DNA of 63,719 bases, from NCBI GenBank assembly GCA_943704425.1, contig CALSCP010001613.1, positions 1 to 63,719 of the forward strand. The letters are read 5' to 3'. Position numbers and translations under genes: made by a program. Positions 1-63,719 of the stretch are shown here, piece after piece; position 1 is the stretch's first letter, and each line of letters begins with the position of its first letter. The notes under the pieces were generated by a model. That model saw nothing but the letters and a program-made list of their open reading frames with translations. It was not told the DNA's origin and searched no databases. The stretch comes from Ministeria vibrans ATCC 50519 (lineage: Eukaryota; Protista; Filasterea).

Positions 1-360
1 GTTGTTGTTGTTGTTGTTGTTGTGGCTGTGGGATGGCTGCGCACGCCCGACACCGGAACGTGTCGACCGACGCGCCGGCGGGGATGTTGAAGCGCGCAAA
101 AGCTGGGCCCGCCATGCCCCGGCGCAATATTAAATACAAAACGCGTGGATTGAATGTATATCTTCTCCTGTTCAGCCTTCTCTTTAGCCATAGCCTGCAA
201 CACTTGCGAAGGTACAAGTGGGTCTTCAACAAGCGCACATTTGATTGTTCCAAACCTGACCGGGATGGGATTCATGAAGTTTGGCATTACAAGAAAGAAC
301 GGGTAAATGAATGAATCTTTTGCCAGCGCACAGCTGACAGCCCCACTTTTTTCATTCGTA

Positions 361-2526
361 ATGACCGATCGCGAAACATTCCTTTCCACCTTCAAGCGCC
401 TGGCCACCGAGCTTGTGGACGATGCCAAATCGCAGTATGAGATGCCTGAAGACGCGACGGACTGGTTGAAATTGGTACGTTGCCATGTTTTCCACCTCTC
501 TCGCGCGCCCGGGCTTGTTGCCGCTAGCCGTTGGTGTTGTTTGCTTATGTGATTGGGGATGAGCGCGTCTACAAGTACGCGGCGGCCCCCATTTGACGGC
601 GATGCGTTGTTTGGCCTTGGTCGATTTTCATTCGCTGTCAGTGTCGGATGAGGACGGATTTTGCCACAGAGCCAACGCAGTCACTGTCGTTTCGCTACAC
701 TCCCCCCTATCGCCCAAGTGTTCAATAGCGCGTGTGATGGACGTGCAGGCGGCACGCCTTACGTGCGATCAAAGCACTCATGTCTGATTCGTTTTTTTCT
801 TCTTTGCTTTTGTCTTCAGGTTCTTGACTACAACGTTCCCGGTGGTACGAGTCCAACGCGTCTTGGATCGGTGTGGTGTGTGTGATTTGCTGAGGTTTGG
901 TGCACTGTGTGTAGGTAAAATGAATCGAGGTCTCAGTGTGGTGGATGCGTATCAGACGATTCGCGGAGACAGCGTCACTCTGAGCGCCGATGAGCTGTTC
1001 AAGGCGCAGGTTCTCGGGTGGTGCGTGGAGTGGGTAAGAGGAGCGTGTTGATGAGATACGCTGCGGTGCAAGTGCACAGCCAACGAGTGACATTGAACCT
1101 CAACTTCCGTAGCTTCAAGCGTATTTTCTTGTGGCCGACGACATTATGGACTCGTCCATCACGCGGCGGGGACAGCCGTGCTGGTACAAGAGAGTAAGTT
1201 TGTGCTTTCTGCGTGGTGTGTGTGTCATTGTGGTGTGTATGTGCGTCTTTGTGGTGTCATGTGTGATTGTGGTGTGTGTGTGTGTGTCATTGTGGTGTGT
1301 GTGTCTCTGTGGTGTGTGTGTCTTTGTTTTGTGTGTGTCTCTGTGGTGTGTGTGTCTCTGTGGTGTGTGTGTCATTGTGGTGTGTGTGTCTCTGTGGTGT
1401 GTGTGTCTTTGTGGTGTCATGTGTCATTGTGGTGTGTGTGTGTGTGTCTTTGTTTTGTGTGTGTCTCTGTGGTGTGTGTGTCTTTGTGCTGTGTGTGTCT
1501 TTGTGGTGTGTCTTCGTGGTGTGTGTTTACTCACAGCATCACTTGCAGGAAGACGTGGGTATGGTTGCGGTGAACGATTCGCTTCTGATTGAGGGAAGTA
1601 TGTACATGGTGTTGCGCAAGCACTTCAAGGGAACGCCCTATTACACGGACATCCTCGACTTGTTTCACGAGGTATGTGTCTCTATGCAGTGTCGTACCCA
1701 GCAGAAAAAGGCAAAGCGATTTTTTTTTGAAAATTATCACTGCTGCTTGATGATGTAGGTGTCGTATCAGACTGAGCTTGGGCAGCTTCTTGACCTACTG
1801 ACTGCGCCCGAGGGCAAGGTTGATCTCAACCGATTCTCCATTGAGCGCCACTCGAAGATTGTTCGCTACAAGACTGCTTTTTACTCGTTCTACATGCCAG
1901 TTGCACTTGCGCTTATTTTGGTATGCGGGCCTTTGTGCATGAGGGAGAGTGTACTGACTGTTGTTCTTAGGCGGGAATCAAAGAGCAGACGGCCTTCGAT
2001 GAAAGCAAAGAGATTTTGTTAGAGATGGGCGAGTTCTTTCAGATCCAGGTGAGAACCTGGTCTTACAGGGGAAAGTGTATGGACTGACAAGTGATTTTAC
2101 TTGTATTGCAGGATGACTACCTGGACTGCTATGGCGATCCAAAGGTGATTGGGAAGATTGGGACGGACATTGAGGACAATAAGTGCGGGTGGCTGATTGT
2201 GCAGGCGCTTAAGCGAGCATCAGACAGCCAGCGCAGCGAACTGCACGTAAGGAGTCGCGCCAAGGGGGAGGGGGCGGTGTTTGTTTGCGCAGTAACTCAC
2301 CTCATCGTATTGTGTATGTGTGCAGGCCAATTACGCGCGGGCGGATCCAGTGTGTGTGGCGGCTGTCAAAGCAGTGTACAAAGATCTCAACCTGGAACAG
2401 CTGTACAAGGACACCGAGACGGAGAGCTACGCGCGCCTCACGGCCATGATCGAATCCAAGTGCGAGTATGTGCCCAAAAAGGTGTTTCTCGATTTTGCCA
2501 AGAAGATCTACTTCCGACACAAGTGA
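361..2526 (+). CDS. FDPS: Farnesyl diphosphate synthase (multi-exon)
   Basis: Spliced model gives [23 protein letters not shown] (FARM with aromatic chain-length residues), [19 protein letters not shown] and FQIQDDYLD (SARM), ending KIYFRHK*. GT-AG introns include 475-819, 845-914 and 1034-1112. Confidence 0.97.
1210..1525. repeat. TG-rich intronic minisatellite (tgtgtctctgtggtgtg-like units)
   Basis: Imperfect tandem TG-rich units inside an FPPS intron; they explain the Cys/Val-rich spurious ORFs. Confidence 0.9.
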
Positions 2527-2600
2527 AATCATCGCAAACCATCACCATTTCAAATAAAATAATAACAATAATTTTTAATAATAATAAAAATTAATAGTAA

Positions 2601-3010
<410 letters not shown>

Positions 3011-3031
3011 ATAGAATATGGGGTTAGGGCC

Positions 3032-5103
3032 TTAAGGGCGGGCAATGGCTCCGTCAGCCAACCACAGAGGGTTCTCGAGCGTGTAAGTGGAGCGCACAAA
3101 CGATGAGGTACTCGCGTTCATAGATCGTGAAGTCTAAGTGAAGGCAGGTGGAAGAACATGCCGAGTATGTGTGAGAGGCAAAAAAACAAAAGCAAAGTAA
3201 CAGAGTGAAGCGAAGAAACAGAGTTGAAAAAACAAAGGAGAGTAGAGCAAATTAAAAATTAGAACAGAGTGCGAAGAAAACACTTGGAACAAAGGAGAAT
3301 GAGGAATATGAATAATAAATTAAAATAATAAGTAGAAAAGAGAAAGAAATGAAAGTGAGTTTGTGGAGCACCTCGGGACTGGGGCCATGAGTGTCGACGG
3401 AATGAAGTGGTTGGGCGGGTCGTGTGCCAGACACAGTGGCCGGTCGAGGGATGCGCGAGTCGGATACAGGCGATGCGGTCGCTGCTACCGCTGAAACTGT
3501 CTCCTCGACAGCGACGGGTGTTGCCGTAGTTGTTGGTGTCGGTACAGCTGCCGCTGCGCTGGCGTTGCGCCCTTGCGAGTGTACTTTTCTGGATTTGGAC
3601 GGTTGTTGCTGTTGTTGTTGGGAGGCGGTAGAGGCAGGCGTGCGTCTCATGGGGGCGGTGGGTTTGCGAAGGGGCTGTCGGGTGAGTTGGAGCTGTTGTT
3701 GTTGCGTCAGGAGACGCATCTGTTCCTGTTGGAGGCGTCGTTCGCGAGCCCGTTGAGTTGCAACTGAGATGGGACGCACGGAAACGGGTGTCGACGCCGT
3801 ATTGGCTACGACGGAGGAGGAGTTGGTGGACGAGTTTGAGCGCATTGAGGCGGTGAGGGTGAGTGAGCGGATCATCTGTTCATGCTCGAGTTCGCGCGAG
3901 CGCTGCAGAATGAGCATCTGTTCGGCCGATGTGTACGAGAAAAAAATGTTGTACACGGCAAGCTTGGCCGACGAGAGTTGGTTCCACACACGCTGCACAA
4001 GCAGCTGGTCGGCGCTGCTCATGGTGTCGGTGTCGGCAAAGCCGTCGGCAAAGCGTTCGCAATCATAGACGGTCCGTCTCAACTCGCGCACCTTGAAGGA
4101 GCGATACAGACTGCGCGTGAGGTACCCACGCGCACAGGCGTGAAGCTTGGCAGCCGTAGAACCAGAAGAAGTGGGCGGGCGCAGAGAATTGGCGTCCGTC
4201 GCAACGGGTTGATGTGTAGTTCGTCGTACACGAGCCGGCGACTGCATAGGTGCGCCGATTGGGGCGCTCTGCGGGCGTAACGACTGTGTTGTGATGTCGA
4301 GCGACGTGTTTGCCTGTTGGTGTTGCAGTTTTTTCAGCTTCTTTTCGCGCATTGTCCGTTGCAAACTCTTCAACTGCTCGCGAATCTGTCTCAAATCGTC
4401 GTCGTCTTCGTCTTCGTCGGAGTTCGCGTCGTCCTCCGAATCGACGGCGTGCCCGTCATAATTCCCACCGTCGCCTGCATGCAATGGCTTGGACGGACTC
4501 GCAGCGGGTGCCAGTTGGGCACGACGGCGGCGTTCGAGCTCCCGTTCAAAGTGCACTCGAGCCTGTCGCTCGTGTTCGAGACGGTCCGCCGATGCCGCCT
4601 GTTCTCGTTCCGCGCGTTCCTTCTGCACCCGATCACGCTCCATATCGGCCAGTCGCGCGAGTTCATGTTTGCGTCTGCAGCGTCAACAACAAAAAAACCG
4701 TTAAGCCGCGAAACTTGAAAAAAAAAAATGCGTTTTTCTTATTTGCAAAAAAGCAAAGCATTTAGACTCGAAACAAGCGGACAGGAGACTCGGGTGTGCA
4801 GAAGGAATGGAAGAGAAGGAGGGGGTGCGCGGAATGGAAGCGAAGAAAGGGCGTACGCTTGGTCTTGGGCGTCGCGCAGCAGAACTTGTCTCAAACGAGA
4901 CACTTCGGCCGCACGCCGGGCCTCAAGGCGCTCCACAACGCGTACGGCGGCTCGACGGTCTTCGTTCAGCTGCTCTCGCTCGGCATCGGTCAGCTGGGAA
5001 GGCGATGCAGACTCAGTGGAAGGCATTCTATGAAGTGTTGGGCAAGTACCAGGGGCGGCAGGATGGGACGTCCATGGAAGCAGATGGTCGACTGTGTTGA
5101 CAT
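3032..5103 (-). CDS. CCP110: Centriolar coiled-coil protein 110 (CP110) homolog
   Basis: Exon 1 MSTQSTICFHGRPILPPL matches the CP110 N-terminal FHGxxILxPL motif. The later block AKLHACARGYLTRSLY...LVQRVWNQLSSAKLAVYNIFF...EQMLILQRSRE matches the CP110 IQ/calmodulin-binding region. The 3' end is uncertain: stop at 3252 if unspliced, or about 3032 with a last exon. Confidence 0.85.
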
Positions 5104-5310
5104 GGGCACGTTGTGTTGTACACACTCAGCCAAGACGAATGTTAAAAAAGAAAAATTATTTAGTCAGGTTGATAATTGATTAAACTTTAAACTTGAATGT
5201 TTCTGTCAAGTAAAACCACGTTTATATCATGAGAAGTGCGATGACAAGGGAAGGCGGGTGTTCGTGTGGGTGTCTCTCAAGTCTCGGCAGATTGAGCGGC
5301 GTCATGGGTC

Positions 5311-5508
5311 ATGAGTCATGGAGGACACTTCAAAGCCGGACAGGTGCGGTTGTCATTCGCCAAGTAAGGCATCTTCATGCATAAAGCATAATTATGAAAG
5401 TTTTGACTCTTTCTCAGTTGTCAATCATCAATTGAAAGCAAAATTGATTTGCCGAACTATTGAAAAAGAAAAAGACATTTAATGACTTATGACTGCCTCA
5501 TGAGTCAT
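5311..5508. promoter_or_regulatory. Two perfect ATGAGTCAT (AP-1/Gcn4-type bZIP) motifs at 5311-5319 and 5500-5508
   Basis: Exact 9-mers upstream of the CP110 start; function inferred only. Confidence 0.3.
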
Positions 5509-5679
5509 GGCTCACATGAAAGAAGTCCGAGAGAAATTACTATAATAATAAAAATAATTATTATACTAATATTATATTTTGCTACAATTCAAATATACTA
5601 CAATAAATTTACCCAGCCCATAATAGTAAATAGAGACATCCCTGGTCAATATCCACCCAGACGGCAGACAGAGCAATGA

Positions 5680-6240
5680 TCAGCTCAGGACTTGAAGTTG
5701 AATGGGCTTGTTGTTCTGATAGAGCAGCGTCGCCCTATTGCCGTCCTCGTCCACCTCAATGTTACGCCCCAACTCAACGGCAAGGGCAGAACACATCAGA
5801 CCCATGCCTCCGACTGGGGCTGGATGGTAAAGACGCCCCGACGAGATCGAGAAAGCCAAGCTGTTGAGTTGGAACGGCACGCGCAATGAGTTTCCGTACG
5901 TGAGCTCGTCCCGCTCGAGCGTCAGAAACACAATGGGCCGATCGTCGCAGCGCAAAAAGTTGAGTTCTCGTCCACACGGGGATATGTACGGGAAGTCGGG
6001 CCATTCGCCAGTGTCGTTGGGACGCACGCGACGAAAGAAGAAGTCGAGAAAGTGCTTCTCTTTGAAGGCGGACACAAAGTTCTTGATGCGCGCGTCGTCC
6101 ATGAAAAGCATCCCATGGTGATCCACATAGTAGAAGTACTGTCGAGCAAAGCGTTTGCTGCTGGGCGTCGACCCTTGTTCGTAGCAGCTCGTCGAATACA
6201 GTCGTCGTGAAAGTAAAAGTGGACGTCGCATTGAAAGCAT
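5680..6240 (-). CDS. UPF0598/C8orf82-like (DUF4505) protein, probably mitochondrial
   Basis: Single exon; RQYFYYVDHHGMLFMDDARIKNF...FPYISPCGRELNFLRCDDRPIVF; Arg-rich N-terminal presequence. Confidence 0.9.
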   Translation of the reverse strand: MLSMRRPLLLSRRLYSTSCYEQGSTPSSKRFARQYFYYVDHHGMLFMDDARIKNFVSAFKEKHFLDFFFRRVRPNDTGEWPDFPYISPCGRELNFLRCDDRPIVFLTLERDELTYGNSLRVPFQLNSLAFSISSGRLYHPAPVGGMGLMCSALAVELGRNIEVDEDGNRATLLYQNNKPIQLQVLS

Positions 6241-6471
6241 TATCAAGAGCCCACACGCGACGTAAAAACAGCAGCACCAATTGATATTATGAGACCAGCT
6301 CCCCTTCAGCTTTTTCAGAGCGCGTGAACTGTAAAATAAAGTAAGAATTAAGAAAAAAGTTAAAGAGTCAGGATTTAGGATCAATCACTCTGACGAGTTT
6401 TACAGTTTCAGTTTAGCATAACTATTATAATAAATATAACTTCACATAAATTAACATTTTCTTTTCGCTGT

Positions 6472-8175
6472 ATGCTCGGCCACCGACTTGCAAGACATCT
6501 CGCTAGAGTGTGGCAGGCGCCATGCGTCGCAGGCGTTCGTATGGCACACACGGCAGGCGTGCGCGTTCGGTTTGCCCCATCGCCAACAGGGTCGTTGCAT
6601 CTTGGAGGACTCCGCACTGCTCTGTTCAACATCCTCTTTGCGCGGCGACACAATGGCGTGGCAATATTAAGAATCGAAGACACCGATCGGGTACGGCGCA
6701 ACTTGAACTCGTTTTCATTTCTCACCCCATTCGCACAGAAACGCCTTGTGCCCGAGGCGGAGGCCGGCCTCATTGAAACACTTGAATGGGCCGGCCTCAA
6801 CTTTGACGAGGGACCCCACAGGCCTGGTGGTTCGTTTGGGCCGTACCGCCAAAGCGAACGACTCGCACTCTACCGTGAGCACGCCGCGCGCCTTGTGCAC
6901 CTCGGCGCCGCCTACCACTGTTTTTGTCAGCGTCACGCCGTGGGCGACAGCGTCAGCGACACCGACTCTGCCATGATCACGCATCAGAGCGAAACACACA
7001 CTTGTTCGTGTGCGTCTCAGTCGTGTGAGCGAGCACAGCAACGCATCGACCGTGGCGACGTCTACTGCATCAAAATGAAGGCGACGCGCGACAGCACCAG
7101 TGTCAACGACGCTGTATATGGATATGTGACGTTTCCTCCTCGCGACGGCGGTAGCGACGACGCGGTGCTGCTCAAGCAGGACGGTTGGCCCACCTACCAT
7201 CTGGCCAATGTGGTCGACGACCATCTGATGGCCATCACTCACGTTCTGCGCGGCTGGGAGTGGCTCTCGTCAACGCCCCTGCACTCTTCGTTGTACGCTG
7301 CCTTTGGCTGGACTCCACCTGTGTTTGCACATGTGCCGCTGCTCATCAATGCCGACGGCTCAAAGCTGTCCAAGCGCAAAGGCGACGCCTTTGTTGACCA
7401 ATTCCGTAGCAAGGGCTACCTCCCTAGCGCTCTCCTCAACTACATTGGTTTTCTCGGCTGGACCCCGTCCGTTGAACTTGCCTCTAGCATCCTGCCACAC
7501 CCCATCGACGCCATGACTCCTCATTTCTCCCTTGAAAAAATCCAGCGCAACGCAGCGCAGACCGATGCAATGCGTCTCAACCACGTTAACAAGGAGCATC
7601 TCAAGGACGCTTTTCACGGCGCACTCATTGACACACCCGTTTCGGCACTCTCGCCCCTTGCCCATCTGTGCATCGTTCAGTTGCGAGAGACTGTCTCGGC
7701 GCAGCTCGACCCGCCTGCTCTTCTCCTCGACGACACTTTCCTTGCGCGCGCCCTCGTCATCCTCCACCGCCGCGTCTCCTGCGTCCCCGACATCCCTACC
7801 CTCGCCCCCTACTTTTGGCGCAATCCCTCACCCGCCGACTACGCCTCTGTTGCGGCGTGGTGCACAACCCTCTCCTCTCGCCTCGAATCCCTTAGTGCGC
7901 CCCCACTGTCCACGCTGCTTCACTGCGCGTCGACGTACCTACAAGCCTCTCTCGCCAGCGCCAGTGTCACGAGGAGCAGCGGCAGTGCTCCCTCATTGCT
8001 CATTGCGCACCTTGTGCGCACACATACCCTCCCACGCGACCTTGCGATGCAGATTGTTCGCATGGCGGTCACTGCGTCGCGCGTGGGCGGTTCCCTTCCG
8101 GACACTCTCAACCTTATTGGCACTCCCTCGCTCCTCGCCCGCCTTGACTGCGCACGCGACTCCCTTGTACACTAG
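6472..8175 (+). CDS. EARS2: Mitochondrial glutamyl-tRNA synthetase
   Basis: VRVRFAPSPTGSLHLGG (HIGH), LRIEDTDR, PTYHLANVVDDHLM and KLSKR (KMSKS); presequence; probable 48-nt in-frame intron at 6691-6738. Confidence 0.95.
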   Translation: MLGHRLARHLARVWQAPCVAGVRMAHTAGVRVRFAPSPTGSLHLGGLRTALFNILFARRHNGVAILRIEDTDRVRRNLNSFSFLTPFAQKRLVPEAEAGLIETLEWAGLNFDEGPHRPGGSFGPYRQSERLALYREHAARLVHLGAAYHCFCQRHAVGDSVSDTDSAMITHQSETHTCSCASQSCERAQQRIDRGDVYCIKMKATRDSTSVNDAVYGYVTFPPRDGGSDDAVLLKQDGWPTYHLANVVDDHLMAITHVLRGWEWLSSTPLHSSLYAAFGWTPPVFAHVPLLINADGSKLSKRKGDAFVDQFRSKGYLPSALLNYIGFLGWTPSVELASSILPHPIDAMTPHFSLEKIQRNAAQTDAMRLNHVNKEHLKDAFHGALIDTPVSALSPLAHLCIVQLRETVSAQLDPPALLLDDTFLARALVILHRRVSCVPDIPTLAPYFWRNPSPADYASVAAWCTTLSSRLESLSAPPLSTLLHCASTYLQASLASASVTRSSGSAPSLLIAHLVRTHTLPRDLAMQIVRMAVTASRVGGSLPDTLNLIGTPSLLARLDCARDSLVH

Positions 8176-8277
8176 TTGTATATTCCCACACGTCTTTCAT
8201 TTGACAACTCAACGATTGGCCCATCTTCATGCATTCTCGATCTCGCATAAGAATAAACTATTATCGTTTTCATTATT

Positions 8278-9697
8278 TTATAACTCGTCTTTGGTCGGCT
8301 CGGCCGGCACACACTCAGACCGTTCGTTGCGCACATAGCCCGTCGCACACGTACACTATACATGCAGGGAGCGACATTTAGTGTATTAATTAGAACGATT
8401 CATTAACGTGCTTACGACGTGGAATCCCTCTGCGTTTTCGCACATCTCTGCGTCGGGGCGACAAGGCGACGAGAGACAGTCGTCAATGTCCTGACACTCA
8501 TTGTCCACCATTTCGTATCCGGCCACACACTGGTCGCAGTGGTCGCCCGTACTGTGCCCTGAACACCCCGAGCACACGCCCGTCACAGCGTCGCAATTCG
8601 ACGACCGTCCATTGCACACACACACGTCACACATGTTCGTCTCGGCGTTGCGGTAGTACCCAGCCATGCATGCCGTACACTCTCCTGCCTCCGGCCCCGT
8701 ACACTCCTTGCAGCCCGTGCCGCATGCAACGCACACACTGTCGCTCGTGCGTAGATAGTGCCCGCTCGAGCACGATTTGCATCCGCCGTCGTTGCCGCTC
8801 CGACTGCACCTTGCACACTTCCAAAAGCACCGCTCGCATGCTCCACTGTCGCGGTTGCGGAAGAATCCCTTTTTGCACTTTTGACAGCCAGACCCAGCAT
8901 AGCCTATGAACACGCGCAGGGGCGTTACGTTGCATTAGTATCAATGGGGTTGTTCGCATTTTTCGCATTCACTCTGCGTGTGCTCAGCGTACCGGTATCA
9001 CACTGGCACTTGGCGTGGGTGGCTGTCCGATCGCCGTCACTCTTGCACTTTCCGTGTCCACTGCACACAGCGCCGTCCTCGTTGCGACGTCCCGGACAGT
9101 CTTGGCACTTCTCGCCCCACGTGCCCGCCGGACAGCACACCTTGGCGGCAGAGGCGCACAGTGCGCGTTCAAGCTGCTCGCGCGAATGCGTAACCGTCTC
9201 CGCTTCTCCATCGCCAAAGAACCATTTCTCAATCACCTGCACCGGCAAACATTAGAAAGCGTCAAAAAGGGGCTGCACCAGCGGCGTGGAAGGAGAGCGT
9301 TGCGGGAGGGCAGACAGCGCAAAATGCGTTTTGTGATCGAATGTGATGGAACACTTTCGATAGAAGCAATCACTGCACGACGTAAATTCGCCCGATCTTC
9401 AATGAATACCTCTTCGTGTTGGGCCACCAACTCATTGCAAGCTTCCTTCTTGCCGCAAACATCGTCCAGCATCTCGACAAGGCGCACTTCGGAACGCGAA
9501 AAGTCCCGCAACGCTCTCTCCTCCCATTGGCTGTTGCCACCGCCGTGTCCCCCAGACGCCGTCTCGTCGAGCCGACGCATAATCGAGTCCACAAGCTCAC
9601 GGCAGTCGCTGCAAGTCGCACGCTTCGCAAATGCGAACGTGAGCGTCGTCATCATAACCAGTGCAGTCAACATGAGATTTTGGCCTAATCGTCGCAT
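8278..9697 (-). CDS. CRELD2: CRELD2-like ER protein (DUF3456 + EGF/furin-like/laminin-EGF repeats, KDEL)
   Basis: Signal peptide, CSDC, GGGNSQWEE...SEVRLVEMLDDVC, CCPAGTWG, CQDIDDC; the last spliced exon ends PTKDEL*. Confidence 0.88.
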
Positions 9698-9945
9698 TGT
9701 GAACCGGTGAACAAAACGATCAATATCGTCGCACAGAGAGAAGCAAGTGAGGGAAACAGGAGACTTAAAAAAAAAAACTGAACAATTAGACAAAGTAGAA
9801 ATCGAGGAAATTATAATTATTTTCTTATACTTGATACTGGTTACTACTATATTCCTCTTTAGTATCAAAGGACTCACTGAAAGGAGTTCTTTTTTACTAA
9901 TTAATCATTAATAAATGGGTTGTATTCTTCTTCTTCTAATTATTA

Positions 9946-12509
9946 TTATGAATTTGGCTCCGTTCCAAAATACCGATCACCAAAATTGCCAACGCCTGGC
10001 AGAATGTGAAACTGATCGTTGACACGGTCGTCAAGATTGGCCGTGACAATGCGCACCTACACACCGAAGCAAACGGATAGAAAAAAAGACAAAGCGGGTT
10101 AGTGCAGGAGAAAAGAGAGAGAGTGACAGCATGAATGAGACCTCGGGGAAGGCATAAGCGACAGAGGCAACGCCAGCACGGGCGGAGATCAAAGAAAGCA
10201 AGGCAATGCGTTCAGGGGGGATGCCATGGTCAAGTAGAACGCGAATGGCCATGATAGCGGCAGACCCAGTTGCAATAGTCGCATCGGTCAGGAACACATA
10301 GTCATTTTCCAAGAAGCGAGGCAATTTGTAGTAGTGTAACTGTGATGACAGATTAAGAAGAGAGAGAAAAAAACAAGTGAGAAAGAGGAGGGAGAAAATA
10401 ATAAGTGATAGAGAAAAAAGAGTACAAAAGAACCAGAGTGAAAGAAGAGAGAATAAACAGAGAGAGAGAGAGCAAAACGAGAACGTGAGAGCGGGTCAAT
10501 GACACAGAGAGAGTTTGAGAGTTTGAGAGAGTTTGAGAGAGTTTGAGAGAGTTTGAGAGAGAGTTTGAGAGTTTGAGAGTTTGAGAGTTTGAGAGTTTGA
10601 GAGAGAGAGTTTGAGAGTTTGAGAGAGAGAGAGTTTGAGAGTTTGAGAGAGAGAGTTTGAGAGTTTGAGAGTTTGAGAGTTTGAGAGTTTGAGAGAGTTT
10701 GAGAGTTTGAGAGTTTGAGAGTTTGAGAGAGAGAGTTTGAGAGTTTGAGAGTTTGAGAGAGAGTTTGAGAGTTTGAGAGTTTGAGAGTTTGAGAGAGAGA
10801 GTTTGAGAGTTTAAAGGGTTTGAGAGTTTGAGAGTTTGAGAGTTTGAGAGTTTGAGAGAGTTTGAGAGTTTGAGAGAGAGAGAGTTTGAGAGAGAGAGAG
10901 AGAGTTTGAGAGAGAGAGAGAGAGAGTTTGAGAGAGAGAGAGAGTTTGAGAGAGAAACAAAGTGAGAGAGAGAGAAAGGGAAAGAGAGAGAGAGAGATTG
11001 TGTGCGTGTATGTGTGTGGTATTTTGAGAATTAGTATTTAATAAATTACTTCGGTGTATCTTGTTTCTACTTGTGACGTCGGTCGGTTGGAGACTTGAAA
11101 CAGACTCAGAGAGGTATTTATTGAGGGAAGTTAGTCAGATTTAAAATGGCACTGTCGCTTTGAAATGCATTGAGAGAGAACTTCATAGCGTCGATGGCTG
11201 GTGCTTGCACTTGCAATGCAAACCCTTTTATTATTATTAAAAATTATGGCTGCCTTGTGGAAGTTTATTATTATTATTACAGTATTATTATTATTAATCT
11301 CTTCCCTCCATAATTTTCTTAATGGTAGCATAAACACCCTTTACTGTTGATTTTCTATTCCCCCCAACATCCTATGTTGCAGGAGAACTTGCTACGCGCT
11401 GGGTTCGCTTTGCCACCAAAACACACTGTACGGCACCATTGGTTACTTTCTGCCCGACCGCGACGGTGTCGTCCGAGGAGTCTACCGGGAATTTTTTGAT
11501 ACATGTACAAAGTACACATAGCCCTTAATTCTTTTGAAATTCCTTGTTACCATTTTGATGCGATTGTAGCGGATGTCGTCTGGTGCGCTTCCGCCGCCAC
11601 TCTTTCGCAGCACAACAGGCCCTCCATAGCAGATAATCTCATAGTGGCAATGGAACACGCCTGGAGTGGAAATCGTTTGCTGAGCGGTACTCGTCGCAAT
11701 TGCGAGCGCCAGAATGAGAAAGAGAGAGCTTTTCATTAATAATTGCGTTCCTAATAATAAAAAAGAGTAATACAAAAATAATAAAAATAATAATTATAAT
11801 TATTTTAATAATAATAAATTTATTATTATTATTATTAATAAATTTATTCTTATTATTAATATTATTAGTATTATTGTCCAAACAGGAAATAAAATCACAC
11901 TTTGGTCTCGCTTCGTCTGGATTACGCTAACATACAAGAAGCAGTATCTGCTAGAACCAAGATGTAATTTAGGTCCGGCACACCAGGGTGGGGCAACACC
12001 AGCGGTAAAGACGCACGTGAGGTGAGAGCGCGGGTCAAAAAAAACGCCGATTAGATTTTCGCCTCGTTCGTTTCGACTTCGTTTCGGCACAAACACACAC
12101 ACATTTCCCATACGGGTCTCCCAATCGCAGCCAACGTACAAAAAATAGATGAAGAAGGAGTCAAGCAAGGTAGGAGGTTGGTCTGTGCAGCACATCGCAC
12201 CACATGGGAGAGAGACTGAAAGATTAACGGTAAAAATTATTAATCATTGTACCTTAAATGTGATTTCAACTGTTTCGCCAAATGTCTTCTTCTTCTTCAA
12301 CTGTTTCGCCGAATAAGCAATGAGCAATGAGCTCAAATTACTCAATAAAAGCGCTGAAAAATCAAGATAAGATAATTAATAATGTTTTTGTGATCTTCTT
12401 AGAAGTTGAATACCAAGCAAATTAATTAATTACTCAATAAAAGCGCTGAAAAATCAAGATAAGATAATTAATAATGTTTTTGTGATCTTCTTAGAAGTTG
12501 NNNNNNNNN

Positions 12510-12556
<47 letters not shown>

Positions 12557-14980
12557 AAGAAAGAAACAAAGTGATAGAGAGAGAAAGAAACAAACAAAGT
12601 GATAGAGAGAGAAAGAAACAAACAAAGTGATAGAGAGAGAAAGAAACAAACAAAGTGATAGAGAGAGAAAGAAACAAAGTGATAGAGAGAGAAGGAAACA
12701 AAGTGATAGAGAGAGAAGGAAACAAAGTGATAGAGAGAGAAGGAAACAAAGTGATAGAGAGAGAAAGAAACAAAGTGATAGACAGAGAGAAAAAAAAGGG
12801 ATAGTGTGTGTGTGTGTGAGAGTGGGGAGAGTGTGGCGTACGCCTGGTTCGCCCGAGTCGGGATCGGATTGAATGAGGATCTTCCCAATGGGGATGTCCT
12901 TGTACACCTCGCGCAGTGCCCGTTCCATGGTTACGCCTGCGCGCAAAATGGACACACCCACAAGACGACAAGCAACGCTGAGAGTACGAGAGGGTGAGCG
13001 TAAGTAGGCGTCGGTCTGGAAGAGAGGATGTACCGGGTGCCTTGAAAGGGCGCGAGAGTGGGGGTCTCGACGGTCACTGAGTCGTATGGCAGGAACGAGT
13101 GCGCCTCTTCAACCACCAGACGCGACAGTCGATGGGCATAGTACACAAACGTGTCGCGGTCTGTTGTGCGATCACGAATCAGTGTTTGCATTCCCAGAAT
13201 CTGTGGCGTTGAAGGGAGAACCTGAAAAGACCACAATAAAAGGTAAGTGTTAAGGGGGGGGCCAATGTGTGCCATTATGTCAGACGGGCAAAAGGGAGTC
13301 GGTAAGTCAATTGCAATGCAAGAGAACTGAAGGAGTGAGTGTAGTCGTACAGTAAGAGTGGAGGGCATCTGATCGGTGGGCAGCGCAGACTGAGCCATGT
13401 GCTTGCGGTGGGCAAGGCCATGCTATAGGTGCATCAAGTCGATTAGTTGCTATCTATCAAGGCTATTCTTTCCTTCAATCCTTGGTTTTCTTCTGCCTCC
13501 TCTCTATCACGTTGTTTCTCTCTGACTCTCCCTTCTTTCTCCCCTCTCTCTGTCTATTTCTTTGTCTCTCCTCTCTGAATGTTTTACGTCTCTAAGTTGC
13601 TTTTGCACACTGGCAGTGACAAGATCAATCGCAACGGTGTTAGTGAGCCCTCGTGGAATGACAATGTCCGCCGCCTACGTCATCATCACTGCAAATCAGT
13701 ACACTGGCTCACTGTACTGCACACATACCTCAATCGATGGTTTGATAAACTGATCAAAAGAGGGACGCACAAACCGGTCGTACTGGTCAATGACCCCAAT
13801 CAGGTCGCGATTGCGCTCGCAAATGTCGCGTTTGAGACGACGCGCCAGACGCACATCCGCATCCGTATCCACAAACACCTGCACAACATTGTAAAAGACG
13901 GATATACAGATAAATTTGTAAAAGACAGACATACACATCAATTTTGTAAGAGACGGATATAAACATCAATTTAGCGAACCACTCCAACACAATGTGACAA
14001 AACAAGTAGTCTCAAAAAATACATCATACATCACTCAAATACAAAAAGGTCATTTCACAGTCATTTTACTGACGCACCACACGCACACAAACACAAACAC
14101 ACAAGACAAAGACACACACACATACACGCACAAGACAAATACACACACACACACACAAAGACACACACACCACAAAGACACACACACACACACACAGTCT
14201 CGTTTGTCAACTCACCTTCAGGTCCATCAAATCTTTCAGGTCTTGTCGACAAAACGCCTACATTTAACATACACACAGGGAGAGATAGAGTCATCAACGG
14301 AACACACCCCATGTCTCCCCACTCACCATAATGCCCTCAAAGATAATCACGTTGGCTCCGTAAATTTTGCGCGTCTCTTTTTTACGACTGTGTGTCCCAA
14401 AATCATACACAGGAATCTCCACACTGCGCCCTGCCTTTAATGCACACAGCACATTGACGAGCAGATCCACGTCAAACGCGTCAGGATGATCAAAATTGTA
14501 CTCGCTTCTGTACGCCTCCTCCTTCTCCGCCTCAGTCAACTCCTACTCACACGTCGGATATCAACGCACTGCCCAAACAAAGCCGATCCACGGTACCTTG
14601 TAAAAGGAGTCCATCGACACAAGCACGACCCAGTCCACATCAATGTCGGCAATGATGCGCTCCGCCACAGACGTTTTGCCAGACGCACTGTACAGTCGCC
14701 AAGACTTCAGCGTGCTCACTCTCGGCCACTCTCATCGCCTCACCTTCCACCGCAGATGCCGATAACAAACGCCTGCGTCGCCTTGCCATCCTCCTTGTAC
14801 CACGGTGGCCGTCCTGGACACGCAGCGTGAGCAGGAGCAGGAGAAGAACCCCAACAAATGTGAAAACACTCTACCTCGTGAGAAGATGCTCTGTTCCTTT
14901 CGTGTCGTATCGAGCACAGGAAGCGCACTCAACGAGGTCGACGAGAAACTGTTGCTGCTGCGCTGTCGATTCGACGCCAT
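9946..14980 (-). CDS. UCKL1: Uridine-cytidine kinase-like protein (uridine kinase + UPRTase domains)
   Basis: GRPPWY, IGICGGSASGKT P-loop, [47 protein letters not shown] and [14 protein letters not shown]. Many GT-AG introns, including a 2502-nt intron at 10340-12841. Confidence 0.95.
10505..10950. repeat. (GAGAGTTT)n / (GA)n-GTTT satellite inside the UCKL1 intron
   Basis: Dozens of 8-bp-based units directly visible. Confidence 0.92.
11131..11736 (-). CDS. Small secreted Cys-containing protein nested in the UCKL1 intron; exon structure uncertain
   Basis: ATG at 11736 starts [20 protein letters not shown] (classic signal peptide), then [12 protein letters not shown]. Downstream coding-like segments (WCRTVCFGG...FSCNIGCWG; VCIASAST...[13 protein letters not shown]) could not be joined unambiguously. 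Confidence 0.5.
12510..12790. repeat. Tandem array of the gaaa(g)gaaacaaagtgatagagaga unit (about 24-28 bp)
   Basis: About 9 tandem copies next to an N gap, within the UCKL1 intron. Confidence 0.9.
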
Positions 14981-15058
14981 AGTTGGAGTAAACAGTTTGA
15001 CTTTTATTCAGTGGTGAGTTGAGTTGAGTCCGAGATTTGTACTTTTCGTTTGTCGCGA

Positions 15059-15122
15059 ACTATCCAAGTAACTAGATCCACGTTGATCGCACTATCCAAG
15101 TAATTAGATCCGCGTTGATCGC
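15059..15122. repeat. 32-bp direct tandem repeat upstream of UCKL1
   Basis: actatccaagtaa(c/t)tagatcc(a/g)cgttgatcgc x2, with 2 mismatches. Confidence 0.85.
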
Positions 15123-15314
15123 GTACTCGTACGGACTACACGCGACTCGGGTAACACCTCATCTCTGCTTCGCCGCCTTCGTCATGCTACTCATGGTGCG
15201 CTACTACCTCTCATGTCTCTCTAGCTGAACATCATCTGTCCATCCTCGTTGCTCCTCACACACATACCCAGACACACTAACCCATATCAACACTCACAAA
15301 CACAAGGACAGCGT

Positions 15315-15733
15315 TTACTTCTTGGCGGCGGCGTCGGCAGCAGCAGCCTCGGCCGCACTCTGCGCCACCGCCTGCTGCTTGAGCTCGGCAAACGTCTCTC
15401 CGCCAAACAGATGTCTCTGCATTTCCTCCGCCGTCAGCTTCTTCTTGCTCTCCATATCCGCCTCCGTCAACTGCTTGATTCCCTACATACCCATACCATG
15501 CAAATCAGCAACTCTCGTCGACCTCTTCAACACATTCCACCAAAACATCTCTCGCTTTCTCTCTCTCTCTCTCTTTTTTTTTTTTTTTGGGGGGCTTCGC
15601 AGTGCAAATTTCGTCAGAGAGACACAACAGACACTCCACTCACCCGTTTCGCCAGCTCAGCAACAAATTCAGGCCTCTGCGACAACAGGCCGGGCTGTGC
15701 CTTCTTCTTGGCGACCATCTCGTCGACGATTTT
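15315..15733 (-). CDS. Two terminal exons of a hypothetical protein (either the 3' end of the gene at 16817 or a gene broken by the gap at 15761-15770)
   Basis: ag|KIVDEMVAKKKAQPGLLSQRPEFVAELAKR|gtgagt ... ag|GIKQLTEADMESKKKLTAEEMQRHLFGG...AAAKK*. Confidence 0.65.
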
Positions 15734-15770
15734 CTACAATCAAACCCGAACCAAAAAAAANNNNNNNNNN

Positions 15771-16817
15771 TTCTTCCGCGTATTCCCGTTCCCATTTTCC
15801 CCCTTTCCCCCCCTCCTCCGCACCCCCTCCGCCCCCTCCCCCGCCTCGGCAAAATGCCTTAAACGCCTTGAGCGTGCGCTTCACCATGCGCTTCGCCGTC
15901 TTCTGCAGATCCACCGACACCACCGCAACCACCTCCTTGCCCACCACGCCATCCACTGCTCCAATAGGTTCCCCCACCCCACCACCCTGTCCGTCGACCA
16001 TTCCATTCACAATTCGCTCCAGCTTCTCGTACACCTGAATCAGAATAGCCATCAGTGCCTGCAGCGTGTTGAGATAGTCCACTGGCGTCCCCTATATAGG
16101 CATCACAGTTAGTCAAACGCAATGCAACACCCATCGGAGCCGTATGTCCACCTACCAGTGTGGGCGTGTGCAAAAAGGCAAATAGAGGTGTCCCATTTGA
16201 CGTGTAAATCTTCGCCTCGGCCGGCACATTGGGTGTGTTCTGGTCGACCTCACCACCGACGCCTGTGCTACCCTCGGTACAGCACGTCAGTGGGTCAACG
16301 TCGACTGCTGCATGCTTCTCGGGTGCTCGCAATGGAGCAAACGCTCGCGACGACGACCTTCCCGTATTCTTCACATAGTGGTGAAACTCCTTTGTCAACT
16401 GTGCGAGGCCTCGCACAAACATCAGCGTGTCAGCGGGAAAGGCCGCCAGAAGAGAACCGAGCGACAGGCCATAGTGGAAGAACAGCAGTGCCCTACAACA
16501 CAAACCATTTCAGACGTCGTTACACCCTCTCTCTCCCGGCGCGCGTGTGCCCACCTTGATTTCCGCTTTTCATTGGTAAACAGATAGTGGTCGCGGGGTA
16601 TAATGTGGACTGAGTTGTGCCACACAACGCTGCAAACGAATCAAAGATCACGACAAATCCATTTCGTGTTGCAACGCGTCTCGTCTCACCGCCCCTGTAA
16701 AACGCGCTCAATGTATCGCAACTGAGCTAGTCTGGTACGCGTCGCCACCGCTGCAGTACTACAGCGTCGTGCGTTATACGTTGAGATCGACAAAACATTG
16801 TCTTACCTTTTTTCCAT
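15771..16817 (-). CDS. Conserved uncharacterised protein resembling a mostly fungal/protist family; runs into an N gap
   Basis: Spliced model: TRLAQLRYIERVLQGRVVWHNSVHI...RALLFFHYGLSLGSLL...FVRGLAQLTKEF...FLHTPTLGTPVDYLNTLQALMAILIQVYEKL; four GT-AG introns keep the frame. Confidence 0.75.
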
Positions 16818-16843
16818 CGTGTGACAAAAACGGCGAGCCAAAC

Positions 16844-16882
<39 letters not shown>

Positions 16883-17013
16883 ACAGACAGATAGACAGTC
16901 ACACACCCGAAAGAGTATAGACTATAAAAACAAAAATTGACTCACTTGACATCCTACATTTGCTAAAGGTGATCGCTTCAAGAATGAACTTGAGCAATTT
17001 ATTTTTCACAACG

Positions 17014-19544
17014 ATGTCTTACCCGGGCGAGGGCGCACGCCTTCGAACGAACACCTTGAACAAGGAAGAGGACGTGAACAGCGCGTCGTCGGCGGCCGAA
17101 GTCAAAGCGAAATCAACTGGTAAACAAGAAAAAAAAGAGAAGAAAAAAAAAAAGAGGAAAAAAAAAAAAAAAAGAAAAAAAACAAAGGCAGGCGCATGCG
17201 TATGGTGTTCACACTGGCCCGGTCATTATGAAACTCTGCTCCTCGCCGCTGGCCCTGCGTCGCTGTTGCAATCGGTTGACGAAAACCATTTCAAACACAA
17301 TCCTGGCAACGGCCCACCATCGCTCATGCGCACCCCTGCCTCCACCCAGGCCCTTGCCTTTCTCAACCAGTCTCCTTCGTCGCACCCTTTTGAATGTCTT
17401 CGTTTGTTTTCCGGCCAAAAGAGGCAAAAAAAAAAACCTGTGACGCCACGCCTTAGCGACGGCGCCTCCATTGGCCGGCCTCCCCGTGGAATAAATACCC
17501 GCCTCGTCTGCTTGTGATCTTGCCACCCCTACTTCCCTCAAACCCAACCTGTCTTTCTGTTTCTCTTCGTGCTGATGTGGGCCCGGCCAGAAACGGTAAA
17601 ACCTGGAATGGGTGGGTTGGCGCTTGATGCTCTTTTTCTCTCTCTATCACTTTTTTTTTTCTATTGTATTGTTCTCTCCTTTTTCGAAATAATCTCCAAT
17701 CCGCCGTCTCGCGCGTTTCCGTGCCTCCCTGGCGTTCGAACGAGCGCATGTGCCGCGCCACATCTATGGACTCATCGTATAGCCACGTCGGCGATGCCGT
17801 TGCCCTTGCTTTAGGGTGTTTCTTGCCTGTGTTTCGATGCCGACCATTTTTTTTTCTTCTTTTTGACCTTTGTTTCGACTTGTGATTGCAGCCAAGGGGA
17901 AGATTACAACAGTAGTGGCCACGGGAAAGAACGGGCGAAGCCACGAGCTGAGCTATGCGGACGCGAGGGTGATTGGCAATGGGTCGTTTGGCGTTGTCTT
18001 CCAGGCGCGTCTGGTGCTCACCAACGAAGTGGTTGCCATCAAGAAGGTTCTGCAGGACAAGCGCTTCAAGGTGCCCTTTTTTCCCACCCCACAATATCTT
18101 CCCTATCACCCTTCTCTTACACATACTTCACTTTGTTATTTCCTCTCGCTTTTTTTTCTTCTTTCCTCTTTTTTTTTTTTTTCGCAGAACCGTGAGCTGC
18201 AAATCATGCGTCTCCTGGCTCACACCAACGTCGTGGAGCTCAAGCATTACTTCTATTCCAACGGCGAGAAGGTATGATGTGACGACCCTGTGTGTGTCGT
18301 GGTGCTAACTCGTGTGTGTTGCGTTACTTGGGACACACAGAAGGATGAGGTGTATCTTAATCTTGTGCTGGACTACGTTCCAGAGACAGTCTACCGTGTC
18401 GCAAGACATTACAGCAAGCTCAAGCAAACTATCCCAATGCTTCTTGTCAAGGTCTGCATTTGCTTTTATTTCTTCTACTTCTCTTTCTTCCATCTCTCTA
18501 TCACGTTTCTTTCTCCCGCTTCTTTCTCCCTCTTCTCTTATTACTTATCTCACCAATATCCTATCCTTCTTCGCAGTTGTATATGTATCAAGTGTTCCGA
18601 TCGCTCGCATACATTCACTCACTGGGCATTTGCCATCGCGACATCAAACCTCAAAATCTCCTCCTCGATCCCACATTGGGCATCGTCAAACTCTGTGACT
18701 TTGGAAGGTATAGGCACAACAACACAATCATGACATTTTTGTCACGACGCTAATCCTTTTTGGTATTCTTGTTGCACTGCAGCGCAAAGAAGCTGGTCAA
18801 AGGGGAACCTAACGTCGCGTACATCTGCTCGCGCTACTACCGCGCACCTGAACTTATTTTTGGCGCCACAGACTACTCTCCTTCCATTGGTACCCGCTCA
18901 TGTTACACTTCCCCTCTCCCCTCTCAATTTTTTCTTTTTGTGTTGCTCCTGTTGCTCGGTAGACATCTGGTCTGCAGGCTGTGTCATGGCAGAGCTGATG
19001 TTGGGCCACCCAATGTTCCCGGGTGAGAGTGGCATTGAGCAGCTGGTGGAGATCATTAAAGTTCTCGGCACTCCCACACGCGAGGAAATCCAGTCGATGA
19101 ACGCAAACTACAACGACTTCAAGTTTCCCCAGATCAAGGCGCATCCCTGGAACGAAATCTTCCGCTCCAAGACATCGCCCGAGGCGACCTCCTTCATTGC
19201 CCTCCTCCTCGAGTACACGCCGGCAAAGCGAGTGTCTGCCTGGGACTCGCTTGCGCACTCTTTCTTTGACGAACTCCGTCTCCCCACCACCAAACTCATC
19301 AACGGCGCTCCTCTCCCCGTCCTCTTCGATTTCACCCCCGAAGGTCCGTCGTGTCACACTCCATCCACGTACACTTCCTTCACTCACAGTTTGTCTTGTC
19401 TTTCCTTGTTGTCGCACTGTAGAGCTGCAAATCAACCCGTCCATCAACGACAAGCTCATCCCTGAACACGCAAAGACCGCAGCGGCAGCAGACGTATCCG
19501 CAGCGTCGTCGACACAACCCTCCGCCGACCCTGCTACAACATAA
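17014..19544 (+). CDS. GSK3: Glycogen synthase kinase 3
   Basis: [61 protein letters not shown] and FPQIKAHPW. Exon 1 (17014-17119) joins 17892 in phase 1. Confidence 0.97.
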
Positions 19545-19781
19545 TCCCGTCCCATCACTTGCACCCCCATGTCTCTTATTTCTCTCTGTCCTCTTTTCCT
19601 TTCGGTCTCCATTGAACTCTACACACTTTGGAACTTTGCCACATTTCTTCTTTCTTTTTCTTCCTCTTTCTTTTCTTTCTTTCTTTCTCCCTCTTTTTTT
19701 TTTTTTTTTTTTTTTGGGCGGTAGGGTGGGACTTGACGTGTTAAGGGTGTAATAGTGTGTATGAATATTGTGAACAATGAC

Positions 19782-20072
19782 CTATGACGATGGGGGCTGC
19801 TGGGGCGGTTGGGGCTGATGGGGCTGTCGCGGAGGAGCAAACTGAGGACGAGGCCCAAAGTAGCTCTGCTGGAAGGACGGCGTCAACGCATAGTTGTATG
19901 GGGAAGGGGCCATACCACGAGGCGCCATCATAGCCGGGGCAAAGAACCCACCAGAGGCAGACGCGATCGTTGGCCTAGGCGCAGTAGGACTTCCTCGCAT
20001 CGCCTCAACTGGCCCACTGACAACGGCAGTGCCAGTGCTGCCCGATTGCCCACCGCCAGCTTGCTTGTGCAC

Positions 20073-20119
<47 letters not shown>

Positions 20120-23100
20120 GAGAAGGAGGTCGCATCATGAGCATCTGGGGAGAAACGTACTGGCCCATCGGAAGTGGGTGACCCGGCGCCTGTCCTGGCA
20201 GCTGCTGCATTTGCTGATGAGGGGTTTGTGGATTGAACATAAACGACTGCATCGGCGACGACCCCACCGGATGCGGAGCGGGCCACATCATATGTCTCAT
20301 TGCTGGATGTTGCATTGGCATCCCAAACATGAAAGGCGCCGCACCCAGCATGGGTGTCGCTCCCAAGGGTGCTTGCATCGGCGCCCTGACTGCCCCAGGC
20401 GGCGCAAGGACGGGTGCGCCCGCACGTATGGGAGCGGTGGTCGTCACTACTGTCGTGCTATCTGATGTTGTGGTTGGTGTTGCGATTGTCGGTGGCGCGA
20501 CGGCGGGGGTGGATACAACAGGCGCGGGCACTGGTGGCGACGGCCCTTTCCAGACAAACGACGGTTCCGTCTTGCTCGGTTGCCAGTCGTTCGTCTCGTC
20601 GACCTCCATCGATGCCCTCTGTGCCTTCTTCCCCTCATCCCCTTCTCCCTTTGCTTTCTCACCGTTGCCATCACTGCTCGACTGCTCCCTTGTCTTTGAT
20701 GCATCATTCCTCTCCACAGGCGTTGCAACAGTCGACACGTCCTGCCCCTGCGAATCCTGGGTCCTATCCATAGCCGTTGCCGTGTCCGTCTCGCCCGACG
20801 CATTTTCATTCTGCTTTGGGTACGCGGCTGCTATTGCAGGCGCAACACTGGCGGGGGGGACGGGTGTACAACCAACAGACAGCGCTGGACCAGCAGCGAC
20901 TGGGGCGATTCCTACAACGGGCGCGCCGGTGTACGGCCTGGGCAGCGGCATGCCTCCCATGCTGTTGTAGCTATTCTGGTAGAGCAGAGAGAGCTCGTTT
21001 GCTTGTTGCTGCTGCAGGTAGAGCAACTCAAGCTCCTGCTGCTGACTCAGGCACAACCGTCGATATTCCATCATTTGGCTCAGCTGCAGATTGTACGCTT
21101 GGTTTGCTGTAGAGCGCGCGGCCGCCGACGACGGAGGTTCAATGACGGGCACAGGCAACCGTGGAACCTTTCGTGGGTGCAAGGGCGGATCAAATGCCTC
21201 GGGAATGCCAGGCACGGAGGGTGGCAGCGACCGTTTGCGGGACTCGCCCGCAGTCGACGCGCGCTCGTCCGCATCGTCATCGGCGTCGACGTTGGGCGCG
21301 CCTCTCAACGACGGGGTGCTGTCGACGTCACGGGGCGACATTGGCGAGGTTACATCGGCAGGTGGTGGGCGCTGGTAATCGACAGACGAGAGCGCGGGAT
21401 GGGCTGAGGCGCGACCTCGTCCGCGCGGGCGTCCGCGCCGACGCGGTACTGCCAGTGCTGCCATACTACTCCCGGCACCCCGTCCACGGCCACGTGTGCT
21501 TCCACGAGGGCGCCCGCGTGGTCGGCCGCGTGGTTGGCCACGTGTCGCTGTCACTGGTGGTGGTTGGTAGATGGGAATTCCTACCCCGTCGTCCTCGTCG
21601 CTCTCACCACTGCAATACCACAGATCGCCTTCCCTCACATACTCTCCTTGTGCCCACATGCTTGCCTCGTTGTGTCGTCGACGCCCCATGCCCCCTTTCC
21701 CTGCAATGCCAGCAGCAGCGGCGGTGGCCGCAGCCGCCGCCGCCGCAGCAGCAACAACACCTTTCTGTCGCGGTGACGAAAACACGGCTACCCCTTCGTG
21801 CACAGGAAAGCCATCAATCACATCGATCTCATGGGTGACATTCTCCGCCTGCGAACTTGTGTCCTCACCAACAGCAGCAGCAGTGGTGATGGAGTCGAGC
21901 GGCGATGTTGTTGTTGTTGTTTTTGTTGTTGTTGTTGACGTTGACGCTGTCGTTGCTGGCGCAGGTGGCCCCGGATTCGTTGATGTCGTCCTTTGCTCTG
22001 TTCTCTCTTCCTCTTCTTCGTCATCCGTTTCTTCTTCTTCCTCGTCCTCCCCCTTTTGTTCTTCTACACCACTCCCTTCGATCTCCTTCTTCTTCTCCTC
22101 CTCCCCATCATCGTCACCACCACCACCACCAGTGGCAGATCCTTCTCCACCTCCTTCGCCAAGTTGCGCACTGTCTCCTGCAGCTACCTCACCACCATTG
22201 TTATCATCGCCACTTCCGTTTCCCTCTCCACTATTCTTCCTCGGTTTCTCCTCGTCACCCTTGGAACTCGTCCACCCTTCATCGTTCGTTCCAACCCTAC
22301 TCCTCATCACCTGCCTTGCTCGCTCGCGACAGCGCCACAGACGCTCCAGCTCCTCATCAACACCCCTATCGTCGTCGTTGCTGTCCTCGTCGCTCTCCTG
22401 GTAGTCCTCGTCGACGTCTTCCCTTGCGCTGTAGTCTTTGTCGACGTGAGCCTTGCGAGCTCGTGTGGTGCCGAGCCTCGCTGCATACCCGCGCCTCTCC
22501 TCCTCCTCCTTCTCTTCTTCCCCTTGGCCGTATTTCCCACCACCAATACGGCTGTGGCAGTACAGCTGTGTGTGTTTGCGCCGAATCCGTGCTTGCGCGG
22601 AGTCATTGTGTTCGTCCGTGTCTGACGTCCTACTCGCATCTCCACCGGTGCTGCTCTTGCCGTCGCTGCGCCGCCCGCCCACCACTAGCCCACCAACAAA
22701 CGCCTGAGCGGCCAGACTGTAGGCAACGGCGCCGCCGCGCAGGCGACCGCCCCCTCTGGCAGACGCCGAGAGCGCCCTCTTCTGTTCGGCTGTCATGGGA
22801 AAACGGTACGACACCAGCTTGAGGAATGCATTTTCGCCTTCGCCGCGCACCACCAGCTTGGTGAGGCCGTGGCGGACGAACACGTCGCGCGTCGCATTGT
22901 CGGCGCGTGTCACTTCCTGATATTTGGCAATATTCTTCAAGTGCCAATAATTTTGCGCGTTCCATCGTCGGCCGTCGCGCCACCGACGCAGCCGTGACGT
23001 GTCGATCACATAAGTTTGATTTCCTTTCACCTGAAGAGACGGCGGCAATGAGAAGGGCGAGTGTGAATACGTTTATTAGGGTCTATCTTATCTAACACGA

Positions 23101-23536
23101 GAAAAAAAAAAAAGAAGCGACAGTCCAAAAAATAAAAATTATAGCGTCGAGAAGGATTGGCGGGATCTTTCACGATGAACAAAGGAAATGTAATGCACGG
23201 CCCGAAGCAGGCGAACGAGAAGCAGCAGCAGCAGAGCTCGCAAACAACCGATTGTTTTATTCCTGTTTTTTTTTTTTTTTTTTTTTTTTTTTTCGTGCGG
23301 TAGAGCGGAAACCGCTTTTAATCTTGGCGTACGCGATGAAAGTCGCTTTTGGACAAGCGCGTGCGGGTCACGGGCAGCACGCCGGTGTGGCACATGTGGA
23401 GAATGGTGCTGACGTCTGCGTCGGAGTCAATCGCGCCATCCAGACACCCCACTTGTTCACCGCCCTCGCCCGCCACGCACATGACACGCGCATGCAACAA
23501 GCTAGTGAACCCGTTCGAGTCCACGTCAAACGGCAT
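19782..23536 (-). CDS. WOPR (Gti1/Pac2)-like DNA-binding protein with AT-hooks and Q/P-rich tail (about 1150 aa)
   Basis: Exon 1 (23536-23333) joins exon 2 (23030-19782) in phase 0, giving LDGAIDSDADVSTILHMCHTGVLPVTRTRLSKSDFHR|VKGNQTYVIDTSRLRRWRDGRRW...KYQEV...FVRHGLTKLVVR...LKLVSY, colinear with the WOPR consensus. Also PRGRPR and RRRGRPR AT-hooks and poly-Q. Confidence 0.75.
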
Positions 23537-23895
23537 ACGCGCGGATCAGAATCGCTACGCGACACAGGTACGTAAAGATATGTTTTTTTTCACTTTTCAA
23601 TAATAATGATTATAAATTATTTTGTGATGAGAAATTAATTCTTCATAATAGTTTTATGTATGAACGAATGAGAAATAATTATTAAATAATTATAAGCCTA
23701 GTATCGAAATGTATCGATTATCAATGAATTCACTATTAACTATTGTCGCCCGACGACTAATGAGAAATAATAAAAATAAAAAGTTGCATAAAATAAACAA
23801 ACACAAAACTCTCACTCTACTCCTCCTCGCTCTCTCTCTCACTTTGCTTCTTTCTCCCTCCTCATTTCGCTCTCTCTCCTTCTCTTGACCATGTT

Positions 23896-24885
23896 TTATC
23901 CAAGCGACCCCAACTCGGTTTTGGCCGAAAGGAAATCCAAGAGACCTTCAGTGTCCTCGTCGAAAGTCTCGACAATACTGTCTGCGACAAGCGCCTTGGT
24001 GAAGTGGATGATGAGGTCGCGCTGTGACGTTTCGTTCGCATCGAGCACCGCCATTTTAATGGTGGAGAGTGCCATGGGGCGAGCGGTGGTCTTGACGTGG
24101 TCGGAGACGTCCACGGGCGTAAGGCTAGCCTGACGCAGCGTCTCAGTCGACACTGTACCGCGCACCTTGTCCAGCTTGTTCATGTAGCAGAAAAACATTC
24201 GCTCCTTGTTGGCCGGATCGTCCAGTAGTGCTTGCCAAGTCTCGAGACCTTCTTTGAGCGACTCGGGCCTTTCGTACATGTCGCCTACCGGCAGAATGTA
24301 GATAATGGCAGTTGCATGAACACTCATCCCCAGAGTCACCTCTGCTCGCTTCAGTTTCACCGTGCGCAGCCCCCGAGCGCCTCTGGCCTCAGCAGTATGC
24401 AGGACACGTGCCAGCGCGTAGCCCACAACTTCTTCGGGCACCACATACGACTCATCGGCGGCAACGAGCGCGCCGATGGTAAACAACAGAGGCGACGGAC
24501 GGACCATCGGGTCTTCAACCGCCCCGATCAGGCTCGCTACGTTTGTCGCACACGCCTGCAGTGCACTCCTGCATGCGTCCACACTGTCGGGCGCGACCCC
24601 CTCCAGTGCCGTCCTGATCTGTGCGGCGTCGTCGATCGCCGCAAGCGTTGGGTTCGATGCAAATGCCAAGGCAGCCTCGCGACACTCGAAATAGAGTGCA
24701 TCGCGGATCGCCGCCGCAGTGAACACCGCGTCATTGTCGACGCCCATGGCAAGCTGCGCGAAAATGGTTGTCGCGCCGCTGTTGTGTGCGCCGATGATCG
24801 AGAAATGCGGTCTCACTTCGATCGAGCCCTCGGCGGTTCTGCAATCGGCTGGTGTCTTTGGCGAGCCACGCATCATATTCCCCAT
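23896..24885 (-). CDS. Highly divergent heterotrimeric G-protein alpha-like protein (probable pseudo-GTPase)
   Basis: Single exon, 329 aa. MG N-terminus; IIGAHNSGATTIFAQL (G1), helical-domain-length spacer, LARVLHT (switch I), ATAIIYILPVGD, CYMNKLD (G4) and IIHFTKAL...IVETFD (G5). No DxxGQ. Confidence 0.75.
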   Translation of the reverse strand: MGNMMRGSPKTPADCRTAEGSIEVRPHFSIIGAHNSGATTIFAQLAMGVDNDAVFTAAAIRDALYFECREAALAFASNPTLAAIDDAAQIRTALEGVAPDSVDACRSALQACATNVASLIGAVEDPMVRPSPLLFTIGALVAADESYVVPEEVVGYALARVLHTAEARGARGLRTVKLKRAEVTLGMSVHATAIIYILPVGDMYERPESLKEGLETWQALLDDPANKERMFFCYMNKLDKVRGTVSTETLRQASLTPVDVSDHVKTTARPMALSTIKMAVLDANETSQRDLIIHFTKALVADSIVETFDEDTEGLLDFLSAKTELGSLG

Positions 24886-25672
24886 AGCAATGGTCTTGAC
24901 GAACGTATCAAAAGCGAAAAGGAATCGAAGAATAAGAGTGTGAATTGAGAAAGTTTTAAAAAGTTTAAAGTACTGAAGAATGCCAGTCGGTCACCTGAGA
25001 TCGGGATCGATCGAAAAAAACAAACAAACAATCCCTTGAGCAAAAGCATACCTGTCGACTGACGGGTACGACAAAGTCTTAAGTCACTAAGACTAAAGAC
25101 CTAAGGCAATAAAGGCATAAGGACGGAGTGCTGAAGGCTAACATGACACTTCATACTTTGAGAACGGAATGTGATGTGGGAATTTGGAGAGTTTCGTCAC
25201 TTTCGCTTATTTTTTCACACTTCTTTTGTCTTCCACGGTCGGCGGACGCCATTGCTCACGCAAGTGAGTGGCTGTTGACTACGGAGGTCTGATGTCGGAC
25301 TATTGGCTATTGACGTCCGGCTACTGCGGGCCGTGTGGAATGTCTCGGGACGTCTCGGAAAGGAAGGAAGGAAAGCCTCCAGTTTTCCCACCTTCAAAAC
25401 TTTCCTTCAAAAATTGTTGATCTTCTCGAAAAATACAAAAACACGACTGAAACACGAATGGTATATTTTAACTATTTATTAGTATAATTAGCATTCATAC
25501 AGTCGGAGTCGCCCAATCTCACGCACCGCCTCTTCGCACACGCCTTTCCTTTCTTTTGTGGGGTCTGGGCTTTGCAGACGCGTCGCCCCCTCTCCTCGCC
25601 TCTCAACGCGCCGTCACGCGTCACGCACTCTCGCCCGCACACAGCCCCCCACACGTCGTTGAGCGCGCCACC

Positions 25673-27629
25673 ATGAACAGCAACTGCGTCGACTGCGCCA
25701 ACCTGCAGGAGGCGCTGTTGGAAACACAGCAAAGGTTGTCGGCCGAACGAAATCTCACAATGCAACTGCAAGCGCGCCTCTCGCGCATGCTCGTCGCCTG
25801 TCACGCTCGTGGGCTCGACACATCCGACCTGCTCACCGACGAGCCCGTCTCCGCTGCGCTTGTCCCCGCCCCTCCACCCAAGACACAACTGTCCTTTCAC
25901 CCTTCTGGCCCTCCGCTCGACGCCAAACCCTCTCCGCTTGCCTCCACCATCTCAGCCTCGTCGATAGCCGCGCCTCCCTTGCCTCCCAAGAAGACCAAAC
26001 GCCCCTCCCTTGCCGATTCTCCTGTACAGTCACTTCACTCCGAACATTCAAGCTCGCTCAATCACCTCGGCTCCATTCCGGACACTGAAAACCGCCAGTC
26101 ACTGCTCACCGTCACCAGGTATGCCCTAGCGCGCTCCCTCCGCCCGCTCTTCCCTTCTCTTGTTTCTTCAGAATTGCCTTTTTTTTTTAACCTTGTTCGT
26201 TTCTCCTGCCGTTTTTTTGAAAAAAAAAAAAAAAAAAAAAAAAGCAACGACCGTTGTCGCTTGCTCGTCCACCGTTGTCTCACACACGCGCGCATGGCGT
26301 GTGTTAAACGACAGCCGGGGAAACGTGGCGGATCGGTAGAGCGCGTAACGGGCTGTGTGTTGTTCCATGGGCCCCATTGCGAACACAGTGCTGTCGTCAG
26401 AATTCGTTCTTGGCCACTCTCGCCCGCCGTCTTCCGCCTCCCCGCGCCGCTCTCCACGCTCCCTGATGTGCCTTTCGCCTCTTCCCACCCCTCCTGTCCC
26501 CCCTCCATTGTCTGCCCAGCCCCTCCCATGCTTTTTCCACTTTCCTTTTTTTTTCTTCTACTTTTGGGCTGTCTGGCACAGTCGACGTACTTACATTTTC
26601 TCCTCCGCGTCCTCTTTGTCTCCGCCTCCTTCTCCTGCCTCTCCCCTTTAGCAAATCCGATACACCCAACAGTGCACCTACCCTCCGAAAACGTCCTCCG
26701 CCTCCGCCCCCAGTCACCAACATCGAGTCGAACAGTTCGTCGCGTCGCACCAGCCTCACTGTCAGCTCGGCACTCGGCGGCGCCCATCTTGGTCCGCCTC
26801 CGCCCCTGCCGGCCAGACGACCGTCGTTTGTTGCATCTTCGACGACAAATGAGTCGACTGTCGGTGGCAGAAGAGCATCCGCAGCGGGTGTTATGTCGTC
26901 TCTGGCATCCCGCAAGTTGCCGCGTCGACCGGCCGGCGACGAGACTGACGACGCCAGCCATACAAATGGCGATTCGCACAGGGCGGCGCACGATCAACTG
27001 TCCAATATTTCGGCGGCTTCTGACTCGAGTGTCTGCAGCGAACTGGGCGGTCTGCCCCCCAGTCACATCAAGCCGTACGAGCGTCGCTCCTCTCTAGTGC
27101 AAACGTCAGGTGTCGCCAGCGCCGCTGCGGGACTGATACGACGACGCTCGAGTTCACTTGGACGCGGTGATGATCCTTTTGTGCACGCAACCACGAGCAG
27201 TGCCGACTACGAGGTGAGCTCCCAAATGGTAGACCTGTGTCGTCAGGCGCTTGAGCGCAAGTACGGCCCCAACCTCGACCAACCTGCGACGACTATTCAA
27301 AATTTTTACCGCCACTACAAGATGCGCACACGCTTTCGCGAGATTGTCGACGTGTCATCACATCTACGTGCGCGTGGCACCTCCATCATTCGTCGTGATC
27401 GCAACCGCGCACGCCTCTCCAGCAACTCACTCACCGCCGAGGCAATGCGCAACGCCACCACCTCCCGCCTCAGTACGGGTGCGACGCCCAGCAAGACTCC
27501 TCTGTCACGCCAGTCGGGCACCGGTGACAGTGCCCTGCGTGGACTCGAGCTGGAAAACATAAAGTCGCGAAAGCTCGATTTGTCAGCGACCCTTTCGCTA
27601 CACTCAATCTCGAGCGATCGCGAATCGGA

Positions 27630-27665
<36 letters not shown>

Positions 27666-30154
27666 ATTGCCCAGTGCGGAGGGTGTCGACGAAAATGAAA
27701 TTGACGCAGTCGTCGCCATGGCTGCGGCCGAGGCGGACGCTGCAGTGCACGGCCTCTCCAGCGGCACAAGCACCCCCACCACACCCAAGTCATCGAGGAC
27801 ATCGAGCAAGACTACTATCAAGTCGGCTGGCCCAGCAAGCCCGCGCGACACCTCGTCCTTGTCCTTGGGCTCGCCCACCTCGTCGGCCGCCAAGTTGGCT
27901 CAAAAAAAGGATGAGCGTCGTATGCGACTGGGATTGTGGCGTTTCAACCGCAACAGCAAGAAGGGCGTTGCGTACCTGATGCGCGAGGAGCTCCTGGGCA
28001 AGACACCTCTTGAAGTCGCGCAGTTCCTTCTGCACCAGCGCGGCCTCAGCAAGCGCATGATTGGCGACTACCTTGGCGAGTTTGACCCCTTCAACATGGA
28101 GGTGCTCGAGGAGTTTGTGCAGCTCATCGACTTTGACATGTCAACGGGCGGCATCGACACAGTCCTGCGCCAGTATCTCAGTCGTTTCCGCCTTCCCGGC
28201 GAGGCTCAAAAGATCGATCGTATGATGGAACAGTTTGCGCGTCGCTTTTGCGAACTGTCACCCAACATTTTCGAAAACGAAGACACAGCTTTCATCCTCG
28301 CCTTCTCCATCGTCATGCTCAACACCGATCTGCACAATCCTAGCGTCAAGAACCGCATGACCCCCGCCGACTTTATCCGCAACAACAGAGGTACTCTCTT
28401 GTCCATTGCTTTTTGCACGAATGATTCATCTGCTTCTTCTTTTTTTTTTTTTTTTTTTTACTTTTACATCCTTTCTAACTCATTTCGCCCAGGAATCAAC
28501 AACGGGAAAGATTTGCCGCCGGAGCTGCTGGAAGGAGTGTACGAGCGCATCAACAAGAACGAAATCCGGCCAGGCGAAGACCATACGCTCGAGGTGGAGC
28601 GCGTCACTGCCAACATTGTCGGCTCATACCCCGTACGCGCCCATTGGTTTCTTCTTGTTATTCGTCTCTTTTTGCGTTCTTTTTATTACTCATCTCAGCA
28701 GTCTCACAGACGCTCACACACATTCTATTGTATTCTTAGGATATGAATGTACCGCACCGCATGTTCATCCGAATGATCAATGCCGTTGAGATTGTGGACC
28801 TTGAGCAAAAGACACCCAAAGGAAAGCATCTGCGCACCTTGTACCTATTTAACGATGTCATCATGGTAAGACGATGAGTGTGAGATGGAGGCATATATCG
28901 TGTGTCTGTTTGGTGTGTTTGGGTGCGTGCCCGTGGTATTGGTGTGTGTGTGTCTGTTTTTTTTTTTCTTTTTCTTTTTTTGTGTGTGTGGTGTGTGGTG
29001 TGTTTTTGTGTGGTGTGTGTGTGTGTGTGTGGACGCTGATGGACTTCTGCGTACAGGTGACCAAACCGTCGCACCGGCGGGTGGAGGTCGCGCGCGACAG
29101 CCATGCGTCGTTCCGTGGCAGCAGCATGGGCGGCAGTCCCAACGTCATGATGCACGCCGCGCCTCAGTTCATCTTTAGGGCCATGATCCCCTTGCTCGGC
29201 ATGAAGATCCGCCACCACGGGCCCCTAAAGTGTAAGTACACGCTGCTCTGTACGGCATAAACTCTCCGCTGACATTCGTTTTGTGTAGGGCACGAACACT
29301 CGTTTGAGCTGCTGGATCTGCAAGGCAACACTGTGATTGCGCTCAAGACAAGCACTGCCTCCGAAAAGGAAGGACTACTCAACGATCTCCGTGAACAAAT
29401 TGCCGATGTGACCGAACTTGAGACGGAGCGACTTGGTAAGATAATAATAATTAGTATTACAATAATAGTAGGCGCAGGATTGTGGTATTCTGACTGTGAC
29501 TGTGATTGTGACTTGGTAGGTGACATGCGAAACCTGATCATTCGCATGGACCAGACGGGCCACCTGAACCCGGTGCGGGCGGACGACGACGACAGCAGCG
29601 GCCGTTTGCAGTCGGCAGGCTCGTCAACGTCGGCCAAATCGACGCGCAAGAAGAAGACACGCGTGCCCACTCTGCTGGGTGGGCGCTCTCCTCGCTCCGG
29701 CGCGCGTGCCACCAACGGCTCGCGAAGCACGGCCGCCTCCTCTGCTGCGTCCTCCGCCAACGTCCAGTCGGTGGTCATCACGGGGCTGTACAGCTCACCG
29801 ACGGTCGACTCGTCAGACTCCATGCGCTCTGGCACTGTCTCGTCGCCCCCCGAAAGCACTATTGCTATCTCCCGTACCCTCTCCGACACTACGCCGGGTC
29901 ACTTGCCATCTGTACGCTCGCCTTCCAGTCTTGACGAGTCCTCCACCTCTGCGAACATGCCGCCTGTCTCCTCCTACGAGAACAGCGTTGGCTCTCCTCC
30001 CCGCCTGCGCTCCTCCAATACTTCTCGCCGCGGTGGAATGGTCAGCGATCTCCACTCGTCCAAGGCTTCTCTGCGTGAAACCAGCAGCGGCCAGTCCGAA
30101 GCCAGCAGCGGCGACCGCGGTCCCGCAGAAGCCGAAGACTCTTCAGACATCTGA
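25673..30154 (+). CDS. IQSEC: IQSEC/BRAG-family Arf GEF (coiled coil + IQ + Sec7 + PH)
   Basis: Strong Kozak gccaccATG; ALERKYG...ATTIQNFYRHY (IQ); GLSKRMIGDYLG, FRLPGEAQKIDRMMEQF and MLNTDLHN (Sec7); RTLYLFNDV (PH). Confidence 0.9.
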
Positions 30155-30293
30155 TGATCATCCTCTCTGTCTCTCCTCTCTTTCATAAGTATACAAAAAT
30201 TTCCTATTTAAGCAACAAACAGACAGAAGGCGAAATACATTCACAAGACGCGCGATGTGATCCTTTTACTTGTACAGGTGGGTCTCTCTTTCG

Positions 30294-30896
30294 TTAAAAC
30301 TCCTTTGGTGTCGACACCAAATCTGTGTCGAAAAACTCGATAAACTGTTCGTTGAGCAGGTGCACTTTGGTGCCGGCAAAGCGCCGGTACTCTTCGAAGA
30401 TCGACGTGAGGTTCCAGCGCTGGAGTTTACGCAAACAGCCAATGAGAGTGCCCGTCAGATTGCGCCCGCTGTGGCACATCACAAGGAGCGGGTAGTTTTC
30501 CTTGTCCAGGATGAGCTTGAGAGCAGCCAGCACGGTCTCTTCGGCGATGGGTGTCCACGTGTTGCTGTGCGCCACAGAGTGACCCAGAACCTTCAGCGTA
30601 ATGTCGTGTTCTTCGGTGAATGTAACGCTAAAACGGCGAGAGGTGTTGAGCAGCGACAAGTGTTTCTCTCACGGCGCCCTACAGTGTTCTTGAGGGACCA
30701 CCCGTGTCCGTGGCCAGGTACACCACGGTGCGCAGCCCGAGCTGTTCCAGAAAGGCAAAATTCAGCTCGACAGGCTGACCACTGCGAAAGAGATCCTCTT
30801 CGACGAGACCGAAGTTCTGAAGGAAGAGACACAACGTGAGCAGCAATCAAAAGGCTATACATGGTCTCGTACAACGGGTGGTACAAGGGGTTGCAT
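30294..30896 (-). CDS. Oca1/Siw14-family (Y_phosphatase2) protein lacking the catalytic Arg
   Basis: PPVNFGLVEEDLFRSGQP...YPLLVMCHSGRNLTGTLIGCLRKLQRWNLTSIFEEYRRFAG; two introns. Confidence 0.88.
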
Positions 30897-31028
30897 CTGA
30901 AAACGCAGTAAATATGAGTCTTGAAATCTCGTCTTCAATCTTCAATCTTCAATCTTCATAATCATTCATCATTAATCATTTCTTTCCTCCACCCTGTGCA
31001 ATACGCGGGCGCGTCTCTTTCAAAGGCA

Positions 31029-32116
31029 ATGACAGACGCGACCGCGGCGGACGACACGCCAACTGATGTGGGGAAAGTCGATTCGCTCGTTCCGATTCGC
31101 CTCGACATTGAAGCCGATGGCGTCCACTTGAAGGACTCCTTTCTTTGGAATCTAGCAGGTCTGCCACACGACGCTCTTCCAACGCGCACGGGCGCTCTCT
31201 CCCTCTCTCCCTCTCTCTCTCCCTCTCTCGTCGTTGCCTTTTCCGACTTTGTTTCACTGATTTGCTCGACGTCTTCGTTTTTCTCTTCGGTGCAGAACCC
31301 GACAGTGCCATCGACACGTTTGCCCAGCAGCTGTGTGCAGACCTGGAGCTGCCACTGAAGCCCTTCCATGCGGAGATCACGACAGGCATCCGGTCGCAGG
31401 TGCACGTCTTTGAGCAGTGCGACTCGCGCGGCGTCGGCGAGAATCGGGTGGGCCTCAACCTGTTGGTGTGTGTGGGCAACACGCAGATGACGGACAAGGT
31501 CGAGTGGGACCTCTTCTCGCCCGAGAGCGATCCCGAGCATTTTGCGCGCTCGCTGTGTGCCGACATTGGCGTGGGCGGCAGTTACCCGGCGGCCGTTGCC
31601 CACTGTCTGCGAGAGCGCCTCGCCTGGCAGTGTCGAGCAGTGGCACTTGGCGACATCGTGTCGCACGAGGCCATCGATGTCACGGTGGTGCTGCGAGACT
31701 TTCTTGTGGCAGACGCATGGTCGCCCATGCTTCGCGATGTCGACGAGCAAGAGCTGTCCCTGATGATCCAGACAGAGGAGCGTACGTCACGTCGCACGCG
31801 TAGGCTCACCAAGAAGGCAGGGCCCTTTGAGATGGGTGCGCCCGACACTGTCGCAGTGTACCACCACACGCCATGGCGCACGTCACATCCGCTTTTGCAG
31901 CAGACAGCAGCTGCCCTGGCAGCGGCCGAGGGCCAGCTGCAACAGCAGCTCGCGTCGGGCGCCTCCTTTCGAACCGATGACCCTGTCTATGCCGACGAGG
32001 ACGACGACGACGACGACTACCGCGCCACATCCTCCTCCTTATCGTCCGCCTCCGCGTCTTTGTCATCGTCGAGCAGGGGCAGGAGGCGTCGTCGTCGTGC
32101 CACCGGGCACTACTGA
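31029..32116 (+). CDS. SNF5/SMARCB1/Sfh1-family chromatin-remodelling subunit (repeat core only)
   Basis: LVPIRLDIE...LKDSFLWNL|EP...FAQQLCADL (Rpt1); DKVEWDL...PEHFARSLCADIG...AVAHCLRERL (Rpt2); ERTSRRTRR. Intron at 31159-31295. Confidence 0.9.
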
Positions 32117-32532
32117 GTCTGCCCTTTGAGCTGTATGTACACTTGTGTAAATTGTAACAGTGGTTTTTTCAACCGTGTCGGCGGAAGGGGAGACCGGCGC
32201 TGCCTGTCGCGTTATCGACTGGTTTCATGTAACGTATGATACCCTTTTGACAAGTTACCGTCTATGGCAGTATGCCACTCCTCACTCAGTCAGTCAATCA
32301 GTGAGTGAGTCACATAGTTGAAACGTTTATTCGCCCAAAATTCCCGCAAGATTTTTGCTAATGAGGTCATCTCACATCTGAGATCCTTTGGAATATTCAA
32401 CACGTTACAAGTGAGGAAAGTCAATACTGAGTTAGTGGCAGTCAGGTGTATAGAGAGACTGTTCCTCTCTCTCCGATCAGTATTATCAAACAATTTACTC
32501 ATTTTAGGGGCACTTTTTTTCTTTTATTGTTC

Positions 32533-34275
32533 ATGTTTCGAATTCCACCTGCCGCGGCATCCGCTGCCCGTGCCACCCAACGCCGATCACTGCACGCCAC
32601 TGCTGGCGCACTTGAGCTGCACTCAAGCATCCTCAAGACGATTGGGCGGACTCCCGTACGAAATGCAAATCAACGCGCCGCCTCATTCGTCGCTGCGTCT
32701 GCGGCCATCCGCCCGCGCTTGGCTCCCGCCCGTTGCTGCATTGCTCTGCACTACCCATCTTTAGCCTTATCCCGCGCAGGAGTTTGAGTTGCGATGGCTC
32801 CTTCGTTGTGATTTGCGCGTTCCTCATAGATGTGTCGTCATCATACTTTTGTGTGGCCATTGCACCTTTTTTCATCACTCACCCATTCTCTGCGTCTGCC
32901 GCTCTGTTGCCTTCTCTCTTCCCACCTCTGTGTCTTTCTTGCCTTCCTCCAGGTGGTGCGCATCAACAATGTGGCGCCTGCGCACGTTACGATGTATGTC
33001 AAGTGCGAATTTTTCAACCCACTCTCGTCTGTCAAAGACCGCCTCGCCATTGGCATCATCGAAGATGCCGAACGGTCGGGTGCCCTCAAGCCTGGAATGT
33101 AAGTGTGATCCCACAAAACCCAACGAAAAAGAACCCCCTCCAAAAGGGAAACGGGACTGGACGCTTGTGTGTGTGTGTGTGTGTGTAGGACGGTGGTGGA
33201 GGCGACGTCAGGCAACACGGGCATCTCCCTTGCCATGGTGTGCGCGCAAAAGGGCTACAAGTGTGTCATCACCATGGCCGAGCCGTTCTCCGTTGAACGC
33301 CGCAAGCTGATGCGTGCACTGGGCGCTAAAGTGATTGTGACGCCGGCGGCGGATCGGGGCACGGGAATGCTCAAGAAGGCGGAAGAACTGGCGGAGAAAC
33401 ACGGTTGGTTCAACCCACGACAGTTCGACAACACCGCCAATGCGGCGTACCACTCGCAGACAACTGCGTCGGAGATCCTGCGAGATTTTGCCGGAGAATC
33501 GCTTGACTATTGGGTGACGGGCTATGGAACAGCCGGAACGTTTCTTGGTAGGCCGTGAGAAATATTTTTCAATTCATTAAATGTACTGAAAACAAATATA
33601 TGGACTAGGCGTGGCGCGTATGCTGAAGGTGGCGCGTCCCGACGTGAAGGTGGTTGTAGCTGAGCCTGACGTGGCATCGATGATCCAGAGCGGAAGTGCA
33701 CAGCCGCGCAAGGGCGATGGGTCCCTGGACGGCTCACACAGCGCATGGACACCCCACCCTATCCAAGGGTACCCACTCCTCCCCTTTTTTTTCCGTGCAC
33801 TCAACGCCTCGCTCATGTCTTGTTTCTCTCCTTTTCTCGGTGTTGTGTAGGTGGGCTCCTGACTTCCTGCCAAGTCTGTGCGAGAGTGCACTGAGTGAGA
33901 AACTTCACTCGCAGGCACTCAGTGTCAGTGGCCCCGAAGCCATTGCCGCCGCTAAGCTCCTCTCCTCCAAAGAAGGTATCTTCACTGGTATCTCTGGTGG
34001 CGCTACTTTCCATGCGTAAGTTATTTACGTGTCCAAAGCACTTTGACATTTTTTGTTTTGTGTTGACATTCTCTCTCTATCACTTTGTTTCTTTCTCCCT
34101 CCTTTCTCTCTCTCTCTCTCTCACACACTCTCTCTATCACTTTGTTTCTTTCTCCCTCCTTTCTCTCTCTCTCTATCACTTTGTTTCTTTCTCCCTCCTT
34201 TCTCTCTCTCTCTCTCTCTATCACTTTGTTTCTTTCTCCCTCCTCTCTCTCTCTCTCTCTGTGCGCATGTGCAGT
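32533..34275 (+). CDS. cysK: Cysteine synthase (O-acetylserine thiol-lyase, CysK-like) with presequence; 3' end lost in gap
   Basis: IGRTPVVRIN, KCEFFNPLSSVKDRLA (PLP Lys), VEATSGNTG, QFDNTAN, GYGTAGT, HPIQGWAPDF and EGIFTGISGGA. Confidence 0.93.
34073..34260. repeat. Intronic array of the ctctatcactttgtttctttctccctcct motif
   Basis: Four copies interleaved with (CT)n. Confidence 0.9.
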
Positions 34276-34678
34276 NNNNNNNNNNNNNNNNNNNNNNNNN
34301 NNNNNNNNNNNNNNNNNNNNNNNNNNNNNNNNNNNNNNNNNNNNNNNNNNNNNNNNNNNNNNNNNNNNNNNNNNNNNNNNNNNNNNNNNNNNNNNNNNNN
34401 NNNNNNNNNNNNNNNNNNNNNNNNNNNNNNNNNNNNNNNNNNNNNNNNNNNNNNNNNNNNNNNNNNNNNNNNNNNNNNNNNNNNNNNNNNNNNNNNNNNN
34501 NNNNNNNNNNNNNNNNNNNNNNNNNNNNNNNNNNNNNNNNNNNNNNNNNNNNNNNNNNNNNNNNNNNNNNNNNNNNNNNNNNNNNNNNNNNNNNNNNNNN
34601 NNNNNNNNNNNNNNNNNNNNNNNNNNNNNNNNNNNNNNNNNNNNNNNNNNNNNNNNNNNNNNNNNNNNNNNNNNNNNN
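34276..34678. other. Assembly gap (403 N)
   Basis: N run hiding the end of cysK and the start of the JmjC gene. Confidence 1.
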
Positions 34679-34682
34679 CCCC

Positions 34683-34721
<39 letters not shown>

Positions 34722-34741
34722 CCTCACCACCCCACCCGCAG

Positions 34742-36049
34742 AACATCAAGAACACATTTCCCCAACTGATCGACGAGTGCCCGCTGCCACCGCTGATCCG
34801 CGCACACAAGCTGCACCATGGGCCGTATCTGTGGGTTGCGCCGGCGGGCCACTTTGAGTATGCGCACATCGACGCAGACGAAGGCTTCCTCATCCTCCTC
34901 AAAGGTACACACTCAAGCGCAGTGGACGAGTGAGTGCATTGACACGCGGCATTGTCTTGTGAAGGGCACAAGCAAGTGCGCATCTGGGCGCCCAGTGACT
35001 TTGAGAAGATGTACCCGCGCGCACTGGGCGCACAAGGGCGCACGGTGCAGTGCGACGTTGCAACCGCAGACCCGCACGACGACATTCTCGCGCGGTTTCC
35101 GCTCTTTGCCGATGCACAGGCTTATGTTTGCGACCTCACACCGGTAGGCACCTCCCGTCACAAACTCGACATTGTGGGCTAACGGTGCGATCTGTTTCAC
35201 GTACTCGTATCATTCAATGTAGGGCGATGCGCTGTACATTCCGACCTTTTGGTGGCATCAAGTACATAATAACATTGATAATTATAATTGTTGCGTCTGT
35301 ATCTCTTTGTTTCTCTTTCTTTATCACTTTCTCTCTCTATCTCTATCTCTCTCTTGTATTATATATAAGCTTTGTTTTTTCTCTCTCTTTGTCACTTTGT
35401 TCTCTCTCGCTTTCTACTTTCGTGTTGATTATGTGGTTTTGCTTTATTAGGTAACATCAACTGAGGTGTCCGTGTCTGTCAATGTCTTTTGGGGCGAACG
35501 AGGCGAAACTGCGTTTCTTGAAAAGGTCGACACACGAAAGTCAAACTCTATACGATTGTGCAATGATAAAAATAACTAAAATAATATTAATTTAATAATA
35601 ATTGTTTTGTAGGTTCTCCCAAACGACACAAATCCGACTCTTTGGACTGTTTTCCGTCACTTTCTTCTCAATGTGATCGAACAAAATCGCTCATTTCCCA
35701 ATTTCCCTCGAGTCCTACTGCATCTCAAACAAAGGTCCGTTACCAACAAAAACAAAGCTAAAGACGCATCAGTCAAAATAATTATATTATTTCTGTTTTT
35801 AGTTTGAAACAGTTTGTTCAGTCGCAAACACGAGAAATTGCGAGTGAGGAGCAATTGCATCTGATTCTGACGACTGTTGTTGAGTATCTGCGAGCCACCT
35901 ACAATCCCCAATCCGATTCGTTTTCGCGCGAGTCTATTTCCTACGAGACTCACACGAGCAAAAATGCTCCAAACCTCAAAATTCGCGGGCTTTTGCAGAG
36001 AAACGACAAAAAGGAGAGTCGACGGACGGGCCAAAGACAACCCGAATAA
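34742..36049 (+). CDS. JmjC/cupin-8 2-oxoglutarate oxygenase (JMJD5/FIH-like group); 5' part in gap
   Basis: LWVAPAG...AHIDADEGFLILLKGHKQVRIW...LTPGDALYIPTFWWHQVTS...SVSVNVFW, with the HxD...H triad intact. Confidence 0.85.
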
Positions 36050-36101
36050 CTCAATGTGTACAGCACAAAAAAAAACAATAAAGTGGTCTTTGTAACAAAA
36101 G

Positions 36102-37794
36102 TCAATCGAGAGAAGTCTGTGTGCGGATCTGCGCGAGGAGCGAGTCAACAAACTCGTCAAGAGGAAGAAGCGTGGTCGTGTTGTGCTCGCGCACACTCAC
36201 AGTGCCGGCCTGGGCCTCGCGCGTCCCCACACATGCCATCACGTTGGTTCGCAGTGTGTTCTGGCGTGCGATTTTGCGCGACAATCGGTCCGTCGTCAAA
36301 TCCATTTCGACAAAAAAGCCTAGGGGTAAAAAGTGTAACGTAGAGCGCATAGATGTTGCAGGTAGAAATGTACCGTTGGCTCTGAGTTTGAATGCAACAG
36401 AACGGGCATAGTCCGTCGCGTCAGGAGAGACGGACAAGACGGCACATTGGCGGGGTGACAGGAAGAGCGGCAGTTTACCCCCTGTACACAGACGAGAAGA
36501 GAGTAAGCAAGCGGGATATATATTATATTTATATACACATATATAAATAATATACCCACACACACACATACACACACACACGATTTTACTGTTCTGCTCA
36601 AGGAGAATGCCCATCATGCGCTCAAGGGAGCCAACGAGAGCACGGTGGATCATGACGGGACGCTGGTCAGGCGCGGACGGGCCGGGCGTATCCGAGTGCT
36701 GTGTGGGATGGTGCCCCACTGGCGTGTACTTGAGGTCAAAGCGACGCGGCAGTTGGAAGTCGAGTTGAATTGTCGCAGTCTGGTGCTGTCGCCCTACCAC
36801 ACGCACGCACACACACACACACACACACACATGCAGAGTCACACAACAATCAATCGCACACCTGAAATGCAGTACCTGCTGCGTCGGTGACAGCAATGTC
36901 AATCTTGGGGCCGTAAAAGGCACCGTCGCCGTCCTTGATCGAGTAAGCGTGTCCCGAGTGCTCCAGCGCCGTCTTGAGACTTGCCTCGGCACTCTCCCAC
37001 TCTTCCAGGGTCCCCGCAAAGCTATCGGTGGGCCGGGTGCTCAGTGCCACGCTAAGAGCATCCGAAGCAAAGCCAAGTTGCTCGTACAGGCGTACGACGG
37101 TCGTAAGCAGACTGGCAATCTCGCCAGTGACCTGTTCGCGTGTGCAGAAGATGTGCGCGTCGTCCTGGTGAAAGCGCCGAGCGCGAGTGAGTCCTGCCAG
37201 CCCACCCGCCGCCTCGTTGCGATGCAACGCTCCAAACTCGGAGAAGCGCAGCGGCAAATGGCGCTCACTGCGGTGCAAGTGCGAAAAGACAAGGCAATGG
37301 CCAGGGCAGTTCATGGGCTTGAGGGCCAAGGTGCGCTGCGACGCCTGAAGCGCATCGCCGCCCTCGACGTCGGCGGGCTCGTCTCGACGCGACGGCCGCT
37401 CGGCAAAGATCATGTCTTCACTGTAGTGCTCGTTGTGCCCCGACTTGTCAAACAGCTGCGACGAGAACACCTGTGGCGAGGAGATTTCGTCGTACCCTTC
37501 GCGTCGACAAATCTCACGCAGATGATCCTGGAGTCGCTGGAAAATGCGCATTCCATGGGGCAGCATAAATGGCATGCCGGGGGCCATGGGGTGGATCATA
37601 AAGAGATCAAGTGCTCGGCCCACGGAGCGATGATCGCGCTCATCCATCAGAAAACTCGCATCCACCTCGGCAGCCTCTCCTCGAACTGCGGCTGCTGCAT
37701 GCGACGCACGAACCGGTCTATGCCACACGCATATTCTTGTCTCAATCGCCACCCACCTCCTCGCCGTCGATAAGCCTCTCCACAATCCAAACAT
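36102..37794 (-). CDS. Mitochondrial threonyl-tRNA synthetase without N-terminal editing domains (MST1-like)
   Basis: Presequence, then [67 protein letters not shown] and LSPRQ. Confidence 0.93.
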
Positions 37795-37850
37795 GACTAA
37801 AAAGAAAACTCAATTGATTGACCAGTTTTTTTTCACAATAATCATTTGCA

Positions 37851-39786
37851 ATGTCAGTTCGACCTATGACCTCACTTGAGAACCGTCTGTGGCAAGTCGG
37901 CGTCTTTTATGTTGCAAGACACTTTCACACTTGCGGATCGTACTGTGTGCGTGCCTCGCAGGTGAGCGACACTCAAAAGCGAAAACACAAAAACCGTTTT
38001 CACCTCAAAGGAACAATACGGCTGAATAGCACGCCTGCTGCCTTCGGAAATCCACCTCGATGTGCATTACACTGTCGTAGTCCATGAAAATCCAGGGATT
38101 ATTGTACAATAACACTTTTTTGTCGCGCCAAATCCGCTTTGTTTCGCGTTCGCGTTTCGCTCAAAACTCGCTTTTTTTCTTTTGTCTCAACATTAATTTC
38201 CTTTCCCCTTCATATTCTAACGTCTTGCCCCTCTCGCATGCAACATTTGTCATACAACATCTATCCCTGAATGTACTCCTTCTCTTTTCTTATTCATCTC
38301 TTCTTGAATTTTTTTTTTGTTAATTTTTTCGCTCTGTCAGATTTTTGACGACTTGTCAACAGAAACACAGCTTGCCTTGTTATGGCACGTTACGCAGGGC
38401 CTCACGAGCGAAAGACGATCCCAGTCCAATGTATACTTTGATGCGACAGTTGCGACAGTGTTTGCTGTCTTGTACGACCGCATCCTCGACGAGATTGCGC
38501 GTCAAGACTACCCTGCGTTTTTTCCGTCGCCTCACACTCGCACAGAACAGCGCCTGCTCGACGAGCTGCTCTGTGACTCACACTCTGAGTTGCCCCTGGC
38601 GGCCAGGTCGGCCGGCGGAGACGACGTGCGCTTTCGCTCGCTACTGCACGCGACCTTTGTTGAGGGCGACACGACCTGCTCGCAAGAGGTGGACGGTTGC
38701 GATCGTGCCGTCTGGCTCGAAATTGTCAACACGGTGCGTCATCGGCTGGTCCATCGTCACGACTGGCCACTACTTGTGAAGCAGGACGATGACGACGAGA
38801 CGTACGAGGCGGCGCGACGAGCGCTCAAACTGCGACGTGCCTACTTTCAAATGCCTCCCGGACTGCGCGCGTCAGGGTCGCGCGGTGGCCGTCTGCGCGA
38901 TTCGTGTCAACTGGCTGCCATTGATGAACTCGATGCATTTCTCTTTAATGCTCTCAAGCAGCACATCATCATGGGGGAGACAGAGACGGCGCGCGAGAGT
39001 GAGGACGAGTCAAACGGCGAGGAAGAAGACGAGCGTGCACACGTCGACGATGGCGATAAAAACGAGGAGGGCCGCTTGTGGGATAGTACACCGCAGTTTA
39101 GCGATCCGCTTGGCGGCGGTCATGTACTACCGGCGACGGATGGTGGGGACAAGATGGCGTGGGAGTTTGAGGGTGGGCCGGACGACGACGCAGACGAAGT
39201 GAACGAGTGCGACGTGACAAAGGAGACGGAATTGACCGCCAATGACGGTGACAGTCTCCACGTCGAGCAAGAGTGCGCCACAGAGGCAAAGGTCCAGATG
39301 GAGGCGGCGCACATTGCCATTCCACCGGTGGATGAGATTGTTGTGTCCAAGGCGACCATGCGACGCTGGAGCGAATGGGGTGTCCTCCAGACACCCGCAC
39401 GTACTCCTCACGACCGCTCAAGCACCCCGACCACTCTCTCCGTGCTGGGTCGCTCGCCATTGGCTCGCTCACTGCCGGACGCCGTGTGTCCCGGCTCACC
39501 TCAAGTGGGCCTTTATGATCCTCTTGAGTGCGCCCTAGTCCCAACCGCCTCACCTCCTCCTCCTACCTCTCCAACAACAACATCATCTTCAACAACAACA
39601 TCAACAGCAACCTCAGTTCCTACACTCTCTACGTCGTTCGCGCCGCCCATGACACCAATTCCAGCGCGCACATACTCCAAGAAGCGACGTACCCTTTTTG
39701 CGTCGCAGCGGCACAGTGACCACGCATGGTCCCAGGCACGTCCCCACCAGTCGTCATCTCTTCAGTGGGAGTTTGACGAACTTTGA
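37851..39786 (+). CDS. Hypothetical protein: helical N-terminal domain plus acidic and S/T/P-rich tail
   Basis: Exon 1 (37851-37961, cag|gtgagc) joins 38341 in phase 0; long open frame to 39786. Confidence 0.7.
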
Positions 39787-39848
39787 GTGCTACTTCTTTT
39801 TCTTTTCCCTCTCGATCCTTGTCTCATACAATACGATTTTCTTTCTGT

Positions 39849-40614
39849 TCACTGTCGGCTCCTCGCGTATCTCAACTTCTTCTTCCGTCTCCTCGCAATC
39901 TTGTTGCGAGCCATTGCTTTGCGCAACTTCTTGTCCTTGGCCGCCTTGGCCTTCACCTTGTCCTCGTGCTTCGTCCCCTTGTTCCAATGCCTGACTCTCT
40001 CAAAGTAATCCTTGGTCATTGTCCCGTCGTATGATGTGTGCAACATTCCCTACACCACAGACAGACAGACAGACAGACAGACACACACACACACACACAC
40101 ACACAAAGAAAACGCTTTCCGTATCAGTACACACGCTCACAACGCCACACGCATACGCGCGCACACACACACACACACACATGCCTACCGTTGAATCATA
40201 AGTCCTGCGAACGGGATAGACGATCTTCTCCTGTGCAGACAAAAACGAAGACGATTAACTTTGGATTGGGTGATCAGACACGTTCCGCACCACAAAGAAG
40301 GCCTTCTTCTTGCTGAATCGCTGCGGCGACAACTGACACATCACAACGTCGCCAACGACGGCCGTCTGAGACTCGTCATGCGCCAGGAACTGCGACGTTC
40401 GTCGAATGAGCTGAGCAGAAGAAGAGAGAGAAAAAAAAAAAAAAAAAAAAAAAACGCGATTGAGCAAAGGGAAAACAGAAAGGACAGTCGTATGGCACTG
40501 TACGGCGGGGTATTTTCGATGCTGGTGGTAGTGCTGGAAGGCCACGCGGACGGTCTTGTCGCCCCTCGAAAAGACGACCCTTGCAGCGATGCGTTGGACC
40601 GCAGCCTTCAGCAT
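39849..40614 (-). CDS. MRPS17: Mitochondrial ribosomal protein uS17m with basic C-terminal extension
   Basis: DKTVRV...HRKY...RTSQFLAHDE...VGDVV...SKKKAFFVEKIV; three introns. Confidence 0.85.
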
Positions 40615-40761
40615 TGTAAATGAGTGATCAGACGACTATTAGTGCGATCGCTCGAAATTAATCAGAACTTCGCCTCAAGGGACAAGTCACAAGGGTCAAT
40701 CTTTTGTGAAGTTGCTTGATTTGGCGCCCTTTGGCTTGCGATTCAACAACGCCCTTCGTCC

Positions 40762-42335
<1,574 letters not shown>

Positions 42336-42646
42336 AAATTAATATGAAATTGTAATTATTTTAACATTTAAATCACATTGCGATAACTCTTAACAATGCT
42401 TATTTTTCATTCCAATGACCAATCAGTTCAATGCACCTGAAGCCCGCCAGGCATGCGCTTCCTCGTTTGTTGCGTTCTTTTCCTGTTGCAATAGAATAGA
42501 AATTTTAATCAACACTATAATTTTCCAATGGAGGCCCTTCTGGCGGCCGTTTTCCAGTCGGGGGACGTTCCCGATCCTAACACGGTAAGACCACAGTGTC
42601 ACACACACATGCACCCAAAAAATTCATTTCCGTCTGTCAAAAAAAA

Positions 42647-45600
42647 ATGATACAGCTCGTCGCTCAACCCACGGCAGCCGCACCTGCATCGGGCAGCCAA
42701 CCACAAGGACCCCTGCAGCCGGCGGCGGCAGCAGCGGGGCCCAACGGCGTACCGTATGGGGCGCAGACGAACACCGTTGCGCAGCAGCAGCACCACCCGC
42801 GCCATGCCCCCCATGCGCCCATGCCCGCTCCCCCCCCGGCAGCCCTGCCCGTCGCCTCAGCCCCGCGCCCGCCCGCCGGCAGCAACACCAACCACAACGA
42901 CGGCGACGACGGCGATTTTGACGACGACGAACGCGACTTTTACATTGTCGACGACGGCGTTGGCGGCGAGGTCGACGTACGCGCCCCTGCGGCACCTGCA
43001 AGGGCCCCCACCACACAGCTTGTGCGCCCGCCCGCCGCCCCTCCCGTCGTTGTGCTTCCGGCCGAGAAACTTTACTGTACCTGTCAGAAACCGTTTGTCG
43101 AGGGAGTCAAAATGATTCAGTGCGACCGCTGCAACGACTGGTTCCACTTTGGCTGCATCAACATCGAGGAGGCCGACGAGCCCCTTATCAAGGTGTACCA
43201 CTGTCCCCGTTGCGAACCCATTGCGGGACCCATCAAATGGCAAAGACGTCGCGTCGCTCACTACCAAATCGACGACTCGGACGACTCCGATGACCTTGCT
43301 ACCGCCGACGTGGACCCCAAACGTGCCAAGCGTATCGACTTTGTCGCGCGACTGCGCAGTCGACAGTTTCAAAATGGTCTCGACTCCGTTGTGGTCGTGA
43401 CCAAGGCCAAACACCTGCTCCCAGGCTACTTTGAGCAGCATGGCTTTCGCCAGCCCCTGCTGGTGCGCCGCAAGAAGGGCCTCGGCCTCACCGTGCCCGA
43501 TCACCGCTCTTTCACCGTCAACAACGTCCGCGACATTGTCGGCCCGACACGCTCCCTCACAGTCATGGACGTTGCCACGCAACAGAACCGCGAGATGAGC
43601 CTCGCCGACTTTGCCGCCTACTACATGTCCCCGCCCGACGCTCGCGCCCAGTCACCGCTCAACGTCATCTCGCTCGAGTTCTCCAACACGCCCCTCAACG
43701 AGTACGTGCACGCTCCACGCATCGTGCGCCACATCGACTGGCTTAACCTCGTCTGGCCTCCCGCGCGTCTGCCCCAACGACCTCTCGTTCAAAAGTACTG
43801 TCTTATGAGCGTTGCAAACTCCTTCACCGACTTTCATATTGACTTTGGCGGCTCTTCCGTCTGGTACCACGTGCTACGCGGCGAAAAGATTTTCTACTTT
43901 ATTCCGCCGACCGAGGCCAATCTGGCCATCTACGAGAAGTGGGTGAGTTCCAAGACGCAGCACGAGGTATTCCTGGGCGACCGTGTCCAATGCCACCAGG
44001 TGCGTGTCCAGCGCGGCCAGACCCTTTTCATCCCAACCGGCTGGATCCACGCCGTCTACACTCCCGTCGACACGCTCGTGTTTGGCGGCAACTTCCTTCA
44101 CGTCTTTGGCGCCGCCCTCCAGCTGCGTGTCTACGACATGGAAGTGCGCCTCGCTGTGCCCCGCTCCTTCCTCCTTCCCGACTTCGAGGCCGTCAACTGG
44201 TATGCCGCCGAGCGTCTTGCCGCCGCCCTTACCGCGCATCCCGTCAAGCAATGTCGCGAGTGGCTTTACAAGGCGGTCGAGGCGCTCTTGCGCTCCACCC
44301 GCCATTGGCTCGACGAGCTCAAAGCCAACCGTCATGTCAAACGCCACACTCTCCCGTCCGATCTCGACGCACCCGCTCTCGTTGCGCGTCTGCAGCGTCT
44401 GTTCAAGCGTATGCCTGCACCCGTTTCTATGCAGGATGCCAAGACAGTGACGTTGCGCGCACAGCAGGATGACGAGGACGAGGACGAAGACGAGGACGAG
44501 GACGAAGACGACGAAGACGATGGCACCTCAACCAAACTGCGCATTCGTGTGGGCGGCCCATCCGCTTCCGGTAAGAAATCCTCGTCTGCCTCGGCGGCCG
44601 ACGACGATGCGGCACGTCAGGCCAAACGACGCCAGAAGGAGGCACTCGCTGCCGAACGACGCGGTAGTACCTTCCTCGCTGAGTTTGCGTCGGTGCCACT
44701 GGTTGGCGACGACACCGTGAAGAAGATGAATCAGGCATTGAAGAAACGTCTTGCTGAAGCACGCGCACAGCAACAGCAGCAGCAACATCAACAACAGTCA
44801 TTTCCATCAGTGAACATGATCAAGCTGAGTGTGCCGCGACCCGTGGACCCTCCGTCAGGCCGATCGGGTCTGACGCTCAAGGTTGCAAGTGCAGCATCGA
44901 CTGCGGCCAGTGCAGCAGCCGACGCTGCTCTGGCAGCTGCGGCTGCCGTGGCAGCTGCATCATTGGCGACGCCCAAAGTGCGTGTGCGGGCTCCCATCCA
45001 GCCACCGGACACAACTGCGGCGGCACGGTCTCGCCACGCAGACCGCAAGAAGGGTCTCGAGCTGAAGATGTCGGCGCTGAAGAAGCCAAAGAAGAAAAAG
45101 AGGAGTAGCGAGGGGAGTGGGCGCAAGAGACGACGCACTGTGGTCGACGATGATCTGGCCATGAGCGACGACAGCAGCGATGAGGAGTTTGTTGGGGATG
45201 TGGAGGAGGAGGAGGCGTATGATGTCAATGAGATGGTGGACGATGCTGGGATGGGAGGTGGGAAGGGCAAGAAGAAAGCAAAGGCACCGAAGAAGAACGG
45301 TCAGACGACAAAGAAGAGGAAGCCACGACGCACCGTGGAGTCCGACACGGACGATGAGTATTCGGGCTTTGATGACGACGAGGTGACGGACGATCTGATG
45401 GACGACGACGAGGACGATGAGAATGACAATGAGGACGCTGAGTCGGACGAGTCGGACGAGTTTATGGAGGCGAATGCTGAAGAGGACTTTATGGAGACTC
45501 GACGACGACTCAAGGCATTGAGGAAGGCTAAGAAGGCCGGGCAAGGGGTTGCAGGGTTCAAGACTCCCGTACGCAAAGCCACAGTGGGTAATATGGACGA

Positions 45601-46174
45601 CGATGGTGAGGAGGATGAAGAGGAGGGAGGGGAAGGTCGAGATGATGTGAGGGTACGCAAGCGGGCACGATCATCTGGCGGTGGACTTGGCGGACTGGGC
45701 TCGGGCGGCCTGGGTGGACTAGGCTCAGGTGGACTGGGGCTGGGTGGATTGGGATCGGGTGGGCTGGGTGCGGCCGGTGGGCTAGGTGGTCGTATGAGCG
45801 GACTGGGCTTCACCCCAACGCTGGCCAGTGGTGACATGCCCGTCTCGCCCGCCGCAGCACCCCTGAACAAGGCACTGTCGTCGCCCGTCGTTGCAGCTGT
45901 TGCTCCATCAGCATCATCGCCCTCAACACCCGGCGTCACGTCGTCCGTGTCGTCTACGTCACTGTCGACGTCCGCCACAAAACGCCCCAGTAGCGCCTTA
46001 ACGAGTACACCCGCCCAGCGCTCGTCCAGCGGCGGTGGCTTTGCCCTCATCACCCCTACTGGCTCTCGTTACAACGCACATCGCAGTCGTGACTCTTCGT
46101 CGCGCAGCAACTCCTCCAGCACTGGCGGTGGAGGTCTCCAGTCGCTCATGAAGAAGTTTGGCAAGCGACGTTGA
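42647..46174 (+). CDS. PHD + JmjC histone demethylase (KDM7/PHF8/Jhd1 family), single exon
   Basis: LYCTCQKP...MIQCDRCNDWFHFGC...YHCPRC (PHD); NVISLEFS, VQKYCLMS, TDFHIDFGGSSVWYH and IPTGWIHAVYTP (JmjC); acidic/basic tail with GGLGS repeats. Confidence 0.95.
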   Translation: MIQLVAQPTAAAPASGSQPQGPLQPAAAAAGPNGVPYGAQTNTVAQQQHHPRHAPHAPMPAPPPAALPVASAPRPPAGSNTNHNDGDDGDFDDDERDFYIVDDGVGGEVDVRAPAAPARAPTTQLVRPPAAPPVVVLPAEKLYCTCQKPFVEGVKMIQCDRCNDWFHFGCINIEEADEPLIKVYHCPRCEPIAGPIKWQRRRVAHYQIDDSDDSDDLATADVDPKRAKRIDFVARLRSRQFQNGLDSVVVVTKAKHLLPGYFEQHGFRQPLLVRRKKGLGLTVPDHRSFTVNNVRDIVGPTRSLTVMDVATQQNREMSLADFAAYYMSPPDARAQSPLNVISLEFSNTPLNEYVHAPRIVRHIDWLNLVWPPARLPQRPLVQKYCLMSVANSFTDFHIDFGGSSVWYHVLRGEKIFYFIPPTEANLAIYEKWVSSKTQHEVFLGDRVQCHQVRVQRGQTLFIPTGWIHAVYTPVDTLVFGGNFLHVFGAALQLRVYDMEVRLAVPRSFLLPDFEAVNWYAAERLAAALTAHPVKQCREWLYKAVEALLRSTRHWLDELKANRHVKRHTLPSDLDAPALVARLQRLFKRMPAPVSMQDAKTVTLRAQQDDEDEDEDEDEDEDDEDDGTSTKLRIRVGGPSASGKKSSSASAADDDAARQAKRRQKEALAAERRGSTFLAEFASVPLVGDDTVKKMNQALKKRLAEARAQQQQQQHQQQSFPSVNMIKLSVPRPVDPPSGRSGLTLKVASAASTAASAAADAALAAAAAVAAASLATPKVRVRAPIQPPDTTAAARSRHADRKKGLELKMSALKKPKKKKRSSEGSGRKRRRTVVDDDLAMSDDSSDEEFVGDVEEEEAYDVNEMVDDAGMGGGKGKKKAKAPKKNGQTTKKRKPRRTVESDTDDEYSGFDDDEVTDDLMDDDEDDENDNEDAESDESDEFMEANAEEDFMETRRRLKALRKAKKAGQGVAGFKTPVRKATVGNMDDDGEEDEEEGGEGRDDVRVRKRARSSGGGLGGLGSGGLGGLGSGGLGLGGLGSGGLGAAGGLGGRMSGLGFTPTLASGDMPVSPAAAPLNKALSSPVVAAVAPSASSPSTPGVTSSVSSTSLSTSATKRPSSALTSTPAQRSSSGGGFALITPTGSRYNAHRSRDSSSRSNSSSTGGGGLQSLMKKFGKRR

Positions 46175-46526
46175 ATACTGAATTGAACACACACGAACAC
46201 CACCACACAAACACCACAACGACACACATACATACACACGCGCACGCACGCACACAAACACGTACATATATTCATCCATTCACACACTCACACATTCATA
46301 CATTCATACGCACACACAGACATACACACACAAACACAAACACACACGTATACACATACATACATATACATACACGCGCTCGTGAGAGGGTGGGAGACTG
46401 AGCGAGAATGGAAGAGAGACAAAGCGAGACGGATAGGAGAAAGTGTAAAGATAAAACCAACAAACCGACATCCGTCTCAAAAAACCAATCATCACTAACA
46501 ATAATTTTAATTACAAAAAAGCGCAG

Positions 46527-46827
46527 TCAACGGCGGAAGTACTGAGCCCAGCGGTGGACAGTCTCAATCATGACGGCCATGACAGCGGTGACACTATCGC
46601 CAATGAGCGACTCGAAGAAGCGCACTGCATCCTCCTCGGACAGCTCAAGACGAAACTTCTCCTGCACGCGCGAGACACACTTGCTTGGCTCAACAGCAAT
46701 GTCGGGGACGTTGCTGTCAACCATCAGCGAAAACAGGTTTAGGATCAGGTTGGCGTGTCGTCGCAGAATCAGAAACGCGTTGAAGCAGTGGCTCAGAAAC
46801 TACGCGCAATTCATAATAATTAATATA

Positions 46828-46866
<39 letters not shown>

Positions 46867-49591
46867 TTATTATTATTATTTGGTTCTAGTTATTTTCCTT
46901 TTTGTTGATACCTTTTTGAACTCGACCGAGTTTTGACCGTTCATTGCGTCGACCATTTCTCGGGAGATTTTCATGGGAGGGGGAAAGGGTTTGGGGTCCC
47001 GACCGAGAAAGTACCCAAAGTCAATGTGAAAAAGATGGCCATCACGCGAGAGGAGAAGGTTGTCAAGATGGCGGTCGCCAATGCCGAGGAGGTAGGTGAT
47101 GACACAGTAGCCGGCGCAGCTTTTGATGTACGTGTCGAGGATTTCCGGGTCGACTGTGTCCGAATGGTTCTCGCGTCGGAAGTATGTCTGGATGTCGCCG
47201 TACTCGGCAAGAACCGCCGCAACGGCCTTGGCCTCAACGCACTCGACCATGCCGGATTCACTGCCTGTCGCAAGCGAACGGTACGGCGTCAACTTGAGAT
47301 CAAGGTTCTCTTTGCGCAGCAGACGGTCCATCAGAGTAATCTGCTGCAGTACCAGCTGGTCTTGACGCAGATCATCGCCGTACTTGAACACGACAGTGTA
47401 GTAGGGGCTGGGAAGAGGAGGGAGGGACGGCGGAGGCGTCGTGGTCGAGGTGCAATCGGCGGAGGAGGGCAAGGCGGGTGTCTGCGTGAGTCGGAAGGAG
47501 ATGCGCAGGGGCATGAGGGCGCTCTTGAAGAGAAACGCCTGCTCGGCGTCAATGCCGCAGATGGACAAACGCGGGTCGAGAAAAAGCGGAACGGGCGCAA
47601 ACGACGACAGAGCCGCGTCGTTTTTTAGCTGTTCGCGCAGACGCGCAATCTTTTTGGGACGCGACTCTTTGCTGCCGCGCAGTTCCACCATGACACGCAC
47701 AATGTGGTCGATGAGAACCATCTGGCGCATAAGTGCATCTAGCATGGCCCGCGTGGCGTCGCTGCGTCTCTCCAGCTCCGCCTTGAACTCTAGCAGCACT
47801 GCAAAGTACATGGGACCCACTCGCTTGTCTTCCACCTCCACAATGAGATACCAGTGCAGGAAATTGCCAAACTCAAAATTGGACAATGCTCGTTCAATGA
47901 GCAGATGAGCCAGTGGCGACTGTTCTGTAATCCGCTGGGTGGTGCCAGTGTCAGGAGAGGTGGCAGTGGGAGCAACCACTGTAGACGTAGTGGTAACTGA
48001 GGTGACTGAGTTGGAGCGCGAAGTGGGCGCGAGCGACGGATCGGGTGTGTAGCAGCTGGTGGATCCGTCGTCGGAGGCAGTGTGTTGTTGTTGCTGCTGC
48101 TGTTGTTGTTGTTGTTGTTGTTGTGCTGTTGTAGATTCAGGGATAACAATGCCTTCGTAGCGGAGGGCCTGGACAAGCTGGAGCAGATAGAGGACGAGTT
48201 CTTCGTCGTCGACACTCTCCATGGAGCGCACGGCATACTGGCGCACGGCCGGGTGCTTGAAGTGCGCACTGAGCAGCTCAAGCGCATCGTCAACATCAAT
48301 GGGCTCCCACTGGTCCAGCAGCTCGATGGCTTGGTCGACTTCGTAGTCGTCGGACCAGTCAACGCAGCGCAGAAACTTGGTGAGCGCCTTCTTCTCACGC
48401 GACAGATAGGCACGAAATGTCCACAGAGCCTCACTCTCATTGGTCGACAGATGCGCATTGGGAGGAAGACGCACAAGACGTCTGAGCTGATCGCGCATGT
48501 CAGCGTCCGGCTTGAGATTGCGGTCAAGCGGAGAGCGACGGTGCGAGCGCACGAGATGCGTATGCTTCTGCTCGACGACATTGGACAGACTGATCTCAGG
48601 GTCGGGAATGCGCATCATGGGCGACGCATTGACAATCGTGCCTTTGCCAATCGACGACGTCCCCAGCTTCTACGTATATATTATATAATATGTGTGAAGG
48701 GGGAGGCAAACGTGCAAGAAGAATGTACCTCTGAGAAAACAACGGGAAAGTCGTAGGTAGGCAGTTCAATGAAAAGAAACGTGAAGGGGGTGAGGCCCAG
48801 TTCGCGTTGTGTGATACGCTCAATCTCTGCGCGTGTCGCTTGGTTCAGCCATTCCGAGGTCGCCGGTCCGGGTCCCGCTGGCTTTCCAATCTAAAAAAGC
48901 ACACCAACAGCATCAGACAAACAAAACGTTCTTCTTGCACCCAGTCGACTCGTTTCGTCGTACTCGCATGAGCCGATCAACTTCGTCGGGTGGGCCATAG
49001 AAAGCCGGCGTGGTTGTGTTGGTGTTGCCGTCGGCTTCGCGATTGGGCCACAACCGTAGCTTGTGTCGTCCATATCGCAAAGTTCTAATAATTAGTATTC
49101 AAGAACATAAGAATAAGAATGATTTCGGTGGGATTTTTCGGTTTTGGCGTTACCCGCTCTTGGTGAACAGCGAAACAGTCGTCCCGGCAATGGGAACAGG
49201 GTTTCGAGGGTTTTCAAGGTCCCACACGGTGAAGGCAAGCTGGGTGGAGCGGGGAAGGTCGCAATGGCGAATGGGAAAGGAGAGCCACTCGTCCCATCTG
49301 CGGTGTGTGCGCCCGTGAGCCAAAATGAGAGGGTGCGGGGGCGGTCGTGGGGTGCGTACCTGTTTGGCGTTGGGCTGTACGTCGTTTGGACGGGGATGGA
49401 GAGCGGGCGGTTGTCGCTGAAGGCCTGGAAGGTCACATAGACATTGCAGGAGCTGAAGGAGACAGGAAAAAGTTCAATGAAGCAATTGCGACTGCCACAC
49501 GTACTCTGGGGAGGTGCCGGCCCGCGCTAATGCCCGTCCTCCAATGCAGTCCCTGCACCAAATCAAACGCCCGGAGTGTTAAGAGAAAGAG

Positions 49592-49623
<32 letters not shown>

Positions 49624-49723
49624 TTTTGTTTCTTGGACTGTACAAATGAACTCGCAAAGGAAGCGCAATGTCGCTGCTCTGCACGTAGTTAAAACGAGTG
49701 TACTGGCGATGATCCAGTGACAT
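46527..49723 (-). CDS. PIK3C3: Class III phosphatidylinositol 3-kinase Vps34
   Basis: VQTTY, WDEWL and YLLQLVQALRYE; FKSALMP, FKYGDDLRQDQL, YLLGIGDRHLDN, FHIDFG, DPKPFPPPMK and HRWAQYFRR*. Confidence 0.96.
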
Positions 49724-49823
49724 CGAACAGAAAATCAAACAAATCAATGATGGAATAATATCAAAATTAATTAAAATCTATCATCTAATTAATTCTAATA
49801 ACTATCAAGCATTAATATTTTTC

Positions 49824-50552
49824 ATGATCACTCGGTCGTTGCAGCATTGCCGGGCACCCGCTCGCCTTGTGGAAAGGGTAGCACGGCGATGGAATTCGGG
49901 GTCAACAGTGGCGACGGTGGGGCAGGCCCAAATGACGGAGGGGACGCTGAGACTGCTTGCGGGGGTTGAGGCGGGCGACCGATCAGCCCTTGCGCGCGCC
50001 ATTACGCTCGGTATGCGGGGCAGGGCGAGGGGCACGGGCCGCGTGTGTGACGCCTGCAGTCTTTGTCGTGTAGTGGAGTCGTCGCGCGAAGCACACTACG
50101 TCCAGGCGCAGCTTCTGCTGGCACGGGCGCTGGAGCAGTCGCGCGAGGGCGAGCGCCGCAGATCGCGCCGGATTGCCTTGACGGGTCCGCCGGGAGCAGG
50201 CAAGTCGTCGCTGATTGAGAGGCTGGGCGTCCACTGCACCGCACAGGGCCATCGAGTTGCTGTGCTGGTATGACTGCAAACCACATTGCGTCTTTTGGTG
50301 TTTGTGCGTCTCTCCCCCAAATAACACACACACACAGACACACACACTCAACTCAACGACTTGTTATGAATAATTCTTAGGCTGTTGATCCGTCGTCGAG
50401 TCGAACTGGTGGCTCGATTTTAGGTGATAAGACACGCATGATGGAGCTCTCGTGTGATCCTCGAGCATACGTGCGGCCTTCACCGAGTCGAGGCGCTTTA
50501 GGTACGAAAATGACGCATAACTCAGCGAGTCGTCTTGTAACGTTTGTGTGTG

Positions 50553-50604
<52 letters not shown>

Positions 50605-50647
50605 NNNNNNNNNNACAGGGCGTGCACTGAAATCAAAATGTGTGATC

Positions 50648-50681
<34 letters not shown>

Positions 50682-51610
50682 GTGTATGTCTATCTTTGTG
50701 TGTGAGTATCTCTCAATCTTTGTGTCTTTGTGTGTGTGCGTGTGTGTCTGTGTGTCTGTCTGTCTTTCCGTTTGTCTTACTCTTCCTCTGTGTGTTGCAG
50801 GAGGAGTGACACGCGCTACAAGTGACGCGATTACACTATGTGAACGTAAGGAAGACGGGAAAAGAAGCCACAGCTGACGAGAGAGATGGACTGTAGTGTG
50901 TGGGTTTGATGTGGTGCTGGTGGAGACGGTTGGAGTGGGTCAGAGCGAAGTGGGTGTCGCCTCCATGGTGGACCTGTTTGCTTTGGTGGTACCGCCAGGG
51001 GCGGGAGACGAGCTACAAGGGATCAAGCGAGGCATTGTGGAGGAGGCGGATGTGATTGTAGTGAACAAGGCGGACGGGTCGCTGCTCCCGAGTGCGCGCA
51101 AGACTCGAGCAGATTTGCTGAGTGCACTCAAGCTTATGCGCCCTCGCTCGCGCCACTGGAGCCCTCCTGTTAGTATAACACGCAGACGACGATAATACGT
51201 ACTCAAGGGATTGTGTTGACACTCATTTTTTTTTTTTTTTTTTTTTTTGTGTCTGTGTGTGTGTGTGTGTCCAGGTGTTGTCTGTATCGACGGTCGAGCA
51301 GAGGGGAATTGTTGAACTGTGGAGCTCCATGAGTGACTTTTTTGTGAAGATGGAGCAGACAGGGGTATTTGATGAGCGCAGACACACCCAGAGGATCCTT
51401 CAAATGTGGCAACACGTCAACAGTGCGCTGATGGACAGGTACGAAGTCAACATGTCGAGTAGACACACAACCCCTTCGTTTCTTTTTAGGTTCCGACGAT
51501 CCGATCGAGTGAAGGAGCATTTGGAAGAAGTCGAAGTGAGCGTACAAGACGAAAAGAGCACGCCCGGAATGGCAGCAGATCGCCTCATTGCTCTGTATGA
51601 GAGTGTATAA
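49824..51610 (+). CDS. MMAA: Methylmalonic aciduria type A GTPase (MeaB/ArgK), mitochondrial
   Basis: [31 protein letters not shown]...[40 protein letters not shown] and VNKADG. Confidence 0.96.
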
Positions 51611-51742
51611 TTATAATTAACCGCGAGCCCCTTTAGTCTTTACTTTACTCATACGTAATAAATTACTTCGTTGTCTTTGTCACTGCTTTATTTCTCTCGG
51701 AGCGTGTGTTTTTCTCTTGATCTGTTGCCGATAGCCTCCGAA

Positions 51743-52375
51743 ATGCTGTCTAGCGCTCGTCAGCGACTCGCAAGCCGATGGCGGGATTTTCGATCGGACA
51801 CCGTCACAGTGCCTACCGACGCTATGCGGGCCGCCATGTTCGAAGCGCCCGTGGGAGACGATGTGTTTGTTGAGGACCCAACTGTGTGCAAGCTTGAATC
51901 TACCGTGGCGGACATGCTGGGGAAGCGCGCGGCGCTCTTTTGTGCGTCGGGCACCATGACCAACCAACTCGCCCTGCGTCTGCACCTGGGGCCGCTCCAG
52001 TCGGTGCTCTGCGACGAAAACTCGCATGTGTTCAAGTATGAAGCAGGTAGGCATCTTGGATGGCGGCGCGCAGTGTCCTCTGTGGCACAGGAGCGCACTG
52101 TTTACACTCGCACTGTGTCGTTCAGGCGGCATTTCGTACCACTCACAGGCACAGGCGATCCCGCTACGACCTCGCAATGGCCACTATCTCACTGCAGGCG
52201 AGTACGCCGATGCGATCGTTGAGCAGGACGTCCATCATGCGGTCACTCGCGTGTTGTGCATTGAAAACACAATCAACGGTCGAGTCGTGCCACTGCGCGA
52301 AATGCAACAGATTAGGTACACAAGAAGGAGCGGAACACCCCACAAAGAACACCCCAAATGACAAACACACACAGA

Positions 52376-52419
<44 letters not shown>

Positions 52420-53470
52420 AGACACACATACACACACACAAACAAGACATGAATATGGTATGTGTATGTAGAGAAATGGCAGATTCGAAAGGGATCAAAG
52501 TGCATTTGGACGGCGCAAGACTGTGGAACGCAGCAAGTGCGAGTGCAGTACCTCTACGTGAATACACTGCATGTGCCCACTCGGTCTCCGTCTGCTTCAG
52601 CAAAGGTATTGACCCTCCATCTTTCTGTGCAAGTCAAATGCGATAATGTATGTTTGTCTGTGAAGGACTCGGTGCACCGGTTGGTTCTGCATTGCTCACC
52701 GATTCAACAGAGGACATTGCCAAAGCAAGACATTTTCGTACGAGCCTTGTGAAAAACTACAACAATACTGCTACGTCTTCATGTTTTTCTAATGTTATTT
52801 TGGCAGGGAAACTGTTTGGCGGTGGATGGCGGCAGGTGAAACATTGATACGAGAGACTCAAAAAAAAAAAAAAAAAAAANNNNNNNNNNGTTCGCGATGG
52901 AGGCGCGGACGGACTTGTCGACGAGCTGGTGTTCAACTTTGGGGAGATGTCGAATCAGAGACCTCACGACAGTCGCGACTCACCACTTTTTTGTTTTCCG
53001 TCTGTTCCTTTCTGTGTTTCTGTCTCCCTCTGTCCTTTTCTCTGTCTCCCTCTGTCTCTGTCTCCCTCTGTCCTTTTCTCTGTCTCCCTCTGTCTCTGTC
53101 TCGCTCCGTCTTTCACTGTTAGGCGGGCTCACTCGCTGCGGGTGCACTCCACGCACTGGAGCACCACCTGCCTACACTCAACGATGCGCACGCAGTGGCT
53201 GCACATCTGGCAGACACCCTCCCGTCCGTTGGCATTACGCTGCCCATGGGTGCTCCCGAGACTAACATGCTTTTTGTACAACTCCCCGAGAACACAAATC
53301 CGTTGCGTCTCGCTCAGCGTCTCAAGGAACACCATCGCATTCTTCTCTGGACCTACCCAAACTCACGCTCGTTTCGTATTGTCACGCACTTCCAGACGAC
53401 TCTCGACGATGCCAATGCGCTTGTTGATGCCCTTCGCGTCGAATTGCCGCGATCCACATCTCAATCCTAA
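51743..53470 (+). CDS. Low-specificity L-threonine aldolase (GLY1/LtaE)
   Basis: DFRSDTVT, VGDDVFVEDPT, SGTMTNQLA, IENT, HLDGARLWNA, SVCFSKGLGAPVGS, KLFGGGWRQAG and ETNM. Confidence 0.94.
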
Positions 53471-53794
53471 TGCAATGACTGATAACTTCGCCTGGTGACT
53501 GTATCATTAATAAGTGGGTTGTATTCTTCTTATAACTAATAAGTCATTGTCAAGCACCCTCAAATGCATCCTACACACGTACCACGCATCGAGGGAGAGA
53601 GCCTACAAAATAACATAATATATGGAGTATTATACGTACGAATTGAAGACATATGTAATAAGCAAAAAAAACTTCAACACGAAAATGAACAAAAAAAATT
53701 GTGATTGCGCAACTGAGCGCAACTGACAACTCATTGGACATAAAAAATTTAGAAATTGGAGTTCATTTTTTTTTTTCAACTTCTCGTCTGTGGA

Positions 53795-56542
53795 ATGTAC
53801 TGGGCCAGATGGGAGATAGCGGCGACCAAGAACGCAATCTTCTTCGCGGTGCAGCTGCTGCTGCTGGCGGGGGCGCTGATCGCCAGTGCGGCGGGTGTCC
53901 ACTCCGTCCTGCTGCACTCCACCGCCCCGACCCCGCTCAAGGTGTCCCTGTGCGTTGCGCGCGTCGGCGGCCGCCTCGTGACCTTTGGCGCGCCTCTTTT
54001 GCTGCTCACTGGTACACTATTCGTCTGAACAAAGTCGGATGTTGACACATTTCCTGTCCAAAGGCTCAAAGTTGCTTTGGAGCCATTTCCGCACGACCAA
54101 AGCAAACAGACTTTTTCCCACAGACAAGGTGATGCCAGATCTGCATCGTAATATTGCCCTGGTGGTCGCTTTCGGTACGCCTCGGCGAACACGCCGTAAG
54201 AACGCACTATTTGACTTTGCGTTGCTCATGTAGGCGCCGGCTTACACACCCTGGTGCAAGTCGTCAATTACGCTGTGTTCATCGGCTCGGCAAGCCTGCC
54301 TTGGATTCCCGGCGTGTGGCCAAGCGGCCAAGTGCCTACCATTCAGGCGCTTGTGACAGGAGTCCTCCTCGCGTGTGTGTGGCTTGTGCTCTTTGTCACG
54401 GCTACACTCCACCGTAAGATCAAGAGTATGCATTGGGAGCACTTTTGGTATTCCCATGTGACTGGCATTGTTGCCTTGGTGGTTCTTGCCATTCATGGGA
54501 CGCTCTTTGGCGCTCCCTACACAATCTACTGGCTGGCGCCTTTTGCTCTGGTGTACCTGTGCGACGTGATTGCACGTCGTGTGGCCATGCGCTACAGAGT
54601 GCCTGCTGGCATTGTGCGCTACGGCGAGGGCATTGTGCGGCTGTCGTTTGAGCGCGTGTTTGAGTTTGAAGCGGGTCAGTACGTCGAGGTGTGTGTCCCC
54701 GAGATATCACGGATTGCCTTTCATCCGTTCACCATTGCAAGCGCTCCCCAAGCGAACGTGGTTGATCTGTTCATCAAGACGGCGGGTGCATGGACCTCAT
54801 CGCTGTACGCGCTGGCCGAGTCAGCAACACCAGACAACGCACGCACACTCGCAGTGGTGGTCCGGGGGCCGTTTGGCGCACCGGCACAGGACTCGCACAC
54901 ATACCCGCTCAGTGTATATGTTGGCATCGGTATTGGTGCAACGCCTTTCCGCTCTCTGCTACTCAATATTGCGTATGCTGTATTACCACGTCGTATTCCC
55001 CGTCTGGCCGACATGCTGGGCGATTTGCCTGCGACGGGCGTTTCTCTCGCGCGCAACGACTCCTACCTTTTTGCACTTTCGAAACCCGTCGTGCCCCACA
55101 CAGAGATCACGGTCCGGACTGACCAGAACAGTGTGGCGAGTGAGAATGACGACGACGATGGAGCGAGCACGGACGCAGACAGCGCCAGCAGCGATGGAAG
55201 CAGCTCCGACGAAGACAATGTCGACAACGACGACGAAGATGCCGTGACAACGCCTACTGTGTCCAATGCGGACACGGACAGTGTTCGTCGCTTCACACTG
55301 TCCACCTACACCACAAGTGGACCCAACGCGTTGATCTACCAGCAACCCTTACGCGTGACATCAATCTCATCCGCACAAACGCCATTGGGAGTGGCTCGTC
55401 AGCGCAGGCGTCATCAACAATCAGACCGCACGGGTGTGTCCATGGCCCGCTCGGCTAAGCGAGGCAAGAAGACCAACGCGAGTCGTGTGATTGAGATGTG
55501 CGACGACGATATGGACAGGGTGTCTTCGCAGGCGGGTGAAAGGACGTGGCAGGACCCGCGATCGGATCCTTATGACTCGCAACACCAACACTCGTCGTGG
55601 CTGATGGAGCGCCTTGTGGCGCTTTCAATGATGTTCTCAACGGTGCTGTGGGCGCTGGTGCTGTTCACAAGCATGGTGGTGTGTGTGACGGTGGTGGTCA
55701 TTGTTGATCTGGTGAGTCATTGGGAGTACACTGATCTGGTAGCGGTCATCATGTCGGTGAACCTTGTGTCGTTGGTGAGCATGTCTATTGTGCGTGGCAC
55801 CCTCTTTTGGCTGTATGGGAGAAGGTACATACTGACGCTGGTGGGTGCGTTTGATGCATTTGGTCTGACTATCGAGGTCATTGAGCTAACACTCGAGCTG
55901 TATGTGCTGGTGCGGCAACCGTCCAATCCCGAGAAATTTCTCATTGCGACGTTTGTCATGGCAATCGCCAGCTCCGTGTTGATTATCGGGCGGAGCTTCA
56001 TGGTGGCGCTGTACGACATTGCACATTCGGCACCGCATGCGTCGAATGAAGACGGTGAGGCACGCCAGGAGGAGCGTGGGCAAGCGGCGTCGGTGGAGAC
56101 GCGCGCGCGAGCCGCGTGCTTTGTATGGACAACTCAGTCGCTTGACAGCGAGGAGTGGCTCCGGCGCGACCTGGAGACGTTTGAGCTGCTTCATCACCGG
56201 CGCATTCGTGTTCATGTGTACGTGACGCGACCGTCGGAGAGCGAGCGTCAACGCATTCTAGATCACCAAGCAACTACAGGTCCTCATCACGGCGTTGTGC
56301 GACTGCACGTGGGTCGGCCCAACTGGCGGGCGCTCTACGACGAATGGGCGACGTGGGCGCACCACCGAGCAGGTCTGGTGGCGCACGACCAGGCCGACGA
56401 TTGTCTGCGTGTTGGTGTCTTTGTGTGTGGTCCTCCGGCCGTCGAGCGAGCGCTGGTGGATGCCCATGTCGACTATACTCTGACAACGCGCTCAAGTCAC
56501 AAGCGAGACGTTCATTTTGCGATCAAGGCTGAGAACTTTTAG
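53795..56542 (+). CDS. NADPH oxidase/ferric reductase, EF-hand-less, with 4-TM insert (878 aa, 3 exons)
   Basis: Exons 53795-54011, 54064-54174 and 54234-56542. Heme His pairs LHRNIALVVAFGAGLH and SHVTGIVALVVLAIHG; GQYV, HPFTIAS (FAD), GPFG, GIGATPF, VFVCGPP and AENF*. Confidence 0.9.
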
Positions 56543-56754
56543 AATCAGTATAATTCTTAATAATAATATAAATATAATTATTATAATTATTATAATATTA
56601 TAATTATTATACTTTTATTGTAGTCGTTTTATAATGTTATTATGATTGTAATAATTTATTATTGTGATTATAATTATTGTGTATTGCGCATATATGCTTT
56701 TGTTGTCTGAAGAAAACGATAGAGTGCGGTTTAGGGCTGAGGGTGACTTTCGTC

Positions 56755-59745
56755 TCATTGCTCGAGAAGGAAGTTTGCAATCTCGCTGTGGTTGCCGTCA
56801 AAAGCGATGTTGAGGAGCGAGATACGAAAATCAGAGTCAATTGGTTGGGTGACCAAGGGCCACAAGAAGCGCACGGTGCCGATATGGCCACCGAGCACTG
56901 CGTTACTGAGGGCGCTTGCGCTGTGATCAAGGAGATTGCTGCCCGAGCTCTCAATGAGACTAGCCACTATGGCGGTGTGGCCGTGGAAGGCCGCCTGCTC
57001 GAGAGCACGGTGGTCGAGCCCGTCGGGCTGGGTGAAGATGAGGTGCTGCGCCTCGGTAACACGCCCTGACTCGAGATGCAGGCGGAAAGTCTCAGCCGCG
57101 GTCGCGGCAAAGAGCCGGGAGTCGCTCAGAATGATTGAGCTGATTTCGGGGCTGGACGAGGTCGCGCTTTCAACAATGGCGTTGGTGTCGCTGCTCAAGT
57201 CTATTTTGTTGGAGGAGAGCAGCGCATTGACGGCGGTCAGGGAGCGAACGCGACACGCCTTCTTGAGCGCCGAATTGTCGTTTGCGGATGGATTGACGTT
57301 GGGCTGGCGTAGAATGAGCTGGATCAGCATTGAACGGTTGTGGGCACAGGCGAGTGTGAGAGCCCGACCCTGCTGCAAGTCGGACGCAAGCAGACGGTTC
57401 AAGCGGTCGGCGTTGGAGTTGAACAGCAGCACCTCGAGCATCACAATGTTGTTGGAGGAGAGTAGCAGTGTAAAATGCTCGGGTGTCACGAACACGGTGG
57501 GGGTCTGTAGAAGCTCTGCAAACAGACGTGCACTGTCCGCTTGCATGTGCAGCGGCCGTAACCTAAGCAGCAATTCAAAGACTACATGGCAGTGTGGTGG
57601 TTCGGAGACACTCGGATGGTGTGCCATGAGCACTCTGAGAGCGGGCAGAGAATCCTCTTCTGCACGTCGAGTGAGGTTGAAAGAGCGGCTATTCGCAAGA
57701 GCCTTATCATGGCCAAGGCACACAAGTTTCAGTGGCAGATCGTCGTACATGGTCAACATGGAGGGAACAAAGTGCCCAGACTGCAATAAGACGGCAAGGA
57801 CCTCGGCGTTAACACGCCCCGGGCGGAAGTGACCACATGCCGCGAGAAGAGCAGCGTTGGACAGAATGGGGGAGCTGTCATGCGCAGAGTTTGGCGAGCT
57901 GGGGGTGCCTGCATGCGTAGCGGGGGCAGCCTCTACGTCTGCATTTTTGTCAAGTGTACGCAAGTGTGCCTGGTGCAAAGCAAGCAGATGCTCGACAACG
58001 GCGACATGGCCATTACTGGCGGCTATGATGAGGGCCACCTTGCCGCGCGTCATTCGCTCAAGGAACACATTCTGGCTGCTCACGCCGTGGCGCGTGTTTA
58101 GCCAGTGTTCAAGTGGGTTGATAAGGGTGTCAAGGGGAAGAAGCGGCGCAAATAGGTGGTGGAGAGAGGAGAGTGTGCCGTGGGCACAGCTGGCAAAAAA
58201 AGCTTGCTCGAGGTGGAGCTTTGCGACAGCCGCATCGCAATGAGGGGCTGGAAAGTGCTCGAGGGCTTGTTGAAGGCTCTCCGCTTCGACAGTCTCAACC
58301 GAGCAGAGGAGAGGCAGAATGGCGTGAGCGTTGACGGTATTGTCGACACGGGGGTCGCGCATGAGAGCCAATGCGATGGAGCCACAGTTGTTATCGATTG
58401 CTATGTGAAGAGGTTTGCTGCCCTCGATAGCAGGATTGATGCGGTCTGTCGGGAGGGACAGCAGACCGTTGACGGCCGCGAGGTGGTAGGCTTGGCTACA
58501 CATGACCTTGATGAGTTTGTTGTTGTCTTGATCAAATGGACAGGGGAGGTCAGGGTGAGCACACATCACGATGACCATGTCGGCAAGCTGATATTGTGTG
58601 GCGTGTTTCACCGCCTCGGCAAGGACGGGCGGTTGTTGGGCGTGACGATGCCCCAGTAACGTTGTGATGCAGTCGTCACTGGTTTCCCGCATGACCGCTT
58701 TCCAGCCAACAATGGCAACGTCTGTGCCCCGGTCGCAGAGTGCACGAATCATGCGAGTGTGCTCCTTCCGAAAAGCTAGTTGGAAGGCAGACCTCAGCGA
58801 CAGATGGGTGACCTCAACGTGCGACAAGAATGCCACTAGAACATCATCGCGGCGGCCAAATGCCCACAAAAGCATTTCACCATAGAAGGACGGGGTGCAG
58901 CGGAACCGCTTTTGCGCTTGGTCCAACAACAACTGCCGGAGTTGGTGTATCTCATCACACGTGTATGCGTAAAGTTGCTCCACTGTTGGGAGCATGACAA
59001 GGAATTCATCGTCTGAAATGAACGTTTGAACGTGCGAGTTAGCAAGAACTTGATGCACTAGGGGCAGGTTGCGAGTGTTGAGCTCGAGCACGAACTGAAC
59101 AAGGTTACGCACGTCCAAGCGGCGGAGTTGATCCACCGCATTGTGCGGACAAGTAAAGAGATGGAGAACAACATGGGCAAGCTTGCATGTAAGAGCACGT
59201 TGAAAGGCCACGGTCCACATTCGGCGAAAGGAGTCGGCTCCAAACGCGTGCTCGAGAACCGCGTCGACCATTGAGATGTTGCCGCTTGAGATTGCAGCCA
59301 ACAGCAAATCCCGTCGATCTGTATAGCGGGTCGATGCGAGCTCGCGGCGAACGCCGGTGTTGACAAAGAAGGCATCTAGGAGAAGAGGTAGCACAATTTC
59401 GCAGTTGCTCTCGATACTGCGCAAGAGCTCGTCCAACGGCACGCGGCGGAGAAAAGGAGGACGAGGAGTGCGCGCAAGGTGCGCTCGCCAGCGCCGGCCC
59501 GGTTCGTCTGAAACGCGAAAGAGAAGCTCAACGGCACGATAGAGACGTACAGACGCGACGGGGGACGAAGAAGCGCTGAAGGCGGCGATCCAGCCGTCGC
59601 TGTTGGTCACCCTTAGCCAATGCGGAGAGGAGTGGCGCAGTTCAACCGCCGTCTCAGGCGAGCAAAACCGAAGAATGTGCACGCGTATTTCATCGGGGAG
59701 CCATCGATTGATGCGATTGCGAGGCTCCGGCGTCGCTTGCGGCAT
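56755..59745 (-). CDS. F-box + ankyrin-repeat protein, single exon (996 aa)
   Basis: N-terminal WLPDEIRVHILRFC...W (F-box); ankyrin-like repeats ALIIAASNGHVAVVEHLL, VNPSANDNSALKKAC, ALEQAAFHGHTAIVASLI and ALSNAVLGGHIGTVRFL. Confidence 0.85.
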   Translation of the reverse strand: MPQATPEPRNRINRWLPDEIRVHILRFCSPETAVELRHSSPHWLRVTNSDGWIAAFSASSSPVASVRLYRAVELLFRVSDEPGRRWRAHLARTPRPPFLRRVPLDELLRSIESNCEIVLPLLLDAFFVNTGVRRELASTRYTDRRDLLLAAISSGNISMVDAVLEHAFGADSFRRMWTVAFQRALTCKLAHVVLHLFTCPHNAVDQLRRLDVRNLVQFVLELNTRNLPLVHQVLANSHVQTFISDDEFLVMLPTVEQLYAYTCDEIHQLRQLLLDQAQKRFRCTPSFYGEMLLWAFGRRDDVLVAFLSHVEVTHLSLRSAFQLAFRKEHTRMIRALCDRGTDVAIVGWKAVMRETSDDCITTLLGHRHAQQPPVLAEAVKHATQYQLADMVIVMCAHPDLPCPFDQDNNKLIKVMCSQAYHLAAVNGLLSLPTDRINPAIEGSKPLHIAIDNNCGSIALALMRDPRVDNTVNAHAILPLLCSVETVEAESLQQALEHFPAPHCDAAVAKLHLEQAFFASCAHGTLSSLHHLFAPLLPLDTLINPLEHWLNTRHGVSSQNVFLERMTRGKVALIIAASNGHVAVVEHLLALHQAHLRTLDKNADVEAAPATHAGTPSSPNSAHDSSPILSNAALLAACGHFRPGRVNAEVLAVLLQSGHFVPSMLTMYDDLPLKLVCLGHDKALANSRSFNLTRRAEEDSLPALRVLMAHHPSVSEPPHCHVVFELLLRLRPLHMQADSARLFAELLQTPTVFVTPEHFTLLLSSNNIVMLEVLLFNSNADRLNRLLASDLQQGRALTLACAHNRSMLIQLILRQPNVNPSANDNSALKKACRVRSLTAVNALLSSNKIDLSSDTNAIVESATSSSPEISSIILSDSRLFAATAAETFRLHLESGRVTEAQHLIFTQPDGLDHRALEQAAFHGHTAIVASLIESSGSNLLDHSASALSNAVLGGHIGTVRFLWPLVTQPIDSDFRISLLNIAFDGNHSEIANFLLEQ

Positions 59746-59829
59746 GCAAGATAATTCTGAGGAGAAAAAACGATTTTTAATTTTTTCTCATGTCGACCCT
59801 GTAAATTTTTTTTGACATTATATATATTG

Positions 59830-60399
59830 TTATGAAGTGGGAAAAAGGGAGAAGAGGGGAGCGAAGGGGGCATATAGAGCATGTCTAGATACATGATAAG
59901 GGGCAAGGTCGGCCTGAGGACGAGAGAAGAGGACGATGTGCCGCGGATGGCTTTGGGGCAGTTGCGACAAAGTTTGTGGACGAGCTTTTTTTTTTTTTTT
60001 TTTTTTTTTTTTCGCTCTCGCACAGTCCAACTGAAAATACCAACGACCAAAGCAATGATCGGGCAGCCTGACAGCTCGCATGACATACCTTGTAGTTGCA
60101 CACGTTTTCAGCTACGATTTCAGCGGCGCTGGCTGCTCGTGCGGGCGTGGACGACGACTCGGTTTGCTACGGACAACAAATTGAGAAAAACACACTCTCT
60201 CGCTCTCTCGCGTCCGTTTCACGCTGAGGGTCTTGCACGCCGAGGGCGTTTGCCGCTCCCCGCACGCATGGGTATCGCACACGTGGGGGGGTTGCAATGG
60301 ACGGAAAGGCGGCGCAAACGAGAGAGATGGCGGGAAATTCGTCGAGTTTTGTACCTTTCGTTTTTTGCCCTTGATGAGCGTGAATCCATCGTTGCTCAT
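59830..60399 (-). CDS. Possible small spliced gene or fragment (hypothetical)
   Basis: MSNDGFTLIKGKKRK|gtacaa ... ag|QTESSSTPARAASAAEIVAENVCNYK|gtatgt; downstream structure unclear around a long T run. Confidence 0.4.
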
Positions 60400-60662
60400 A
60401 GTGCAGACTGACGAGCGACGCAGTGGGATGAATTCAAAACAAAATACTTAATATAATAATAAATTATTCTATTATTATTGTATTTTAATTTCACATTAGA
60501 TTTTTCAATGTCATGTTTGACATAATGACATTGGGTACAGCTCTCTATTCTCTAATTTCTCTCATCTCTATTGACTATTCTCAAATTTATTTCTCATTTC
60601 TCAATAACTGTTTTTCTTATTGTCATTAAACTTAAAATATTAATGTTGGTTGATTGTCAGGG

Positions 60663-62106
60663 TTACTTTGATTCTTCGGGCTCAAGCTCTACATATTCTG
60701 GGGCATCATCACCCCCATTCTCCTCCGTCTTCTTCACGTCTTCTTCCTTCTTGACTTCGACAACGACCGCAGGAGCAGCCTCCGACGCTGCCTCAGGGTC
60801 GATTTCAAGGTACTCGGGCTGGTCGGTGTCCGCATCAATTTCCACATACTCGGGTTGATCGTTGTTATCAATGTCGACATACTCTGGTTGATCGTCGTCC
60901 GCTGTGGTCGGCTCATCAATATCCACGTACTCAGGTGCGTCATTGTCCACTGTCGCAGTGTCGTCACTCTTAGGCACCACCTCCTCTGCGTCAATGTCGA
61001 CATACTCATGCTTTTCTTCTTCGTCATCTGGTGTCTTATGTTCTTCTGCCGCTGCCACTGCGGCCGTCTTCTCTTCGCCCTTGTCGTCTTCTCTATGTTT
61101 GTTCTCGTCCTTAGTTTCGTCCTTCTTCTCGTCCTTCTCGTCCGCCTGTACACTGTTCTCTTCTTCTGCCTTGCTGTCTGCTGCTGCTGTCGTCGTTGAC
61201 ACTTCTGTTACTGGCACTTCTACTACTGCTGCTGCTGGTGTTGTTGTTGCTGCTGCTGCTGGAGCAGTGTCTGTCGATTCGGTCTTCTTGTGGGATGGAG
61301 GAAAGGCCGGAGGGATTTCGGGATGCGGACGAGGCTTCGTCGTGTGCTTCTTTTCCAGCTTGTGGATCTGAGAGAGGAGGTAGTCGAGAGAGAGAGAGAG
61401 GAGTCGAGAGAGAGAGAGAAAGCAGGGGAAGATACAGTAGGTGAGGACGACAAGACGATAGAAGAGGAGACACAAGGGCTACCACGTCGGTGATGGCGTC
61501 GACCCATGCGTCGCGTTCCTTGCATGAGCTGCCCTTGATGAGGTATTCCTTGAAGGAGTCCAGGTCGGGCGTGCTCACCATAAAAAGGTGCTCGTCGTTC
61601 TTGTCGACCTTGCTGACTTGCGTTCTGCCTGTCAGGTAGATCACACCACGGTATTTGTTCGAGTATACTTCCTAAGAGGGTGAACGAGAGAGGTTGGCAA
61701 AAAAAAACAAAGAAAGACACAATGAGAAAGAGAGAGAGTTCAAGAGAGAGTTCAAGAGAGAGAGAGAGAGAAAGAGCAGAATCGTAAATGCTAAGTGTTG
61801 AGCGAAAGAAGAAGAACCCCGTGGATGGCAGCAGGCCAGCAACATACGCACACACGTGTACGGGCTCTGCGGCGTGCCAGGGGAGTTGTCGTCGAGGCGT
61901 GCCAGAGACGGAAGGTTTGACTCACAAAAGCCAAAAAAAAAACACCATTTATATATCAAGGAGGGGCACCGTACATCGGCAGTGCCATATGCAAGGGTGC
62001 TGCTGCGAAGCTGGAACAGACGGAGCTTCCAGTTCTTCACGACATGTCCCAATTTTTTCAGTTCGCCCGAACGCAAAATTTTCTCTTCGGGGTTCACTTG
62101 CGCCAT
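60663..62106 (-). CDS. PH-domain adaptor with six EY[VL][DE][IL][DE] tyrosine motifs
   Basis: RSGELKKLGHVVKNWKLRLFQL...KYRGVIYL...KERDAWVDAI (PH); Pro-rich KPRPHPEIPPAFPP; acidic tail with repeated EYVDID/EYVEID/EYLEID/EYVELE. Confidence 0.88.
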
Positions 62107-62282
62107 GATAGAGTGGGTAGATGAGGTGTGTATGCAGTGTGGTGTGCAATTAGAGAAAGAGAGAAGCAAAACTGCAAAAGTGATTAGTGAACAGACAGTA
62201 CTCACAGTAACAGTTTACTAATGAGTACTGGAACGAATGAATATGTCTTATGTTAAATATTTCACATTTTTAAGAATTGAGC

Positions 62283-63590
62283 ATGAAAGGCTCGTCGTGC
62301 AAGGAGCAATGTCGGCCCTCGTACATGCGTGTGTCAATGGGATGTTTCCTTGGGGGCGCTCTAGCCTTGACGCTCGGCGCTGTGCTGATGCCTACAGCCA
62401 ATGACATTGCGAATAAACAAATCGATGCGGTTCGTTCGAGGACTTTCTTCTTCTTCTCTCTCTCTCTCTCTCAACCTCCTTTTCTTCTTCACCTTGCATG
62501 CATAGGCGTTCCTGCTGGACTCGCCGCAGCGAAGAATGTTTTCACAGTGGCAGAAGTTTGGATTTAGCATTCCGACCGTCAACCATTACTACTTCTTCAA
62601 CCTGGAAAACCCCGCGGAATTCAGGGCGGGCGCCAAGCCCAATGTGTCTCAAGTAGGTCCTTTTGTCTACTACCAATACCAGGAGCGCTTCAATTTGTCC
62701 TGGAGCGACAACCGCGGAAAGATACACTTCCATCAACACACATACTACGAATTCCGTCCAGAGCTCTCCTCGGCAAACGACGACTACAACGTCACGCTTG
62801 TTAATCTGCCGCTGCTTGCCGTCATCTACAACGTGGAGTCGCGTAGCATTCCCGTCAAGGTGCTTGCCGACATTTTGGCGGTGATTGAAAAGGAAGAGAT
62901 GGTGTACGAGAAGTCGGTGCGTGAGCTGCTCTGGGGCTACCACGATCCGATGCTGCAGACAGTCCACGACATTGACCCCAACGGCGGAATCAGTCCCATC
63001 ATGCAAATGCAGTGGAACAACTCGCTCGCCGACCTCAAAGAGTCCATTGTTGACACTGGGCTACACGACCTCAACAAACTCCACCTGTACGAACAGTGGG
63101 ACGGCTCAGCAAATCTCTCTGTTCGCAACTACTGGGCCAACGACTGGGCCAACGCAATCAACGGCACAGACGGCGCCAATTACGTCCCGCGCAGTGTCAC
63201 GCGCGACTCTGTTCTTCCCGTCTTTGTCGCTTCCATCTTCCGTTCCATCAATATCACATTTGTGGCGCCCGTCACACTCTTTGATATTCACCTTTTGCGC
63301 TTCACTCTTGCCCCAAACACACTCAACAACGAAACTACCAATCCCGGTTTTTACGGCTACGGTCCCAATGGAGTGCTCAATATCACTCATATCGTTAAAG
63401 TATGAAAGGAAAAACCAGATTGTGTATTAATAATTCTCTGACTCACTTGTCATTTAGGCTCCGATTTTTCTGTCTCTTCCGCACTTTCTCGATGCCGATC
63501 CGTTCTACAACTCTCTCGTCGACGGGCTCAATCCGCACTCAAAGGACCACTTTACCTTCATTGACATTGATCATTTGACGGGTGCTGCCT
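62283..63590 (+). CDS. CD36/SCARB (LIMP-2-like) scavenger receptor class B; truncated by window end
   Basis: N-terminal TM, YYFFNLENP...KPNVSQVGPFVY, SVRELLWGY, INGTDG, APIFLSLPHFLDAD and GLNP...H.TFIDI..LTG; many N-glycosylation sequons. Confidence 0.93.
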
Positions 63591-63610
63591 GTAAGGTTTA
63601 CTAGTAGCGT

Positions 63611-63719
63611 CTCTCTATCACTTTGTTTCTTTCTCCCTCCTTCCTTCCTTTCTCTCTCTCTATCACTTTGTTTCTTTCTCCCTCCTTCCTTCCTTTCTCT
63701 CTCTCTATCCCTTTGTTTC
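63611..63719. repeat. Intronic copies of the ctctatcactttgtttctttctccctcct motif
   Basis: Three copies at the window end. Confidence 0.85.

What the first reader, a model, noticed from the sequence alone, without database searches (positions are those of the whole stretch)
19782..23536. WOPR (Wor1/Pac2/Gti1/Ryp1)-like transcription factor in an apparently non-fungal genome
Seen in sequence: the domain appears only after joining a 68-codon exon (23536-23333, cgc|gtacgc) to the large ORF at 23030 (ttcag|gtg). The result reads G-A-I-D-S-D-A-D-V-x-x-I-L-H-M-C-H-T-G-V-L-P...R-L...V-K-G-N-Q-T-Y-V-I...R-R-W-R-D-G-x-x-W...Y-Q-E...F-V-R-H-G-L-T-K-L-V-V...L-V-S-Y. Established: this is colinear with the WOPR consensus (G.V.TT.DAL.LFEAC..G.L...RR...IRSG.VF...KRWTDG..WSPSR...YRE...F...GL.KKT.S...HLVSYY), master regulators of fungal morphological switching described as fungal-specific. 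Differences here are that the phospho-Thr of KRWTDG is Arg, the SPSR recognition loop is replaced by NAQNYW, the a/b linker is only about 12 aa, and AT-hooks plus a Q/P-rich tail are added. Inference: neighbours such as IQSEC, CRELD and CD36 point to a holozoan, so WOPR would be an ancestral opisthokont switch regulator (or a transfer) with altered DNA specificity.
Basis: partly seen in the sequence, partly recalled or inferred. Interest (0 to 1): 0.85.

Follow-up and report, generated by a model that had tools for sequence, protein, structure and literature searches.

The report
Divergent WOPR regulator gene in a holozoan
This is a real, expressed two-exon gene for a divergent WOPR (Gti1/Pac2) DNA-binding regulator in a single-celled relative of animals; the family is known mainly from fungi, its presence in such protists was reported in 2023, and what is new here is an altered DNA-reading loop and added AT-hooks.

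Summary
The gene lies on the minus strand: exon 1 at 23536-23333, a 302-nt GT..AG intron at 23332-23031, and exon 2 at 23030-19782. Contigs of two RNA-like public runs carry exactly this junction; a DNA-like run does not.

Neither exon alone reaches Pfam Gti1_Pac2. An exhaustive phmmer search with the start of exon 2 found three real relatives: one labelled Corallochytrium and two from one unidentified eukaryote. Two of them pass the Pfam threshold (38.8 bits); the third falls just short (21.8). A profile of exon 2 plus relatives hits only YHR177W and Wor1 among all PDB sequences (E 5e-10, 2.5e-8). The two exons match adjacent parts of a homologue profile, with no gap at the junction.

The genome has integrin-beta and Runt genes, so it is holozoan and not fungal. 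Earlier scan notes call it Ministeria vibrans. It holds four more WOPR loci, which this scan had already noted on other pieces.

The host inference is right but not new: Merenyi et al. 2023 reported Gti1/Pac2 in holozoans. What is new is a small subfamily with a conserved, longer loop (WN-x-x-x-[YQ]-WH) in place of WSPSR, Arg in place of the PKA-site Thr, and three AT-hook cores. Altered DNA specificity is inferred, not tested.

The parts
23537..23787 (-). 5' untranslated region (extent approximate)
   Evidence: RNA-like contigs of X1 and X2 run unbroken from 23331 to 23787 and 23760. In-frame stops lie 3 and 6 codons upstream of the ATG.
23333..23536 (-). Exon 1, 68 codons. Residues 30-68 are the first strand and helix of WOPRa (G-x-I-D-S..D...I L..C..G.LP....RL).
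   Evidence: hhalign against the homologue alignment A1: E 0.0038, query 32-67 onto columns 5-40. Ranks 1st of 1605 window pieces with the N-terminal-only HMM (E 0.072) and 2nd, behind exon 2, with the full HMM (E 0.009).
23031..23332 (-). Intron, 302 nt, GTACGC...TCTTCAG, phase 0, containing a long A-run
   Evidence: Junction that skips exactly these bases in contigs of X1 (depth 117) and X2 (52). Absent from the DNA-like run X13. Zero depth in the intron bin 23103-23263 of X5. Intron-containing contigs also exist in X1 and X2.
19782..23030 (-). Exon 2, 1082 codons plus TAG
   Evidence: Open frame. RNA-like contigs lie over most of it, broken at simple repeats.
22914..23030 (-). Rest of WOPRa (VKGNQTYVID..RRWRDGRRW..KYQE)
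   Evidence: hhalign against A1: probability 99.2, E 1.2e-19. phmmer hits P0002-P0004. Profile A3 against PDB hits only YHR177W and Wor1.
22971..22988 (-). RRWRDG, the counterpart of the fungal KRWTDG PKA-site motif, with Arg in place of Thr
   Evidence: Sequence. Role of the motif in fungi from PMC13729134. The homologues carry T, T and N at this position.
22941..22964 (-). WNAQNYWH, the altered loop in place of fungal WSPSR(I/L)xG; two residues longer, with no Arg at the SPSR position
   Evidence: HMM alignment to 4m8b_R and 4qtj_A. The same loop type occurs in P0002, P0003 and P0004.
22800..22880 (-). WOPRb (FVRHGLTKLVVRG....FLKLVSYRF)
   Evidence: Aligned to the GL.KK...L.SYY region of YHR177W and Wor1. 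The AF2 model of exon 2 alone gives three strands here at pLDDT 70-79.
21831..22430 (-). Acidic, low-complexity block (net charge about -38 over 200 aa)
   Evidence: Composition.
21426..21530 (-). Arg/Gly-rich segment with three RGRP AT-hook cores (21519-21530, 21507-21518, 21426-21437)
   Evidence: Regular-expression scan of the exon 2 translation. Pfam AT_hook was not reported.
19785..20330 (-). Q/P/M-rich C-terminal tail, including poly-Q16 at 20073-20120
   Evidence: Composition.

Best explanation
The locus is an intact, transcribed, two-exon gene for a nuclear protein of about 1150 aa. Its N-terminus is a divergent WOPR (Gti1/Pac2) domain.

The gene belongs to a small non-fungal subfamily, so far seen in this holozoan, in a protein labelled Corallochytrium, and in one unidentified eukaryote. 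The subfamily keeps the WOPR core: the helix plus interdigitated sheet, RW-DG--W, Y-E, GL-K and L-L-V-SY. It replaces the fungal WSPSR minor-groove loop with a longer WN-x-x-x-[YQ]-WH loop.

Inferred mechanism: the WOPRa and WOPRb halves fold into one sheet that docks on DNA as in Wor1 and YHR177W. The re-made loop, which lacks the inserted Arg, would read a different site. Three AT-hooks would add minor-groove affinity for AT-rich DNA. The acidic block and the Q/P-rich tail would recruit the transcription machinery. The PKA-type switch of fungal WOPRs is absent in this copy.

Shown: gene structure, splicing, homology, and the holozoan nature of the host. Inferred: DNA binding, changed specificity, activation.
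For: - Gene and splice.
- Exhaustive phmmer: the first 90 aa of exon 2, searched against 1.84 billion proteins, gave only three real hits (E 1e-9 to 1e-7). Two pass Pfam PF09729 at 38.8 bits against a cut-off of 23.6; the third reaches 21.8.
- hhalign: exon 2 against the homologue alignment has E 1.2e-19; exon 1 has E 0.0038 on the columns directly before it.
- Window-wide ranking: the two exons are the two best of 1605 six-frame pieces.
- PDB: the A3 profile hits only YHR177W (E 5.1e-10) and Wor1 (E 2.5e-8, spanning both WOPRa and WOPRb).
- Own genome: the only non-self six-frame hit of exon 2 (E 0.018) falls on one of the four PF09729 loci.
- Structure by proxy: the AF2 model of the Corallochytrium homologue has WOPR structures as its top four Foldseek hits (probability 0.99-1.0), then a gap to E 0.19.
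- ESM Atlas: all 30 feature hits are Gti1_Pac2 clusters.
- Core motif: DxxxW, which stabilises the recognition loop (PMC9252788), is kept as D-G-R-R-W.
- Host: integrin-beta and Runt are present.
- Prior report of holozoan WOPRs.
Against: - Neither exon reaches Pfam Gti1_Pac2 even at E<=10. The six-frame PF09729 scan of the genome misses this locus.
- The joined protein was not scored or folded.
- Exon 1 support is weak on its own: E 0.004-0.07, and BLASTP against P0003 found nothing.
- Both AF2 models are low-confidence (pLDDT 57 and 58.5). The exon-2-only model gave no structural match.
- The junction contigs bridge by only 28-30 letters, and the runs are only guessed to be RNA.
- The loop Arg that makes the key fungal DNA contact is missing, so DNA binding itself is not assured.
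- The fungal motif TTAAAGTTT is not enriched in the window: 14 matches against 10.2 expected.
Confidence: 0.8

Rival explanations
1. The WOPR fold is kept but sequence-specific DNA reading is lost. The domain would act as a protein-interaction or chromatin module, as proposed for the structurally related Ssr4 N-terminal domain. DNA contact would come only from the AT-hooks.
Against: The new loop is itself conserved across three organisms, which suggests a selected function at the DNA-facing position. The first 100 aa of exon 2 are strongly basic (net +13). DxxxW and the sheet residues are kept. The PDB profile search hits only the DNA-binding WOPRs, and Ssr4 appears only at probability 0.04 in Foldseek.
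Confidence: 0.14
2. The gene reached this protist by recent horizontal transfer from a fungus.
For: The family is overwhelmingly fungal.
Against: - The gene has a host-type intron with the same GTACGCC donor as a paralogue.
- The genome has at least five diverged WOPR genes.
- The nearest relatives are non-fungal or unlabelled, not fungal.
- In an unrooted tree the gene groups with the Corallochytrium-labelled and SRR33270664 proteins rather than with its own paralogues. Support is 94/93, falling to 71/85 without the loop columns.
- Merenyi 2023 reports the family in several holozoans.
Confidence: 0.03
3. The resemblance is chance and the protein is an unrelated low-complexity nuclear protein.
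For: No Pfam hit exon by exon. Most of the protein is low-complexity.
Against: E 1.2e-19 to a profile of Pfam-positive homologues. Only WOPR chains are hit in PDB. Exon 1 continues the match colinearly.
Confidence: 0.02

Closest known systems
Fungal WOPR regulators with solved structures: S. cerevisiae YHR177W (PDB 4m8b) and C. albicans Wor1 (4qtj, 4qtk)
   Same: N-terminal two-part domain (WOPRa plus WOPRb) with the RW-DG--W, Y-E, GL-K and L-SY motifs. A long disordered Q-rich C-terminus. These are the only PDB sequence hits of the subfamily profile and the top Foldseek hits of the homologue model.
   Different: The loop WSPSR(I/L)xG becomes WNAQNYWH, two residues longer and without the Arg. 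The PKA-site Thr is Arg. The linker is only about 15 aa, against up to about 130 aa in Wor1. AT-hooks and an acidic block are added. The host is a holozoan.
Clim_evm91s147 (EukProt label for Corallochytrium limacisporum; P0004) and two proteins from run SRR33270664 (P0002, P0003)
   Same: Same subfamily: RRW-D-R-WN-x-x-x-[YQ]-WH-x-N loop, short linker, and the same length across the exon junction. Identity over the exon 2 part is 35-51%.
   Different: They are uninterrupted in the called genes. They are 130, 574 and 398 aa long, and none contains an RGRP AT-hook core as printed. Two keep the Thr of RRWTD. Two pass the Pfam threshold whereas the window's exons apart do not.
Holozoan Gti1/Pac2 representatives reported by Merenyi et al. 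2023 (Capsaspora, Salpingoeca, Corallochytrium; PMC10406608), and the four other WOPR loci of this genome (C1768, C2330, C1986, C2426)
   Same: WOPR genes in unicellular relatives of animals, with short linkers and non-SPSR loops.
   Different: Those paralogues are detectable by Pfam and carry other loop types (WSKSYSTKAGW, WxDxVHPxGG). The window's gene is Pfam-silent exon by exon and groups with the Corallochytrium-type subfamily.
Other families of the same fold group: CG-1 (CAMTA), SWI/SNF Ssr4 N-terminal domain, NAM/NAC
   Same: Helix plus five-strand sheet; DxxxW stabilises the loop in WOPR and CG-1.
   Different: No Pfam or PDB sequence hit to any of them. Ssr4 and NAC appear in Foldseek only at probability 0.04-0.08.

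Membership tests
Gti1/Pac2 (WOPR), Pfam PF09729 | Score at or above the Pfam gathering threshold (23.6 bits) | tested here: inconclusive
Exon 1, the start of exon 2 and the whole of exon 2 give no hit at E<=10, and the six-frame genome scan misses the locus. The nearest homologues P0003 and P0004 score 38.8 bits and P0002 scores 21.8.
Gti1/Pac2 (WOPR), Pfam PF09729 | Two conserved regions (WOPRa about 80 aa, WOPRb about 50 aa), colinear and joined by a variable linker | tested here: met
   hhalign E 1.2e-19 over both regions. The A3 profile aligns to YHR177W 9-153 and Wor1 5-237. Exon 1 supplies the start of WOPRa.
Gti1/Pac2 (WOPR), Pfam PF09729 | RW-DG--W core with the DxxxW motif that stabilises the recognition loop | tested here: met
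   R-R-W-R-D-G-R-R-W at 22962-22988. Role of the motif from PMC9252788.
Gti1/Pac2 (WOPR), Pfam PF09729 | PKA-type phospho-acceptor Thr in KRWTDG | tested here: not met
   Arg at that position. The motif is described in PMC13729134. The position varies within the subfamily (T, T, N).
Gti1/Pac2 (WOPR), Pfam PF09729 | Conserved WSPSR loop whose Arg enters the minor groove | tested here: not met
   WNAQNYWH, two residues longer. The SPSR Arg aligns to an aromatic or Ser position. Role of the Arg. That the inserted Arg is the one in SPSR rests on my memory, because the structure papers are not held.
Gti1/Pac2 (WOPR), Pfam PF09729 | WOPR fold (helix plus interdigitated beta-sheet) | tested here: inconclusive
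   The model of the homologue P0004 (pLDDT 57, pTM 0.52) has 4m8b, 4qtk and 4qtj as its top four Foldseek hits, TM about 0.47. The model of the window's exon 2 alone is a half-domain and gave no match. The joined protein was not folded.
Gti1/Pac2 (WOPR), Pfam PF09729 | Sequence-specific binding to a TTAAAGTTT-type site | not testable with these tools
   Only a motif count was possible: 14 matches with up to one mismatch against 10.2 expected, and none upstream of the gene.
AT-hook | R-G-R-P core flanked by basic residues | tested here: met
   Three cores (PRGRPRG, PRGRPRG, RRGRPRG) at exon 2 residues 501, 505 and 532. Pfam AT_hook was not listed.
CG-1 / Ssr4_N / NAM (same fold group) | Sequence or profile match to those families | tested here: not met
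   No Pfam hit. The PDB profile search returns WOPR chains only.

The most novel reading that the evidence does not exclude
The window's gene represents an old, holozoan-side WOPR subfamily. It is shared by a filasterean and a protein labelled Corallochytrium, and is Pfam-silent in this copy. The arginine-bearing minor-groove loop was rebuilt into a conserved aromatic WN-x-x-x-[YQ]-WH loop, which would give a DNA-recognition mode and target site unlike those of any characterised WOPR. In Ministeria it is combined with AT-hooks. This would be a second solution for DNA reading on the WOPR scaffold, lost on the way to animals.
Probability: 0.4. Interest if true: 0.55.

Novelty: new variant of a known kind. 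Interest (0 to 1): 0.4.

Why it matters
WOPR proteins are master switches of cell type and virulence in fungi and are still widely described as fungal-specific.

This gene adds a fifth, Pfam-invisible WOPR to a close unicellular relative of animals. Domain-based censuses of transcription factors in animal relatives therefore under-count the family.

The conserved replacement of the DNA-reading loop is a natural experiment on how this unusual DNA-binding fold sets its specificity, and it can be tested directly with protein-binding arrays.

The finding does not change the broader evolutionary picture. Ancestry of the family in the common ancestor of animals and fungi was already proposed in 2023.

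Tried and rejected
- Pfam on each exon apart: no Gti1_Pac2 hit.
- Six-frame PF09729 scan of the genome: four other loci, not this one.
- Word-indexed protein searches with exon 2 residues 1-110, P0003 residues 40-175 and the C1768 paralogue's domain found nothing or only the query itself. No fungal sequences could therefore be fetched, and no rooted tree was made.
- BLASTP of exon 1 against P0003 found nothing. The profile methods did find a match.
- P0001, the top phmmer hit, is a repeat-rich protein with no WOPR hit in Pfam and five scattered matched stretches. I discarded it as spurious.
- The AF2 model of the window's exon 2 alone is low-confidence, and Foldseek gave nothing meaningful.
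- The Wor1 motif TTAAAGTTT is not enriched in the window and is absent upstream of the gene.
- The two WOPR-DNA structure papers (PMC4152732, PMC4115540) are not held, so residue-level DNA contacts come second-hand.
- All searches were done exon by exon.
Full report
**1. What is in the sequence.**

On the minus strand, ATG 23536 opens a 68-codon frame that ends CGC|GTACGC at 23333/23332. In-frame stops lie 3 and 6 codons upstream of the ATG. A 302-nt stretch follows and ends TCTTCAG|GTG at 23031/23030. From 23030 a frame stays open for 1082 codons to TAG at 19784-19782.

**2. Is the intron real?**

I laid contigs of four public runs on 19400-24200.

- Two RNA-like runs of one 2025 study, X1 and X2, each hold a contig with a joint that skips 302 bases. 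At cut +2 its ends are CT..AC on the + strand, which is exactly 23031-23332 and reads GT..AG on the gene's strand.
- The DNA-like run X13 covers most of the intron (23031-23254) at even depth and has no such joint. No contig was laid across the intron's A-run at 23255-23303.
- A 2011 run from another study, X5, has zero depth in the intron bin. Its contigs stop at 23059 and start at 23331.
- X1 and X2 also hold intron-containing contigs, so unspliced RNA or some DNA is present too.

Two caveats apply. The bridging side is 28 letters plus 2 ambiguous letters. That is what a k=31 unitig gives at a spliced/unspliced bubble, but it is under the tool's 31-letter rule. The runs are also only guessed to be RNA.

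The contigs run unbroken upstream to about 23760-23787, so no further 5' exon is needed.

**3. Is it a WOPR domain?**

Tested exon by exon, Pfam gives no Gti1_Pac2 hit. The six-frame PF09729 scan of the whole 29.7-Mb assembly finds four other loci but not this one. The answer came from relatives.

- An exhaustive phmmer search with the first 90 residues of exon 2 against 1.84 billion representative proteins gave four hits.
- One hit, P0001, is a repeat-rich protein with no WOPR hit in Pfam and is spurious.
- The other three are P0002, P0003 and P0004. They share the unusual string RRW-x-D-x-R-x-W-N-[SA]-x-x-[YQ]-W-H with the window.
- In Pfam, P0003 and P0004 score 38.8 bits on Gti1_Pac2 (cut-off 23.6). 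P0002 scores 21.8.
- P0004 carries the EukProt name Clim_evm91s147, the label used for Corallochytrium limacisporum.
- P0002 and P0003 come from one Logan assembly, SRR33270664. They sit on eukaryote-type contigs with EAP30, PH and RhoGEF neighbours.

I aligned these three with an own-genome paralogue whose WOPR lies in one exon (alignment A1). Against A1:

- Exon 2 aligns with hhalign probability 99.2 and E 1.2e-19, onto columns 44-160.
- Exon 1 aligns with E 0.0038, residues 32-67 onto columns 5-40.

An HMM of A1 run against all 1605 six-frame pieces of the window ranks exon 2 first (70.5 bits, E 1.1e-20, HMM 42-121). It ranks exon 1 second (12.6 bits, E 0.009, HMM 4-46). With the N-terminal columns alone, exon 1 is still rank 1 (E 0.072).

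In the multiple alignment the window's two pieces meet without a gap. K-S-D-F-H-R | V-K-G-N-Q-T-Y-V-I-D has the same length as K-A-Q-R-S-R-I-G-P-N-Q-M-Y-I-F-D in P0003.

Further support:

- A profile of exon 2 plus six relatives (A3) hits only two of 177,635 distinct PDB sequences. These are YHR177W (E 5.1e-10) and Wor1 (E 2.5e-8), and both WOPRa and WOPRb are covered.
- Inside the window's own genome, the only non-self hit of exon 2 (E 0.018) falls on one of the four PF09729 loci.

The structural evidence is supportive but weak.

- The AlphaFold model of P0004 has pLDDT 57 and pTM 0.52. Its secondary-structure order is two helices followed by six strands.
- Its top four Foldseek hits are the WOPR structures 4m8b, 4qtk_B, 4qtj and 4qtk_A (probability 0.99-1.0, TM about 0.47). 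The next hit is at E 0.19.
- All 30 ESM-Atlas feature hits are Gti1_Pac2 clusters.
- The model of the window's exon 2 alone folds only its WOPRb half and finds nothing.

**4. Host.**

The assembly has three integrin-beta loci (183-224 bits) and Runt (113 bits). It has only two weak Zn2Cys6 hits. Neighbouring genes include Sec7, a Vps34-type PI3K, JmjC/PHD and a NOX-type reductase. This is a holozoan-type genome, not a fungal one.

Earlier notes of this scan name it Ministeria vibrans. I did not verify the species name itself, because run and organism names are coded.

**5. How it differs from fungal WOPRs.**

- The Thr of the KRWTDG PKA motif is Arg here.
- The WSPSR loop is replaced by WNAQNYWH. 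Papers held here describe an Arg of that fungal loop as making the key minor-groove contact. In the HMM alignment the new loop is two residues longer, with no Arg at the SPSR position.
- The DxxxW motif that braces the loop is kept.
- The a/b linker is about 15 aa.
- Downstream lie an acidic block (net charge about -38), three RGRP AT-hook cores, poly-Q16 and a Q/P/M-rich tail.

The new loop is conserved in all three relatives, but the Thr-to-Arg change is not (T, T, N). None of the three relatives contains an RGRP core as printed.

An unrooted ML tree of the seven available sequences separates the window, P0002, P0003 and P0004 from three own-genome paralogues. Support is 94/93, falling to 71/85 when the loop columns are removed. 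This suggests a real subfamily but does not prove it.

**6. Most likely mechanism.**

By homology this is a nuclear DNA-binding regulator. The two WOPR halves form one sheet on DNA. The rebuilt loop presumably reads a different site than TTAAAGTTT. The AT-hooks add AT-rich minor-groove affinity, and the acidic and Q/P-rich parts act in activation.

Only the homology, the gene structure and the splicing are shown. The rest is inference.

The main rival is that the fold is kept but specific DNA reading is lost, as suggested for the related Ssr4 N-domain. The fungal motif is not enriched in the window.

**7. Novelty.**

The premise that WOPR is fungal-specific is out of date. Merenyi et al. [quoted passage not shown] Only that paper and its preprint mention Pac2 together with Corallochytrium in the library searched.

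This scan had already noted four other WOPR loci on other pieces of the same genome, and one follow-up reached the same conclusion.

What remains new is a fifth paralogue that domain scans miss. It belongs to a small subfamily with a conserved alternative recognition loop, here fused to AT-hooks. I rate it a new variant of a known kind, of moderate interest.

Noticed in passing
window 21712-21744: A contig of the 2011 run X5 skips 33 bases (11 codons, in frame) inside the poly-Ala tract of exon 2. The other runs do not. The ends are not GT..AG, so this looks like a length allele or strain difference and not an intron.
   Followed up: no
L006 (G000:C1986) about 1705-2221, minus strand: The WOPR paralogue on contig C1986 is also split inside WOPRa by a phase-0 intron with the same donor, GTACGCC. 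That intron lies 5 codons further downstream than the window's (IRPGD|CFIFD against FHR|VKGNQTYVID). The positions are therefore not shared.
   Followed up: partly
L001 (G000:C1768) 1720-2094, minus strand: This paralogue carries a complete WOPR domain in one exon at the C-terminal end of an open frame of at least 600 aa, after long poly-Q runs. This is the reverse of the usual N-terminal position. Directly downstream lies a tandem repeat that reads EFKRESSRERVQER-like units in all three frames.
   Followed up: no
G000: C1768, C2330, C1986, C2426 and the window: The five WOPR genes of this genome carry at least three different versions of the DNA-facing loop (WSKSYSTKAGW, W-x-D-x-VHP-x-GG, WNAQNYWH). 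None is the fungal WSPSR.
   Followed up: partly
window 23896-24885, minus strand: The intronless 329-aa ORF directly upstream of the WOPR gene has no Pfam hit at E<=1e-5.
   Followed up: no
window 23255-23303 and 19700-19726: Long A-runs lie inside the intron and just after the stop codon. Contigs of all runs break there.
   Followed up: no
window 23830-23863: A CT-rich simple repeat between the two genes shows very high summed depth in X13 (about 19,000 against about 170). This points to a repeat that is common in the genome.
   Followed up: no
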